The translations under genes were made by a program, and so were the position numbers. Below the pieces are notes generated by a model, which was not told the origin of the DNA, did no database searches, and saw only the letters and a list, made by a program, of their open reading frames with translations. Shown piece after piece: positions 1-64,000 of a stretch of 64,000 nucleotides of DNA. The stretch comes from Ignisphaera sp. GTDB lineage: Archaea > Thermoproteota > Thermoprotei_A > Sulfolobales > Ignisphaeraceae. Every line of letters starts with the position of its first letter. Position 1 is the first letter of the stretch. The DNA is taken from positions 1 to 64,000 of the forward strand of contig JAWBDT010000002.1 in NCBI GenBank assembly GCA_038821645.1. The letters are read 5' to 3'.

Positions 1-136
1 CTCTTTCATCTCGCATCTCTCTAACAAGTTCACTAACAAGAGTCTTCGCCTTAACAGGTTTGAAATCCAGCTCCATATCTAACTCATTAACGAGCTCTCT
101 GACCACAGCCTCTAGATCCACCATAAACTTCTCCAT
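1..136 (-). CDS. Small protein, 3' end outside the window; possibly a VapB-like antitoxin
   Basis: Read manually: ATG at 136 gives MEKFMVDLEAVVRELVNELDMELDFKPVKAKTLVSELVREMRDER. The 'LVREMRDER' segment resembles archaeal antitoxin C-termini. Confidence 0.35.
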   Translation of the reverse strand, partial: MEKFMVDLEAVVRELVNELDMELDFKPVKAKTLVSELVREMRDER

Positions 137-385
137 AAGAAGACCCTTAGCCTATAGTCTTTTTTGTATCTCGTAGTTGTGTTCTACTTGAAGAGATTTT
201 AAGCTTTTCACAGAAATGCTTCAGTCTCTCCAAGGGAAAGTCCATGGAACCTCGGTAGCTAGTAGAAGTATTCTCGAAGATGAGCTTATGTAGGAAACTG
301 TTGAGAGAATAAGTGGTTAAGATGCTTAACATGAGAGAACACTAACCCATGAAAACGGTAATCGTTTATAGGGAGCGTGGAGGAG

Positions 386-473
386 TGGCGCCGGGGGCGG
401 GATTTGAACCCGCGCGGGGTGTTCCCCCACCGGCTTAGCAGGCCGGCGCCCTACCAGGCTAGGCGACCCCGGC
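386..473 (-). tRNA. tRNA-Ser(GCT)
   Basis: Reverse complement is GCCGGGGTCGCCTAGCCTGGTAGGGCGCCGGCCT-GCT-AAGCCGG, then a long variable arm, then GGTTCAAATCCCGCCCCCGGCGCCA. Cloverleaf with encoded CCA. Confidence 0.96.
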
Positions 474-588
474 TTTGATTGTGTTTAGGTTCTGTATAGT
501 TTTTGTTGTATGGGTGTTATAAGGTTTTGGTTTTATTTGGTTTAGTTTTAATATGTTGTTACTTTGGGTAGCTTTTTTAGGGATTGTG

Positions 589-1680
589 ATGCCTAGGATT
601 GATGTTGGTAGAGCTCCTAGTGATGTTGATGGTTCTGATTCTAGGTTGGCTGTTGAGAGGTTTTTAATGGCTTTAGAGGCTTCAGGTGCTGATGAAAAGA
701 CTGTGAAGAGCTATAGATCTGCTCTATATGATTTCTTTAGCTTTATAGGGTGGAAATCTGTTAGAGATGTTACTGTAAATGATTTCTATTTGTGGAGAGT
801 TGAGAGGCTTAGGAATGGTTTTCCTAATGCTAAATATGGTGATAGAAGGTCTAGAGAAGCTACACTCTACTACTACACGTTATTTATTAAAAGATTCTTC
901 AACTGGATGGGGATAGATATAGTTATCCCTTCTGTCAAAAGACCTAGGAGAAGAGATATACCTATACTCAAACCTGAAGAAATAGTGCGTCTATTTAATG
1001 CCTCTAGAGATCATCTAGATCTACTAATCCTATCGCTTCTTCTAGAAACAGGTCTAAGAGCTGAAGAAGCGTTGAGCATAACGTTCGAGGATATAGATCT
1101 AGCTGCTAGAGAAATTAGGATTAGAAACGCTAAATATGATGAAGAAAGAACAGTATTCATAGGTGATCTAACAACACAGATACTTACCCACATAATAGGG
1201 TTGAGAAGACCATCACCAACAGAAAGAGTTCTACCTATAAGCTATAGCGGACTCTACAAAAGACTCAAAAGCCTAGCTAAAAGAGCAGGTATAGATCCCA
1301 GAAGAATTAGGCCCCATATATTTAGACACACATTCGCTACAGAAGCTCTAAAGAAAGGACTGAACATAGTATTCCTACAGCAACTACTAGGACACAGAGA
1401 CCTAAAGACAACACAGATATATCTACACATACTTAGAGACGATATAAAGGAACAGTACCTAAGAATCTTCAGCACAACAAGCTATATACAACCAAGACAA
1501 TCATTAATACAGCAACCATTAAACATAAACCCATATCCACTCCAACCCTACATACATCAACAAACACCATACACTAATCTAGATCCATACACATCCAATA
1601 CCACAAAGATATGCCATAACTGTAGTACACAGATACCATATACAGCTAGATTTTGTCCATATTGTGGCACAAAACAATAA
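589..1680 (+). CDS. xerA: XerA-type tyrosine recombinase with a C-terminal zinc ribbon
   Basis: N-terminal SAM-like domain (T..SY..AL..FF). Catalytic motifs TGLR, K, HIFRH and LGH....TTQIY. Start taken at ATG 589 (ORF opens at 553). Confidence 0.85.
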
Positions 1681-1879
1681 TACTTAACTTCTTTATCAAA
1701 TCTATACTACATTCATCATAACACTATGGTTTAGAGATATCGAGAACTATAGAAGTATCATTAATCTAAGTAAAGAACATGATACAGATATCTACTGCAT
1801 ACAACTACGATACACAGTACTTCCAGCTAATCTAATGGCTTGTGTATGAGGATCAGGTGATAGGTCTGTTGCTAGATCT

Positions 1880-2200
1880 CTAATACTCTAGCTCTTTTTC
1901 ATCAAATCCATCTGAACCTATTATGCTGTATCTACCTTCTTCATCCATAGCCACTATACCTTCATCCATCAACTTGATTAAGCATTTCCTGATCTTATCT
2001 TCACTTGCTATACCTGCGAGTTTTGAATGTATTTCTTTAATAGATTTGGATCCTGATCTAAGCATCTCTAGAACAATTTCTCTAAGCTCGCTTTCGTTTG
2101 GAGCCATTGTCACAACTATTTCTGGATCTTCATAGAGTACCTTGAGTTTAAGGTCTTTATCTAATTCAAGTACATTTCTTTCAACATATCTTTCTTGCAT
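1880..2200 (-). CDS. Winged-helix (ArsR-like) DNA-binding protein
   Basis: C-terminal 'KSIKEIHSKLAGIASEDKIRKCLIKLMDEGIV..EGRY' wHTH pattern. Upstream GGTGA Shine-Dalgarno (SD). Confidence 0.7.
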   Translation of the reverse strand: MQERYVERNVLELDKDLKLKVLYEDPEIVVTMAPNESELREIVLEMLRSGSKSIKEIHSKLAGIASEDKIRKCLIKLMDEGIVAMDEEGRYSIIGSDGFDEKELEY

Positions 2201-2388
2201 ATAGATGTATTCACCTCGTAAACATATAGAGCGGTGTTGTACATAGCTAATGCATATAGTTCATTAGGGTCAGATTCGTGGTAGGTTAGCTTCTTCAGCA
2301 GCTTTTATATTTACTGGTTTAACTGTTTTAATTAGTTGATACCAGTTATACTCACCCTTTATATAATGAGTAAACAAACAGCTTTTGT

Positions 2389-2784
2389 TTGTGGTGTAAA
2401 TATTTGCCTTGTCCATGGTATCAACACGGTATGTGTACCTCTCCAAAACTACCTGAACCTGTAGATACTGTAGTAGCTATCGATAGATGTGGTTCTGAGA
2501 ACATATACATAAACTGTGTATACTATGTAGAAGAACCTGTAAAACATTTTAGAAAAGAACATCAAACCAAAAAAGATAGAGTAAAGATATATGCACCTAT
2601 CCATGCGCTACCTCCTCAACTTAACTGTGGATGTCCAGAATGTGATATCAGTAGTACAGAGAATGGTGTTAGATTTGCTTACTGCAAGCTTATCGATAGA
2701 CATTTAACACGATATGATGTGTATCTATGTAGTAGATACTGGAGAGAATGTCCATACAGACTATATTCTTCTATCTCTACATAA
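2389..2784 (+). CDS. Cys-rich hypothetical protein, probably metal-binding
   Basis: 11 Cys in two similar modules (CPWY..C..C..CVY and CPEC..C..C..CPY). Confidence 0.65.
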   Translation: MWCKYLPCPWYQHGMCTSPKLPEPVDTVVAIDRCGSENIYINCVYYVEEPVKHFRKEHQTKKDRVKIYAPIHALPPQLNCGCPECDISSTENGVRFAYCKLIDRHLTRYDVYLCSRYWRECPYRLYSSIST

Positions 2785-2787
2785 ATA

Positions 2788-3861
2788 TTATCCTATAGGA
2801 TACCTAGTTATAGCTGCTAAACATCCAAAGGTATCTCTAAACCATTCATACTCATCTACTGAAGACGGTATAACTACTACTGATGCACCTCTATCTTGAG
2901 CTATCTTCTCAAGTCTATCAATATCCTGGTGGTCTTCACATACCAAGAGCTTTTCTACAGCTCCATTGTTTAAAGCTTCTTCAACATCTTTAACACCATA
3001 GACAATATACCCATCATCTTTAGCTATATGGTATTTGAATTCCTCTATAGTGTTAAGTATATCGAAGTACCTATGTTTCGCAAGTATCTCTTTTGCTTTA
3101 AAGACAGTTTCCCTAAGACCTACAATACCTTGGTAAGAGACATCTATAGGTTCTCCGATAATCATTTTCCGCACTCTATAGTCTAGATTATCGGCTTCCT
3201 TCAGAAAGTCTAGTTTTGCGTAACCAGGTCCAGCGATTATGATTCCTTTGAGCTTCTTTTCTTCAATTAATGGAACAAAGTAGTTGTTTATTTTCTCGGC
3301 TACATGTTTATAGAATTCTTCAACCATTTGCTCAATAATTCTATCGAATCTTCTTTGGCTTTGGCCACCCTTATGATGTTTACCTGGAATAAACCACTCT
3401 ATTTCATCTAGAACCTGTACTCCTGAAGGTTTTAGAAGACCTATTGTAGCTTCATCTCTCTCTATTATCACTATACCATATATATCTTGTTCCTCTATCA
3501 TAGGCTCTAGAAATTCTGTATGGAACTCTTTATCAGTTCTATAGAAGAACACAGGTATGGGATCAGGTGGTGAGAATACAAGAGTTATAGTGTCGTTTGT
3601 ATCCTCATTTATACCGCTAAACACGACTAAACCATTTCTAGGTGTCTGTCTTATCATTGAGAGTCTATCTATAGCTGTAGATAGAGCCCATTGCACAGCA
3701 TCACGTGTTTTCTTAAGCTTTATGTTCTCTGTTATAGCTAGCTCCTGCCTAAGGAGATTCACTACATCGCTTATAGGTCTACCTGGCGGTATATATAGGC
3801 TAAGTAGTGTTGTTGCATGAGCACGCCACTTCTTCAACTCCTTTATAATCTGCTTCAGCAT
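2788..3861 (-). CDS. prf1: Peptide chain release factor aRF1
   Basis: Motifs LSLYIPP, NIKL(K), KHHKGGQSQRRF and AGPG..K; three-domain eRF1 length. Confidence 0.96.
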   Translation of the reverse strand: MLKQIIKELKKWRAHATTLLSLYIPPGRPISDVVNLLRQELAITENIKLKKTRDAVQWALSTAIDRLSMIRQTPRNGLVVFSGINEDTNDTITLVFSPPDPIPVFFYRTDKEFHTEFLEPMIEEQDIYGIVIIERDEATIGLLKPSGVQVLDEIEWFIPGKHHKGGQSQRRFDRIIEQMVEEFYKHVAEKINNYFVPLIEEKKLKGIIIAGPGYAKLDFLKEADNLDYRVRKMIIGEPIDVSYQGIVGLRETVFKAKEILAKHRYFDILNTIEEFKYHIAKDDGYIVYGVKDVEEALNNGAVEKLLVCEDHQDIDRLEKIAQDRGASVVVIPSSVDEYEWFRDTFGCLAAITRYPIG

Positions 3862-4014
3862 CCTTCTATCTACAGATAGCTTTGATTCCCATTCGCTAAA
3901 TACGCCTCACCTATTACACATAAACATCCTAGAACAGCTAAAAGCTTATCCATAAACTCTGTTTATAAACATTATGCTGAGAGGTAAAATATACTCTAGC
4001 GTTGTCTCTTTTAG

Positions 4015-4860
4015 GTGCAGTTTTTGAATTTAAACAGGTATTCTGAAGATGAAGTAGATAATGAGTTCATCGAATTTGTAGCACCTATAGCAACAAGACA
4101 TAGCTCAAGTGATGAAGCAGTAGAGTCTATAGCTAGTGACAGAGGACCTAGATCTAGAGTAGTTGAAGCTATACTCCTTCTACTCTATGTAAAACCAATG
4201 AAAAGCTCAGAAATAGCAAAAATACTCAACAAGTCAAGCAAATTGATTAGTAGCTATCTAAGTTATTGGAAGACACGAAGATATGTGGTATATAGAACAG
4301 GTTACTGGATGCTTACAAAACTAGGAGAAGAGTATGTGAAAACCCTTCTCGAATCTATAGGAGTACCTATAGCTACTCCTCGAGATGTGGTTCTGTTAGC
4401 CCACAAACTGATAAATGAACAGATACATACAACAATAAACAACAAGAATAAGCTAAAGAACACACCATATAGCACAGAAATACAGCAGTTCATTGTCTCA
4501 GAAACAGCTAAAAATGTGGGTAAACACTCCCATAATACATCCACAGACACAAAAACAACACTTGAAAAAGCATTAAGTTGTGTGAAAAAAGTTCTCGAGA
4601 CTAAAGATCTACTTGAAGAAGAGATCACTATATTGAACTACTTAATCAAACATTATGTAGAGTGGAGTAGCACATATCTCTACCTAGACCAGATAGCTGA
4701 CGAACTTCACTATCCATCACATGAATTAATGAACATCCTTAGAAAACTTCAGACAAAGAAGCTTGTCTATCTATATACAGACAGAAGATTTGGGATTCGT
4801 GTAGGGCTTGGAAAAAGCTTTAAGTATATTCTAGATCAATGTATGTCTAAAACAGTCTAA
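4015..4860 (+). CDS. whiP: Winged-helix replication initiator protein WhiP
   Basis: 'GPRSRVVEAILLLL..PMKSSEIA..L......ISSYLSYWKTR' N-terminal wHTH and a second wHTH ending 'KKLVYLYTDRRFGIRVGL', typical of crenarchaeal WhiP. Confidence 0.8.
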   Translation: MQFLNLNRYSEDEVDNEFIEFVAPIATRHSSSDEAVESIASDRGPRSRVVEAILLLLYVKPMKSSEIAKILNKSSKLISSYLSYWKTRRYVVYRTGYWMLTKLGEEYVKTLLESIGVPIATPRDVVLLAHKLINEQIHTTINNKNKLKNTPYSTEIQQFIVSETAKNVGKHSHNTSTDTKTTLEKALSCVKKVLETKDLLEEEITILNYLIKHYVEWSSTYLYLDQIADELHYPSHELMNILRKLQTKKLVYLYTDRRFGIRVGLGKSFKYILDQCMSKTV

Positions 4861-5093
4861 ACATATTTAGCAAGAATATCTACAACTTCTTCTATCTTCT
4901 GCCTATTTTCATTCAACATATATACAGTATCATGGAGATTGACTCTAGAAACTACTTTATACAAACCTTATATGAAATACACATATGTTCTCAGGTTCTG
5001 TAGTTGTAGTATATATTATGATGATATTGACTAACCTGATTTTATCTATATTCATTCTATAGAGTTAGTCAATTCGATATTTGTATCATCTAT

Positions 5094-5768
5094 TTATGTT
5101 TCTCTCCATCCATATTCTCCTAAGAGAGGAACAAATACACATGATATTGTATGTCTAATCGATACATCACCTCTTCTATCTTTAGTTACTATAGTAAGGT
5201 ATTGTTCATATCTATTGCCTACAGGTATAACCATTACCCCTTCTAGAGCTAGCTGATTTACAAGAGGTTCAGGTATTCTTGGAGCAGCTGCAGTCACTAT
5301 TATCCTATCATATGGTGCAAATTCCTGTAGACCTTTACTTCCATCACCAACGTATATGGTTATGTACTCTAGTAGATGGGGTACAGCTTTCGATATATTT
5401 ATTAAAGCGTTTTGAGCTAGTTCAGGTATACGTTCTATTGTATATACATGTCCACAACCTTTCGAGACTATATTGGCAAGTATAGATGCTTGATAACCAG
5501 AACCTGTACCTATTTCCAGAATCTTGTGATTTGGTTCCACCATAAGTTCTTCTGTCATTATTGCAACCATGTGAGGAGCACTAATAGTTTGTCCAGAGCC
5601 TATGGGGAGTGGAGTATCTTGGTAAGCGTATTCCCTAAGGTGTTCAGGTACATAGTATTCTCGAGGGATAGACAAGAAAGCCTCTTCAACATTTTTACTC
5701 CTGATTATACCTACACGCTTTAGATATTCAACAAGTTGTTTCCTCTCATAGCTATATGTATTGCTCAT
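5094..5768 (-). CDS. pcm: Protein-L-isoaspartate O-methyltransferase
   Basis: Motifs GQTISAPHM, LEIGTGSGY, APYDRIIVTAA and FVPL. Confidence 0.96.
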   Translation of the reverse strand: MSNTYSYERKQLVEYLKRVGIIRSKNVEEAFLSIPREYYVPEHLREYAYQDTPLPIGSGQTISAPHMVAIMTEELMVEPNHKILEIGTGSGYQASILANIVSKGCGHVYTIERIPELAQNALINISKAVPHLLEYITIYVGDGSKGLQEFAPYDRIIVTAAAPRIPEPLVNQLALEGVMVIPVGNRYEQYLTIVTKDRRGDVSIRHTISCVFVPLLGEYGWRET

Positions 5769-5838
5769 GGCATCATCCCTAGGTACACTACTCGATACAT
5801 TAATAGCTTCACCAAGATATTATATTTATGGTGTATCT

Positions 5839-6297
5839 ATGAACTATATCCCTGTATACAGAGATAGAGTTGTAGCAAAAGGACACAAAAACATTAAAGC
5901 ACTACATCCTACAACATTTGAACTCACGAAAGATAATTATCTGACAGAGAGAGGAGACTGTATAATAGGTATAAACCTTGATAAAAGTGCATCAGAACTA
6001 GATCCAAAAATTAGAGAATTACTGAAGAAAGATACATCAATTGTTTTAATAGTCTTGAAAGTAGATAATGTTACCGATATCGTGATAGCTCAAGGGAGTA
6101 AGAATCTGGTTCTCAATGATCCTAGAAAAATAGTGGTGAGAAGGAGTAGCTACATAGATTCTGCAACAGTAGCTATAAATGCAAATAAAGGATCTAAGCA
6201 TATAAAAAGAGATCTAATAGAGAGGCTAAAGAGTCAAGATGCAACACTTGTGATGGATATCTATGTTCTAGATCTAGAAACTATAGACATATTGTAG
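5839..6297 (+). CDS. DUF371 family protein
   Basis: 'AKGHKNIKALHPTTFELTKDNYLTERGDCIIG' signature. Start taken at ATG 5839. Confidence 0.88.
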   Translation: MNYIPVYRDRVVAKGHKNIKALHPTTFELTKDNYLTERGDCIIGINLDKSASELDPKIRELLKKDTSIVLIVLKVDNVTDIVIAQGSKNLVLNDPRKIVVRRSSYIDSATVAINANKGSKHIKRDLIERLKSQDATLVMDIYVLDLETIDIL

Positions 6298-6453
6298 CTG
6301 ATTATAATAAGTAACCAGTTATATGATTCATCATCAGCTTACCCACTTTATTGAGTATATCGATGGGATCTTTCTGATTTATAGAGAAAGAAATAAATGT
6401 TGGAAACAACAAGATTGATACAGAATAACATTTGTTGTATTGGAGGATAGCTA

Positions 6454-7290
6454 ATGATTATAGGTCTTACAGCTAAAAAAGGTGGTGGAATACCCTACGA
6501 AATAGCTAAAGAGATACTCAAGTATTGTGAAACTCTTGGTATTGAGGTTCTTGTTGATAAAGATATTGCTAAAGATCTAGAATGGAGTAAAACATTCTCT
6601 TTAGGAGTTGAAAATATAGATTTCTTAATAGTTGTAGGTGGAGATGGAACTCTTCTTAGAACTATTCATAAACTCGGCTCAATGAGAATCCCTATAGTTA
6701 CCATTAAAGCTGGACGCAGAGGATTCCTATTCGATGTAGATCCTCCAGAGGTACGAAATAGACTTAGAGATCTTGTTGAAGGTAGATACACTATACATGA
6801 GTATATGATGCTCAAGATCGCTATAGATGGTGTAGAACAGAAGCGTATACCTTATGCTGTAAACGATGTTGTTGTAGCTGTTTCTAGATACCTTGGATCT
6901 AGAGTTATATCGCTTGAGGTTAGAGTTGATGGGGATATTCTTTACAGATTTGATGGTGATGGAGCTATAGTTGCAACACCACTCGGTTCTTCAGCATACA
7001 CATTTTCTGCTGGAGGCCCTGTTGTAGATGTTAATGTTGAAGCAATAACTATCACTCCTCTAGCTCCACTTCAACCTAATGCTAGACCTGTAGTCTTATC
7101 GGCTAACAGAGTTCTAGAGATAGAGAATGTTAGTGAAAGTGATACAGCTACATGTATAGTTGATGGTGATACTGTAGCTGAGCTACCACCTAGAGGAAGA
7201 GTCACTATATCTAGAGCTGAGTTTAGGGTTAAGTTTGTCAGATTCAAGAGATTTGAAACATATAGAAGGGTGCAGAGTTGTGAATTCTGA
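6454..7290 (+). CDS. nadK: NAD(+) kinase
   Basis: Motifs GGDGT, ND and DG.IVATPLGSSAY..SAGGP. Confidence 0.93.
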   Translation: MIIGLTAKKGGGIPYEIAKEILKYCETLGIEVLVDKDIAKDLEWSKTFSLGVENIDFLIVVGGDGTLLRTIHKLGSMRIPIVTIKAGRRGFLFDVDPPEVRNRLRDLVEGRYTIHEYMMLKIAIDGVEQKRIPYAVNDVVVAVSRYLGSRVISLEVRVDGDILYRFDGDGAIVATPLGSSAYTFSAGGPVVDVNVEAITITPLAPLQPNARPVVLSANRVLEIENVSESDTATCIVDGDTVAELPPRGRVTISRAEFRVKFVRFKRFETYRRVQSCEF

Positions 7291-7687
7291 GGTATATATA
7301 TTCGATACAGCTGCATTTCTCTCTGCTCTTCAGCTCTACATATACAGAGGAGAGATAGTTACAACACCTAGTGTAGTTAAGGAGGTTAAGGATAGCGAAA
7401 GCATTGCTAGACTTGATGTAGCAGCTGCTGTAGATAGATTCCATGTAGAGGAGCCTTCAGCTAGATACATTGAGGAAGCAAAATCTATTTCTAAGAGAAT
7501 GAACCTTTATGAAAAACTATCTGAAACAGATATAGAGGTTCTAGCACTAGCTATAGAGTATAGATCTAAAGGATGTAGACCCATAGTCTTTACAGATGAT
7601 TACGATATGCAGAAGATACTAAAAACCATCGGTATAGAATTTAGATCTATCAAGAACCTAGGCATAAATAGTGGAAAGAGGATCTAG
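7280..7687 (+). CDS. nob1: Nob1-family PIN endonuclease (short form)
   Basis: Motifs FDTAAFL, V..EV, LSETDIEVLALA and TDDY.MQ. Start taken at GTG 7280. Confidence 0.82.
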   Translation: MNSEVYIFDTAAFLSALQLYIYRGEIVTTPSVVKEVKDSESIARLDVAAAVDRFHVEEPSARYIEEAKSISKRMNLYEKLSETDIEVLALAIEYRSKGCRPIVFTDDYDMQKILKTIGIEFRSIKNLGINSGKRI

Positions 7688-8847
7688 CATCTCTTAACGA
7701 GTTTAGCTATAAAGTAACCAGTAGTATCATGTTCATGGGGATAGAACCTAAGAAAAGCATCACCATAGACAGAGCCTCTATAGCCTCTTGAACCTCTCTT
7801 AACATCTATGGGTACAGGTTCTAAACATCTATCTTCAGAAAGAATCTTCTCAATTATTTCTTCATTCTCCTCTAACGTAACTGTACAAGTAGAATAAACC
7901 ACTACTCCACCTCTCTTAAGTAGTTTTGTGGCAGACCTTAGAAACTGTATCTGGTATTTTGCAGCAGCAACCACATCTCTATAGCTTTTAATATCGTAGA
8001 TCTTTGGTCTTACACCTAAAGCACTACAAGGAGGATCAACAACAATTTTATCTACCTTCATCCCACCAAAATCTATATGTACATATCGTGAATCAGATCT
8101 CCATATCTCTATAAAAGGGGTACACCCTAGTCTATCCATCTCTAGCTTCATATTCTCTAACCTTTTCGCTGAATGATCTAATGCGATAACATGTACTCTA
8201 CCTCTAGAGAGTTCAACTATATGGCTTGTTTTACCTCCTGGTGCAGCACAAACATCAAGTATAAGCTCTCTAGGTCTAGGATCAACAATATGGGCTACAT
8301 ACATAGCTGCAAGACTTTGTGGATAAATCATACCCTTCTCATATTCTGGGAAGCTTCTTATGGATGGAACTCTATAAACAGAAGCAGTAACCTGTACTGC
8401 TATACCTTTTCTTTTCATAAGCATTTCTCTACAACTCATCATGGCTATACCTTCACCCACAACAACGTTATTCTCAGATACGATAGCTACAGTATCTCCA
8501 CGCTCTATATCTCTTGAGCAAGTGATAACACCAGGACCATATAGATGAGAGCCCATGTAGACTGATTCAGCAGCATATTTATCTATTACCACGACTTTAT
8601 CCCTAGGAGCTACTTTGTATGGACCTTTAATAGGAAAGTATATAGCTTCGTAGAGATCTTCATCTCTATACACCTCTACACCTCTAGATCTAAGAGATTC
8701 TACAACATGTTCAGGAGAAGTCTTCAAAGTATTTACACGTACATAGTACCTTTTACCAGGACTCGTTAAAGAGTTCAGAAACTCTTCAAGTTTATCCCTA
8801 AATACCTTAGAGAGTGTCTTAATAAGCAATTCATCATATAGTAGCAT
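7684..8847 (-). CDS. RsmB/NOP2-family RNA m5C methyltransferase with PUA domain (NSUN6-like)
   Basis: RVNTLK, PUA domain, DVCAAPGGKT, DPPCS and YSTCT. Confidence 0.92.
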   Translation of the reverse strand: MLLYDELLIKTLSKVFRDKLEEFLNSLTSPGKRYYVRVNTLKTSPEHVVESLRSRGVEVYRDEDLYEAIYFPIKGPYKVAPRDKVVVIDKYAAESVYMGSHLYGPGVITCSRDIERGDTVAIVSENNVVVGEGIAMMSCREMLMKRKGIAVQVTASVYRVPSIRSFPEYEKGMIYPQSLAAMYVAHIVDPRPRELILDVCAAPGGKTSHIVELSRGRVHVIALDHSAKRLENMKLEMDRLGCTPFIEIWRSDSRYVHIDFGGMKVDKIVVDPPCSALGVRPKIYDIKSYRDVVAAAKYQIQFLRSATKLLKRGGVVVYSTCTVTLEENEEIIEKILSEDRCLEPVPIDVKRGSRGYRGSVYGDAFLRFYPHEHDTTGYFIAKLVKRC

Positions 8848-8944
8848 GTGGATCCTTTACAACCAGATTCTATATACCTAATAAAACCTTTATAAAACCT
8901 ATAGTCTAAAGTCTAGCTTAGGTTATCAGTGTAAAAAGATATGT

Positions 8945-9028
8945 GCCGGGGTGGCCGAGTGGTTCAAGGCGGTGGGCTCGAGACCCACTGGGGGTTTCCC
9001 CGCGCGGGTTCAAATCCCGCCCCCGGCG
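8945..9028 (+). tRNA. tRNA-Ser(CGA)
   Basis: GCCGGGGTGGCCGAGTGGTTCAAGGCGGTGGGCT-CGA-GACCCAC, long variable arm, GGTTCAAATCCCGCCCCCGGCG. CCA not encoded. Confidence 0.96.
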
Positions 9029-9052
9029 CTAAACATCATTAACTTCTGTTTA

Positions 9053-10336
9053 TTATAATCTGAATGATATGAGTAGATCACTATATAGTTCCTCAGGTAA
9101 CTTGAAGCCGTAGTGTACTGATGTAAACTGTTTGCGGAAGTCTATAACCTTCTTCCTTATTTCATCAACATCTTTTCTATCTATAAGTACCTCTCTAATG
9201 AGTTTAGCTACCTCGGTAAAATCTTCTTCCTTCATTCCAAGTCTAGTCATCTCTTGGACACCGAAGCGTAGTCCACTTGGATTTTCAGGATCTAGAGAAT
9301 CCCATGGTAGCAGATTCTTGTTTGCTATGATGTTTGCTTCTTCAAGAAGTTTAGCCGCTTTTGCTGCAGGACAGTGTTTACGTATATCGACTAGAACTAT
9401 ATGGGAGCTAGTATATCCTAGGTGTTCTGCAACAACATTGAACCCTTCTTCTGCTAGACTTTCTGCAAATCGTTTTGCATTCCGTATAATCTGTTCTGCA
9501 TAAGCTTCACCGAAATACATCATCTCTAGAGCTGTTATAGCTAGAGCTGGTAATCTATGTAGATGGTGGTTGCTTACGAATTTCAGTACATTCTTTGAGA
9601 TCACTTTATAGAGTTGTGGATCATCTGTATAGAGTAGACCTCCCTGCGGCCCTGGGAATGTTTTATGAGTAGAAGAGGTAACAATATCAGCTCCTTCATG
9701 TACCGGATTAGGCCATTTCTTACCCGCTATAAGTCCTAGTACATGAGCAACATCATGGATAACTACTGCTCCAACACTATGAGCTATTTCAGCTATAGCT
9801 TTTGTTGGATGTGGGAATAGATATGCTGAAGCTCCTAGAACAACAAGCTTAGGTCTAATATTCTCGATTATCTTTCTAGAAGCATCAATATCAATGTTCC
9901 ATGTCTCTAAATCAAATGGCATCTCAATATGCTCTATGCCTAGAGCTCCTAAAACCCCTTCCCTTGTATGAGATATGTGTGCTCCAGCCTGGATAGTAGA
10001 AATAGTTGCCTTATCTCCAGCTTTAGCAACTGAAGTAAACGCAATAGCATTAGCTATAGTTCCACTTATAGCTCTAGGCTCAACAAATTTTACACAAAGC
10101 AACTCAGACATATATCTCTGAACTAGAAGCTCGACTTCATCCACATATAGACTTCCTTGATAGTATCGTTTCTTTGGCTTTCCTTCAGCATATCTATGCA
10201 TCATATCGCTAACATAGACAGCCTCAGCAAGAGGAGACATAACATTTTCAGAAGCGATAAGATTTATTGTTTCAAATCTTCTCCAACTGTTATGCCTTAT
10301 GACTAACTCAACCACAGATTTAACATTCGGAGGCAA
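9053..10336 (-). CDS. glyA: Serine hydroxymethyltransferase
   Basis: Motifs [24 protein letters not shown] (PLP lysine) and PSGLRFG. Confidence 0.96.
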
Positions 10337-10452
10337 TACCGATTGTTATCACCGTATATGCATACAACAATAGCCGGGTATATAAATTTATATATACATA
10401 GAAGATGTAAAGGTGAAACAATTCTTAAAAAAATGTTTTTATTTTTGTTTGG

Positions 10453-10641
10453 TTATCCGCATTCTGGATAATCGTCTGGTACTTTTGCTCTAAAGTATTT
10501 TCCTGATGCTGGATCTTGGAACAAACCTATCTTTACTCCTTTTCTACCTCTAGGTGCTAAACTCCAAACCTTCTTAGGCACAAGACTTTTTTCAGCTCCA
10601 TCAGGTGTTTTAACACTTACAGCTTTACTACATGCAGCCAT
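10453..10641 (-). CDS. cren7: Chromatin protein Cren7
   Basis: '[45 protein letters not shown]' signature. ATG at 10641. Confidence 0.96.
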
Positions 10642-10866
10642 AACACATACCCAAAACAGAAATAGAACAAACAAAATATATAAACATGACGTTAAGGATC
10701 ATAGAAACCAATGCACAAGTCATTGTACAAATAATACTTCAAGAGAAAAGGTAATGATAATCATGTATGCATAAAGAATAAACTGAATAGAGAATAAGGT
10801 AATACTAATGTGTTGATCTATAGACGAACAGAACTTTTAAACCATCATGTCCAAATACTGTATCTT

Positions 10867-11183
10867 GCGGTGCACAGGTAGGGCTAGGGGGCCTCCCACC
10901 CCCTGAACCCGGCGGGTTACGGGGGCCAGTAACTCAATACTGGTGTGTATAGATGTATATAACCTACTACACAATCACGATGACCCCCGCCCCATGGGGC
11001 TGGTGGTGGTGGGGCTACCTCTGGAGGGAGGTAGCTACCATCTTTACAGGGGGAAATCGGCCAGGCCCGGAAGGGAGCAACCTAACCTCTGACACCAGCG
11101 TTCATGGGTCTACGGGGTCGAGGTTCGGTTGTGTAGTAGGTTATATACATCTATACACACCAGTATTGAGGGCTGTGCACCGC
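10867..11183 (+). ncRNA. ffs: Signal recognition particle (7S) RNA
   Basis: Terminal helix GCGGTGCACAG/CTGTGCACCGC, Alu-like 5' domain, helix 6 with GGAG loop, and helix 8 GGCCAGGCCCGGAAGGGAGCAACC. Length 317 nt. Confidence 0.93.
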
Positions 11184-11203
11184 TTGTGTTGTGGTGTTGT
11201 TTG

Positions 11204-12277
11204 TTGCGTTTAGATGTTTTGGATGATAAACATGGTGTGATTAGGGTTAGAGTTGATTCTGAGGATGATCTATGGTTTCTTAGCTTATTTATTTCTTCTG
11301 GTGATCTTGTTAAAGCTTTAACTACAAGAGATGTTAGTATTGGGGATGAGAAGAGGAGACTTCCTATGGTTTTAACAGTAAAGGTGTTGAAGCTTGAGTT
11401 TCAGCCTTTTACAAATAAGTTGAGGATTCATGGTATTGTTGTTGAAGGTCCTGATCGTTTTGGTGTTTTGGGTTCTCATCATACTGTTTCTGTTGGTGTT
11501 GGTTCTGAAGTAGTGATATTTAAAAATGTTTGGGATAGAAGGACTGTGGAGGATATGTTCAAATTCTTGAAACCTATGAATCTTCTTCTGGTTTCTGTAG
11601 ATTTTGATGAGTATTCTATAGCTCTACTCCAGCTACAAGGGCTTAGGATTGTTGATGAGAAGAATGTGTCTCTTCCTGTAAGTGATGAAGGTTTTGAGAA
11701 AGCTGTAGAAGATCTTGTTGATGAACTAGCTAGAAGGATTGTTGAAACTGCTCGTAGATATAGAGTTGAAGCTGTTGTAATAGGTTCTCCTGGAGATCTG
11801 AAGAATCGTATTAAGAAAGCTATAGAGTCTCTCGATAGAGAACTCAGGATCTATACTGATAGCGTTGCAAACGGTGGTTATGCAGGTCTTCAAGAACTTC
11901 TCCATAGAGATACTGTTAGATCTATTGTAAAGGATACAGCTATAGCGAAAGCTAGTGAAATTCTAGAATACTTCGATATGCTTATGGCTAAAGATATAGG
12001 TAGAGTTGCCTACGGTATAGATCATGTAGAGATTGCTGCAGAAGTAGGTGCTATAGAAAAACTTCTAATAATAGATGAGCTACTTAGCGGATTTAGCGAG
12101 ATACGAGAAAAAATTGACAAGATTCTAAGAAATGTGGTTGAGAAAAATGGTAATATAGTGATAGTTCCAAGCAAATCACCTCCTGGTGAGAGAGTGAAGA
12201 TGTTGGGAGGAGTTATAGCAATACTTAGATATGCTCTAGATACAGAGTGGCTCAAGAATAGCAAAGACTATAACTGA
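11204..12277 (+). CDS. pelA: Pelota (Dom34) ribosome rescue factor
   Basis: 'DDLWFL....GD.V...TTR', 'EFQPFTNKLRIHG', 'GSHHT', SPG and 'GGVIAILRY'. Start taken at TTG 11204. Confidence 0.94.
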   Translation: MRLDVLDDKHGVIRVRVDSEDDLWFLSLFISSGDLVKALTTRDVSIGDEKRRLPMVLTVKVLKLEFQPFTNKLRIHGIVVEGPDRFGVLGSHHTVSVGVGSEVVIFKNVWDRRTVEDMFKFLKPMNLLLVSVDFDEYSIALLQLQGLRIVDEKNVSLPVSDEGFEKAVEDLVDELARRIVETARRYRVEAVVIGSPGDLKNRIKKAIESLDRELRIYTDSVANGGYAGLQELLHRDTVRSIVKDTAIAKASEILEYFDMLMAKDIGRVAYGIDHVEIAAEVGAIEKLLIIDELLSGFSEIREKIDKILRNVVEKNGNIVIVPSKSPPGERVKMLGGVIAILRYALDTEWLKNSKDYN

Positions 12278-12344
12278 TAGAGGATAGAGATAGGATATAG
12301 ACAACTACATGTACATGTGATACTTTATTCACAAAACCTGCTAA

Positions 12345-13493
12345 CTACCTCCTGCTATACCTATTTATGCAATAATCCATGAGTTTCTTTAATAGAACAT
12401 ACTTATACTGTTTTACTGTAGCCCAATCATTATTAAGTAGTCCACCTGTTTCAGGATGTTCAGGATTTAGAGCAAGATAGAACCAGTAACACATATCATT
12501 ATCGATAAGATACTCAATAAACTTGGTATGCCATACAGCATCTCTAGGATCACTTTCACCACATTTACCACCAAATTCAGCTATAACTATTGGATATCCT
12601 AGCTGCTTCTTCACATATCCCCAGTTCTGATACCATATGAGGTGCAGATTATCAGGAAATACGCTAGGATCATCGATATAGGATTGAACAAATATGTCAG
12701 GTCCGTAGGTATTAACACCATAGACTAGTTTATCTCTAGGTAAGTTCACAGGATAATCTTTCACTGCTCTCAAATTCTCGCCCCAGAACATTGAATCAGG
12801 ATATAGTGGTACATTATCTGATTGTGGATTGGTGAACTGCGTTCCTTTAACTATTATTAGCCAATGAGGTGCCACCTCTAGTATAGCTTTACCTATTCTT
12901 TCAGCAGCTAGATTCCAATCAGTTTTCGGGTTACCCATACCCCAGGTAGCGCTATCACCTCTTGTATAGTATGCTTGTCTAGGTCCAATACCATGGGGAT
13001 TATTAAACAATTCTGCTCCTATAACATTCCAGTATTTTCCAAATCTTTTAGCAATGGCTATCCATGTATCTATTGTATTTTGTTCACTAAATGTTTGTGT
13101 ATACCATAGAGGCTCCATAATTATACAGCTTATGTTATGAAAACATAGAAGTATGTATATACCTAGTTCAGCAGCTTTAGCTATAATCTTCTCCATTATA
13201 GATATAGAGTCTAGTCCATAGAGATCTCGATTATAGGCATAGCTTATAACTCTAGGAGCAGGCCTAACACCAGGTCTCACAGAATTAGCACAGAAGGGTA
13301 GCCTTATTGCATTAAAACCTAAACTTTTAATTGTCTGGAGTATCTCAACCCAATTTCTGATGTGGAGCCCGTGAACTACATGACTACGATACTCAAAACC
13401 AACCCATGTTACACCTAGTATGTATAGAGGGTCTTCTTTTTCATCTCTAACAACATATATTTCTGAATCTCGAACTCTGTAGTAGATATCCAT
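12345..13493 (-). CDS. GH5 cellulase-family protein with a degenerate active site
   Basis: Close in layout to the Pyrococcus-type endoglucanase (GFNAIRLPF, EPLWYT, ATWGMGNPKTDWNLAAERIG, WGENL, YGPD, EFGG), but has NNP instead of NEP and no signal peptide. Confidence 0.88.
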   Translation of the reverse strand: MDIYYRVRDSEIYVVRDEKEDPLYILGVTWVGFEYRSHVVHGLHIRNWVEILQTIKSLGFNAIRLPFCANSVRPGVRPAPRVISYAYNRDLYGLDSISIMEKIIAKAAELGIYILLCFHNISCIIMEPLWYTQTFSEQNTIDTWIAIAKRFGKYWNVIGAELFNNPHGIGPRQAYYTRGDSATWGMGNPKTDWNLAAERIGKAILEVAPHWLIIVKGTQFTNPQSDNVPLYPDSMFWGENLRAVKDYPVNLPRDKLVYGVNTYGPDIFVQSYIDDPSVFPDNLHLIWYQNWGYVKKQLGYPIVIAEFGGKCGESDPRDAVWHTKFIEYLIDNDMCYWFYLALNPEHPETGGLLNNDWATVKQYKYVLLKKLMDYCINRYSRR

Positions 13494-13514
13494 ACTGTTT
13501 TGAACCTCTCTTCA

Positions 13515-14894
13515 TCATCTCTGAACAATATTTAGGCATTTGAGTATAGATTCTTCACTAATTCTTGTTACAAGATTATATGAAGCTATATCGATAGCGG
13601 CGATACGTCCCCTAACTACGTTGTGTTCTACAGTATTTTCTCTACATATGATTTCATGAACTATATCGTATCTAGATGTCTGGGTCTGAGTATATACACC
13701 ATTGATTAACTCGAATACTGTTATCAATCCATTCTTAATATATGTAGAAAGAGATCTCAGCATTTGATCAACATATAGCGGATCATGGTGTAGATATAGA
13801 GCTTCAGTTCCATCAATTATAAAGAAGTTGATATTTTGTTCAGCAAATCGATAAAGCATAGCCTCTAACTGTTGAGAAGAGAATATCGATGGGTTAAGGC
13901 TTTCGATAAACACAGATTTCTGTAGAATATAGTGTGGAGGAGTGCCTAGGGCTTGAGCTGATTTACTTATCACTTCTTTGGTAACTTCTTTGGATTCTCT
14001 AAAGCTTAGAATTCCATAGTTTAAGCCATAGTTCATTATGAGTTTTGTTAAGAGAAGCCATATAGAGAAGGGTATTATATTGCATCTAGATACTATACCT
14101 ACATATGTACCTGAGAGTATTGATCCCCAAACAGAATTGGTGCATTCATCTCTATAGCTTGTCATAGCCATAGAGTAAGGTACTTCAGCTATTGTTGGAG
14201 ATAATAAGCATCTAATACCTCTACCTTCTTCTATTACGAACGGTATCTCTGCCATAGGTATTGATTTTCCTCTAAACTTTCTAACCTCCATAAATCTGCT
14301 TATCATTCTCTTCTCTATTCTTGTCTTGAACACAAAAACAGCATCAGCAATAAACTCTAGCCCCTTTAGATCAACAGTCTCTGTAGCAAAAGGTAGATCG
14401 GCTATTAATATTAAGAGAGCTTTAGCTACTGATGATAAGTTATATAGTGTTGAATGTAGGTATGATCTAGCTTCATCTGTTGTAAGCACATTTAGTATAG
14501 GTGTTATCGAGTCTACAACAGCTATAGAGCATCCTTCAGTAAAGATCTTGGTGCTTAACGTAGAAGTTATAGCCTCTAGCAATTCTCTACCTGCTAGAGT
14601 AGGCATATGAATGAATTCCACAAGATTCTTTTTCTCACCATATTCAAAATCCATTGAGAATTTCTTCATATAGTTATAGAATTTTTCTCTTGTTTCTGCA
14701 AGACTTATGTATACACCCTTGACATTGAATCTTAAACAATTCTCAAAAAGTATACCAGCTGCAAAAGTTGATTTACCTGCACCAGGATGACCAAGAACTA
14801 GTAGAACAGAACCAGGTTCGATATCTCCAAGCAAATCAGCTATTATCTCATCCTTAAATACAAAACCTGCAACATCACTCTTCTCAAATCCCAT
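13515..14894 (-). CDS. KaiC/RAD55-family ATPase with an intact N-domain and a degenerate C-domain
   Basis: Walker A GHPGAGKS, ISLAE, Walker B VVDSIT, EFIADAV and RKFRG. The second domain keeps IIDG but has no Walker A. Confidence 0.88.
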   Translation of the reverse strand: MGFEKSDVAGFVFKDEIIADLLGDIEPGSVLLVLGHPGAGKSTFAAGILFENCLRFNVKGVYISLAETREKFYNYMKKFSMDFEYGEKKNLVEFIHMPTLAGRELLEAITSTLSTKIFTEGCSIAVVDSITPILNVLTTDEARSYLHSTLYNLSSVAKALLILIADLPFATETVDLKGLEFIADAVFVFKTRIEKRMISRFMEVRKFRGKSIPMAEIPFVIEEGRGIRCLLSPTIAEVPYSMAMTSYRDECTNSVWGSILSGTYVGIVSRCNIIPFSIWLLLTKLIMNYGLNYGILSFRESKEVTKEVISKSAQALGTPPHYILQKSVFIESLNPSIFSSQQLEAMLYRFAEQNINFFIIDGTEALYLHHDPLYVDQMLRSLSTYIKNGLITVFELINGVYTQTQTSRYDIVHEIICRENTVEHNVVRGRIAAIDIASYNLVTRISEESILKCLNIVQR

Positions 14895-15401
14895 CTCAAT
14901 TCTCCTCTCACTATACTGCTACTAACAATAGTTACCTAATCATATTTTTACATCTCCGATAATAAGTAATTGTGTTTTGTTAGAAATATTTAAGTTTTTA
15001 GATACACAAAATCCTCAATACATATTTATGGTTAGCTACATAACTCTAATCAAGATAATGAAAATAATACCTGTTGTATTTAATTAATGTATACTTATAA
15101 AGACTATATGCTATGGCAATATTGGTGATAAGTTCTATACCTATTAACTAGATTAAATAGAGCTGTATACATATTATTAGTGCTTATAACTGTTAGCAAA
15201 TTAGTAGATCGATTACTCGATACACTTAATCTCTAAGCTTATCTTGGATACAGATTAACTTGAAGCCTTATGTATACAAGCTTAATGATTTGTGGAAACA
15301 TACCTAAAAATAATATAGTTTAGTATATCATGTAATTAGGATTGAGAAGATGATGCTATCTAGAGCACAACTTTAACAACTCTCTAAACTTATTGAGTGA
15401 T

Positions 15402-15540
15402 TTAGCTATGATATAGGTCTATGTTGATTAGTATCAGTACCTCATTCCTGCTTCCTCTACATTTTGCCTGAATCTTCATCAGGCTTAGAGGTGTTGAGGT
15501 TTTGTCATCTCAGGCATTCCATATCTTGAGTAACTCAGGA
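15402..15540 (-). pseudogene. Decayed IS200/IS605 tnpB 3' end (omegaRNA-bearing region)
   Basis: Minus strand reads ACTCAAGATATGG...CCTCAACACCTCTAAGCCTGATGAAGATTCAGGCAAAATGTAGAGGAAGCAGGAATGAGG...ATCAACATAGACCTATATCATAGCTAA. This recalls crenarchaeal TnpB tails (YSRCG...NAPKPDE.P..MQG.RDE..INLY.S*), now interrupted by stops. Recognised from memory. Confidence 0.5.
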
Positions 15541-16549
15541 AGAACCTTAATGAATTCTCAACTTCATCATAATCACCATTATCACCATGTGCAAGGCATC
15601 TATAAGTGTTTTCATTAACACCAGTTAATATGGACAGATACGAGACTCGATATAGTTACTTTAGGCTCTATACAGGTTCATCATTTCATGGAGGTGCATC
15701 ACTTGATGGTGTGTCTAAGGAGTTTCTGGATACCTTTTGAGGTTTCGTAGCTTGATGGTGTAGTTAAGTGGTGCTTAACCTTACTTCAGTAAATTTAAGC
15801 AGAAGTTATTGACTCTCAATACACACCATAAGTTTATGGAGCCCCATTGATCCTAATGACAGTGATGGAGCTCAATGTAAACTATTGGTCTCAGAATCTA
15901 TATAGTTTGTGATACAAAATCTATACTACAGAAAATCGAACTCTATCTATAATCAGACTCTATTTAGATACTAATTGTTTAGAGCTAGAGCCACAGACTC
16001 TAAATTTAATCTGTTTGAATATCGAACTAGGTCTATACATAGAAGCTACTTATTATTAATTTCTAGCAGAAGCATCTTGTTAAATACTTCATATATTTGT
16101 ACACTAATCAATATACTAGTGAGTGTATCAATTAATACATAGAATGTATGAAAAAAGATTATAGTAAGTATCTATGGAGTATACCTAAGCTATCCGCTAG
16201 TTAATTTCTGTAGATCTCTATACCCATAAGTCTTGATCTAGTTAGGAACTCTAAGTACTTTATCTATCTTGTAGTTGTACTAGATCTACAGCTCTGGAGC
16301 TCATTTACTGTACTGCTATGTATACAGTTGAATGTATATAACTATTTTGAATTGATTAATCAGGATAGAAAGAGTATCTCATCTATTCTTCTACTGGTTC
16401 AGTATATTGTTGGTGTACTGCTTGATGTATTGGTAGCCTGTATAGTGATGAACCTTACAGACAACAGGTATCTCTTGATATATGATCTACAAAATTATCA
16501 AGAATTTCGTGAAAACATGTATAGTGGATCTAGATTAGAGTAAGTTGCG

Positions 16550-17239
16550 TTAACAGGATTGTATCTTTGTTCCTATACTACCTTCTAAAGCCCTGTATAT
16601 ATTTGTAGGATCTGTTCCATTATATACCGTTACCTCTATACAGCTTCTCTTTATAATCTGGATAGCTATTGGATCCAATAATTCATATCCTCCTGCTTCA
16701 TATCTCTGGCTAAGCACTTCTACAAGCTTATCAACAGTTACTACATCAAGTTTTCTTGCATCATTATACTTTCTGGGATCTTTATCATACACACCTTCTA
16801 CATCTGTTGCATAAAGCAGCCTCTTTATCCCAAGAGATTCTGCTACAACAGCAGCTACTCCTGCTGTCGATTGTCCTGGCTGAAGACCTCCTACAACAAC
16901 TATCTTATTTGTGCTCCAAGCCCTCTGGATTTCATCTATATTTCTCGGTATAGGTGTATAGGCATTGTCTCCTATAGCTAGAGCTAGTAGAAGTGCATTG
17001 ACTCTCGCAATCTCTATACCAACTATATCGGCTTGAGCATCGTTAAGTCCTAGAGCTTTAGCACAAGTTATGTAGCTTCTAGCATATCTTCCACCACCAA
17101 CAACAACAGCTATACGATAGCCTTCACCATATAGTTTATTCATTATATCTGCATAGTCTTTGACTATAGATGGAGCTTCAGGATTTAAGAGTTTGCCAGA
17201 TATTTTTACCAAGATCTTTTTAGTCAATCCCAGCCCCAT
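16550..17239 (-). CDS. pyrH: UMP kinase
   Basis: Motifs KISG, VVGGG..AR.Y, GGLQPGQST, TDVEGVYDKDP and LLDP.A. Confidence 0.95.
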   Translation of the reverse strand: MGLGLTKKILVKISGKLLNPEAPSIVKDYADIMNKLYGEGYRIAVVVGGGRYARSYITCAKALGLNDAQADIVGIEIARVNALLLALAIGDNAYTPIPRNIDEIQRAWSTNKIVVVGGLQPGQSTAGVAAVVAESLGIKRLLYATDVEGVYDKDPRKYNDARKLDVVTVDKLVEVLSQRYEAGGYELLDPIAIQIIKRSCIEVTVYNGTDPTNIYRALEGSIGTKIQSC

Positions 17240-17328
17240 AGTGTGGAGAGTATTGAGAACTATAAATATATTCAGTATCTAATGAATCACGAAAACTCTA
17301 TATGCTGTATAGTTGCTAGATCTATACT

Positions 17329-17385
17329 GGATGATGTTAATCCCGACCGCTCCCGATAAGATGAGGTTGCGGTGGCTGGCTGACG
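17329..17385 (+). ncRNA. C/D-box guide sRNA
   Basis: Box C ATGATG(T), guide, D' CCGA, C' ATGAGG, guide TTGCGGTGGCTGG, D CTGA. GC-rich island in AT-rich intergenic DNA. Confidence 0.8.
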
Positions 17386-17480
17386 AAATGTTTATTGATA
17401 CCATGTCTAGAAGTTATGGATAGTGGCTAACCATTCCATCTAAAGACATTACTAAAAGCTTGGGTAATGTTTAGAGCAAA

Positions 17481-17524
17481 CAATAGATTTCACAAATCTA
17501 TTGAGATTGATTCAATAGATTTGT
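17481..17524. repeat. Triple CAATAGATTT motif including a perfect 13-bp inverted repeat
   Basis: ACAAATCTATTGA (17492-17504), 7 nt, TCAATAGATTTGT (17512-17524). A third copy lies at 17481-17490. Confidence 0.75.
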
Positions 17525-17604
17525 TGAGAACACAGAATTACGTTAATACTATACTATTAAAATATGTGTCTAGTCTTTTTATGAAGATGTAGTTTAGGAT
17601 ATGT

Positions 17605-18681
17605 CTATAAAACTTTTGCAGCTTCTTCTAGTAATGGATCAAGGAATCTGTTTTCATTGTCTATTATAGAGTGATTTCTTAGTGTATGTAGAATCTCATA
17701 TATAACTCTATCACTTATAGACTTGCCCTCAGATTCCTCGAGTCTCTTCTTTAATTTTCCCCATTCTCTTACACCTAACGAAAGCAGCCTCAAAACCATC
17801 TTATACCTTTCTCTACTTACCCTATAGTTGATAAAATTCTCAAGTTCTTTCTTAGCCATTTCTACAGCATCTCTCCATATATCATCCATATTTTTACCTT
17901 GAAATACAGTTGAATAACCATAGTACGTAAGCCAACCAATTATACCATCTAGTTTATCTACTGCTTCATTGATTCTGTCTATACTCACATCATAGTTTAC
18001 TTCATTAAAGCCCTTCACTAAGAATTCTACAGCTTCTTCTCTTCTAAGTCTTCTAGTCTTAACCTCTAGATAAGCTCTACCATATAGAGGTGCTTCAGGA
18101 TCTTTTAAAAAACGGTATATAACACCCATCTCTGAACCACTAATAATGAACGAGATGTTCTTTAAATGATCGTAAGAATATGCTAAAGCGTTTTGAAGAG
18201 CCATCCCTATACCTCCAACAGCTCTCTGAAGTTCATCAAAAACCATCACCACCTTTACTCCATGTTCTTCAGCAACTCTATCTAGAGCTGTAAACAGTTG
18301 TGTAAGAAGGGGCCTATCTCGACCCCAGCTAAACTCTATACTTATCCCAGAAATAGAGACACCCTTTACAATACTCAAGATCTTTACCAACGATTCATAG
18401 AAACTTCTAAACCTAGACATCCTTGAAGCAAATTCCGATATACTTACAGACAGGGTTTCGTAGAGATCTCTCCAAGATCTAACAAATCCCCTTAGATCAA
18501 CAAATACGTAAGGGATACCGGACTCCTCAAGAACAGTCAGTATCAGAGATGTTTTACCTGTTCTCCTAAGACCAGTAACAACAAGTAGGGGGTGCCCCAG
18601 AAACTTCTTCAACATATTGAACTCTTCATCAAAATTGAAAAGATCTTCTTTTCTCCTTTTAGGTTTTGGATCAAACAACAT
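17605..18681 (-). CDS. Archaeal AAA+ ATPase (ATPase_2 family)
   Basis: MLFDPKPK..EDLF, GLRRTGKTS, VFDELQ, SGSE.G, PLYGR, LDGIIGWL and DP near the C-terminus. Confidence 0.92.
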   Translation of the reverse strand: MLFDPKPKRRKEDLFNFDEEFNMLKKFLGHPLLVVTGLRRTGKTSLILTVLEESGIPYVFVDLRGFVRSWRDLYETLSVSISEFASRMSRFRSFYESLVKILSIVKGVSISGISIEFSWGRDRPLLTQLFTALDRVAEEHGVKVVMVFDELQRAVGGIGMALQNALAYSYDHLKNISFIISGSEMGVIYRFLKDPEAPLYGRAYLEVKTRRLRREEAVEFLVKGFNEVNYDVSIDRINEAVDKLDGIIGWLTYYGYSTVFQGKNMDDIWRDAVEMAKKELENFINYRVSRERYKMVLRLLSLGVREWGKLKKRLEESEGKSISDRVIYEILHTLRNHSIIDNENRFLDPLLEEAAKVL

Positions 18682-19020
18682 ACTTTCGCACCAGAATAAG
18701 CTTCCGTACTGAAAGCTTAAAATCTTTAATACCAAATAACTATTTTATCAATCAAAATTCTCGCTATTCTGGATGAGAGGAGGTCAGACTATTGCATGAG
18801 CCTCAGAAATACTGTAAAACGATAATCTTATTTATGAATAATCATTATCTAATTAGAGAAAACTGAATGAATCAGCAAATACATGGTCACAATATCTTAT
18901 TGATTATGGAGTGCTCTAGGCTATATCTAAGATATAGAAACACAATCATTGTGATATTAAGATCAACTGTCTATACAGGATATACATATCTAATAGTTTA
19001 ATTCATAGTTTAATTCAAAG

Positions 19021-19079
19021 ATTCAGTTCGTCACGGGATCCTCATCTCTTTGTCTAGGTTTGGAGCGGCTTCATCATCA
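19021..19079 (-). ncRNA. C/D-box guide sRNA
   Basis: Minus strand: C ATGATGA, guide AGCCGCTCCAAAC, degenerate D', C' ATGAGGA, guide TCCCGTGACGAA, D CTGA. Confidence 0.75.
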
Positions 19080-19160
19080 CATTAACTACTGGATACAAGG
19101 ATATTAAGCTATAAATAGGGCGTAATAATGATGTTAAAGAGTTGATGTAGAATGAATACA

Positions 19161-20282
19161 TCATCTACTGATATATTTCCATAAGTAGAGTCTCTTTGGC
19201 TCTACCTCTATTCCCAGTCTTTCTAAATTCATGTAGAGATTGAGCAAGGCTTCTTCATCGCTTTTAGCTTGTTTTGGTGGATATTTGAAGTAGAACATAG
19301 AAGCCCAATCTGGTGAACCATATACACCTTTGTCCATTAAGGCTTTAGCTAGTCTTACAGTATCTATAAGTATTGGTGTAGCCATAGCTTTATCATCTAC
19401 AACAAGCTTCAGATCCACAGTTATAGGTATCCCCATGAATGTTCTAGCCTTAATGTATATATACGATACTTTAGTGTTCCCTAGGAAAGGTATATATCCG
19501 CTAGGTCCTGCAAATAGATTGTCTAGAACTGCCTCAGGATTGTTTTGCGTTGAAGCTACAGCCATAGTCTTTGATATCTTTTTGCTTTTTAGTCTTTCAT
19601 GAGCAAGCATGTTCTTGAAATCTGTGTTCCCTCCTACATTAAGTTGGTAAGACTCTACTATTTCAGCTCCTCTCATAGCTATAAGGCTTGCAAGAGCTCT
19701 ATGGATAATTGTGGAACCTAGTTGCCCTTTTATATCATCTCCAAGTACAACAGCTCTATGTTGCTCGAATAATTTCTGGTACACAGGGTCACTTGCTATA
19801 AACTCCGGTATACAGTTTACATAAGATGTACCAGCTCTTGCTGCTACTTCAGCATAGAATCTAGAAGCTTTTGCACTTCCTACGGGTAGTAGATTTACAA
19901 GTACATCTACTCTATAGCTCTTGAGCTCATCTACTAATTCATCAGACGTGGGTTCTGGATATTCAGCAGGTTTAAAGTCATTTACCATATGCTCTGCTAC
20001 ACCATCCAGTATCTTACCCATTCTAACAATAACGTTCTTTATAGGTATATCGACCAGCTTTGGAACAATATTTGGATATGAGAATATTGCTTCTCCTAGA
20101 TCTTTTCCCACTTTTTCTTTAGATATATCGATAGCATAAACAATATCTATATCACTAGGTTTGTAGCCACCTATGGTTTCATGTATGATACCGAAGACTT
20201 CATCATGAGTTTTAGCATATTCTATTGCTTGTATAAACATAGATGCTATATTCCCTACACCTATTATTCCTACTCTAACCAT
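19161..20282 (-). CDS. ino1: myo-Inositol-1-phosphate synthase
   Basis: GVGNIAS, LPVGS, GDDIKGQLG, YQLNVGGNTDFKN and SKKISKT. ATG at 20282. Confidence 0.94.
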   Translation of the reverse strand: MVRVGIIGVGNIASMFIQAIEYAKTHDEVFGIIHETIGGYKPSDIDIVYAIDISKEKVGKDLGEAIFSYPNIVPKLVDIPIKNVIVRMGKILDGVAEHMVNDFKPAEYPEPTSDELVDELKSYRVDVLVNLLPVGSAKASRFYAEVAARAGTSYVNCIPEFIASDPVYQKLFEQHRAVVLGDDIKGQLGSTIIHRALASLIAMRGAEIVESYQLNVGGNTDFKNMLAHERLKSKKISKTMAVASTQNNPEAVLDNLFAGPSGYIPFLGNTKVSYIYIKARTFMGIPITVDLKLVVDDKAMATPILIDTVRLAKALMDKGVYGSPDWASMFYFKYPPKQAKSDEEALLNLYMNLERLGIEVEPKRLYLWKYISR

Positions 20283-20356
20283 ATTTGTACCCACAAATAT
20301 TTTCTGCAACAAATATTGTATCAAAAGATATATAAAGTTTTCTTGAGTACTTAATC

Positions 20357-20686
20357 TTGTTGAGCATAATGACTCACTCTAAAGCTTTAAGAAGACTTAT
20401 GAGAAAAATAACAATAGAGACTCTCTGGCTTTACATAGCCCGCATATTACATGACTCTGAGCCTATGAAAGCTTACGATGTTAAGAAGAAACTGCAAGAA
20501 GTTTTCAATATCAATCCTCCAACAATAACAGTATACACAGTAATCTACAGAATGAGTAAGGAGGGTCTTCTAGACACTATTAAAATCGAGGGTGAGGTAC
20601 TCTACAAGTTATCGGATAGAGGAAGAAAAGAGTTTTACGAGGCTCTAGAATTTATTAAAAAACTCGTAGATAAGTTGAAGACCTAA
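20357..20686 (+). CDS. PadR-family transcriptional regulator
   Basis: wHTH pattern 'LWLYI..IL....PM.AY.VKK.L...F.......TVY.VIYRM..EGL........YKLS..G'. Divergent from ino1. Confidence 0.82.
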   Translation: MLSIMTHSKALRRLMRKITIETLWLYIARILHDSEPMKAYDVKKKLQEVFNINPPTITVYTVIYRMSKEGLLDTIKIEGEVLYKLSDRGRKEFYEALEFIKKLVDKLKT

Positions 20687-20716
20687 ATTGATGATCTAGA
20701 CATAAGATCAGCATTA

Positions 20717-21196
20717 TTAGCTCCTTAGATATCTGCGTTTAAGTCTTGATATAAGTCCACTTGTCTTTATAGGTATAGCAATACATGAATCACTACTTCT
20801 CTCTAGATGATTTATAGTTAAAGCTAGAAGCGTATATGTGACACAGATAGCTTCGCCTCGAACTCTAATTATCGCACGTTTTTTCTCAGGCCTATATGAA
20901 ACTACATCTACGTTACATCTATACCTAAGTATAGGTCCTAGTAGTTTATTTAAGGAATGTTTTATGTGTTCTGATAAAATCTCAAAGCCATTATCTAAAC
21001 AAATGAACTTAACGAGGATGTAACGTTTAACCCTTCTATACTTTTTATGTAGAGCTATATGTAATCCTAATTCATCTAGTAAAGCCTTGATATATCCATA
21101 GAATCTAGTGCTCATTATAACAATTAATACAATAGACATTAACGATAAAATTAACGCTAGATACGCAGCTGTTGTACTACTCACCTCTATATTCAT
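20717..21196 (-). CDS. rnp2: RNase P protein Pop5/Rpp14 with an N-terminal hydrophobic helix
   Basis: KRYILVKF...AIIRV...IKTSGLISRLK pattern; directly downstream of the Rpp30-like gene. Confidence 0.75.
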   Translation of the reverse strand: MNIEVSSTTAAYLALILSLMSIVLIVIMSTRFYGYIKALLDELGLHIALHKKYRRVKRYILVKFICLDNGFEILSEHIKHSLNKLLGPILRYRCNVDVVSYRPEKKRAIIRVRGEAICVTYTLLALTINHLERSSDSCIAIPIKTSGLISRLKRRYLRS

Positions 21197-21211
21197 GGAG
21201 TATTAACACCA

Positions 21212-21853
21212 TTAAGTCTTTAACCACCTCTGTACAAGATCCATTGGATAGAACTCTAACATTAACCTACGTTCTCTTCTAGAGAAACCCATAGAATACA
21301 AAACAAGGTCTATATGATTAACTAAAATGGCTTTCCTAATGTTCGGACTAGAAGCTGAAGGAATTACAGCTACATCGTTCTTTAGTGCTCTTTCGATTAC
21401 TGTACCCAAATAGTAGAACTCCTTCTCTACATCAATATTTTGGTAATTTACTAAATGTGTAAGGAATTGATATAGATGTATCTCTAGATATCTAGGTGTG
21501 GGAGTTTGAGCCATAACATTTATCTGAGACTCATCAATAAATTTAAGACTAGTTGGAGTTAAAACTATTGTTACTGTTGCACCCAATTTAGCCAATTTTC
21601 TAGCTGATATAGTATCACTAGGTATACAACCATTCAATAAATATCTTGATTTTTTCAAACAAGTATCTATAGTATCTTCAGATACTTGATGTATAGCTCG
21701 TGGAACTATAGCTATAGCTGCTCTTGCGCTATTTAATGCATCTACACATTTCTTTAGAAGCTCTGAATCAAATCCAAACATTATCGCGCTATCTATCTCT
21801 ACATGTTTAATCATGTCTCGACATTCACTATAGGCTAGATACAAGTTAAACAC
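21212..21853 (-). CDS. RNase P subunit Rpp30-like protein (divergent)
   Basis: TIM-barrel-sized protein with 'IDESQIN...LEI...SASS' segments, lying between the DUF54 gene and pop5 as in the conserved archaeal superoperon. Confidence 0.6.
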   Translation of the reverse strand: MFNLYLAYSECRDMIKHVEIDSAIMFGFDSELLKKCVDALNSARAAIAIVPRAIHQVSEDTIDTCLKKSRYLLNGCIPSDTISARKLAKLGATVTIVLTPTSLKFIDESQINVMAQTPTPRYLEIHLYQFLTHLVNYQNIDVEKEFYYLGTVIERALKNDVAVIPSASSPNIRKAILVNHIDLVLYSMGFSRRERRLMLEFYPMDLVQRWLKT

Positions 21854-21855
21854 TT

Positions 21856-22320
21856 CTATACACCATCTCTAATCAGATTCTCTAGAAGGTTTCGGACTGC
21901 ATTCAACGATTTTTCAATTGAAAATGAGATAGAAACTCTGATAGCATCATCGCCATCGTATATAGCTATATTACCCATATATGCTTCCTGCTTACCCAAT
22001 CTTATGAAGAGTTCATTAGATTTTTTGTCGTAACGTATATCAATTGTATTAATGATCAAATTCTTATCTGTTTCTCTCAACATTTTCAGTAGATATTTTA
22101 GCGCCTCTACAGCTTCATCTCCTTCTAGAACTATCTTGAATCTGATTATAGGATTACCGTGGTAACCATATAATGTCTCCTGTCCTACACTAATCCTATC
22201 TCTCAAGTTCGGAGGAAGTATGTTAAGTAACGCTTGCTTAACTTTCTCTACATCTTCTGTTGCATGGCAGTGTGTCGTTATGGTAATTCGTGAAATAGCT
22301 ATTTTGCGCATATTAATCAT
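21856..22320 (-). CDS. DUF54 RNA-binding protein
   Basis: Motifs HATEDVEKV, GYHGNPI, LFIRL.KQ.A and DD.I.V. Confidence 0.9.
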   Translation of the reverse strand: MINMRKIAISRITITTHCHATEDVEKVKQALLNILPPNLRDRISVGQETLYGYHGNPIIRFKIVLEGDEAVEALKYLLKMLRETDKNLIINTIDIRYDKKSNELFIRLGKQEAYMGNIAIYDGDDAIRVSISFSIEKSLNAVRNLLENLIRDGV

Positions 22321-23553
22321 CTACACAGAGGCCACGATCTTTACTACAGAATTATCTTGTAGTATGTAGTCTTTTCCTAACTTTTGTTTTGTTCGAGCAT
22401 CTATAGCGTATAGGAAATGCTTTCCTAAGTCGCTATGAACCATGTATGCTAGATCTAACGTTGTTGTACCATGTGGTACTAGGTATGCATCTGGCAATAT
22501 ATTGCCCTTGCTATCAGTAAATTTGTTGTGATCTTCAACTGGATATACAACAATCATGTTCAAAGCTGTAAATACGGTTTCATTTAGAGTTCTTTGCACA
22601 CCTGTACTTCCATAGAGATCCATTATCTCCTTGATTATTTCTAGAGCCTTTATCTCTTGTTGAGTGAGGCTATTCTTATCAACAATTCTGAATTCACGAT
22701 CCCCTGGTAGATAGTCTATAGAACCCTTAGCTGTTGCTTTTCTTAATATGAGTTCACCTAGGGCTGTAACAGGTATTATCAATCTATTAGGTAATCGCTT
22801 AACAACGCTCTTAAGTATATCTCTTGCCTCAGGTATATCTATTTTATTTGCAGCTATAACTATAGGTTTGGCTTCTAGACGTAGCTCATGTATAAACATT
22901 CTTAATTCTTCTTCTCTCCAGCTGGAAGGCTTAACAGAATCTAACTTAGTTTTCGTTAACGTTTTTGCAACATGATCTCTCTTTATGGATAAACCTGTAA
23001 GCCTTTGTGTTAATGCATCTATAATCTGTCCTATATTCATGTTGTCTAAAGATCTAGCAAATCTTGACCAATCTCTCGAAATTATGCCATACATCCATTC
23101 CTCATATTCAAGTTCTATTGAGATTATATCTTCATAGGGATCTCTATAACCAGGTTTGACGGGTCTTCCATCCTCATCTGTAGAACCAGAGATATCAACG
23201 ACATGTATTAATGAGTCAACCTGTCTAATAGCATCAAGAAACTTATTGCCTAATCCACGCCCTTTTGAAGCATCTTTGACAAGACCAGGTATATCGACTA
23301 GGGTTATGGGTATGAATCTTTCTCCCTTTATACATAAAGATGATATTGGCGTACATTTAGGTAAGCCCAGCTCTTGATGAATACACCTCTTTCTAAGGTA
23401 TGCTATACCGCTACGGGGATCTAATGTAACAAATGGTCTATTTTCTATAGGGACAGGTATAAGTGTAGCTGCGGAAAAGAATGTAGATTTACCAACATTC
23501 GTTTTTCCCAGTAGTCCTATTGAGACTTTGGGCATCACTATATCTAGCACCAC
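22321..23553 (-). CDS. ychF: YchF/Obg-family GTPase/ATPase with TGS domain
   Basis: GKTNVGKSTFF, PFVT, DIPGLV..A..GRGLGNKFL, NKID and a C-terminal TGS domain. Confidence 0.93.
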   Translation of the reverse strand: MVLDIVMPKVSIGLLGKTNVGKSTFFSAATLIPVPIENRPFVTLDPRSGIAYLRKRCIHQELGLPKCTPISSLCIKGERFIPITLVDIPGLVKDASKGRGLGNKFLDAIRQVDSLIHVVDISGSTDEDGRPVKPGYRDPYEDIISIELEYEEWMYGIISRDWSRFARSLDNMNIGQIIDALTQRLTGLSIKRDHVAKTLTKTKLDSVKPSSWREEELRMFIHELRLEAKPIVIAANKIDIPEARDILKSVVKRLPNRLIIPVTALGELILRKATAKGSIDYLPGDREFRIVDKNSLTQQEIKALEIIKEIMDLYGSTGVQRTLNETVFTALNMIVVYPVEDHNKFTDSKGNILPDAYLVPHGTTTLDLAYMVHSDLGKHFLYAIDARTKQKLGKDYILQDNSVVKIVASV

Positions 23554-23618
23554 ATATCTACAGTTTCATCACAGCTTAAAACTTATTACATGCTTACTTT
23601 AGTCTAAGCATCTGTAGG

Positions 23619-24296
23619 GTGAAGCTAGTGGCAAAATCTATGTATCACTACATAGCTACGTTATGGAGAAAACACGACGAAGAATACGAAAAACTGATGA
23701 AAAGTAGGCTTATCGAATGGCGTAGAGAACCATCAATAGTAAGAATCGAGAAACCTACAAGACTAGATAGAGCTAGAAGACTAGGCTATAAAGCTAAACC
23801 TGGATTCATAGTAGTAAGAGTAAGAGTAAGAAAAGGTGGTCTCAGAAAGCCTAGACCTAGATCTGGTAGAAGACCTAAGAGAATGGGTATATATGGTCAT
23901 ACACCTAAAAAGAGTCTAAGACTCATTGCAGAAGAAAGAGCTGCTCGTAAATATAGAAATCTTGAGGTTTTGAATAGTTATTATGTAGGTGAAGACGGTC
24001 TATACAAATATTATGAAGTCATATTGGTAGATTCACATCATCCAGCAATACTTAGTGATCCAGATATAAACTGGATAGTTAATTCAAGTCAAAGAGGTAG
24101 AGTATTCAGAGGAAAAACGTCAGCTGGTAGAAAGATGAGAGGCTTAATAAGATCCCGAGGTATTAGAGGAACCCATAAATACAAATGGAAGAAGAAGCAG
24201 AAAGAAAGAATACTTAAGAGAAGACATGAAGCTAGCCGTGGTGCAAGACTCATTGCTCCTAAAGAGGTATATGAAGAGCTAGGAATAGAGAAGTAA
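23619..24296 (+). CDS. rpl15e: 50S ribosomal protein L15e
   Basis: [27 protein letters not shown] and RVFRG.TSAG. Confidence 0.97.
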
Positions 24297-24335
24297 CTTT
24301 ATTTCAGCTAACAAATTTCAACTAACTTTACTACG

Positions 24336-25478
24336 TTATCGCTCCAATGGATCTATGTATAGAAATAGTGGTACATTTTGTGGCGAGAATCGAGCTACAG
24401 CTTCACCTTGATTACATAATGTCAAGGCCTTTTCAATAGATTTGTTAGAAAGATTAAGATATCGTCTAAGTCTTTGCCAATATGCTATTGAGCTTGATGC
24501 CATGGATATAAGTCCTCCGCAACTGTTAACGATAGTATCAGAATAAGGATAAAGATCATCTACTCCTTGTGTAGCCATAAGGATGGATAAACCAAAACTT
24601 CTACTGTATCTTGTCAATATCATGATAAAATCTTCAGCTAAGTATGGTAAAGCATGCCAAAGTTCATCAATAACCATAACGATTTTAGGGGTTGTAATCA
24701 AGCTATAGCCTAGTTTCTCTAAAATAAATCTTGTTGTATATAGAATGACTGTAGCACTATCGGCTTTATTTCTAAGGAAGAGAGACTTTAAGTTAATTAC
24801 ATAAGCTTTTTCACTATCTTGTATAGCTAGTGGATGCTCATTAGCATCAAGGTATACATTAAATAATTTCATAACCGTTTGTAAAGCTTCATCGACATTT
24901 CTATCTAGCAATATTTCATCACCAATTGCTAAACTATCATTAACGTCACTACACTTAACACATGCTTCCAGAAGAATATTCTGAAGAACTCTCTGTTTTG
25001 TTGGATGTAGAGAAAACACCTTAGCAAGTACATCAACAACGATATTCACAGACTCTAATTTCTGGTGCTTATCATCATGACAGAAACAAAGGGGTAACGG
25101 TGTTTTAATGGGATCTAGTACGAAGATGTCTTTGTAATTATATAAGGTTAGAATATCTACGTATTCATTTTTTACATCCATAAATATTGTGCACCCTGCA
25201 TAATGGTTCTTAAGCCTGTTAGCTATAGCTGCTAAAGTTAATGTTTTTCCACTACCTGTAGGTCCTATAACAAGAACATGAGGCGAGAAAGATTTAGATA
25301 TATCCCAATATACGTTGTTACCTGAGGCAATATCTATACCCACATATATTCCACTACGATTATTTTTATTATGCATTATCAGTGTTAAAGGTATAGAGAG
25401 AGTATCGAGAAGAATAACTTTCCTACGTGACCTATGGTGAACGAAAATTGAGGAAAAGCTCAGCATAATGAGTTTCAA
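24336..25478 (-). CDS. HerA/VirB4-like P-loop ATPase (DUF87)
   Basis: PHVLVIGPTGSGKT, D.K.EY, VIDELW, RYSRSFG and ATQ motifs. Confidence 0.8.
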   Translation of the reverse strand: MKLIMLSFSSIFVHHRSRRKVILLDTLSIPLTLIMHNKNNRSGIYVGIDIASGNNVYWDISKSFSPHVLVIGPTGSGKTLTLAAIANRLKNHYAGCTIFMDVKNEYVDILTLYNYKDIFVLDPIKTPLPLCFCHDDKHQKLESVNIVVDVLAKVFSLHPTKQRVLQNILLEACVKCSDVNDSLAIGDEILLDRNVDEALQTVMKLFNVYLDANEHPLAIQDSEKAYVINLKSLFLRNKADSATVILYTTRFILEKLGYSLITTPKIVMVIDELWHALPYLAEDFIMILTRYSRSFGLSILMATQGVDDLYPYSDTIVNSCGGLISMASSSIAYWQRLRRYLNLSNKSIEKALTLCNQGEAVARFSPQNVPLFLYIDPLER

Positions 25479-26007
25479 GTACAGGTTCTAGATCTATATC
25501 AAGAATATTTTTTGCTTTATAGACCACTTTACTGATATCATCTGAATCAACTCTATTGCTACATAACATAGCAATAATATTCAAGCTTTTTACAGGTTTT
25601 ATACCCATTAAAACACGCTTTCTAATGTCGAGTAACTTCTCGATATAGCTACGCAATCTAGTATTAGCTTTATCAAGTTCAAGTTCTACAAGCTTCATTT
25701 GTATCATGTGATTTAGTTTAGAGAGGTATTTATTGACATCTACAGGTTGAATGTCTGTATAGAAAATTGTTTGACAGAGTTCCATATTAAATACATCAAG
25801 AAGTCTCTTTAAATGATATACATAGTCTAGATAAGTTAACTCATGTATATTGATAGACCAGTCCTTGATTCTATATAATGCGACAAAGTATTCATTACAT
25901 CTGAAGATCCCAGGTTTGATGTTTCTACAACTTGTTCTATCACTTCGACAACCTGCAATTAAATTTAATCCTTTTTTTAGCATATCTTTAATCATGATGA
26001 AGTACAT
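25432..26007 (-). CDS. Hypothetical coiled-coil protein, possibly the N-terminal part of the adjacent ATPase
   Basis: 191-aa ORF overlapping both neighbours, with a helical hairpin 'YLSKLNHMIQMKLVELELDKANTRLRSYIEKLLDIRKRV'. Confidence 0.65.
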   Translation of the reverse strand: MYFIMIKDMLKKGLNLIAGCRSDRTSCRNIKPGIFRCNEYFVALYRIKDWSINIHELTYLDYVYHLKRLLDVFNMELCQTIFYTDIQPVDVNKYLSKLNHMIQMKLVELELDKANTRLRSYIEKLLDIRKRVLMGIKPVKSLNIIAMLCSNRVDSDDISKVVYKAKNILDIDLEPVLETHYAELFLNFRSP

Positions 26008-28483
26008 TGTGACGTAATTTGTAATCGTTTCTAATCCCTAGTATCTTAGATAGTTTTAAAGCGTTAGTGTAAGCTCTTCTAACTACATCACGCAGATTGA
26101 TAGAGATTATGTACTTGTTTATCCTGCCAATCGATTCATATGCTACTAGTTGAAGAACATCAGATCCCACAAGTTCGTGTAAATCTATATCTATTTTGAG
26201 GTTCTTCTTTGTACTTGGCTGTATATATTCCACCACACCTTTACTAGTAACAATGGTTACTCCTATGTTTTTGCAATGGTTAATGATGTCTAACTCTAGA
26301 CAAAGTTTGTTATTTAGAGTGAGTTTAGGGTTCACTAGATCGATACATTTTTTAGGTATCGATATGTGGGGTACACCATACATGTACTTTACGTAAATCT
26401 TATTGCTATAATCCTCTATACTGTTTCTAAACTCAAGTACTTTAGATGGAGGTATAATAATGTGTCTCCGTGTACCATTGATCTCGAACTCTATATCAAA
26501 ATACAATATTTTTTCACAAGAGGTGAGATCGATACAATTATTTCCTTTTTGTTCTAGTAGAGTATTAGTACACGCTACTGAAAGTCTCACGAGATCTGGT
26601 ATGTGTTTGAATTTGTTAAAGTTCTCTAGGATGCATAGAAGGTTGTTTTCAATTTTTAGAAAGTTAGTTAAATCAATGATCTCTATGTTTGTTCCATCTA
26701 CTGCAAACCCGAAGTCTATATCTCTACCTTTACTAGATAGAAAAACGGTATATCCTTCCTTTAAGAGTCTAATAAACTCCCTAAAGTTACTTACATCATA
26801 ACCTATCCTTCTTTCTATATACTCTGTTTCCCACAATATAGTCAAAAAATTCAGATTATCTACATTGTTAGCTTCTATGGGTATCACATATTCATCAATA
26901 ATCAATAATTTATATACTTTAGGAATAGATTGAACGTATAATGAGTTACTTTGTCTAGCATTATTTAAATAATTACCGGTATAGGATTTACATAGTATAT
27001 GAATACAATTCTCAATATTCTCGGCATCAGCTATGACACTAAGTGCATCTATCTTATGAAATTCTGTGGATGATGCAAAATTTCTATTGAGTAGAATTGA
27101 TGTGACATATCCTCGCATATATATAGACTTACCGTAGCTTTTACGCAGAACTGAGCTCTTCATATTGTAGTTTAAAGCTATGTTTTCAGCTTTGTCAATA
27201 ATAATCCTTCCCAATATATCAACACATACGATATTCTTATCAGTAAGAGATTTACACTTAACAAAGTATCTAGGTATAGACGATAGTTTTTCTAGATATA
27301 TACCGTTGTGACTTAGATCTACACTATATACATCAATACAATTCTTTTTAAACAACAACAAAATAGTATCCGCTAGAGTAGCAGAATAAATATTTTCAGC
27401 ATTCAGCCTTAAGTAGACAAAATTATCTGTAAAATTAAATATATAGACAAGACCTTCATAAACTACCAAAGCGCTATTTAGGCTTTCGTTTACATCAAGA
27501 TCCTTTAACTTATTGAAAGCTATTCTCGTTACCTTTCTTAGAATATTCTTCTCGATATCGTATAAAGCCATGATATTTCCATTCAATATACCTAAGATAT
27601 TGTTATTATTTAACAATGATAAAGGCTTAAATCTATGTATAACACTCATTAATGACATCGATTTTAGATCATACACATAACTTCTTTCACCATTTATTTC
27701 TATAGATCCAACATTATTAATAATGTATCCACGAACATCTTTGATATTTTCATAATCATGGAAGGAGTCTAGTCTTAAACTTGTTCCATAAATTTTATTA
27801 CTAATAAATATTTCTGACAAAGAAGAATCATAGACACATAAAGAAGTTTTATGAAAATTATTACTGTGATAAAGTTTAATGCACTGATTACGTGGCTCAA
27901 AATAGATACTGTCTTCAGTTACGTTAAGTTTGTATACAGTTCCATTATTCGAGATGTAAATAGCATGAGTAGTCAAAGGATGTACATAACGTATATCTAT
28001 GTCTATATTATCTACATTAGTAATATGTATTCCTTTATCGATTGATGCTCTAACGACTTTTACAGACTTGCCGGTAGTTACGTCCATTATTAAAGCTGAT
28101 GATCTGTCTAGTACTACTGCTTTACAGTTGTTACATGGTATTTTGTGATAAGGATTGGAAGAGTAATCTAATACTATAGAGTACAATGTTATATAGCCAT
28201 GGGGTTCTGCGACAATAAAGGGAGCTAATGAGATATCTATTTCCTTGTTATATTTGTCGTATAGTAGTGGAGGATGGAGATGCAGGGTATCGCTTCTCAG
28301 TTCTAAGAGTACATATCGACCAGTTTTGTATAGTTTGATATTTAGGTTTTGAGGATCTATTAGTTTTTTCTTGAAGTCTATAACTATGGGCAATGTAGGC
28401 ATGGAGCCCTTCCGAAATAGACACCGATTTATATAATGTTGAGTCAATTCTTTTATTTGTAGTTTATCTAAAATAGTTCTCAA
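25988..28483 (-). CDS. Large beta-rich hypothetical protein (possible beta-propeller)
   Basis: 831-aa ORF with recurring short strands ending in YD/LYD/VYS. No recognisable catalytic motif. Confidence 0.6.
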   Translation of the reverse strand: MRTILDKLQIKELTQHYINRCLFRKGSMPTLPIVIDFKKKLIDPQNLNIKLYKTGRYVLLELRSDTLHLHPPLLYDKYNKEIDISLAPFIVAEPHGYITLYSIVLDYSSNPYHKIPCNNCKAVVLDRSSALIMDVTTGKSVKVVRASIDKGIHITNVDNIDIDIRYVHPLTTHAIYISNNGTVYKLNVTEDSIYFEPRNQCIKLYHSNNFHKTSLCVYDSSLSEIFISNKIYGTSLRLDSFHDYENIKDVRGYIINNVGSIEINGERSYVYDLKSMSLMSVIHRFKPLSLLNNNNILGILNGNIMALYDIEKNILRKVTRIAFNKLKDLDVNESLNSALVVYEGLVYIFNFTDNFVYLRLNAENIYSATLADTILLLFKKNCIDVYSVDLSHNGIYLEKLSSIPRYFVKCKSLTDKNIVCVDILGRIIIDKAENIALNYNMKSSVLRKSYGKSIYMRGYVTSILLNRNFASSTEFHKIDALSVIADAENIENCIHILCKSYTGNYLNNARQSNSLYVQSIPKVYKLLIIDEYVIPIEANNVDNLNFLTILWETEYIERRIGYDVSNFREFIRLLKEGYTVFLSSKGRDIDFGFAVDGTNIEIIDLTNFLKIENNLLCILENFNKFKHIPDLVRLSVACTNTLLEQKGNNCIDLTSCEKILYFDIEFEINGTRRHIIIPPSKVLEFRNSIEDYSNKIYVKYMYGVPHISIPKKCIDLVNPKLTLNNKLCLELDIINHCKNIGVTIVTSKGVVEYIQPSTKKNLKIDIDLHELVGSDVLQLVAYESIGRINKYIISINLRDVVRRAYTNALKLSKILGIRNDYKLRHNVLHHD

Positions 28484-28498
28484 AGGTGTTAGAAAACA

Positions 28499-28840
28499 TT
28501 GGTGAAATCCTTGGATGCTCGTGAGAAACTACTTAAGATACTTATTTCATTGAAAGACAGAATAGCCTCTCCTAGTGATATAATAGCTGCAACAGGTTTG
28601 CCAAGATATGAGGTGTTAGCAGCATTCCATATACTTGAGGCTTTAAATATTGTTGAACTAGTCTATATCAGAGGGAATTATAAGCTCTACAAACTGTCTA
28701 GTGAAGGAGAGAAGTTGATTAAGGTTCTAGAAAAAAGTGAAAGGTATAGTATTGAGGTGAAGCCTGTTGATGGAGGAAACAATGAAGAGATACTAGAAAT
28801 AGAACAAAAGAACACTAACATCGTTGAAGCCATGTCTTGA
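28499..28840 (+). CDS. Winged-helix DNA-binding protein
   Basis: 'ASPSDII..TGLPRYEVLA.FHILE..NIV.......YKLY.LS..G' wHTH pattern. Confidence 0.75.
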   Translation: MVKSLDAREKLLKILISLKDRIASPSDIIAATGLPRYEVLAAFHILEALNIVELVYIRGNYKLYKLSSEGEKLIKVLEKSERYSIEVKPVDGGNNEEILEIEQKNTNIVEAMS

Positions 28841-28879
28841 CATGGAACAAAACTTTTACTCGCGATAATTATTTAATGG

Positions 28880-29641
28880 TTACGTTATATAGTAAGGTCT
28901 CTTATCCTGAGCTTGTTCCTGTCTCTGTATATAGCGATTTATTATATCTTGAACTTTGTTCTCTATAGTTATTCCTTTTTCTACAAGCTCATTTGTGTCT
29001 ATATCTAAATGCCAGACATTATTCAACAACTCTATAATCATTTTGGCTGCAGTATAATCGATATAGTTCATTTCAACAATACTTCTCCAAGTCTCACCTA
29101 ATAGACAGACAGCTTTTATATTGAATTGTCTAGCCCATCCAACCATTATCCCATTTAATCCGCTTATAACACCCCCAGATAGCGGCACAGCTCCTTTATC
29201 TACATACTTCTTAATAGTTTCTATATCATTTCCTACAACATATACCCTTCTCGTATGTGTTATAGCTTCTGAAACAAAAGCAGCAGCAGTTATAAGTTCT
29301 CTAACACCAAAGCCGCCCAGCTTAGACGCTATGAATCTACCTAAGCTATGCTGACCTTGATCACTTATGGGTTGCATTTCACCTGTTATCACCAATATCC
29401 CTAGGTTATTAATCTCTGCAAGACTAATCTCTATATTCAGAACATCGGCTTCTCCTTTATCATTTGAAATCAGATGTGCTGGAAAGCCATAACCATATAT
29501 CCGGGCAATTACTTCAGCATTCAAGTAATTCTTGATATGTTCGGCTACAGTCTTACCAACAAACCCCATACCCGGAAAACCAGCTATAGCTACTGTATTA
29601 CTATTTTGGGGCACATTCCTAAGCTTCTCTAGTATCCACAT
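28880..29641 (-). CDS. PAC2-family proteasome assembly chaperone
   Basis: AGFPGMGFVGK, TG..QP, G.ISG.NG, CLLGET, D..AA and C-terminal YYIT. Confidence 0.9.
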   Translation of the reverse strand: MWILEKLRNVPQNSNTVAIAGFPGMGFVGKTVAEHIKNYLNAEVIARIYGYGFPAHLISNDKGEADVLNIEISLAEINNLGILVITGEMQPISDQGQHSLGRFIASKLGGFGVRELITAAAFVSEAITHTRRVYVVGNDIETIKKYVDKGAVPLSGGVISGLNGIMVGWARQFNIKAVCLLGETWRSIVEMNYIDYTAAKMIIELLNNVWHLDIDTNELVEKGITIENKVQDIINRYIQRQEQAQDKRPYYIT

Positions 29642-29907
29642 AGCATATACACTGTATAAAGTTGATTCTCTCAGAATTTAAAAACATAAATAACACAATT
29701 TAGTGTGCCAAGGTTTTACTACAAAATAATGTGTACCAATGACAATTAAGATTTATAGTAGTGTAATAATTACAACGTATGTTATCAGCAGAAACGGTAT
29801 ACCATCTTACCTAATATGTATAGTTAATCAATACAGCATAGCTGATCGTAATCTAATTAGAACGTAAGGTATAAAACCTCTGGCACATAGATTAGTGTTT
29901 TGGATAT

Positions 29908-29981
<74 letters not shown>

Positions 29982-30116
29982 TAATTCTTACATGTTCTAA
30001 GGTCATTAGTGGATTAGTATATGGATAGGATACAAAGATTCTTTATAATAGTCGAGAACACATTATAATGTAATGTTGTTACAAAAATTTAAGCTCAACT
30101 CTATTTGTAGACTTAG

Positions 30117-30659
30117 GTGACTAGCATAGCGTCATTAAGTAAGATTAGGTTTGTGAAAATTATTATCTCTTTGACTTTGACATTATCTACTTTTTGTTTA
30201 TTAATACTACGATACTTCAGTGATGTTCAATTACTAAGAGGAAGGATGACAGTAGAGTTAATGCCGATAACAAATGCTTTTCTATTCTGTTCAATTGCTC
30301 TACTAATTATTCGTGATATAGTTTCGATAAAGGCGTTTTACAGGGAAGTTGTATCAGTCATATTATTCATAGTATTATCACTATATTCTTTCTTGGGCTC
30401 TTTGATAGATATATCTCGACTTATACCACAAAGCTTTATATATATCCCACCAGTATTTATATTAATTGAATGTGGTGTAAAACCTAACTGTGGCCCATTT
30501 GGCGCATTAGCTATAAGTATACCTCTTGGAGTTTCATTTACAATATTCATTTATATCGTTTATGAGATTATTGTAACATACAGAACACACGCTATTGAAC
30601 AAAGTAGCGAAGTTATAGACGGGGGAGATTTTCAGAATATACATAATAATGTAGGTTAG
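30117..30659 (+). CDS. Hypothetical membrane protein
   Basis: About five hydrophobic segments. Confidence 0.6.
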   Translation: MTSIASLSKIRFVKIIISLTLTLSTFCLLILRYFSDVQLLRGRMTVELMPITNAFLFCSIALLIIRDIVSIKAFYREVVSVILFIVLSLYSFLGSLIDISRLIPQSFIYIPPVFILIECGVKPNCGPFGALAISIPLGVSFTIFIYIVYEIIVTYRTHAIEQSSEVIDGGDFQNIHNNVG

Positions 30660-31280
30660 AGGAAAAATCAATGAGCTTTGCGTCATTATAACAGAATCCG
30701 TTGTAGCTATTACAGATTTTTCCTCTCTTGAATACTCTATTATTCTCTTATCTGGTGTTGAAGTCAATTCATATGAATATGATATATTCTCATAACCTAA
30801 AATTTCAATGAATCTTAGTACATAATTAAAACTAAAACTGATATTTTTATCTGCAACAATGACGAGACTATTGGGCTTAAGATATAGAATAACGTTTGCG
30901 ATAATTTTCATGGCTTTCTCAATATACCTAGAATCTTCTGTACGTAATTTTGATCCTCTTAAATCTCTAGGAACACAATCATCACATAAATATATTTCTC
31001 CTTTCTGAAGCATATTTACAGATGAGATCAAAATGTTGTAAAAATCTACAATTAGTTTAAATCCATTCAATTTTTTGCAGAAAAGCTTTTTATTAATTTC
31101 AGACACATAGTGTTCAGAATGTATACATCGATAAAGAAGCAATCTATCTTTGCTACTCAACGTATATCTAGCTGTAACAATATCCAATGATGCTTTAACT
31201 GGGTAACGTTTCGTTAATAGGTATCTATAGTCATATGCAGCTTCATATATTTCTTTATCAAATTCAGATGGAGTTTCCAT
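30534..31280 (-). CDS. DUF434 family protein (PIN-like)
   Basis: 'AAYDYRYLL...YP...SL..V..RY.L', VDFYN, CDD...RDL and IATTDS.I. Confidence 0.85.
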   Translation of the reverse strand: METPSEFDKEIYEAAYDYRYLLTKRYPVKASLDIVTARYTLSSKDRLLLYRCIHSEHYVSEINKKLFCKKLNGFKLIVDFYNILISSVNMLQKGEIYLCDDCVPRDLRGSKLRTEDSRYIEKAMKIIANVILYLKPNSLVIVADKNISFSFNYVLRFIEILGYENISYSYELTSTPDKRIIEYSREEKSVIATTDSVIMTQSSLIFPLTYIIMYILKISPVYNFATLFNSVCSVCYNNLINDINEYCK

Positions 31281-31479
31281 TATATAAGCCTCAAATTATT
31301 GAGATTAGTTCTCTTTTCTTGAAATTCTAGCACTAGATGTATAATTTTAATATTGTAGTTTTATAGAGTATAAATATAGTATCAAAAATTATTAAGTTGT
31401 TATGCAAAGACATTGGAGCAATAAGTTTTTCAGTCTTGTAGGCATTACTAAACTGAGTTATGTATAAAGAGGAGAAACA

Positions 31480-32421
31480 ATGTCTAATGAATTCGAGTTC
31501 GAGGAAGAACTAAAACGTATCGAAGAAGAATTGAGAGAATATGAGTCAAAAACTCAGCATCAAGAACATAATGTTGATAAATCATTAAAGCAGACCTTGA
31601 GGACTACAACTGTAACACGGGTTTCTACAGGTATTCCTGAACTTGATGAAGCTCTTGAAGGCGGTATTCCCAAAGGTTCTTGGGTTGCTATAACTGGTGA
31701 ACCTGGTACAGGCAAATCTATTTTGTGTATGCACTTTGCTTGGGCTGGTTTAAAGACGGGAGATCCTGTAGTATATATTACGACAGAAGCAGAATTTAGA
31801 GACGTTATTAGACAGGCTAAACAATTTGGTATGGATTTTGAGCAGTACAGTATACACGATATATCGAGCCCTAAAGAACCTCAAGAAACTCCGAGCATAG
31901 TTGTTATAGATATCTTTGGTCTACTTAGAGTAGCTAAACAGATTAGTGAGACTTCATCAACAGATTCTGAGTTTATTAAAAAGAAAAGATTTGTAGCATT
32001 AGATGTAAAGACTCTTGTAGCATCCATAAGGGAAGCATACAAAATCCTTGGGGTTCTAAAAGAAGGTGGGAGATCACCTATAAGACATATTAGATTGGTT
32101 ATAGATTCGATGTCAGCTTTCTGGGCTGATAAACCTGCTATGGCTAGAAGATATAGCTATGATTTAAAAGTATCTACACATAGAGAAAACGTAACAGCAT
32201 ATCTAGTTAGTCAATATGCAATGACCACAAGATCAACATTCGGATTTGGATTAGAGCATATAGCTGACGGAGTACTACACCTATGGATGGACGATGTAGA
32301 AAGTAGCAAGGAGGTTAGAAGATATATAATAATCAAGAAAATGAGGATGACAAATCATAAGAGACACGCATTTAAATTGGATATAGTGCCAGGTAAAGGT
32401 GTTGTACTTTCACCTCTATAG
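31480..32421 (+). CDS. Single-domain KaiC-family ATPase
   Basis: STGI.ELD..L.GGIP, GEPGTGKS, TTE, VIDSMS, SQY, EHIADG and KMR.T.H. Confidence 0.92.
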   Translation: MSNEFEFEEELKRIEEELREYESKTQHQEHNVDKSLKQTLRTTTVTRVSTGIPELDEALEGGIPKGSWVAITGEPGTGKSILCMHFAWAGLKTGDPVVYITTEAEFRDVIRQAKQFGMDFEQYSIHDISSPKEPQETPSIVVIDIFGLLRVAKQISETSSTDSEFIKKKRFVALDVKTLVASIREAYKILGVLKEGGRSPIRHIRLVIDSMSAFWADKPAMARRYSYDLKVSTHRENVTAYLVSQYAMTTRSTFGFGLEHIADGVLHLWMDDVESSKEVRRYIIIKKMRMTNHKRHAFKLDIVPGKGVVLSPL

Positions 32422-32439
32422 ATTAGTATTGAAGTTGTT

Positions 32440-32799
32440 TTAGTCAGTTTGCTTAGATGGTAAAAATGTAGAAGAAGTGTTATAATAGTATGTTTTATCA
32501 TACTTCATCACTATGGTAATAATTTTATTTACGAGTTCCTCGACATTTTTAGCAAAAACGTAAAGACCTTGTGGAGTGTACAGTACGTAATTGCAATTCC
32601 AATAAGTTTCAATCAAAAGGTCTGCCGGAACAACCTTAGAATATATAGAGTAATCACCATTAATTACGGCTATCAGATATTGTACATCGTTATACAAAGC
32701 TAAGAAAAGAATGCACTTAGTCCTTTCTTCAATTACATAAATCTTCTTAAAACCTATTTTTTCTAGTAACGTTCTTATATAGACCGAATTATAGTTCAT
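32440..32799 (-). CDS. Hypothetical protein
   Basis: 119-aa ORF with plausible composition, filling the gap between genes. Confidence 0.6.
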   Translation of the reverse strand: MNYNSVYIRTLLEKIGFKKIYVIEERTKCILFLALYNDVQYLIAVINGDYSIYSKVVPADLLIETYWNCNYVLYTPQGLYVFAKNVEELVNKIITIVMKYDKTYYYNTSSTFLPSKQTD

Positions 32800-32944
32800 G
32801 TTGTTATACCAATGCCAGGATTTTCTGGGCTCTGATATAACTCAATATAGTTTTAATACTTAAAAATTTAATCTAAGGCATCTTTTCAGTAATCAGTAAT
32901 GACTATAAGCTACTGATATACATTACATGCATAGGTAGAGATCA

Positions 32945-34654
32945 ATGTTAGATGAGAAAGCTTTAAAGTACTATAGGGCGTTAAGAATACCTTCAAGTCT
33001 TTCTAGACCTTCAAAATACCTCTATGCGCTTGTTTTGATTGTATTAATTCTAATCTATGTATTACTATGGTATACTGATAGATTGAATATAAATGAGATG
33101 GTATCAGTATCTATAATCCATACAATGTTAATTACATTCTTACCGCTTTATGTAAAGCTATTAATATCGTACACAAGAACTAGACAGGCTATAAATATTG
33201 CTTTTTTTCTTCTAGTTCCAGGAGTACCTCTTGAATTGTTAGGGGCTTTGGTAAGAATTTATGGACTAGTCTACATTGTCATACCATTGTTAGGTGTTAT
33301 TGTATTAAGGAGCTTTACAGGATCGCGGTATAAATCATATACAACAATTATATATGCATTAATTGCAGAATTGTTATTCATGATATTTGTAGATAGATTT
33401 ACATTCTATAGAATTGTTGTTAGGCTAATCTTATTGGTTTCACCAATAGCTATATCGCTGTATTTTGTGAAAATCATATCTAGTAGCTACAGAGAGCTAG
33501 ATATATTCAAGATAGCAAATGCTTGGATAAAGTCAATGCTTTTAAATACGGATGAAGACTTTTCATCAATACTCAATTTCGTAGGTCAAGAATCAAACAT
33601 AGTTACACATACAGTATTGTTCAAAACAAAATCGAAAACAATCGCATATCTAGTACCAGAGATTCATTTTGGACCCTTCAGAAATGTTGGTAGTTCAGCA
33701 GTACCACATATGTTTGATCAATTAACAAGAAATACTAATATAGTTCCTCTTGTTTTTCATGGTGCTGGATCTCATGAAAGAAACATAGTTAGTAGTAATG
33801 AAAGTGAGCGATATGTCAAAGAAATTGTTAATAGATTGAATTCAATGAATGAATTTACAGAAGACATACTATACAAACCTTTTAGGGTTCACGATAACCA
33901 TTTTGAGGCATTTGTGTTTCAAACAAATATTGCATCCTTTATAGCTATTTCAACACCAATAGTAGGCAATGACGATATACCATTCGAAGTTCAGTTAAGG
34001 GCTTTAGAGCTTGGAAAGATATATGGATTAAGAGATGTAGCCATAATAGATTGTCATAATGTCAAAGGAACACCTATAGAGAATTCAAATGCATATGAAA
34101 ACATAATACTGTCATCATTATCAAGAAGTACAGGAATTTGTAAAGGACTTGGTGTAGGTTATGGTGAAGCATATGTTAAAGGATATGTAGGTGGGTTGTG
34201 TAGTAATAAAGTTAAGGTTTTAACTATCAGATGCGAGGACTCCCTATATGCTATTATATATTTGTATGGCAATAATGCCTTAATTGGTGTTAGAGAAGCA
34301 TTGAAAAAACTAGCAATGGATATGGGGTATACTGATGCAGAGATATTTACAGCTGATGACCATACATGTTCAGGTATTACATTTAGAGAACCATATCAAG
34401 CAATAGAACTGAATCTTCATCTAGTTAAAGCAGTTGAATCAGCGTTGAAAATGAGCCTAAGCTCTATTGAGGATGCTACAGTATATTCATCCAAAATAGT
34501 AGTTAAGAGTAAAATTGTAGGTCAAAAAATATTTGAGCTTCTTGAATTGGCTAAACTCATAAGCCAAAAAATCGTTAAATATCTGTTAGCATCGTTTTCT
34601 CTTGTGTATATACTAACATTAACATTATGTCTTACAACAGTCTTATTTAGCTAA
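32945..34654 (+). CDS. DUF2070 membrane-bound hydrolase-like protein
   Basis: N-terminal TM helices; HFGPFRNVGSS, HG.GSHE.N, DCHN, GNN and T.DDH motifs. Confidence 0.9.
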   Translation: MLDEKALKYYRALRIPSSLSRPSKYLYALVLIVLILIYVLLWYTDRLNINEMVSVSIIHTMLITFLPLYVKLLISYTRTRQAINIAFFLLVPGVPLELLGALVRIYGLVYIVIPLLGVIVLRSFTGSRYKSYTTIIYALIAELLFMIFVDRFTFYRIVVRLILLVSPIAISLYFVKIISSSYRELDIFKIANAWIKSMLLNTDEDFSSILNFVGQESNIVTHTVLFKTKSKTIAYLVPEIHFGPFRNVGSSAVPHMFDQLTRNTNIVPLVFHGAGSHERNIVSSNESERYVKEIVNRLNSMNEFTEDILYKPFRVHDNHFEAFVFQTNIASFIAISTPIVGNDDIPFEVQLRALELGKIYGLRDVAIIDCHNVKGTPIENSNAYENIILSSLSRSTGICKGLGVGYGEAYVKGYVGGLCSNKVKVLTIRCEDSLYAIIYLYGNNALIGVREALKKLAMDMGYTDAEIFTADDHTCSGITFREPYQAIELNLHLVKAVESALKMSLSSIEDATVYSSKIVVKSKIVGQKIFELLELAKLISQKIVKYLLASFSLVYILTLTLCLTTVLFS

Positions 34655-34750
34655 CATTATATTATCCTGTATATATACAGTTGAATGATTTATGTATGTC
34701 ACACTTTTTATAAATATTATGCTGTAAGCAAATAGATCAGGGTGATATTC

Positions 34751-35449
34751 ATGAGTATAACTATAGAAAAAATTGCTACATGCTTAGGTCAATCAATATC
34801 CGATGTTTATGGCAGAAAGATTGGTGTAGTTGTAGGTATATATAGTGAAGTTGATGGCAGGGTTACAGCTCTGGAGGTTATGATAAACGATTCTACATAT
34901 GAAACTATACCTGCAGAAAGATTAGAAACCAAAGATGATGGAGTGAAAGTTTTACCTGAATGGCTTGTAGAAACTCAAAAGCTTGAGCGAAAGCTCGATA
35001 TTTTAAGAAAGAGGGTAAAAGCTCTAGAGGAACTCTACAAAAAGAATCAAGTTCCACAACATGCATATAAAGAGCTTAAGGAGAAATTTGATAAAGAGAT
35101 AAATAAAGTAAAAGCTGAGGTAAAATCACTTAAAGACACCATAAGGAAAAGACAATACGAGATAGAGAACTTCATCATACATATAGAGAAGGCTATGACA
35201 AATTTAATGATAAGCTATACTTCAGGCGAGTTACCTGAAAACGGCTTCAAAGTTTCTGCAGACTTTATGAGGTATGCAAAACAAACAGCATTAGATGAGA
35301 AAAAGGATATTGAGAAGCACGTATCTCTACTTTCCAAACTTGAAGAAGAACTCATGTCGGTGCTTAAATCTCTTGAGACTGAAAAAGCTGATGAAATAGT
35401 AAATGTAAGTGTGCAAAGTGGGCCAATAACTGTTAAGGTTACGGGCTAG
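34751..35449 (+). CDS. cdvA: Cell division protein CdvA
   Basis: PRC-barrel start 'GQ.I.DVYGR.IG' followed by a long coiled coil; first gene of cdvABC. Confidence 0.92.
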   Translation: MSITIEKIATCLGQSISDVYGRKIGVVVGIYSEVDGRVTALEVMINDSTYETIPAERLETKDDGVKVLPEWLVETQKLERKLDILRKRVKALEELYKKNQVPQHAYKELKEKFDKEINKVKAEVKSLKDTIRKRQYEIENFIIHIEKAMTNLMISYTSGELPENGFKVSADFMRYAKQTALDEKKDIEKHVSLLSKLEEELMSVLKSLETEKADEIVNVSVQSGPITVKVTG

Positions 35450-35483
35450 AACGTAGATCATAATATTCGTGAGGCAGAAATTC

Positions 35484-36350
35484 ATGTCAACACCTGCAGG
35501 AATTTTCGATTCTTTTGCTAAATTGATAAGAATAACATCTAGAGAAGATAAACAGAAAGGAGTCTTTATATATCTATCATCCTCTATCAATGAACTTAAA
35601 TTAAGACTTGAAGAAGTTAAGAGGAGGTTAAAAGAAAGAGACGATGAATTATTAGCTAATGCTGTGAAAGCTTTAAGTTACAATGATAGAGAAAGAGCAG
35701 CCATATATGCATCAGAAATTGTTGAGGTTAGAAAATTAGTAAAATTCGTCAATATAGCATTGCTAGCTATAGAAAGAGTATTAGAGCGATTAAGAACAAT
35801 GGATATAGTTAATGATATGAAGACATTATCTACAGCTCTTGGTATACTTAATGAATTGAAGAATATGTTTACACACACTATGCCAGAACTAGCATCAATG
35901 CTTGATACTATAGTCAGCAATACGAACTCATTAGTATCGTCTACACAAGCTCCTGAACCAAGTGTGAATATATTTATTAAAACAAAAGAAGTAGAAGAAA
36001 TAATGAAAGAGGCAGAGTCTAGAGCTGAAGAAAATATGAGATCGGGTTTGCAGCCTTTACCTATACAGCTGAAAAATATGATTGATTCTGTGAATAGGGA
36101 AGTAGTTAATAGAATACAAAGAGAAGAGAAATTCATAATCGATAGAAGTTCTATTCCTACGGCTATACCAACATCTTATTACAATCATAATGCTGGTAAC
36201 AACTTAGAGATGAGGATATATCATTATATATTGAATAAAAATGGAGCATTGGATATAAATGAATGTGTAAAGATTTTTGGCATAACGAAGGACGAAGTAA
36301 TAAAGATACTCAAAAGATTGGAAGAAAAAGGATTGATAAGAATTACATGA
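35484..36350 (+). CDS. cdvB: Cell division protein CdvB (ESCRT-III)
   Basis: Snf7 core 'RA.IYA.EI..VRK...LAIERV..RL.T' with a C-terminal wHTH. Confidence 0.92.
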   Translation: MSTPAGIFDSFAKLIRITSREDKQKGVFIYLSSSINELKLRLEEVKRRLKERDDELLANAVKALSYNDRERAAIYASEIVEVRKLVKFVNIALLAIERVLERLRTMDIVNDMKTLSTALGILNELKNMFTHTMPELASMLDTIVSNTNSLVSSTQAPEPSVNIFIKTKEVEEIMKEAESRAEENMRSGLQPLPIQLKNMIDSVNREVVNRIQREEKFIIDRSSIPTAIPTSYYNHNAGNNLEMRIYHYILNKNGALDINECVKIFGITKDEVIKILKRLEEKGLIRIT

Positions 36351-36421
36351 TTTTTATTATTTACTCTTAGAGTTAAGCAGTATAGTTCTGGAGAGGTGGA
36401 GTAACATCACTTGGTGAGTAT

Positions 36422-37555
36422 ATGAGTAGTAGAGAATATCTTGAAAGTTTGGCAAGGAAGCATTTGAATGAAGCATTAATTAATGAAAAAATGGGTAACA
36501 AGCTAGATGCGGCAAAAAGCTATAGAAAAGCAGCAGAAATTCTATTCATGTTAGCAAACAACTATAGGAATGATACTATTAGCAACATGTATAGAAACAT
36601 TGCTGAATCCTACATCAGAAAGGCTCAAGAATTAGAAAAAGAATCTCAAATCTCTATACCATTAGGAGGAGATAGTGAATCTAAAGCCGATATAGAAGAA
36701 GCAGTTAAGCAGTTCATTGTAAATAAAAAGCCTAACATAAGATTTGAAGATGTAGTAGGACTTGATGAAGTAAAACAAACAATAATAGAGTCAGTAATAT
36801 ATCCATACAAAAGACCAGATCTATTTCCTTTTGGATGGCACAAAGGAATACTTCTATATGGACCTCCAGGTTGTGGTAAAACGCTACTAGTTGCAGCTAT
36901 AGTTAATGAAATTGAGGGGATCTTTATGTATATCAAGTCATCGAATCTGTTATCAAAATGGCTTGGCGAATCAGAGCGAAAGGTATCAGCAATCTTTGAG
37001 TATGCCCGTAAAGTAGGAAAAGAAAAACCTGTTATAATATTTCTCGATGAAGCTGATGATCTGCTTGGTATATATGAGCATGAAATCGGTGGAGAAGTAA
37101 GAGTCAGAAATCAATTCCTTCAAGAATTAGATGGACTTACTGAAAAAGGAGAGAAATACTTTATATATGTCATTGCAGCAACAAATAAGCCATGGAAGCT
37201 AGACATAGGCTTTCTACGTAGATTTCAAAAAAGAATATACATACCTCCTCCAGATACAAAATCACGAAAACATCTATTTGAATACTATACAAGATCTTTG
37301 AATATATCAAATGATGTTGATTTCGAAAAGTTAGCTGTACTTACAGAAGGTTATTCAGCGAGTGACATAAGGGACATAGTTTTAGAATCGTATCTCAGAA
37401 CCATAAGGGAGTTATTCCGATCTGGAAAAATAGATGGAACTCCAAGACCTATCGTCATGAATGACTTTATAGAAGTTTTGAAGAATAGAAAACCAAGTAT
37501 CTCTCCAGAACTATTGAAAAAATATGAAGAATGGTCAAAGAAGTATGGAGCATGA
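36422..37555 (+). CDS. cdvC: Cell division AAA ATPase CdvC (Vps4)
   Basis: MIT domain, GPPGCGKT, SKWLGESE, FLDE, ATNKPW.LD..FLRRF.KRIY and Vps4 C-terminus. Confidence 0.94.
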   Translation: MSSREYLESLARKHLNEALINEKMGNKLDAAKSYRKAAEILFMLANNYRNDTISNMYRNIAESYIRKAQELEKESQISIPLGGDSESKADIEEAVKQFIVNKKPNIRFEDVVGLDEVKQTIIESVIYPYKRPDLFPFGWHKGILLYGPPGCGKTLLVAAIVNEIEGIFMYIKSSNLLSKWLGESERKVSAIFEYARKVGKEKPVIIFLDEADDLLGIYEHEIGGEVRVRNQFLQELDGLTEKGEKYFIYVIAATNKPWKLDIGFLRRFQKRIYIPPPDTKSRKHLFEYYTRSLNISNDVDFEKLAVLTEGYSASDIRDIVLESYLRTIRELFRSGKIDGTPRPIVMNDFIEVLKNRKPSISPELLKKYEEWSKKYGA

Positions 37556-37721
37556 TTTTGTATTGGATTAACTATTAGGTGAATACAAAACATTATTCTC
37601 ATCAATTCTGGTTAGAAATACTTAACTAAGATTCTTCTAATTCACCTCTAATATGGTTAGCGGTACATAAAGAACATAGGATATGGTATTGTATTATCAT
37701 ATACCATATTACTATTACTGT

Positions 37722-38138
37722 TTACTTTCGCAACTCTGCTAGTTCAAGAAGTTCTGGAACAAACTTAAGAACATCATCTATAGTAACTATTCCTAATGGC
37801 TTTCCAGCCCTATTTATTACTGGAATATGTCCATGTCCTGTTCCTATCATCAGCATTATGACATCTTTGAGAGGAGTATCTGGTTCAACTACTGTCACAG
37901 GTCTTGAAACTATATCTATCATTTTCACAGTTTTTGCATCGAGATTCTTGGCTATAACCTTTATTATTAAGTCTTTAGCTGTAACAATACCCAAAACAAC
38001 ACCGTTATCATCTACTACTATTAATGAAGCTATATTGTACTGCTCCATAAGTTTTATACCTTCATATACCGTGGCTCCACCCCTGATTTGTATGGGATTT
38101 GGAACCATTATGTCTGAAGCTTTTAACACACCAGTCAC
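37722..38138 (-). CDS. CBS-domain protein
   Basis: Tandem CBS repeats (DIM..P...LIVVD..G..LGIVT..D). Confidence 0.92.
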   Translation of the reverse strand: MTGVLKASDIMVPNPIQIRGGATVYEGIKLMEQYNIASLIVVDDNGVVLGIVTAKDLIIKVIAKNLDAKTVKMIDIVSRPVTVVEPDTPLKDVIMLMIGTGHGHIPVINRAGKPLGIVTIDDVLKFVPELLELAELRK

Positions 38139-38145
38139 CTAAACT

Positions 38146-40134
38146 TTACTTATAATTTACTGCTAGTTTAATTACTTTACTTCTACCAGGTATCTTATCA
38201 ACGATTTCATTAATATTTATCGTTACTGCTATCTCATCGAGTTTTTTTGATTTTAAGAACTCAATGAAATTGTTTGCAACACTCTGGGGATCATCGTCTC
38301 CTGGAATTATGACAAAGTATGCTATAGTCCTCTTACTTACCACATCTTCAGGTCCTATTGATACTCTAATCATATTTCCATCCACTATCTCAATGCCTAT
38401 AGCCAACTTAAGTTCAATATTTCTCACATAATTCCTCTCCCCATAGACCATATATGAACCTTTCTGAAGGTATTCTCCTGAAGGTGGAGATAATGATATC
38501 TGAGAGCCTTTCACCCAAAAAACATCAATACTAAATAACTTATTCTTCCATGCTTTACTATAACAAGCTGCTATTAGAGATGCCTCCTTAATGCTATCAT
38601 AATCAACATTCTTTCCATAAGTTTTTATAACTACAGTACTTGCACCATGAACATCAGCATGAAGCACTATATCATCCGAATTAACCAACCTCCTTATAAT
38701 TTTCATATTTTGTGAAGCATTTTTTCCACCAATTACTAGAAATCCAGATGATGTAACATACCATATATAAGACTCGTACCATTCTTTCGTTTTTTTCATC
38801 TTGTAGCTAATTCTTTTTTCTTTGTATTCAATTTGTTTATATAGCTCCTGAAGTTTCTTCAAGATATTATTTTTCTCATTCTCTGCTCGATTAATAGATT
38901 TATTAATTGATGCTAGAGATTTGCGTAAATTATTGTAATTTTCGATAAAACTTTTTCTAACATCGAACTCTAGAATAATTTCTCCTTGTTTCACTCTATA
39001 CGTTCCTGATGATGGGGAGAAGTCATGTATAGAACCACACAATGGAATTGCATTCCAGCCATCAGACTTTATTTTATCAAGAATACACTTATGAAGTTGC
39101 TCTAGATATGTATAGTTTTCCTCTATTATTTTTAATTTCTTTTCCAATTCTATAGATTTCTTCTTTAGTTCTTGTACCATGTTATCAATTCTATCTATAG
39201 TTTTCTTCATGTTATCAATTTCTTTCTTTAGATCATGTGAATATGCTGTTAATAGTATCTCCTTGAATTCGTTTTCATAATATCTGTTTATTGCATCATT
39301 AAGTGTGGAATGATATTCGATCTTATGATTGGTAAATTGCAATGGAACGTAGGGGTAGAAACCTATAGGCATATCATTTTCATCATAAACTATGCACGGT
39401 TTATAGTTATTTTCTATTACATTAATAATGCTTCTATAGGTTGTAGTTAAGCATTGGATTTCTGAATTCGATAGCTCCCTTATTTTTTTACCTTTTACAT
39501 AACATTGAATTGATATAGTTTCAGCGATTTCTGGCGGTACTCCAAATTCTCTAACGAGACTTCGAGTAACATCTAGGTCAGCTGTTTTATTAATTTTATT
39601 AAATATGTCAGAAAGATCTATACAAGAATGTTGTGAAGGAGGAGGTATATACACTAAACCTGGTTTTAAATCTCTATCCTTCATATGTTTGTATTCGTTA
39701 CATAAAAGTATTTTGTTATCTTCATTTAATACACATATACTTCCTCTAGGTAAAAGCTCTACAACGATTTTTCTAGTTATAGATCTGCAGTTTAGAACCA
39801 TATAGAATATTCTCTCGCAAGATATTTGGAAGAGATCACTAATGTAGCAATCCTTTAGTAGAGATCTCCATATCTTCTGAAGATTCTCAGGATAGTTTTC
39901 AGGGGCTAGATCACTAAAAGACACACTTACCCTTTTTGATGGTTCTATGATTAACCAGAATGATAAAGATTTGCTACTGTTGTATAACTTCATTAGAAGT
40001 ATAGGTCCTTCTGGAATATAGTACAATTTATCTATATACGAATGAGATACAATACTGCCTTGTTCTTTTAACCATAGTTTTAAATCTAGCCAACTCATAC
40101 TCAGTTTTTTTCGGTGAGTATATGCTGAGTCCAT
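38146..40134 (-). CDS. rqcH: Ribosome quality-control factor RqcH/Rqc2 (NFACT family)
   Basis: MS.LDL, ERI, ELLPRG, coiled coil, GG.NA.QN, HADVHGA and PSGEYL.KGS.M..G. Confidence 0.92.
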   Translation of the reverse strand: MDSAYTHRKKLSMSWLDLKLWLKEQGSIVSHSYIDKLYYIPEGPILLMKLYNSSKSLSFWLIIEPSKRVSVSFSDLAPENYPENLQKIWRSLLKDCYISDLFQISCERIFYMVLNCRSITRKIVVELLPRGSICVLNEDNKILLCNEYKHMKDRDLKPGLVYIPPPSQHSCIDLSDIFNKINKTADLDVTRSLVREFGVPPEIAETISIQCYVKGKKIRELSNSEIQCLTTTYRSIINVIENNYKPCIVYDENDMPIGFYPYVPLQFTNHKIEYHSTLNDAINRYYENEFKEILLTAYSHDLKKEIDNMKKTIDRIDNMVQELKKKSIELEKKLKIIEENYTYLEQLHKCILDKIKSDGWNAIPLCGSIHDFSPSSGTYRVKQGEIILEFDVRKSFIENYNNLRKSLASINKSINRAENEKNNILKKLQELYKQIEYKEKRISYKMKKTKEWYESYIWYVTSSGFLVIGGKNASQNMKIIRRLVNSDDIVLHADVHGASTVVIKTYGKNVDYDSIKEASLIAACYSKAWKNKLFSIDVFWVKGSQISLSPPSGEYLQKGSYMVYGERNYVRNIELKLAIGIEIVDGNMIRVSIGPEDVVSKRTIAYFVIIPGDDDPQSVANNFIEFLKSKKLDEIAVTININEIVDKIPGRSKVIKLAVNYK

Positions 40135-40451
40135 ACAGTAACACTGCAGCAAAATCAAGTATTCAGTTCATTATAATACTTGTTAGAGGATTATATGGAG
40201 TTTTATGCGGAATCATATTATCCATCTTAGCCGACACACGATTACTATTTCTTCCAGTGTTCTACAATATTTTTAAAGATTTAGCTCCGTACTTTACATG
40301 GATATATTTGTTTCTCCTATACATACCCAGTATCATTATTGTTAAATTGTTTGTAAGAGTTGACACAAAATTTGATCTGCTCTTGCGCGGAGGCTCTGTT
40401 TATTTTGCTACAACAATTTTAACATATGTTATCCTTAACTGTTGTGGTTAA
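40122..40451 (+). CDS. Small membrane protein
   Basis: Three hydrophobic helices; start uncertain. Confidence 0.55.
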   Translation: MLSPYSNTAAKSSIQFIIILVRGLYGVLCGIILSILADTRLLFLPVFYNIFKDLAPYFTWIYLFLLYIPSIIIVKLFVRVDTKFDLLLRGGSVYFATTILTYVILNCCG

Positions 40452-41060
40452 GATGCGACTCTCATGAACTATGAGGTGGTTTGTAACTATCTCAAGATAA
40501 TTATTGGGTAAAACTATGTTTCCATTGTCATCCAGAGGAAAAGCGTAAGGAAGATGTATATTCACCTCTACGTTATTTCCTAAAATCTTCTTTATGTCTA
40601 ATCCATAAATAAACTTTATATCATGTACTTTCTTTCCTAATTCAATCTGTTTTAAAACATATGCAGCTCCAAAGATGGTGTACTGAAGTTTTCCGAGATT
40701 ACGAGCTCTAGAACGAGGTAATTTACTAGTTATATAGAGCTTTGTTCTTCTTCTAGGTGGATGGTCACCCATTATACCTCCTAAAATAACGTATTTCGTG
40801 TTCATTAGTTCTTCTGGCTCTAGTTCTTTATTAGCTTCAGGATCCAGAACGATTACAGAGTCAAGATCTTTCAGCATATCTGTTGCAGATATACTGTATA
40901 CCTTAGCATAGCGCGACAATATTCTGTGATGTTCTTCGTTTTTCACATTTGTGAAAATGACTCTAGATCCATAGATTTTTGTTACAAATTCGTATTCTGT
41001 CAATAACCATTTGTTTAGACATGGTTCTAAATGTTCTATAACTATTAGGAAACTTAGCAT
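40419..41060 (-). CDS. SPOUT-class methyltransferase (SFM1-like)
   Basis: IEHLE....WL..EY, VLDP.A...L, GGIMGDHPPR.RT and RNLG..Q. Confidence 0.9.
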   Translation of the reverse strand: MLSFLIVIEHLEPCLNKWLLTEYEFVTKIYGSRVIFTNVKNEEHHRILSRYAKVYSISATDMLKDLDSVIVLDPEANKELEPEELMNTKYVILGGIMGDHPPRRRTKLYITSKLPRSRARNLGKLQYTIFGAAYVLKQIELGKKVHDIKFIYGLDIKKILGNNVEVNIHLPYAFPLDDNGNIVLPNNYLEIVTNHLIVHESRILTTTVKDNIC

Positions 41061-41185
41061 TATTGATACACCAACTTAGTATCATATCGTTTAAATTCTC
41101 ATTAATTTTGGTAAACGAGTAAGCTATTAAACCATCATTACTTATTTCCCACTAAACTTTTAATACCGCCAAAAATCGTAGTTCA

Positions 41186-41497
41186 TTGTTAGGGAGAGAA
41201 ATTTTGGCATCACAACCACAGACGAGACCGTCTATAACGCCTTTACGTGTGCTTAGAGGCTCTATGAATAGAACTGTAATGGTTAAAGTAAAAGAAGGTT
41301 CAGAGTTTGTGGGAAGGTTGGTACTAACGGATCCCACAATGAATGTAGTGCTAGAGGAGGCTACAGAATACAACGATGGGGGTAGAGAGGCTGTTGCAAA
41401 ATATGGAAGGATATTCATAAGAGGTAGTCAAATACTCTACATTTCGGTAGATTTTACAGAAGCTAAATTAAGACAAGCATTAGCTAAGGAGGTATAG
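41186..41497 (+). CDS. Sm-like archaeal protein (LSm/SmAP)
   Basis: Sm1 'V.VK.G.E..G.L...D..MNVVL..A.E' and Sm2 'IFIRGSQI'. Confidence 0.92.
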   Translation: MLGREILASQPQTRPSITPLRVLRGSMNRTVMVKVKEGSEFVGRLVLTDPTMNVVLEEATEYNDGGREAVAKYGRIFIRGSQILYISVDFTEAKLRQALAKEV

Positions 41498-41741
41498 GTT
41501 GATTCAAAAGCATAAAAATAAAAATCCATCAAGAAGATTCAGTAACTGTACAATAAATTTTGAATTCTCAATTGATAGGATAGAATGTAAAATATGCAAC
41601 CAATTTGATTCATGCTTAAACATATTTATGAAGGCATACAAACTAGCTAAAAAGATATAGCGATAGATCAAGATAAAATAAAAACGCAGTCAATATACAT
41701 AATCTCTATGAGTATCGATAACCCTAAATGAGGCCAGTAAC

Positions 41742-42956
41742 ATGAGGAATATATATGTATATGAATACCCATGGCAAGGAGTAGAAAATCTAACAATAGA
41801 AATGGTTGAACGAAAAGGACTTGGACATCCAGATTATATAGCCGATGGTATAGCAGAAGCTGTAAGTAGAGAGTTATGCAAATACTACATGAAGAATTAT
41901 GGAACCATTCTCCATCATAATATAGATAAAGTCCTCGTAATTGGGGGTCAATCAAATCCGCGATTTGGCGGTGGTGAGGTTCTACATCCAATACATATAA
42001 TTGTGTCAGGGAGAGCTACATCTTATGTAAAGAAAGCTTCGGATCTAGAGTTTATCCCAATAGGCACCATAGTGTTGAAGGCAGCTAATGAATGGATAAA
42101 ATCTAACTTTAGGTACCTTGACCCTAGAGAACACATAATTGTAGATTACAAAATAGGTCAAGGTAGCGTAGATCTTGTGAGTATATATGAGCTTGGTGTA
42201 TCTAAAGTTCCTTTGGCTAATGATACAAGTTTTGGTATAGGATATGCTCCCTTATCAACATTAGAAAAAGTAGTTCTAAGTGTTGAGCAATTGTTGAATA
42301 GTTCACGTGTTAAGAAATTAATGCCAGCTTTAGGCGAGGATGTTAAGGTCATGGGATTGAGAATAGGTAGAAAAATAAAGATAACAATAGCTGTAGCCAT
42401 GGTTTCTCAGTGGGTTAAAGACAAAGAAGAATATATGAGTATCAAGGAGGATGCAAAGAACTTAGTAATAGACGAAATTTCAAAAATAGCACAAAACTAT
42501 GAAGTTGATGTTCAGATTAACGTAGGTGATAAACCTGAGAAAAATGTGTTCTACTTAACTGTAACAGGTACTTCAGCTGAACACGGTGATGATGGGGCTA
42601 CTGGCCGGGGAAATAGGGTTAATGGTTTGATAACGCCTATGAGACCAATGAGTTTAGAGGCTACGGCAGGTAAAAATCCTGTAAGTCATGTAGGTAAGAT
42701 ATACAATGTTGTTGCGCGTAATATTGCTAATGAGATATATAGACAAATAAATGATGTAATGGAGGTATATGTGGGTATACTTAGTCAGATAGGTCAACCG
42801 ATAGATAATCCTCTAGCTGTAGACATAAAATTAGTGCCACAGAGAACATTAACGTTAGACATGATGAATGAAGCAAAAGCTATAGCTAACGAGGCTTTAG
42901 AGAATATACATAAAGTAACTATGGACATAGTTGAAGGTAAAGTGACATTATTTTAA
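41742..42956 (+). CDS. mat: Archaeal S-adenosylmethionine synthetase
   Basis: [30 protein letters not shown] and [10 protein letters not shown]. Confidence 0.96.
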
Positions 42957-42968
42957 CACAATCTATAT

Positions 42969-44975
42969 TTATACGGAATGTTCTGTAGTATTCTTAGAGT
43001 GTAAGTAATTTCTGTATTCCGATATTATTCTAATGATATCGTCTAGATCCAAGAATTTTTCTCTACGACTAGAATAAAGAGTACTTATAGCATCGAATAA
43101 TGTCTGTTCTAGATTGTCATTATCTACTAGAATGAAATCGTCGAATGTATAATCAACCTTGATATTACATTCTACAGGTATGCCGTTTCTAAGAAGTAGT
43201 TGTTTAACATCTTTTGAACATTTCTCGAATAGTATTAAGACTTTGTATTGTCTAAGTATATCTATAACATCAAGAGATATTGTGTCCTCACTCACGGCCA
43301 GTATCTTTGTTCTAGAAACTAATCCTCTTAAGCTGTGTAGATTAGATGAAGTTAGATTCTTGATCCTTGGAATACCTACATATCTTCCTGAAATAATTTT
43401 ACCTATTATTGAGACCAGATTCATCCTTTCATTAACTAATTTTTCATTTTCGTTTTTTAGTATGGTTATTGTATTGTGTAATTGTTTTATTTGATCTTTT
43501 AACATTACTATTATTCTGTCGCGATGAGTTTCAAGATCTAAGCCAATTGGTGTCTGAAACTTTTTTTCAAATTCTAGCTCTCTTACTTTGTTCTCTAATT
43601 CACGTAACTTAAGTTTTAAACTTTCATTTTCTCTTATGAGTTCAGATAATCTCATCTCGAGGTTCTTTATTCTTTCATCAGATTCTATCGTTTGTCTAGA
43701 ATAACCTTTAGATGAGCTACTAGTTGTTTCTAAGAGCTCCTCTAAATGTTTTTCTATGGCATATTCTATTACCTCATTAATGTTTTTGCCTTTTAGAATC
43801 ATTACTTTAAGTTCGTCTAGATCTACATCTATTTCAAGTTCTAGTAACTTCTTCTCAAGTTCTAGTAACTTCTTCTCATAGGATTTATAGGCCTTTATTG
43901 CGGCTGCAAGAGCATCTTTTTCATGTGAAGTTGATATGTTTAATTCAATATGTTTTTTCTTCTTGAGCCAGTCAATTAATTTATCTTTAATATCTGTTGA
44001 TAGAGATTCTGAAGGTACATATAACTGTACACCAAGTATCGCTGCTATCTTTTTTGCATTTTCTGGTGGAGGATTAGTATCGACAGCAACAAGTACTGGC
44101 AATCCATGATTATATATCTTGTTTATTATTTCGATTCTATCCAAGCTTTTTGACGATTCCAGCAACACTACATTTAGAGAAAGATCTATTAAAGCTAATC
44201 CTGTTTCTATCCCAGGATCGATTCCAATTATTAGAGGTCTTCGCTTTATATCATCATTTGGTATTGTTGTAATACTGGAGTATATAGGTCTTACTATGAT
44301 ACGTATATCTCTACCTTTGTATGGTTTAATAACCTTCCTCACGGTTTCGCTATCAGAATATACTGTAAAAACAGCACTATCAAGACCTCCAGTACCTTTT
44401 CGAATTATTAGGTCATAGTCTAGCTTCTCTCTTTCTAATAATGATTTAATCTCCTTAACAGCAGCTAATATAGCTGTTCTCATGCCTCGAGCAAATCTAT
44501 TAGAACTACTACCACCAGGTCCTATAGATTTTGCTCTAGAAATTATAATCTTTGTCTTACGTTCCACACCTTTTATCGGTGTACCTAAACCTTGAAGAGC
44601 TATTAATGCACATAAATATGCTGTTTGGAGAGGTGTAGGCTTAAATGATATAGGTATGCCTAACTTAGAAGCTTGGTTTAGTAGACTAGTAAAAACATTA
44701 TCATTTAAAGTAACTTGATATATCTCTGTATGACTTGGAAATAATGAAAGAATTCTAGCTATGTCTCGAGACGTGGGTGCAAGCTCATATATGTTGTCAA
44801 GACCTATTCTATCTATCGAATATTCCCAAGATAGCTTAATTATAGCACTTAGTGAAGTTTCAGGTGACTCATATATCACCTTTCCTTTATCATCTATAAT
44901 GACTACAGAATATCTAGGAGGTGATGTACGTGATAATGGACTTCCCTTGACTATGTCTAGTCCAAGTATCTTCAT
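42969..44975 (-). CDS. DUF460 family protein (RNase H-like domains plus coiled coil)
   Basis: ILGLDI, DN..EL, GGSS..RF.R, IGIDPG...G.A, H..DALAAA..AY and a long coiled coil. Confidence 0.9.
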   Translation of the reverse strand: MKILGLDIVKGSPLSRTSPPRYSVVIIDDKGKVIYESPETSLSAIIKLSWEYSIDRIGLDNIYELAPTSRDIARILSLFPSHTEIYQVTLNDNVFTSLLNQASKLGIPISFKPTPLQTAYLCALIALQGLGTPIKGVERKTKIIISRAKSIGPGGSSSNRFARGMRTAILAAVKEIKSLLEREKLDYDLIIRKGTGGLDSAVFTVYSDSETVRKVIKPYKGRDIRIIVRPIYSSITTIPNDDIKRRPLIIGIDPGIETGLALIDLSLNVVLLESSKSLDRIEIINKIYNHGLPVLVAVDTNPPPENAKKIAAILGVQLYVPSESLSTDIKDKLIDWLKKKKHIELNISTSHEKDALAAAIKAYKSYEKKLLELEKKLLELEIDVDLDELKVMILKGKNINEVIEYAIEKHLEELLETTSSSSKGYSRQTIESDERIKNLEMRLSELIRENESLKLKLRELENKVRELEFEKKFQTPIGLDLETHRDRIIVMLKDQIKQLHNTITILKNENEKLVNERMNLVSIIGKIISGRYVGIPRIKNLTSSNLHSLRGLVSRTKILAVSEDTISLDVIDILRQYKVLILFEKCSKDVKQLLLRNGIPVECNIKVDYTFDDFILVDNDNLEQTLFDAISTLYSSRREKFLDLDDIIRIISEYRNYLHSKNTTEHSV
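43834..43875. repeat. Exact 21-bp tandem duplication inside the DUF460 gene
   Basis: TCAAGTTCTAGTAACTTCTTC twice; encodes EKKLLEL twice. Confidence 0.85.
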
Positions 44976-45042
44976 ATATCTTATTCCTATGGGAAGCTAT
45001 AACCCATCAATAATCCACATAAATATGTAGTATATGTAACTT

Positions 45043-45945
45043 TCAAGACTTGTTATCTTCTAACACATATTTAAATGTTTCTTCTAAACTTACATCTAAA
45101 TGGAAACGCCTTCTAAAGAATCCAACTATATGTTTAATATCACGTTCTAGTAACTGTAAAGCCATAGGGTCTGTAACTAGGATGTACTGAGGCCAATCAA
45201 TTATATATATTTTCTCTACATCATCACTAGAATTAACTAGAATATTGTATTCGCTTAAATCGCCATGAACTATACCCACAGTCTTATAGATAGTTTTCAC
45301 AGTACTGATTATCTGATTGAATACGCTATATGGATCACTAAGCTCTTTGACTTCATAAAGCATTAGACCATCTATGAATTCTATGACAACAGTATGCAAT
45401 ATACCTCCATATATCTTTGGAACATTCTGCACCAAATGTTTATTAAGAAGGAATAGAGCCTCTCTTTCTCTTTTTCCAGCTACAATACTCTTATAGAGCC
45501 AGCTACCTTGCTCGATATTCTCATAGTATCCTCTGTACTTTGCAACATGTCTAAAACTTTGTCTTCCAATTCTATAAAACTTAATAGCAATAAGATTATC
45601 ATTGTTACCAAGTCCTCTATATATTTCACTTTCTTTACCTACACCTATTCTATCTCCTATAGCTTTGATTACACCTTTATAAACAAGGAGATTAAGAGCT
45701 AAACAATCAAGTCCTAGAAACGTTACTCTATACGATTCAATTGTTGGATGTTTAGCTATCAATTTCAGTCGTGTTAATTTTTTAATCCTAGCTACTATCT
45801 CTTTTTGAGTATATCTTTTTCTAAATTTTTTAACAATGATGTCTAGAGGTATGTATTCAAATTTGTTTAAGTTTCTGACCAAAAACTTTAATAAAATGAA
45901 GTCCTCTGGAACAAGTTTTCGGTAAATAATCCCTATTTTTACCAA
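45043..45945 (-). CDS. rio2: RIO2-type serine/threonine kinase
   Basis: N-terminal wHTH, IGVGKES, AIKF.R.G..SF, HGDLSEYNIL and IIDWPQ. Confidence 0.92.
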   Translation of the reverse strand: MVKIGIIYRKLVPEDFILLKFLVRNLNKFEYIPLDIIVKKFRKRYTQKEIVARIKKLTRLKLIAKHPTIESYRVTFLGLDCLALNLLVYKGVIKAIGDRIGVGKESEIYRGLGNNDNLIAIKFYRIGRQSFRHVAKYRGYYENIEQGSWLYKSIVAGKREREALFLLNKHLVQNVPKIYGGILHTVVIEFIDGLMLYEVKELSDPYSVFNQIISTVKTIYKTVGIVHGDLSEYNILVNSSDDVEKIYIIDWPQYILVTDPMALQLLERDIKHIVGFFRRRFHLDVSLEETFKYVLEDNKS

Positions 45946-46065
45946 TAGCTCACCCTACATTCATATAATTTAGTAGTGATATTGTCTATCTTCCTTTGAT
46001 GCATTACATTACCTTGTGAGACTGATTAGAATAATATATAGGATGTTATAAATACTGTTTAGATG

Positions 46066-46127
46066 TGTCAGCGGCGGCCGCGATTTTCTTCATTTATTGT
46101 TTATCAAGAGCGCGGGAGTCTTCATCC
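46066..46127 (-). ncRNA. C/D-box guide sRNA
   Basis: Minus strand: C ATGAAGA, guide CTCCCGCGCTC, D' TTGA, C' ATGAAGA, guide AAATCGCGGCCGCCG, D CTGA. TATA-like element about 27 nt upstream. Confidence 0.75.
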
Positions 46128-46315
46128 ATATAGATAATATACATCAAGATCGGTTTATATGTTTTAGTCAGTTACAACACTAAATAATATACGATTATTT
46201 TAGCTGAGGAGTGTTTCAAAAGTATTGGTAGTTTGTTGCATATGGTTCACTACATGGAAATTTATTGAATTTACTAAAGAGATAAGAGTTTTATGTACTA
46301 ATTATACATCATTTT

Positions 46316-47593
46316 CTATTGCATAGATTTTTGTAATTGATTAAGGATCTGCTTGGCATAATCGTACGAGATTCTACCTTCTCTAATCATCATTTCCGCA
46401 ACCACATCTATCAATTCACCCTTTGCACCAGCCATTATAGCAATGTTTCTAGCATGAAGTTTCATGTGTCCTGCTTGTATGCCAGTAGTAACAAGAGCTT
46501 TGAGTGCAGCAAAGTTCTGTGCTAACCCTACAGCAGCCATGACCTCGGCTAACTCTCTTGCTGTTGTAACCTTAAGTATCTTGAGGGCTATTTGTGCTAT
46601 AGGATGTGTTTTAACTGCACCTCCTATTGTACCTACTTGAAGAGGTAGTTCTAATGTTCCAACCAAGTACTCGCCTTCTAGATCCCAGTAACTGAGGGGT
46701 CTATATCTACCATTTCTTGCAGCATATGCATGAGCTCCAGCTTCTATTGCTCTATGATCCTGAGCTGTAGCTAAGGCTACAGCTATTATACCATTCATTA
46801 TTCCTTTGTTGTGTGTTACAGCACGATATACATCAACTTCAGCTATAGCGGAAGCATCAACTATCTTTTCAGCTATCTCTAGCCCTATATTTTGTATGGG
46901 TATCCGAACCCATGCACGCGCTAATCTATATATAGCATAGTTAGACACTATCTTCAGCCTAGCTTCACCACCAGTTATCCGTTCCAGAAATGATGCAACA
47001 GCTTCAGCCATGGTGTTAACAGTATTAGCGCCCATTGCATCCAAAACATCAACAATAAGATGAACGACTATAACAGGTCCCCGCCTCGTCTCAATTACAC
47101 GAACATCGATATCCTTAACACCACCACCAAGCTTTATTAGTGTATTATTGGTAGCATTAGCTACATCGATTAACGTATCTTTATACTTCAAGATCTCCAT
47201 AGCACTATATCGCGGCATTAATGATTTAACTATATGGATTTGTGCTATCATGTATTGTTTATCAGCATTAGCACATATGCCGTCACCTTCCCTCATGAAT
47301 CTAGCAGCATTACTTGCGGCAGCTACTACACTAGGTTCCTCGGTCACCATAGGCACTATGTAGTCTTTTCCATTTATTCTAAAGTTTACTGCTACAGCAA
47401 AGGGATACGAAATTGCTCCTACAACATTTTCTATCATAGAATTAGCTATTTTTGGATCCAAGTTTCCAAAGTTTCGTAATAATGCTACTTCTTCATCGCT
47501 AAGTCCTGCCCATTCTTTAATTATCTTCAATCTTTCATCGATTGATAAATTATAAAATCCTGGGATTCTTGAACTCATCACATTTGAACTCAA
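46316..47593 (-). CDS. mvaA: Class II HMG-CoA reductase
   Basis: IENVVG, TEEPSVVAAAS, DAMGAN.VN, RAVTHNKGIMNG and GIQAGHMKLH. Confidence 0.94.
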   Translation of the reverse strand: MSSNVMSSRIPGFYNLSIDERLKIIKEWAGLSDEEVALLRNFGNLDPKIANSMIENVVGAISYPFAVAVNFRINGKDYIVPMVTEEPSVVAAASNAARFMREGDGICANADKQYMIAQIHIVKSLMPRYSAMEILKYKDTLIDVANATNNTLIKLGGGVKDIDVRVIETRRGPVIVVHLIVDVLDAMGANTVNTMAEAVASFLERITGGEARLKIVSNYAIYRLARAWVRIPIQNIGLEIAEKIVDASAIAEVDVYRAVTHNKGIMNGIIAVALATAQDHRAIEAGAHAYAARNGRYRPLSYWDLEGEYLVGTLELPLQVGTIGGAVKTHPIAQIALKILKVTTARELAEVMAAVGLAQNFAALKALVTTGIQAGHMKLHARNIAIMAGAKGELIDVVAEMMIREGRISYDYAKQILNQLQKSMQ

Positions 47594-47642
47594 ATTATCA
47601 CCGCTTGTTTAAACAATGATCATGCTTACCTAGTTTAACTAG

Positions 47643-48299
47643 TTAGTGGAGTATATTAAGTTCTAATAATGCACTATATAATGCTTTTTCTGCTTCAATA
47701 TCCGAATTAGAGAATATTAAAATTATTGCATCCTCATTTTCAGCTTTGAGAATAGATCTTAATTTCTTTAGTGATATATATCCTTTTTCATTGAATTCTC
47801 TATATGGTGGGATATATGCTAGACCATTCTCTATGTATATTATTATGACAGCTTTAGCGCCGTATCTGATGATATGGTCTCTCACATTGGTAACATTAAA
47901 TTGCCTAAGTATTGCAGTACCTTTTTTTATTAAAAATGCATATGATTTTTCATATAGTAAAAATTCTTTGTCTAGTATATTACTTGCTTCAATGATATTA
48001 CTAATAGTATTTCGAATACTTTCTGCGATTCTGTATCCATATGATGTTAGGAAACATCCAGCTACAGGATCTACTTCAATTATATTCAATAATTTCAATC
48101 GTTTTATTAAGGTTCTAACAGGAGTTATTCCTATACCTAAGTTTTTAGATAATAACTGACGTCCCATGGGACCCCTTTCGTATAGAATTAAGAGTGTTTT
48201 TATAACATGATAATCATCAAAAGAGGGTTTCACTCCTTTTGTAGATGATAATGTTCTAGCTACTATGTCCTTTAGGGACAGAGCCAAGGGTTTCCCCAT
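47643..48299 (-). CDS. wHTH protein (DUF4443-like)
   Basis: 'P.F...H....L..L...PMGR..LS..LG.G...VRTL..RL' followed by 'RD..IR.GA'. Confidence 0.75.
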   Translation of the reverse strand: MGKPLALSLKDIVARTLSSTKGVKPSFDDYHVIKTLLILYERGPMGRQLLSKNLGIGITPVRTLIKRLKLLNIIEVDPVAGCFLTSYGYRIAESIRNTISNIIEASNILDKEFLLYEKSYAFLIKKGTAILRQFNVTNVRDHIIRYGAKAVIIIYIENGLAYIPPYREFNEKGYISLKKLRSILKAENEDAIILIFSNSDIEAEKALYSALLELNILH

Positions 48300-48440
48300 G
48301 CTCTATAGTGTCAATTCTCTTCTCACATATTTTACATAAGTTAGAGACACTAATATATTTTCCTCTGAAATTGAAATTAAATAGAGCTAACATAAAAATG
48401 TTCTAGATCTATATATAGGATAATCATTAAAATTACATTA

Positions 48441-48920
48441 TCAGTTCTTCGGTATAGAGTACGTGTAACGTAATGTGATTTTACGAAGTATCTCTATAGT
48501 ATTCTCGATAAATCTGTTAACACTCTCTTCACTTATTCCTTTTGATTTAAGGACGTCTAAAACAATTTTCTCTACAACATAATAATTTTTATAATATTCA
48601 TTTAGCTTTTTCCACTGAATACCTGACAAAGCATTAGCTAAGTTCTTATCATAGGGTATAAGACCCTTAATCATTAACAATGCTAGTATGGGGTAGCCAA
48701 TATATCTTCGTAGTTTAGTACCATTGTCATCACTATATGCTATACCTTTATCAATATCTACATAAACATTATACTTTTTGGATTCATCTGATGATATAAC
48801 TATAGCTTTTTTATCATTTATTAAATTAATTCTGTTATCACCAATACAACCTAATGCTTCTAAGATTTTGATACGTGGTGGTAATTTCAATGTAGAACTC
48901 AAGTCACTCCCTATAAACAC
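48441..48920 (-). CDS. Conserved hypothetical protein
   Basis: 'PPRIKILEALG.I.D.R', 'SDDNGT....YIGYP' and 'GIQWKKLN' conserved-looking blocks. Confidence 0.8.
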   Translation of the reverse strand: MFIGSDLSSTLKLPPRIKILEALGCIGDNRINLINDKKAIVISSDESKKYNVYVDIDKGIAYSDDNGTKLRRYIGYPILALLMIKGLIPYDKNLANALSGIQWKKLNEYYKNYYVVEKIVLDVLKSKGISEESVNRFIENTIEILRKITLRYTYSIPKN

Positions 48921-49044
48921 TTTGCTTTCTGAACTTAATAACTGTTGCAGTAATTAAGAAATAATGTAACAGAACCATTATTGATATAGCTAAACAGTCT
49001 GTGATAAGCTTATTAACAAAACGAGCTTTAAACTTACCAGCCTC

Positions 49045-49138
<94 letters not shown>

Positions 49139-49332
49139 CATGATTCAACTCTTACTCAATTTAGTATCACCTTGAACCAATGTTATCAATTCTAGAAATC
49201 AATTGTATTGAATTATATGTACAACATCATTACTAGAAACATGTTGTAGACAGAAATGGCATGAGTATAATATATGCTATATATGTATTATGAAATACCT
49301 AGACAACTATTAAGGTTGAAGAGTCTAATGTG

Positions 49333-49410
49333 TGGCGGGCCCGGGGGGATTCGAACCCCCGACCACCGGCTTAGGAGGCCGGCGCTCTGTCCTGGCTGAG
49401 CTACGGGCCC
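49333..49410 (-). tRNA. tRNA-Arg(CCT)
   Basis: Reverse complement is GGGCCCGTAGCTCAGCCAGGACAGAGCGCCGGCCT-CCT-AAGCCGG...GTTCGAATC...GCCA. Confidence 0.96.
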
Positions 49411-49466
49411 TTGTACCCAAATAATGGTTTGAGTACATGGTTATAAATCTTTGTGGTGGATTTATT

Positions 49467-50312
49467 TTATGATATCCTTAGGTATGTATTTTTCATTAGT
49501 AGTGCATCATCTTCTAGGTTTGGTGATTCACTTATGACTATACCTTTAACATTGAATTCTTTCAGTATTTTCATGAGATCTATGTAATTAAAGTCAGACT
49601 CATTTAAGTTTAGGTGTCGTATTTCACCTTTGTTCCCATATTCAATTCCACTTACATGTATATGCATATTATTTAGCGCTGTTCTTCCTAATCTATTTTC
49701 TATTGTTACTAATACTTCTCTAAATTCTTCATAGGTATTGTACTTTCCCATCGTTCTAGCATGAAGATGTGCAAAATCTATGCATGGTAGCACATAGTAG
49801 TCAAGTTCTTCACTCAACATTATGATTTCCTCTAGAGATCCAAATTCGCTTTTGCTACCCATTAGTTCAGGTCTTAGCCATATCTTGATGTCTGAATCTC
49901 TAAGTATATCTATAGCAACTTTTAGTGCATTTCTAATGTTACTATATACTGCTTCAGGAGATGAATTACTGTAGTAACCTGAATGAAATACAACGCTCCA
50001 GGCTCCAGCCTTGTATCCTATTTTAGCACTCTCTACTATTCTTTGAATACTTGCCTGAACTTTTGATGAATCTGAAGAATTTAGATTTATGTAATAGGGT
50101 GCATGAACCGTAAGAAGTACTCCAGATTCTTCAGCAACATTTTTCACTTCTTCAGCAAGTTCTAGAGACATCTTGATGCCACGTACAAATTCTATCTCCA
50201 TACCATCAAGTTCTAACTCAATTATCCTCTTAATACCATTAATTGTGTTTTTTCTAGGCGTGGAGTTTGGTATACCTGCTGTCCCAAAATGTAATTTACT
50301 AGGTTCAAACAT
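49467..50312 (-). CDS. nfo: Endonuclease IV family (AP endonuclease 2)
   Basis: FGTAG.P, EIEFV.G, HAPYYINL, FH.G.Y, PE.MG, DFAH.HAR, HIH.SG and ESP..E.DA. Confidence 0.9.
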   Translation of the reverse strand: MFEPSKLHFGTAGIPNSTPRKNTINGIKRIIELELDGMEIEFVRGIKMSLELAEEVKNVAEESGVLLTVHAPYYINLNSSDSSKVQASIQRIVESAKIGYKAGAWSVVFHSGYYSNSSPEAVYSNIRNALKVAIDILRDSDIKIWLRPELMGSKSEFGSLEEIIMLSEELDYYVLPCIDFAHLHARTMGKYNTYEEFREVLVTIENRLGRTALNNMHIHVSGIEYGNKGEIRHLNLNESDFNYIDLMKILKEFNVKGIVISESPNLEDDALLMKNTYLRIS

Positions 50313-50368
50313 AATGCATCACTATAGTTTTATAATTTTGAGAGGTGATAAATATGATGTGACTTCAA

Positions 50369-50956
50369 ATGAATGTAGATGAAGATGGAGTCTACATGTA
50401 TAATAAAAGCGTCTTAACATGGATTAAACTAAAGCTAGGAGAGCCGTATGTACCACGTGAAGATGGTCTGTATGTAGTGTACTTTAGAAACAGAAAATGT
50501 CCAGGTTGTAAGGCTTTTGATAGAATATGGATCGAGTATATTAAGAAACATAGAGAAGATAATAACATTAAAGGATTCGTAATAGTTCAGTGTACACATT
50601 TCTTCTATGAATGTTTTGATAATGATGCTGCTGATACATTCATACTATACCTGGTTTTAGAAACACCACAAGTTATGGTCATAGTATCTGAAAACAATAC
50701 CCCTGTATATATTGAGAGAGAAATTGGTGTAGATACTTTAGATAAGCTCGAGATATTTGTTAACGGTACTTTTGATAGAATGAAGAGATGCTTAGAAGAA
50801 AATCATGAAGAGGAAACAGATAACGGATCTCTATATATAGATTTTGATTTCAATAAATCAAAAGAAATTGTTTCGAAATTGAGAAAGTTTTTACTTGAGG
50901 GTAAAAATATTAGAGAGGTATGTGATGAAAAAGGCTGTAGAATTTTCATCGAATAG
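50369..50956 (+). CDS. Thioredoxin-fold protein
   Basis: YF...CPGCK.F, cis-Pro 'ETP' and a C-terminal CDEKGC. Confidence 0.8.
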   Translation: MNVDEDGVYMYNKSVLTWIKLKLGEPYVPREDGLYVVYFRNRKCPGCKAFDRIWIEYIKKHREDNNIKGFVIVQCTHFFYECFDNDAADTFILYLVLETPQVMVIVSENNTPVYIEREIGVDTLDKLEIFVNGTFDRMKRCLEENHEEETDNGSLYIDFDFNKSKEIVSKLRKFLLEGKNIREVCDEKGCRIFIE

Positions 50957-51017
50957 TTGTGTTTAATGATAACTTTAATATTTCTTCTATTTCTAGAAAT
51001 AATGTAGGTATAAACAT

Positions 51018-52295
51018 ATGATACCAATAGTTGTTGTACCTTTTGCGTCAGAAATACATGGAAAGGAGTACTATGTAGGCCTTTATGATATAATTAAGAA
51101 TCATATAGCTACATACGGTGTAGAGATTCATAAAGAGGTAATTACGGATCCAGAAGAGGCTATACGTGTAGGTAAGAAGTACTCAGGATTTCTACCTATA
51201 GCAATAATTTTAACCGGAGGTACGAGCAGTCTTATAGAGAACTTTAGTGATAGTGGTAACTTTGAAAGAATTATAATGTTTTCACATTCTCAACATAATA
51301 GTTTAGCTTCAGCAGTTTCAGCTAGGAGTAAAATGGAAAGAAAAGGTATTATGAGTCTTGTTTATCACTGTTCTAACATAAATAGTATTGAATGTATGTT
51401 GATCATTAGAGATATGATGAATGTAGTTAGATCCGTGACTACAGTAATAGGCTCTAGAATAGGTCTCGTAGTTGATAGAGATACTAAAAATGAGATTGAG
51501 GAAACTTTTGAATCAAGGTTTAATTCATCAATTCATATAAAATCTTTTGAGCAAGTTTTAGAGGAAATGAATCGTTGTAGTGAAAGCGACATTAATGAGG
51601 TAAAGAAAAGTATTATGAAGGTCATAGAGGTAGAGGGACCAAGCGAGTATATGGATGAAATAGCAAGGCTTTATCTAGTCTTAAAGAACTTTGTAGTTAA
51701 TGATAAACTTGATGCTATAGCTATTGATTGTTTTCCATTTATATTAAAGAAGGGTGTAACGCCTTGTATACCTTTATCGTTACTCAATTCTGAGGGTATT
51801 ATAGCTGGATGTGAAGCAGATCTTCCAGCTTTATTAGGTCTCATGTTGGCGCGATTATTGACTGGAAGAAGTGGATGGATAGCTAATGTAGTTGATGTTT
51901 CATCTAATAGATGTGTTTTAGCTCACTGTACCATAGCATTAGATATTGCTAAAAATGTTAGAGGTGTAACTCACTACGAATCTGGGAAACCCTATGGAGT
52001 AACTGGAGAGTATATTGGTGAGACTGTAACTATTCTTTCAATAGATAGAGACTTTACTGTAGCGTCAATTGCTACAGCCAATGTTGTAGCATCTGGTGCT
52101 TTAAGTTACTCAGCATGTAGAACACAAATGATTTTAGAATTTGGTCACAGTACTGAATATCTACCTAATATTGTTCCCAATAATCACCATATCGTTATGC
52201 AGGGAAATCTGAGTAAAAAGCTTACAGAAGCACTTTATTTGATGGGATTTGATGTAATTGAATATAGAGAATATGCAGGGTATTCATATGCCTAG
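51018..52295 (+). CDS. L-fucose/L-arabinose isomerase-like protein
   Basis: TGGT, HNSLAS, IDCF, GCEAD, LAHCT, THYESG, CRTQ and NHH. Confidence 0.85.
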
Positions 52296-52827
52296 GCCTA
52301 GGAAGTTCTACTATCTACTTCATCCAAGACCTGTAATCCTGTTGGTCTCTTTATGCCCCAATGATCGCGTAAATATTATGCCTGTTTCATGGATTACACC
52401 GATCTCCGAGGAACCTCCAACAGTAGGAGCTGCAATAAGTAAAGAAACATATACATATCACTGCTTAGAATATCACAAAGAAGTTACAATAAATATTCCA
52501 TCTATAGATCAAGTTGATAAGGTCTATAGCTTAGGAACTATTTCGGGAGCTAATGTAGACAAAGTTAAGTACTTTAAAATAGAGCTAGAGAAAGCTAAAA
52601 AAGTCTCGGTACCCATACTCAAGGATGCCGTAGGCTGGATCGAGGCTAAGGTTATTAATGTGGTTGATGTAGGTGAATCACGTTTCCATGTATTTGAGGT
52701 GCTTGAATATTATGTAAAAGAAGATGTGGCAGATGTTTGGGGATGGAATTTTGCAAAAATCAATATACCTCTACACGGCTCTGGTATGTTCTTCTATTAC
52801 GTTGGTAGATACATTAAAGCTAAATAA
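52288..52827 (+). CDS. Flavin reductase family protein
   Basis: LHPRPV, N.MP.SW..P.S..PP and G..SG..VDK. Confidence 0.9.
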
Positions 52828-53032
52828 TTTCAAGACATCTAAATACTAAGCCTAGAGTAATGTGATAAAGTTGGCACAACACTCAGCGAATTAGATTTGC
52901 TTACAACTATTGTAATCTTAGGTAGTGGAAATGTTAAATGGTATCTTAATTAATAAACCGAATAAAGTATTCTGTAGTCAAGCGTAATATCTCAAAATTA
53001 ACGAGAATTTCAGTAGATTGTTGTGATGTAAC

Positions 53033-54100
53033 ATGGCCCAAATAAGGGCTTTAGCATTACATATACCTTTTTTTAATGATGATGAGAGTGTTATTGATAC
53101 TATAACTAAGATCATGGATAAGATTTCCGAATGCTTAGGTATTTGTGGTATGGAGCCTTGGACATTACGTTTGATACTTCCTACAGCTACAGACTGTAGA
53201 AAACTATATAGACTGTTACGAGATTTATTTAATGTGTTAAATGATGATATAATGGTGGGTTTAGGTACTGAAGAACATAGAGAATGTATAAATAATATAG
53301 TTCCATTATTAACTACATACCCAAAGCTCTATATGTCTACAAGATGCAATGATGATACATGTATCAAAAAAGTTGTTGATAATGTGTATCTTAGACGTGA
53401 CATTGATATTGATTATAACGTTTATACAAGATTTGCATTGGTTTTTGGTACATGGATTGAAACACCATATTTTCCCGCTACATGCAATTTTAGTAATGTA
53501 CTCGGATTAAGTATTTCATTAAGGTATGTAGATTTGGTTGAAAAAGCTCTTCTTGACAACAATGTGCTAGAATTATTTAAATTTATAGAGGAGTCTAATG
53601 ATAAAGCTATGTGTCTTTCTAAATGCTCTGACATACCATTCATTGGAATTGATTTATCATTATCTCCGTGGATGAACGAAAGTGTTGCAGGATTAATAGA
53701 AAAACTCATAAGAGATAAAATCGGGCATCCGGGAACCGTAAACGCTATATATAGTTTAAATAAATTGATAAACAGAATTATAGATAGACTTAAGCTTCGT
53801 AGTATAGGCTTCAATGAAGTTATGTTACCTGTAGCAGAAGATTCTATATTAAATGAACGAATAAAAAATGGTGATATAAGACTCCGAGACCTGATAAATT
53901 ACTCTTTGGTGTGCGTAGCAGGTTTAGATATGGTCGCTATACCGATTAATACGAATATTCATAGTATAGCAATTGATATGTTAACTATACATAAAATAAA
54001 AAGGAGAAATGTTGCAATGAGAGTAATACCGGTAAATCAAGATCCAACTACCTCAGTAAATTTGAAGATGTTTGGCACAACATATGTCGCAATGATTTGA
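53033..54100 (+). CDS. DUF711 family protein
   Basis: TPYFPA, GIDLSLSPW..ESV, GFNEVMLPVAED..L and VC.AGLDMV. Confidence 0.88.
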   Translation: MAQIRALALHIPFFNDDESVIDTITKIMDKISECLGICGMEPWTLRLILPTATDCRKLYRLLRDLFNVLNDDIMVGLGTEEHRECINNIVPLLTTYPKLYMSTRCNDDTCIKKVVDNVYLRRDIDIDYNVYTRFALVFGTWIETPYFPATCNFSNVLGLSISLRYVDLVEKALLDNNVLELFKFIEESNDKAMCLSKCSDIPFIGIDLSLSPWMNESVAGLIEKLIRDKIGHPGTVNAIYSLNKLINRIIDRLKLRSIGFNEVMLPVAEDSILNERIKNGDIRLRDLINYSLVCVAGLDMVAIPINTNIHSIAIDMLTIHKIKRRNVAMRVIPVNQDPTTSVNLKMFGTTYVAMI

Positions 54101-54107
54101 TGATACT

Positions 54108-55136
54108 ATGGTGAAATCATTGGAAACAATATTTCCAGAATTAGAGCAAGGACTACCCCTGCTCCTTAAGAATATCAGAGATAGATTCAACAAAGAGAAA
54201 GATTCTACAGAACAAGTTTTAAAGAGATATAGATGGTATGTAGTAGAAGAAGAAACAGAATGTAGTTGTGCAGCAACGGATTCAAGTTTCTTACTTATAG
54301 AATCTAGAATAGGACATATATATGTCATTCAAGGAGTGGCGGCAGTTTATATAATCCAAGATAATACCATAAAGAGATTAGCTTATAAAATTTTCTCGGA
54401 TGTAGGATTAATTAGTGCTATACCTACGAAGAAAAGCTATGTAGTTAGGAAATCAATTTTCAAGAAAGCTTTAACAAGTTATGCATATATGCTTGAATTA
54501 GAGAATATAGTAGATATTACAAGTACACAAGCAGTTGATATTGTGCTTATTGATGGTTCGTTCATTTCTTTTGCAACAACTAGGATAAGCAAGGAAGCAA
54601 AGACAACTATAGAGAGCGTCAAAGGTGTATATAGTCTAGAATCTATAGAAAATAAAAAGAATGTATACCTTAATGAGTTAAGCAAAAAGAAATATAGCGT
54701 CTTCTTAGCAAAATCATCAAACGCAGGATTCTATACACAAGGTCTATATTCTGATATGTATATTTTAGAGCTTACGAGATTATACAAAATCTATCCATAC
54801 TATAGATCCGGATTTCTAGAACCAGTCAAAATTAATATAAATGCTCTATCAAAAATCATTGATGTTAGTAATATTGGTATTAGTGACATTACTGTTACAT
54901 ACATGAGATTAAGAGATAATGCACCTGTTTACCAAATTTCATTTCCATACGAGATACATGAAGAAGTCATAAAATACATAGCCTCATGTTTGAAGAGATG
55001 GTCGTCTTCTGGTTATCCTGCACCACTAGAGTATGTTCATAGAATCAGTAAGATTCCTAGAAAAAGCCTTATCAATGCCATGATGCTCATAGGAATACCT
55101 ATAATTTCAGGCAGAGAAATAATAGAAATTACCTAA
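54108..55136 (+). CDS. NurA-family nuclease
   Basis: A.DSS, LE, IDGS, AK.S and GYP.PL..VH..SKI. Confidence 0.82.
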   Translation: MVKSLETIFPELEQGLPLLLKNIRDRFNKEKDSTEQVLKRYRWYVVEEETECSCAATDSSFLLIESRIGHIYVIQGVAAVYIIQDNTIKRLAYKIFSDVGLISAIPTKKSYVVRKSIFKKALTSYAYMLELENIVDITSTQAVDIVLIDGSFISFATTRISKEAKTTIESVKGVYSLESIENKKNVYLNELSKKKYSVFLAKSSNAGFYTQGLYSDMYILELTRLYKIYPYYRSGFLEPVKININALSKIIDVSNIGISDITVTYMRLRDNAPVYQISFPYEIHEEVIKYIASCLKRWSSSGYPAPLEYVHRISKIPRKSLINAMMLIGIPIISGREIIEIT

Positions 55137-55142
55137 GTCTTT

Positions 55143-55619
55143 TTAACTACTTATACATCCTATACTGTATAATGTTTCACGAACATAGTTCTCAAAACTG
55201 TTATAGGGAATATAACCGATAACGGTATCCACCAATCTACCATTATGCAGTACTAATGTTGTTGGAGTAGAGTATACATGGAATATCATGGCAATCTCAG
55301 GTACATAGTCTGCATTAACTTCAATAAATACAGCTTTATCTGAATAGACTTTAGCAACCTTAGCAAATATAGGCTTAAATAGCTGACAATAGGGACATAC
55401 TGTCGTAGTTATAAGAACAAAGGCTACTTTACATATTCCTACGGCTTGTATGAATTCATCATACGTACGTACAGAAATGGCTCCTTTACTTAAGTAGGCT
55501 TTGCAACAACTTTTTTCAACTGTTTTAATTTTAGAAACATTCGATGCCATTCCTGATGCAATTCTACTTAGTATTTCGTTTAACTCATCACTTTCATCGT
55601 TAATGTTACTGGTGTACAT
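55143..55619 (-). CDS. Thioredoxin family protein
   Basis: CPYC, VNAD and cis-Pro STPT; N-terminal extension. Confidence 0.9.
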   Translation of the reverse strand: MYTSNINDESDELNEILSRIASGMASNVSKIKTVEKSCCKAYLSKGAISVRTYDEFIQAVGICKVAFVLITTTVCPYCQLFKPIFAKVAKVYSDKAVFIEVNADYVPEIAMIFHVYSTPTTLVLHNGRLVDTVIGYIPYNSFENYVRETLYSIGCISS

Positions 55620-55851
55620 CAGTCTTAACCACTAACTTAATGTAATACTACTTTAAAAACCTAACTATATTAACAGCTACATTGTGATATTTTACCATAA
55701 TGTATTAATGATCTGACGAGACATTAGATGACTACAACTCAAAAAACCTCGTACTTGGAGTGAGGAAGGAGATTAGATCATATAAGGATATTATATTTTT
55801 AAGCTAAATGATTTACAGAGGTTAAGATCATAAAATTATCTTGGGAGTCTA

Positions 55852-56622
55852 ATGATGAAAATCGATGAGATTACGCATTTCTTGAATATCTTGGATTCTA
55901 TGAATACATTAATCAGTTCTTATGTCGTTGAACATAAGATCTTAGATCTCTCATCTCTAAATAGTAGATATTATATAGCTCTTCATGATGTATTATTACC
56001 AATAGCAATTAAAGATAGTGAAGATGGAATACCTAAAGTTCCACTTATTCCATATACTACAATATATATTCATGAACAAAAGATGTATGCTGTTATAAAG
56101 AGCTATTTCCTGCATAGAAAGTTTAACCACAATTTTTGGACTCATATTCCAGCCATAGACTTGACATCTAATGAAAGTTTACTGATTCTAGTCTCTTCGG
56201 CTTTAGCACATAAAATTGTTCTATCACCTAGCGAGAGAAATATTGTACGTATAATGCCAAGTAATATAAGAACATACATAGATGTGGCTTTAAAAATAAT
56301 TGAAAATTTCAACAATAAGTCTCTTGGAGAATTGAAAATAGATCATCGTCAAGTATTAAACATAATTGAATTCATCTTGTGGCTTAACGAACCTAAAGAT
56401 GATAACTTAAAAGAGATAAGATATCTCAAAGGTATAACTATGAGGGTTTTTAAACTTATATATAACGACTATGAAATAGATTTAAAGAGTTCTACGGCGT
56501 TTTCACCAAGATTTGTGGCTAAGCTTATCTCGATAATACCTAACACTATACTATTGGCTATAGTAAACAATGTAGAGACTGCATATAGAATAGCCCTTAC
56601 AAGTTCTCTACTAGGTAAGTAA
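55852..56622 (+). CDS. Hypothetical protein
   Basis: 256-aa ORF with no recognisable motif. Confidence 0.6.
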   Translation: MMKIDEITHFLNILDSMNTLISSYVVEHKILDLSSLNSRYYIALHDVLLPIAIKDSEDGIPKVPLIPYTTIYIHEQKMYAVIKSYFLHRKFNHNFWTHIPAIDLTSNESLLILVSSALAHKIVLSPSERNIVRIMPSNIRTYIDVALKIIENFNNKSLGELKIDHRQVLNIIEFILWLNEPKDDNLKEIRYLKGITMRVFKLIYNDYEIDLKSSTAFSPRFVAKLISIIPNTILLAIVNNVETAYRIALTSSLLGK

Positions 56623-56627
56623 CACCT

Positions 56628-57221
56628 TCATCTACTCATTTCAAAATCATTCACTGTTATCAGTATTGCACCTTCATTTAAAAGTTCCTCGATAGCTTTG
56701 GCAATAGATCCTCTTGGAATATCTACTCCTTTAATAGCGTCCATTAAGAGAAAGACTTGATATCCCAGTCTAAGTGCATCTAGTGCTGTAGCCTTTACAC
56801 AATAGTCTGTGGCAACACCACAGATAAATATTCTCTTTACTTCTCTTGATTTGAGTACTTGATCAAGATTTGTTCCTTCAAATCCACTATAGGCTTCTAT
56901 ATTCTCATCATAAGCTTTAGATATAACTAGTACGTCTTGAGGCAATGCTAGATCTGGATGAAACTCTGCCCCCTTGGTTCCCTGAATACAATGTGGAGGC
57001 CAAGGTCCCCCTCGAGATTTAAATGAGATATGGTTTGGCGGATGCCAATCTCGTGTTGCAATAATTACTGCTTTATTTCCTTTAAACATATTTATATAGT
57101 TATTTATTGTTGGTATAATTTCAAGGGCATTGGGTACAGGTAAAGCTCCTCCGGGCATAAAATCATTTTGCATGTCAACGATAATCAAAGCATCTGTAGA
57201 CCGTATTCTGATTATAGCCAT
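56628..57221 (-). CDS. pncA: Nicotinamidase/pyrazinamidase
   Basis: VDMQNDF.PGG.L, D.HP..H.SF, WPPHC, YSGF and ATDYCV. Confidence 0.94.
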   Translation of the reverse strand: MAIIRIRSTDALIIVDMQNDFMPGGALPVPNALEIIPTINNYINMFKGNKAVIIATRDWHPPNHISFKSRGGPWPPHCIQGTKGAEFHPDLALPQDVLVISKAYDENIEAYSGFEGTNLDQVLKSREVKRIFICGVATDYCVKATALDALRLGYQVFLLMDAIKGVDIPRGSIAKAIEELLNEGAILITVNDFEMSR

Positions 57222-57609
57222 AGATTGTCTGCACCAATAAATAGTGTATTCTACGACCTTATTAGATTTCATCAATTTTTATTCATAATATACAATTAAT
57301 ATACAATACTGATCATGTACTTAATTAACAAGCGAGAGATAGGATCATAATCTATATATTCTCATTTAAGGTGAATAAGAAATAAAATATTGTTGAAAGC
57401 AAGTGGCAAAGGACGATATTCATATTATAAACGTTACAGCTAAGTTTAATTGTTAATCTGCTTCAGAAATCTTATAGCTGTAACATAACGATCTCATCAT
57501 ATTAAATACATATTAATTCTACTACATTATATTACATAGATGTACAATTTTCAAGATAAATATAAGAATAAGGATCTTGATGACCCTATTAATTATACTG
57601 AATTCTCAT

Positions 57610-58458
57610 TTACTCTGGTAATCTAAAATATAATTCATCTACAATCTTTTTAATGATTTCTTTATCAATTATATAAATATTTTTACAAACTTCCTCTAGG
57701 ATGCTCCGCCTATTATTATTGCGGGAATATTTACCGAAATACCATAGGACAGCATCAATATGTAAAGGAGGTATATAAGAAGTAGCTGCAACTCTATTCC
57801 AGATGTCTCTCACAGTATCAGCTTTTTTCATTATTAATGATATTATGTTCCTATTTAGAGTTTGATTTACAACATCTATCATACTTGATGTATAAGTCAT
57901 GTATGCCACTCTACTATCTACCGGTATAGGTAACTCAAAAGGTAGTACAGATTCTAAGCCTTGAGCTTTATGAAAGTAATAAACAATTTTTATTGAAAAT
58001 ACAACTGTTTTATATTCGTATGATGTTTTTAAGCATTCTGATGTTTTTCTAGCTAACTCTAGATATTGCGTACTAGTAGTGTAGGATAAAACATCAAGAC
58101 ATTTGCCTATCTTCATTATTCTTTTGAGTTTGTTCTCATAAGCATAATTATTGTATCTATATGTAAATTCCTTTATTAAGTTTAGAAGTTGTTGAAGCTC
58201 TTTTAACTTATCACAATTTTTTACAATGAATTCTGTAAATTTTTTCCAAAAATGTTCACCTTTAGTTTTTAATCTATATGCAACTAAGGCGTTAATATAG
58301 AAGGCGTAAATAAGATGATCAGATTTACACATAGATATAGCTTTCATAATATATAGATATTGAGGATCAATATTTTCAAAAATTGTCACTTTTTCAATAC
58401 CTATGGACTTAAACATTTTAGCTACAGATTCAATTCTATCTCTATTAACAATAATCAT
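57610..58458 (-). CDS. Archaeal 8-oxoguanine DNA glycosylase/lyase (AGOG)
   Basis: DPQY, NALVAY.L...GE.FW, KTVVFSIK, IPVD.R and PPLHID..LW. Confidence 0.9.
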   Translation of the reverse strand: MIIVNRDRIESVAKMFKSIGIEKVTIFENIDPQYLYIMKAISMCKSDHLIYAFYINALVAYRLKTKGEHFWKKFTEFIVKNCDKLKELQQLLNLIKEFTYRYNNYAYENKLKRIMKIGKCLDVLSYTTSTQYLELARKTSECLKTSYEYKTVVFSIKIVYYFHKAQGLESVLPFELPIPVDSRVAYMTYTSSMIDVVNQTLNRNIISLIMKKADTVRDIWNRVAATSYIPPLHIDAVLWYFGKYSRNNNRRSILEEVCKNIYIIDKEIIKKIVDELYFRLPE

Positions 58459-58708
58459 GTTATTTCACTAATACTTAGATAAGCATCTATTAGCAAAATA
58501 TAAAGTTTACTGAAGAATTGAAGAATGGATCTCAAAATCTATCTTGTGCATTAAGGAAGTAGAATAATCATTATACATAGTAATATCAATATTGTTGTAT
58601 ATCATATATATGTCCTTGATATCAAACTTTGGTATAAATATTTCTATATTTCTATATCAAAACTTTATAATACACTCATCTAATATATTGATATCGTATT
58701 TTTGAGTA

Positions 58709-58762
58709 TCATGATGAAATGTAGCAAATCTGATTGTAATGATGAAGGGCTCTTATCTGAGA
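58709..58762 (+). ncRNA. C/D-box guide sRNA
   Basis: Four perfect boxes: ATGATGA, AATGTAGCAAAT, CTGA, ttgta, ATGATGA, AGGGCTCTTAT, CTGA. Confidence 0.88.
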
Positions 58763-58802
58763 ATTGAATTAATGTTTAGCATTAGTGAGGAATCTCTATG
58801 AA

Positions 58803-59291
58803 TTATTTGAAGAATTTATCTATGTATTCTTTTAATTTACGCCAAGTTTCATCAAGACTTTCAGGCATAACTTTAGTGTTAGCTATAACTGGCATAAAGT
58901 TTGTATCTCCATACCATCTGGGAACAACATGTATATGTAAATGACCTTCGATTCCTGCTCCTGCGGCTTTGCCTATATTTGCTCCAATGTTAATACCATC
59001 TGGATTATAGTTCTGTCTGATAGCTAATATAATGGTGTTTACTGTCTTTACAAGATCTAAGAGTTCTTCATCAGATAATAGCTCTGGGCTTGGTACATGT
59101 CTTATGGGAGCAATCATTGTATGACCATTATTGTAAGGGTATCGATTAAGCATTGCGATTGTGTACCTAGTTCTGTAAATAACATAGTTATATCTATCAT
59201 CACCTTGTACAGCCTTACAGAAGATACATTCATTATGTTTTGATAATGAGGCTATATAACTTCTGCGCCAAGGAGCCCATAATACATCCAT
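58803..59291 (-). CDS. HIT-family hydrolase
   Basis: LWAPWR..Y, CIFC, N.YPYN.GH and HLHIHVVPRW.GD.NF. Confidence 0.94.
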   Translation of the reverse strand: MDVLWAPWRRSYIASLSKHNECIFCKAVQGDDRYNYVIYRTRYTIAMLNRYPYNNGHTMIAPIRHVPSPELLSDEELLDLVKTVNTIILAIRQNYNPDGINIGANIGKAAGAGIEGHLHIHVVPRWYGDTNFMPVIANTKVMPESLDETWRKLKEYIDKFFK

Positions 59292-59354
59292 TTTATATCA
59301 CCATACTCTATACATTAGTTTCATGATTTAGATGCTATCGCTAGTTATATATGT

Positions 59355-60173
59355 TTATATTATCAATAAAGCTAAATGACACGTAACATAAAGAAATATT
59401 GCTATAGAAATCAGCGTAACCATAGGTATTCCCCATGTAACTACAATAGTTGTATCTGGTGGCAATTTTTTTAAGACATTGATCCAGTAAGTATCATCTT
59501 CTTCTACACTAAATGTTAATCTTTCTAAAACATTTGGTATATATATGGGATAATAGAAACGTTTAGCTTGAAGGTTTTTTACTTTGACTATTTTTCCGAA
59601 AAGTATGTAGTGTAACATTTTTCGTAGAGTTATTTGATGCTTTTTCAATTCCTTTACATGTATTATGTTGTAAACAACATTATAAATCATATATGTAAAT
59701 ACAATGAGTGAGTACAATATGAAGATAATAACTATTGGTGGTAGAAAAAGTATCAATAGTAAAGTATCTGAATTACTTAAGTAGTTGAGGTTCTGAGCTA
59801 AAACGAGCAATTCTATATTACTTGGATACATAGATATGAATGCTATAGTGCACAATACATCAGCTCCCCCAATTAATCCTAATACAAATGATAGAACACT
59901 TAATAATAGTATCATTAAGATAGATAATACAATAGATAGATACAAATGAAGTTCTACAAAACTAGTATAGACAATTTTTATGTGGTTTCCAATGTTTTTA
60001 ATTGATGTCACATTTATTGCTATTCCAAATACTATTGGAGGTATCCATACTAAGGGATTGATTTCACGCTTAATCCAGTCACTAAAAGCTGCATAACTAT
60101 ATACTACATAAGACAATATGCATTTCAAGATAACTCCAATAACAACTACATCTAAATCACCAGTAAAGCTCAT
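59355..60173 (-). CDS. Prepilin/prearchaellin peptidase (A24, PibD/FlaK-like)
   Basis: Multi-TM; SD...REI, GGAD and C-terminal VTWGIP.V. Confidence 0.88.
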   Translation of the reverse strand: MSFTGDLDVVVIGVILKCILSYVVYSYAAFSDWIKREINPLVWIPPIVFGIAINVTSIKNIGNHIKIVYTSFVELHLYLSIVLSILMILLLSVLSFVLGLIGGADVLCTIAFISMYPSNIELLVLAQNLNYLSNSDTLLLILFLPPIVIIFILYSLIVFTYMIYNVVYNIIHVKELKKHQITLRKMLHYILFGKIVKVKNLQAKRFYYPIYIPNVLERLTFSVEEDDTYWINVLKKLPPDTTIVVTWGIPMVTLISIAIFLYVTCHLALLII

Positions 60174-60279
60174 CTACATCTCCCTATCTCTATCTGCATT
60201 TAGGAGTTAAGCAAGTTTAGAGCCAATGTTAGGGTTTGAGCACAACTGTCAAAGAACACATTAATTTGTTTTTGCGTTT

Positions 60280-61248
60280 TTACTCTGGATCTCTAATACC
60301 TGCTTCTGTAATCACAAATACTGTTTCAATTTCTGGAAGGTGTGGTGCATCAACAATTCTAGCTATTCTCCTGTTTCCTCGACTCTTTTTAAGTTGTACT
60401 CTTATACCAGGTGCGTGATACAGCACATGCCCACCAATAGCAACAGTTGGATCACCATAAAATATATCAGGTCTTGCCATGACTTGATTTGTGATGATTA
60501 CAGCAACATCGTATAGTTCTGCTAATGACATAAGCTGATGTAGATGTTTATTCAGTTTTTGCTGTCTTATAGCTAGGTTTTCTCTTCCTGGATATTCAGC
60601 TCTAAAGTGACCAGTTATAGAGTCTACTACAACTAGACCTATGTTCTCCTTCGGTATCATTTCCTTTAATTCTTCTATTATCGCCATCTGATGATCACTA
60701 TTAACAGCCCTTATATAAAGTATTCCCTCCATAACGGCGTCAGGATTTAAACCTAGGGCTTTTGACATAGACTCTATTCGTTCCCATCTAAAGGTACCTT
60801 CACTATCTATGTATACAGCCTTCTTGCTTAAACCTCCTTTTTCTATAGGGAGTTGAACATTTACTGCTAATTGATGACATAACTGGGTTTTACCGCTACC
60901 AAATTCTCCAAAGAATTCAGTAATTGTTTTTACTTCGATACCTCCTCCAAGTAGATTATCAAGATTGCTACTACCTGTAGTTATTTTTGGAAGGCCAATT
61001 CTTTCTTTCTTTAGTTCTAATGCTGTTTTAAAGCTTAATCCGAGAGCGGCTCTTGCTTGTGAAATGAGTCTTTGAACTGTTGGCAAAGGTATTGCTAAAT
61101 TTTGACTAAGTTCTTGAGCATTTGCTACCGATAGTGCTTCTAAGGTGGTTATACCTACCTCTTGTAATTTCTTCAGTATGGTACTGGAGATACCTAAATC
61201 TTCAAGACTCTTAATCTTTTGTTCGGTCATATAGATTTCACTCTCCAC
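60280..61248 (-). CDS. radA: DNA repair and recombination protein RadA
   Basis: HhH N-domain, [34 protein letters not shown] and DAPHLPE. Confidence 0.97.
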
Positions 61249-61437
61249 TAAGTTAGTGATACTAGATAAAAGACCTAATATAGTCTACTGCACCTAGCAG
61301 AAAGTTTTAGCCATTTATTATACAGATGATAGAGTAAACTACAATCTTGGTGAAGTTCTGAAAAATATAAACTTTATAATCACTTCTAATACTATGTAGT
61401 TGTGATCAGGGATTTAATCTATAGATTGGGTGAAGTA

Positions 61438-63297
61438 ATGCGATTACTATTTATTCACGCAAAAATGTTTATGTACAACATTGTTAGTAAAGCTGTAGAC
61501 GAAGCAGACGATATCACAGATGATGTAATTCATGGTAAAGAACTTAATAATGTGTTGGTAGTCTTTACAAGCATTGAATCTAGTGATGAAAAAGCTCCAG
61601 AAATTGTTGTAGAAAAAGCATGTGAAGAGATTCTAGATGTGTATAAGAAAGTTAAAGCTGATTCCATACTTCTCTATCCCTATGCTCATTTATCCTATTC
61701 ACTAGCATCTCCGTATAGAGCTCGAGAAATACTCAATAATCTATATAGATCCTTGCTAAAAAGAAATGTACGTGTGTATAAAGCTCCATTTGGATGGTAC
61801 AAAGAATTTTTAATTCATTGCTATGGTCATCCATTAAGTGAGCTATCAAGACATATTGAAGTAGATCAAGTTATGCAGAAGAAAGTTATAGAAAAGAAAT
61901 TTTATATAATGACACCTAATGGAATGATATACAATCCTGAAGAGTATATATTCAAAGATGAAGAAAAAGAATTCAAGATATTGGTAGATAAAGAAGTCTT
62001 CGGAAAGGAACTTGAAGGGGGAGAGAGCAGAATCAATAAATATTTAAGGAAATTTGGATTCGAATGGGAAGAAATATCAGATAAAGGACATATGAGATAT
62101 CAACCACATGCTACAGTGATTCTTGATGCTGTTTCAATGTATTCATGGATTGTAGCATCATCATTAGGTATACCTGTTTTCAGGGTTAGAGGAACCAATA
62201 TGTTTAGTCTACGAGCTGAACCTGTAAAGCAACATGCAGAACTCTTCGGAGAAAGAATGTATGAAATTACAATGGACAACGAGACCTTAATTCTGAGATT
62301 TGCTGCATGCTATCAACAGTTCTCTATACTAAAGGACTGGACATTAAGTTATAAAGATTTACCTTTGGGTATGTTTGAAGTAGCAGATAGTTACCGATAT
62401 GAACAAAGAGGAGAACTTGTTTTAGGATTTAGATTAAGAAAGTTCCATATGCCTGATTTACACATTCTCACAAGAGATATTGAGGAAGCAAAAAAGGTTG
62501 TTCATATAATTAGAGACAAAATAGTTGAAGAAGCTAAAAAAATTGGTAGGGAGTATCTAGCTATATATAATGTGACTGAGGACTTCTTTAACAATCACCG
62601 TGATTATATCCAAGAACTAGTCAGAAGAGAGGGAAAACCCGTCTTGATAGCAATCTATCCAGCTAATATATATTACTGGGTTATAAACGTTGAATACATA
62701 ATTATAGACGAAATGAAGAGACCTAGAGAAATAGCTACATGGCAGATAGATGTAGGAAACGCTAAACGCTTCAATATATATTACACAAATGAGAATGGAG
62801 AGAAACTACACCCGATAATTATCCATACAGCTTTACTTGGTTCTCTAGAGAGATACATATACATGGTCTTTGATACAATAACTCAGGCTGAAAATAAAGG
62901 TCAAGCCCCCGTGCTACCGTCATGGCTCTCACCTATTCAAGTAAGAATTATACCTGTTAAGAAAGAGCATTTTGAATATTCCTACAAAATAGCACATGAA
63001 TTATTGAGGTATGGATTTCGTGTTGATATAGATGATCGTAATGAGAGTTTAGGTAAGAAAATACGTGAAGCCGGAATTGAGTGGATACCTTATGTTGTAG
63101 TTGTTGGTGATAGGGAAGTTAACACAAATACTATAAATGTTCGCATTAGACGAGACAATGTACAGAAGATCATGACGCTAGACGAACTTATATCTATGCT
63201 TTTAAAAGATATGGCAGGATACCCGATAGTACCATCAGCATTACCATTACTATTATCCCAGAGGCCTACACTATATTATCTTAGACCTATAGAATAA
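61438..63297 (+). CDS. thrS: Threonine--tRNA ligase with archaeal editing domain
   Basis: MRLLFIH, YPYAHLS, APFGWYK.F, GHPLSELSR, SYRYEQ.GE and an anticodon-binding domain. Confidence 0.96.
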   Translation: MRLLFIHAKMFMYNIVSKAVDEADDITDDVIHGKELNNVLVVFTSIESSDEKAPEIVVEKACEEILDVYKKVKADSILLYPYAHLSYSLASPYRAREILNNLYRSLLKRNVRVYKAPFGWYKEFLIHCYGHPLSELSRHIEVDQVMQKKVIEKKFYIMTPNGMIYNPEEYIFKDEEKEFKILVDKEVFGKELEGGESRINKYLRKFGFEWEEISDKGHMRYQPHATVILDAVSMYSWIVASSLGIPVFRVRGTNMFSLRAEPVKQHAELFGERMYEITMDNETLILRFAACYQQFSILKDWTLSYKDLPLGMFEVADSYRYEQRGELVLGFRLRKFHMPDLHILTRDIEEAKKVVHIIRDKIVEEAKKIGREYLAIYNVTEDFFNNHRDYIQELVRREGKPVLIAIYPANIYYWVINVEYIIIDEMKRPREIATWQIDVGNAKRFNIYYTNENGEKLHPIIIHTALLGSLERYIYMVFDTITQAENKGQAPVLPSWLSPIQVRIIPVKKEHFEYSYKIAHELLRYGFRVDIDDRNESLGKKIREAGIEWIPYVVVVGDREVNTNTINVRIRRDNVQKIMTLDELISMLLKDMAGYPIVPSALPLLLSQRPTLYYLRPIE

Positions 63298-63327
63298 TTA
63301 ACTGAAAATGAATTGTAGAATAATAAC

Positions 63328-63382
63328 AGATGATGATCTGTTGCCCACACTGATTTCATGATGATATGAACCTCCTCTGAAG
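63328..63382 (+). ncRNA. C/D-box guide sRNA
   Basis: Four perfect boxes: ATGATGA, TCTGTTGCCCACA, CTGA, tttc, ATGATGA, TATGAACCTCCT, CTGA. Confidence 0.88.
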
Positions 63383-63392
63383 GTGTAACATA

Positions 63393-64000
63393 ATGGATGA
63401 GGTTACCGTTAAAGTACCAACAAAAATCACATTATTTGGCGAACATGCAGTTATCTATGGTGTTCCAGCCATAGCTTCAACAATCCCCGTATACATGAAC
63501 ATAAAGGGTAAAATATTATCAGAGGAAGTCATTTCTATTACTTTTAGTAACAAATTATCAACATCTCTCAACAATATAACTATACGTCGTGATAGAGAAG
63601 AAATACAGTTACGATCTGATATAGTGATAATCAAAAAGTTACTCAATTATATTTTAACATCAATAGATCTATGTGAAAAAGAACTTGGTACTACAAGAAA
63701 TAGAGGATACAGTTTAATCATAGATAGCCCTCTACCAACTGGAATAGGATTAGGAACTTCTGCAGCCACATCTGTTGGCACAATTGTTGTATGTCTTGCT
63801 CTAAATGGCTATATAGAGAATATAGAGGATTATCGGCAAGATATAGCTAAAATGGCTTGGAATGTAGAGAAAACTGTACAAGGAGTAGCTAGTCCCATGG
63901 ACACATACACAATTACGTTGGGCGGACTAAGATATATCGAACCTAATACACCTAAGGCAGAACTCATAGATATTGATGATCAGATACCAGTAATTGTTGG
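63393..64000 (+). CDS. mvk: Mevalonate kinase (partial, runs off the window)
   Basis: Read manually: MDEVTVKVPTKITLFGEHAVIYGVPAIA...SPLPTGIGLGTSAA...EKTVQGVASPMDT (GHMP kinase motifs). Confidence 0.92.
   Translation, partial: MDEVTVKVPTKITLFGEHAVIYGVPAIASTIPVYMNIKGKILSEEVISITFSNKLSTSLNNITIRRDREEIQLRSDIVIIKKLLNYILTSIDLCEKELGTTRNRGYSLIIDSPLPTGIGLGTSAATSVGTIVVCLALNGYIENIEDYRQDIAKMAWNVEKTVQGVASPMDTYTITLGGLRYIEPNTPKAELIDIDDQIPVIV

Follow-up and report, generated by a model that had tools for sequence, protein, structure and literature searches.

The window, the whole 64,000-nt stretch of Ignisphaera sp. DNA analysed here, contains two neighbouring genes on the minus strand, to which all positions given below refer. 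The first gene of the pair (13515..14894) is an open reading frame of 459 aa that encodes a KaiC-like ATPase, as judged from a PF06745 match and a fold match. It is preceded by a purine-rich Shine-Dalgarno-like stretch, GAGAGGAGA (14901..14909), which is located 7–15 nt upstream of the ATG and is presumably functional. The second gene (12345..13493) codes for a cytoplasmic protein of 382 aa which carries a PF00150 domain, derives from subfamily 1 of glycoside hydrolase family 5 (GH5_1) and lacks the acid/base Glu. The TGA stop codon of KaiC (13515-13517) and the GH5 ATG (13491-13493) are separated by an intergenic spacer of exactly 21 nt (13494..13514), within which a purine-rich GAGAGGT is found at 13504-13510. 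The coordinates and upstream stretches thus agree with the first-pass annotation, which had described two co-oriented genes 21 bp apart, each with a purine-rich Shine-Dalgarno sequence. The spacers of orthologous pairs measure 5, 5, 6 and 21 nt and those of a sister type of pair, in which the GH5 protein retains its NEP motif (NEP-type), 21 nt. Such short spacers are consistent with co-transcription of the KaiC and GH5 genes.

The flanks of the pair provide a housekeeping context (pyrH, pelota, SRP RNA and SHMT) that is stable in five genomes, and the GC content of the locus is unremarkable. In the gap upstream of KaiC (14895-16549), neither an Rfam family at E ≤0.1 nor a tRNA was found. Metatranscriptome contigs from one library (X20) cover 19 of the 30 bins of the pair at 90–99 % identity, a weak hint of expression in view of possible DNA carry-over.

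The KaiC-like ATPase

PF06745 (KaiC) recognises the KaiC-like protein with 117.9 bits (cut-off 26.6), over residues 23-228 only. The N-terminal domain (residues 1-230; 14205..14894), covered by Pfam and PDB matches over residues 23-229, comprises a Walker A motif GHPGAGKST (residues 35-43, codons G35-T43 read from the sequence at 14766..14792), Glu67, the Walker B Asp128 and the sequence RKFRG. Residues G35, H36, P37, G38, G40, K41, E67, D128, R205, K206 and R208 are invariant in the 17 aligned family members. All the attributes expected of a KaiC-like protein (a score above the Pfam threshold, Walker A, Walker B, catalytic Glu and Arg finger) are present in this domain, which is predicted from these motifs to be an active RecA/KaiC ATPase.

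The C-terminal domain (residues 231-459; 13518..14204) adopts a KaiC-like fold without P-loop, a so-called “inactivated KaiC” (iKaiC). Walker A is absent from it in all 17 aligned family members, and the AlphaFold2 model (pLDDT 83.4) shows the domain as a KaiC-like fold; model and alignment together therefore conform to the iKaiC architecture, i.e., a second domain of KaiC fold devoid of nucleotide-binding motifs. Foldseek aligns the model of the KaiC-like protein with the two-domain KaiC 8zn5_C over 447 columns (E 1e-27, TM 0.74). One intact and one degenerate ATPase domain had been proposed earlier, and this architecture holds; however, it is not special to the locus but common to the whole paralog family. 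The genome contains five full-length KaiC-like copies, the pair's own and four further paralogs. No DNA-binding or other recognisable output domain was found by Pfam in either protein of the pair.

A GH5_1 protein with an altered active site

PF00150 matches the GH5 protein with 123.2 bits (cut-off 23.5), and NCBIfam assigns no family to it. Its residues 3-377 align without large gaps, at 58–60 % identity (E 8.5e-148), to the chains (3axx and others) of EGPh, the GH5_1 endo-β-1,4-glucanase of Pyrococcus horikoshii (PH1171; PDB 2zum, 3axx, 3qhm/n/o). In EGPh, whose residue numbers are counted here from the chain alignment, E201 and E342 are the acid/base and the nucleophile, respectively. The nucleophile Glu at the end of strand 7 is present in the GH5 protein (E306 for E342, in IAEFGG; codon GAA, 12576..12578) and invariant in the alignment, and R64, H119, N164 and Y263 are kept as the equivalents of R102, H155, N200 and Y299. 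In contrast, the acid/base Glu of the NEP motif at the end of strand 4 is replaced by N165 (E201, NEPH to NNPH), the AAT codon of which (12999..13001) is two changes away from GAA/GAG. PHVYGP has become VNTYGP (H297 to N261; codon AAT, 12711..12713), FYWSW has become FYLAL (W377 to L340; codon CTT, 12474..12476) and, in the alignment with active homologs, E252 is matched by K216 (codon AAA, 12846..12848).

These replacements are a property of the clade rather than of a single gene. The acid/base column is occupied by Glu in all 111 aligned active homologs and by N or S in every member of the clade, and a Lys is found in 11/11 clade members in the K216 column, where 100 of the 111 active homologs have E. 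Likewise, H in the N261 column (109/110 active homologs) and W in the L340 column (107/109) give way in the 11 clade members to N (10) or D (1) and to L (10) or N (1), respectively. Altogether, the clade departs from the active homologs at 12 columns where these are at least 80 % conserved, its own residue being nearly fixed at most of them; 61 of the 77 family-conserved columns are unchanged. The clade also has about 35 fixed positions whose residue is seldom seen in active homologs and is in many cases common to the NEP-type, KaiC-linked sister. Around the former active site, two acidic side chains are lost (D117C and E165N/S) and a third is exchanged for Lys (E216K). The EGPh alignment thus bears out the earlier description of a full-length GH5 protein with NNP, NTYGP, FYLAL and the kept residues. 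The three active-site changes it had counted are all present, but the number is too low given the 12 conserved columns that have changed.

In GH5 enzymes, the His and Trp at the positions of N261 and L340 contact the –1 sugar, and their loss makes oligosaccharide binding in the ancestral mode doubtful. The cleft has changed at more than three residues, and binding of cello-oligosaccharides in the old way should not be assumed. Outside the cleft, the four Cys of EGPh that form its two disulfides (C106, C159, C372 and C412; PMC3691470) are all kept, as C68, C123, C335 and C375.

The GH5 protein also differs from EGPh by the absence of a signal peptide and of a C-terminal extension. Its N-terminus has no hydrophobic stretch, whereas that of the secreted paralogs is hydrophobic. 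Moreover, the ATG is preceded by an in-frame stop six codons away, and the sequence starts where the mature domain of EGPh has its first strand, two observations that support the earlier claim that no signal peptide exists. The genome also encodes a GH1 and has other large GH5-like frames (840, 1336 and 841 aa), which makes the use of β-glycans by the host plausible.

Linkage, phylogeny and conservation of the pair

The acid/base Glu is absent in only 7 of 119 near-length homologs, and these are the 7 closest ones (70–97 % identity). A search for GH5 homologs with an E-to-N change had been suggested at the outset; such proteins exist, with N or S, and all adjoin the same KaiC ortholog (56–97 % identity), which is located immediately upstream of GH5 in 8/8 intact degenerate loci (7 genomes). 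Among 17 Ignisphaera genomes, which are close kin so that the counts do not represent independent events, both genes are found in 7, neither in 9, both as stop-riddled fragments in one (G001) and one alone in none. In I. aggregans the pair is intact though its flanks differ (EamA transporter, fumarase). A KaiC match less than 4 kb from GH5 occurs at 4/4 loci of this lineage compared to 0/76 others in GTDB representative genomes (80 loci), and at 7/7 compared to 0/73 among 80 metagenome loci. Fusions of the two proteins were not encountered, PF06745 being found in 0/40 long GH5 homologs (670–2000 aa), all of them multidomain cellulases; such an absence is weak evidence. Among the papers inspected in a literature search, none described a glycoside-hydrolase partner of KaiC.

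In a phylogenetic tree the GH5 protein groups inside archaeal GH5_1. All KaiC-linked GH5s form one clade (100/98) that is sister to secreted GH5s of Ignisphaera and Thermofilaceae (99/98) and splits into the NEP-type (100/100) and the degenerate type (100/100, stem 0.45). The members of the NEP-type clade are cytoplasmic and KaiC-linked and retain NEP, PHxYGP and FYW. Since this sister keeps the catalytic residues, the partnership with KaiC is independent of catalytic loss, and it is probably older. Evolution is faster in the C-domain of KaiC than in the N-domain, and the C-domain is distinct in the two GH5 types (31–35 % vs. 60–82 % identity). When a degenerate-type and a NEP-type locus are compared, the KaiC N-domains are 81.9 % identical and the C-domains 34.7 %; at the DNA level, a stretch of 577 nt is 99.65 % identical and the similarity ends at the domain boundary. 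The C-domain therefore travels with its GH5 type.

The selection analysis, also suggested in the first-pass annotation, points to purifying selection wherever dS is unsaturated. The dN/dS of GH5 is 0.317 for G000-G004 (12 amino-acid changes), 0.138 for G006-G007 and 0.14–0.15 for pairs against G015, while most cross-species pairs are saturated (pS 0.74–0.89, with dN 0.17–0.24) and give no dN/dS. At the amino-acid level, the cross-species identity of GH5 (68–77 %) equals or exceeds that of the flanking housekeeping genes (pelota 60–65 %, pyrH 64–76 %, SHMT 64–78 %) and of KaiC (55–61 %). The active-site substitutions are fixed across Ignisphaera species at mostly saturated synonymous sites, in line with the earlier opinion that the gene has been repurposed rather than left to decay. 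Real decay can be observed in G001, where stops, frameshifts and deletions have accumulated in both the KaiC and the GH5 gene.

A former glucanase as probable partner of a KaiC ATPase

Since the GH5 protein is cytoplasmic and without a key catalytic residue, yet strongly conserved, it probably acts today as a regulator or sensor together with the KaiC ATPase and not in the digestion of cellulose. We give a probability of roughly one half to the reading that the two-gene operon, kept by these hot-spring archaea as a self-contained unit, encodes a KaiC ATPase with the former glucanase as its ligand-binding or regulatory subunit; physical binding, the identity of the ligand and the signalling output are all parts that we infer. 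The ancestor would have been a secreted GH5_1 endo-β-glucanase that was stripped of its signal peptide and of its C-terminal extension and became linked to this KaiC paralog. Later, one sub-clade including the protein of the window would have lost the acid/base Glu and two residues of the –1 subsite (His and Trp), shed two acidic side chains (D117C, E165N/S) and swapped a third for Lys (E216K). The resulting protein would no longer hydrolyse glycans and would probably dock on the variable C-terminal domain of KaiC, as the domain-wise divergence suggests. Occupation of the remodelled cleft by an imported β-linked oligosaccharide or a related metabolite could then shift the ATPase state of KaiC, and the NEP-type sister may represent an earlier stage, an enzyme with added signalling.

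Prediction of the KaiC-GH5 complex, another of the checks proposed earlier, gave a median ipSAE of 0.52 (runs 0.51, 0.62 and 0.52) compared to 0.00 for the best of three controls, with at least 70 % of the contacts in agreement between runs and a partner pLDDT of at least 91. The mark is passed, but weakly and in a low calibration band. Of 157 solved complexes, 116 reach it, as do 2 of 215 mismatched pairs; scores of 0.60 or below account for only 18 of the 157 solved complexes and for both passing mismatches. In the band of 0.52, a pass is more likely to be false than true, except where the pairing was probable from the start.

The main competitor of a binding or regulatory subunit, unlikely as it appears on balance, is an enzyme with altered chemistry. 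Here, the GH5 protein would carry out a retaining glycosyl transfer or hydrolysis that needs no acid/base from the protein, and KaiC would regulate or assist it. Possible routes are a good leaving group (a sugar phosphate or an activated cytoplasmic glycoside), the use of the substrate or an external anion as base, and transglycosylation. Myrosinase is a natural retaining glycosidase that works without an acid/base Glu. According to Aspeborg et al. (PMC3526467), GH5s whose machinery is incomplete may “possess alternate mechanisms”. Throughout the clade and the family, there is no variation in E306 and the residues that support it (R64, H119, N164 and Y263), which a pure binding protein would not obviously need, and residual or altered catalysis would fit this conservation equally well. 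In addition, D117C, E165N/S and E216K might suit an anionic substrate, and the NEP-type sister, with the same KaiC partner, resembles a competent cytoplasmic glycosidase. However, the combined loss of the acid/base, H261 and W340 is more than a new leaving group would require, and it abolishes contacts of the –1 subsite. Nor does any adjacent gene hint at a substrate pathway; housekeeping genes form the flanks, which are different in I. aggregans.

It is rather improbable that the GH5 barrel is a sugar-independent adaptor, its cleft rebuilt to accept part of KaiC itself or a ligand that is not a carbohydrate, and its role that of a structural or regulatory subunit of a KaiC hexamer. Such an adaptor could account for the replacement of 3 of the 8 canonical GH5 active-site residues, for the shifted charge of the cleft region and for the co-variation of the KaiC C-domain with the GH5 type; the roughly 35 clade-fixed positions, many shared with the NEP-type sister, are expected of an interface, and the complex prediction (0.52 vs. 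0.00 for controls) points weakly the same way. But the retention of 61/77 conserved columns, most catalytic-centre residues included, exceeds the needs of a scaffold, and the NEP-type sister has a fully canonical cleft next to the same kind of KaiC.

That the pair serves in anti-virus defence, or belongs to a mobile element, as a module around a KaiC-like NTPase is highly improbable and was rejected: the only match by PADLOC is a weak one of KaiC to mad8 (E 2.6e-5) restricted to the P-loop region (residues 24-67), GH5 has none, the housekeeping context is stable, the GC content is ordinary and no integrase or repeats were noted. Finally, that GH5 is the relic of a decaying cellulase beside KaiC by chance would account for the missing acid/base and for the fact that it is the sole close GH5_1 copy of its genome, but is scarcely credible for open reading frames that remain unbroken in 7 genomes although synonymous sites have diverged to saturation (dN/dS 0.14–0.32), with fixed rather than scattered substitutions, in a gene order that survives rearrangement and with none of the damage that true decay has left in G001.

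Returning to the reading as a regulatory subunit, the pair might also, with somewhat less assurance, be viewed as the first defined input module of an archaeal KaiC-like network. A former cellulase would act in it as a cytoplasmic ligand sensor, both the “trigger enzyme” (NEP-type) and the pseudoenzyme stage would be preserved, and the P-loop-less C-domain would be a partner-specific docking module. KaiC-like ATPases are abundant in archaea and proposed as signalling hubs, but the input is known for few of them, and the pair offers a concrete test case. Both proteins are thermostable, GH5 is 60 % identical to a protein already crystallised, a homologous pair is present in the cultured strain I. 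aggregans DSM 17230, and the two clades form a natural “before and after” series in which the catalytic residues are intact in one and lost in the other. Genes of this kind are currently named “glycoside hydrolase family 5 protein” or “endoglucanase” by their sources, and surveys of hot-spring metagenomes should be cautious not to count them as cellulases.

Among known systems, GH5_1 is described (PMC3526467) as a subfamily of extracellular enzymes, whereas the GH5 protein of the window is cytoplasmic and operon-linked to KaiC. Glycosidase folds that have lost catalytic residues and taken on binding or other roles include GH5_30, a Xanthomonas GH5_1-expansin subgroup, GH18 xylanase inhibitors and chitinase-like lectins (PMC3526467). 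None of these, nor myrosinase, comes from archaea, resides in the cytoplasm or has an ATPase as partner, and the Xanthomonas proteins are fused to expansin and CBM63; the module would add an archaeal cytoplasmic case to the short list of glycosidases turned into non-hydrolytic proteins.

With the cyanobacterial circadian KaiC, the KaiC-like protein shares two tandem RecA-like domains and a full-length fold match (TM 0.74). It differs by identities of only 14–21 % with the KaiC matches listed (20 % with the best of them, 8zn5_C), by scores far below the cut-offs of the NCBIfam KaiC models (NF006799, 62.3 vs. 408 bits; TIGR02655, 24.1 vs. 546) and by a second domain without Walker A; KaiB (PF07689) was not found in its own genome, which is 97.8 % complete. 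With archaeal KaiC-like ATPases, it has in common a KaiC N-domain followed by a P-loop-less KaiC-like domain, several paralogs per genome and a lineage-specific partner gene. A role as signal-transduction hubs has been proposed for these proteins, including those with iKaiC domains (Makarova, Galperin and Koonin 2017, as cited in PMC5847659).

The closest precedent for the GH5 protein is found in RsgI of Clostridium thermocellum (Rsi24C), in which, according to PMC3526467 and PMC6852018, a GH5 without acid/base serves as a carbohydrate biosensor on an anti-sigma-I factor. The GH5 protein of the pair likewise lacks the acid/base and may have a sensing function. The RsgI module is, however, an extracellular, “distant” GH5 of bacterial origin, fused to a membrane anti-sigma factor and read out through sigma-I, whereas the protein described here is a stand-alone cytoplasmic archaeal GH5_1 of 382 aa, with no other Pfam domain or N-terminal extension, and paired with a KaiC-like ATPase.

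Architecture of the gene pair and residues of its GH5 member

The KaiC-like gene (13515–14894, minus strand, 459 aa) is followed 21 nt after its stop codon by the GH5 gene (12345–13493, minus strand, 382 aa), and a purine-rich stretch precedes the ATG of both. Pfam assigns the first protein to PF06745 (KaiC, residues 23–228) and the second to PF00150 (cellulase, GH5). The latter aligns over residues 3–377 (E 8.5e-148) with the solved GH5_1 endoglucanase of Pyrococcus horikoshii (EGPh), in which E201 is the established acid/base and E342 the nucleophile. Counted along this alignment, E201 of the NEP motif corresponds to N165 (codon AAT, 12999–13001), and EGPh H297, W377 and E252 are replaced by N261, L340 and K216, respectively. 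EGPh R102, H155, N200, Y299 and E342 are retained as R64, H119, N164, Y263 and E306. Among deposited EGPh variant chains, 3qhn differs at E201 and 3qho at Y299. Three DNA runs span the whole stretch, and no change at 12999–13001 is among the differences listed, besides which there are 20 further ones.

The GH5 ORF allows no upstream extension. Its product begins with the first strand of the mature domain, without the hydrophobic N-terminus present in secreted paralogs. The first-pass annotation had described a KaiC-like ATPase paired with a catalytically degenerate, cytoplasmic GH5; this observation is correct in every element, from the residues aligned with EGPh to the ORF layout and the N-terminus devoid of a hydrophobic stretch. 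The window's GH5 also contains all four cysteines that form the disulfides of EGPh (PMC3691470).

Downstream of the pair, an archaeal SRP RNA (10871–11179, plus strand; RF01857, 177.8 bits, E 1.3e-42) overlaps the 5' end of a pelota/eRF1-like ORF (11129–12277) whose Pfam match begins at residue 32. Because of this overlap, the true start of the gene is probably located further downstream. On the other side, the 1.65 kb 5' of the KaiC gene (14895–16549) contain a single ORF of at least 60 aa (71 aa, opposite strand, 16328–16543) and match neither Rfam families nor tRNAs. In four other Ignisphaera genomes (G004, G006, G007 and G010) the corresponding place is likewise a gap, 1.0–1.7 kb long, and within it only about 50 nt (about 15752–15802) are kept across species, at 81–88 % identity. 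This stretch, which includes an inverted repeat GCTTAA...TTAAGC, might encode a small RNA or act as a regulatory site. Further upstream, 17605–18735 (minus strand) encodes a 376-aa protein with an archaeal ATPase_2 domain (PF01637) and a C-terminal MCM-type winged helix (PF21100); in G006, G007 and G010 the corresponding position has a different ORF, about 390 aa long and in the opposite orientation.

Linkage and conservation of the two genes

The two genes form a conserved, selected unit, in which the product of the second gene descends from GH5_1 but lacks the acid/base Glu. A KaiC ortholog (56–97 % identity) lies directly 5' of the GH5 in all eight intact degenerate loci, found in seven genomes, with spacers of 5–21 nt. 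Across the 17 Ignisphaera genomes, the KaiC ortholog and the degenerate GH5 have an identical distribution: seven genomes have both, nine (72–99 % complete) have neither, G001 has both in broken form and none has one alone. These counts come from kin and do not represent independent events. The pair lies between pyrH and pelota/SRP RNA/SHMT in five genomes, and is intact in I. aggregans even though the flanks there are unrelated (EamA transporter, fumarase). Outside the lineage, a tblastn search with the window's KaiC, which very distant KaiC genes could escape, gave no match near GH5 in 76 GTDB and 73 metagenome loci. None of 40 long homologs is a KaiC–GH5 fusion. I. aggregans DSM 17230 also encodes a second GH5_1 of 370 aa without signal peptide (G015 C1:188390–189478, L014/L023), which has all catalytic residues intact, no adjoining KaiC, and groups with Infirmifilum enzymes. 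A cytoplasmic GH5_1 is thus not necessarily linked to KaiC.

The GH5 is not in decay. The acid/base Glu is absent only from the seven closest (70–97 % identity) of 119 homologs of similar length, and present in the other 112. Twelve columns that are at least 80 % conserved in active homologs carry another residue in the degenerate clade, in most cases close to fixation (F31, D117C, D161E, E165N/S, E216K, S259G, P260V, H261N/D, G305A/T, W340L/N, S346 and D348), and 61 of 77 conserved family columns are kept. Cross-species pairs have a dN of just 0.17–0.24 with saturated synonymous sites, and where dS can be estimated dN/dS amounts to 0.317, 0.138 and 0.14–0.15. GH5 identity (68–77 %) equals or exceeds that of the neighbours pelota, pyrH and SHMT, and is higher than that of the KaiC partner. 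True decay is seen in G001, where fragments of both degenerate-type genes carry stops, frameshifts and a deletion. In these fragments (L009 and L015, contigs 49 and 89) the deletion removes the NNP region, and most of the several in-frame stops coincide with Trp positions of the window's proteins. Since the KaiC and GH5 fragments are on opposite strands, a rearrangement at this pair is suggested.

The KaiC partner and a sister clade with intact catalytic residues

The N-domain of the KaiC has a full set of ATPase motifs. In the C-domain, no Walker A is present in any of the 17 members of the family that were aligned, the most distant of them at 25 % identity. An AlphaFold2 model (pLDDT 83.4, pTM 0.69) aligns with a two-domain KaiC over 447 columns (E 1e-27, TM 0.74). 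A circadian identity was rejected, as scores fall far under the equivalog cut-offs and KaiB was not found in the 97.8 %-complete genome. This genome encodes four further full-length two-domain KaiC-like paralogs of 29–32 % identity (contigs C4, C19 and C3; L025–L028). After one of them, L026, comes an ORF of 112 aa that matches the archaeal signalling output domain NitrOD5 weakly and below threshold (E 4.6e-4).

A KaiC-linked sister clade, here called the NEP type, is represented by metagenome loci L138, L144 and L148 and by one contig of MAG G013. Its GH5 is 61 % identical to the window's, likewise without signal peptide and 21 nt after KaiC, and has NEP, PHVYGP, FYW and E216 all intact; the KaiC of these loci is 48–50 % identical to the window's. 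In L148 (3001–4120), the reading frame of the GH5 changes near residue 172, owing either to a frameshift or to an error in sequencing. Pelota is found downstream of NEP-type loci as in the window, but in the G013 lineage the degenerate loci lack it there.

In the GH5 tree, midpoint-rooted for drawing only, a joint clade (100/98) unites the NEP-type group (100/100) with the degenerate group (100/100), whose stem has a length of 0.45, and secreted Ignisphaera/Thermofilaceae GH5s are the sister of this clade (99/98). Probably, a secreted glucanase first became cytoplasmic and KaiC-linked, after which one branch lost its catalytic residues.

Between the KaiC of a degenerate-type locus and that of an NEP-type locus, the N-domains share 81.9 % identity (100 % over residues 136–195), whereas the C-domains share 34.7 %. 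At the DNA level, the N-domain coding regions of genome locus L056 (1–577) and L144 (1726–2302) are 99.65 % identical over 577 nt; the similarity breaks off sharply at the domain boundary, and the GH5 genes are 65–78 % identical. Lineages that occur together, or paralogs, may have exchanged this segment by recombination or gene conversion. A chimeric assembly might also account for the pattern, although the mosaic is present not only in L056 but also, over its full length, in an independent protein cluster (P0122, 16 members). With identity dropping at the boundary, the ATPase domain seems to be interchangeable while the C-domain stays with its type of GH5.

A putative non-hydrolytic subunit

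Structure prediction hints at a physical KaiC–GH5 complex, with a median ipSAE of 0.52 (runs 0.51, 0.62 and 0.52) against 0.00 for the best of three controls, at least 70 % of contacts in agreement between runs and a partner pLDDT of at least 91. Of 157 solved complexes 116 reach the mark, as do 2 of 215 mismatched pairs; those that reach it with a score of at most 0.60 comprise just 18 of the solved complexes and both of these mismatches. The counts hold only roughly, since alignments made for this analysis were used. Along the pair, contigs of one metatranscriptome library cover 19 of 30 bins, with 90–99 % identity; they give neither strand nor ends, and may reflect DNA carry-over.

We infer that the GH5 does not act as a hydrolase but serves the KaiC ATPase as a ligand-binding or regulatory subunit. 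That it is instead an enzyme with altered chemistry is an alternative which the invariance of the nucleophile Glu and supporting residues keeps plausible. Loss of two -1-subsite residues and the shifted charge around the cleft argue against a simple cello-oligosaccharide sensor. As to what a ligand-binding subunit might respond to, other contigs of the genome carry beta-glycan-related frames (C13:53498–54163, C27:8307–8513, C24:11523–12017 and C23:1309–2790), namely three large frames (840, 1336 and 841 aa) with distant or weak PF00150 matches and a 516-aa GH1. This organism is likely to break down beta-glycans extracellularly. The presence of these frames makes imported beta-glycan fragments a plausible signal.

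The literature searched showed no link between KaiC and a glycoside hydrolase; the Makarova 2017 survey and its supplements, outside that search, may bear on this point. The closest documented precedent is the GH5 of a C. thermocellum anti-sigma factor, which likewise lacks the acid/base, binds cellulose and signals (PMC3526467; PMC6852018). The Ignisphaera pair, restricted to one genus, would be a variation on two types already known: the pseudo-glycosidase that works as a sensor, and the KaiC-like module whose partner is specific to a lineage.
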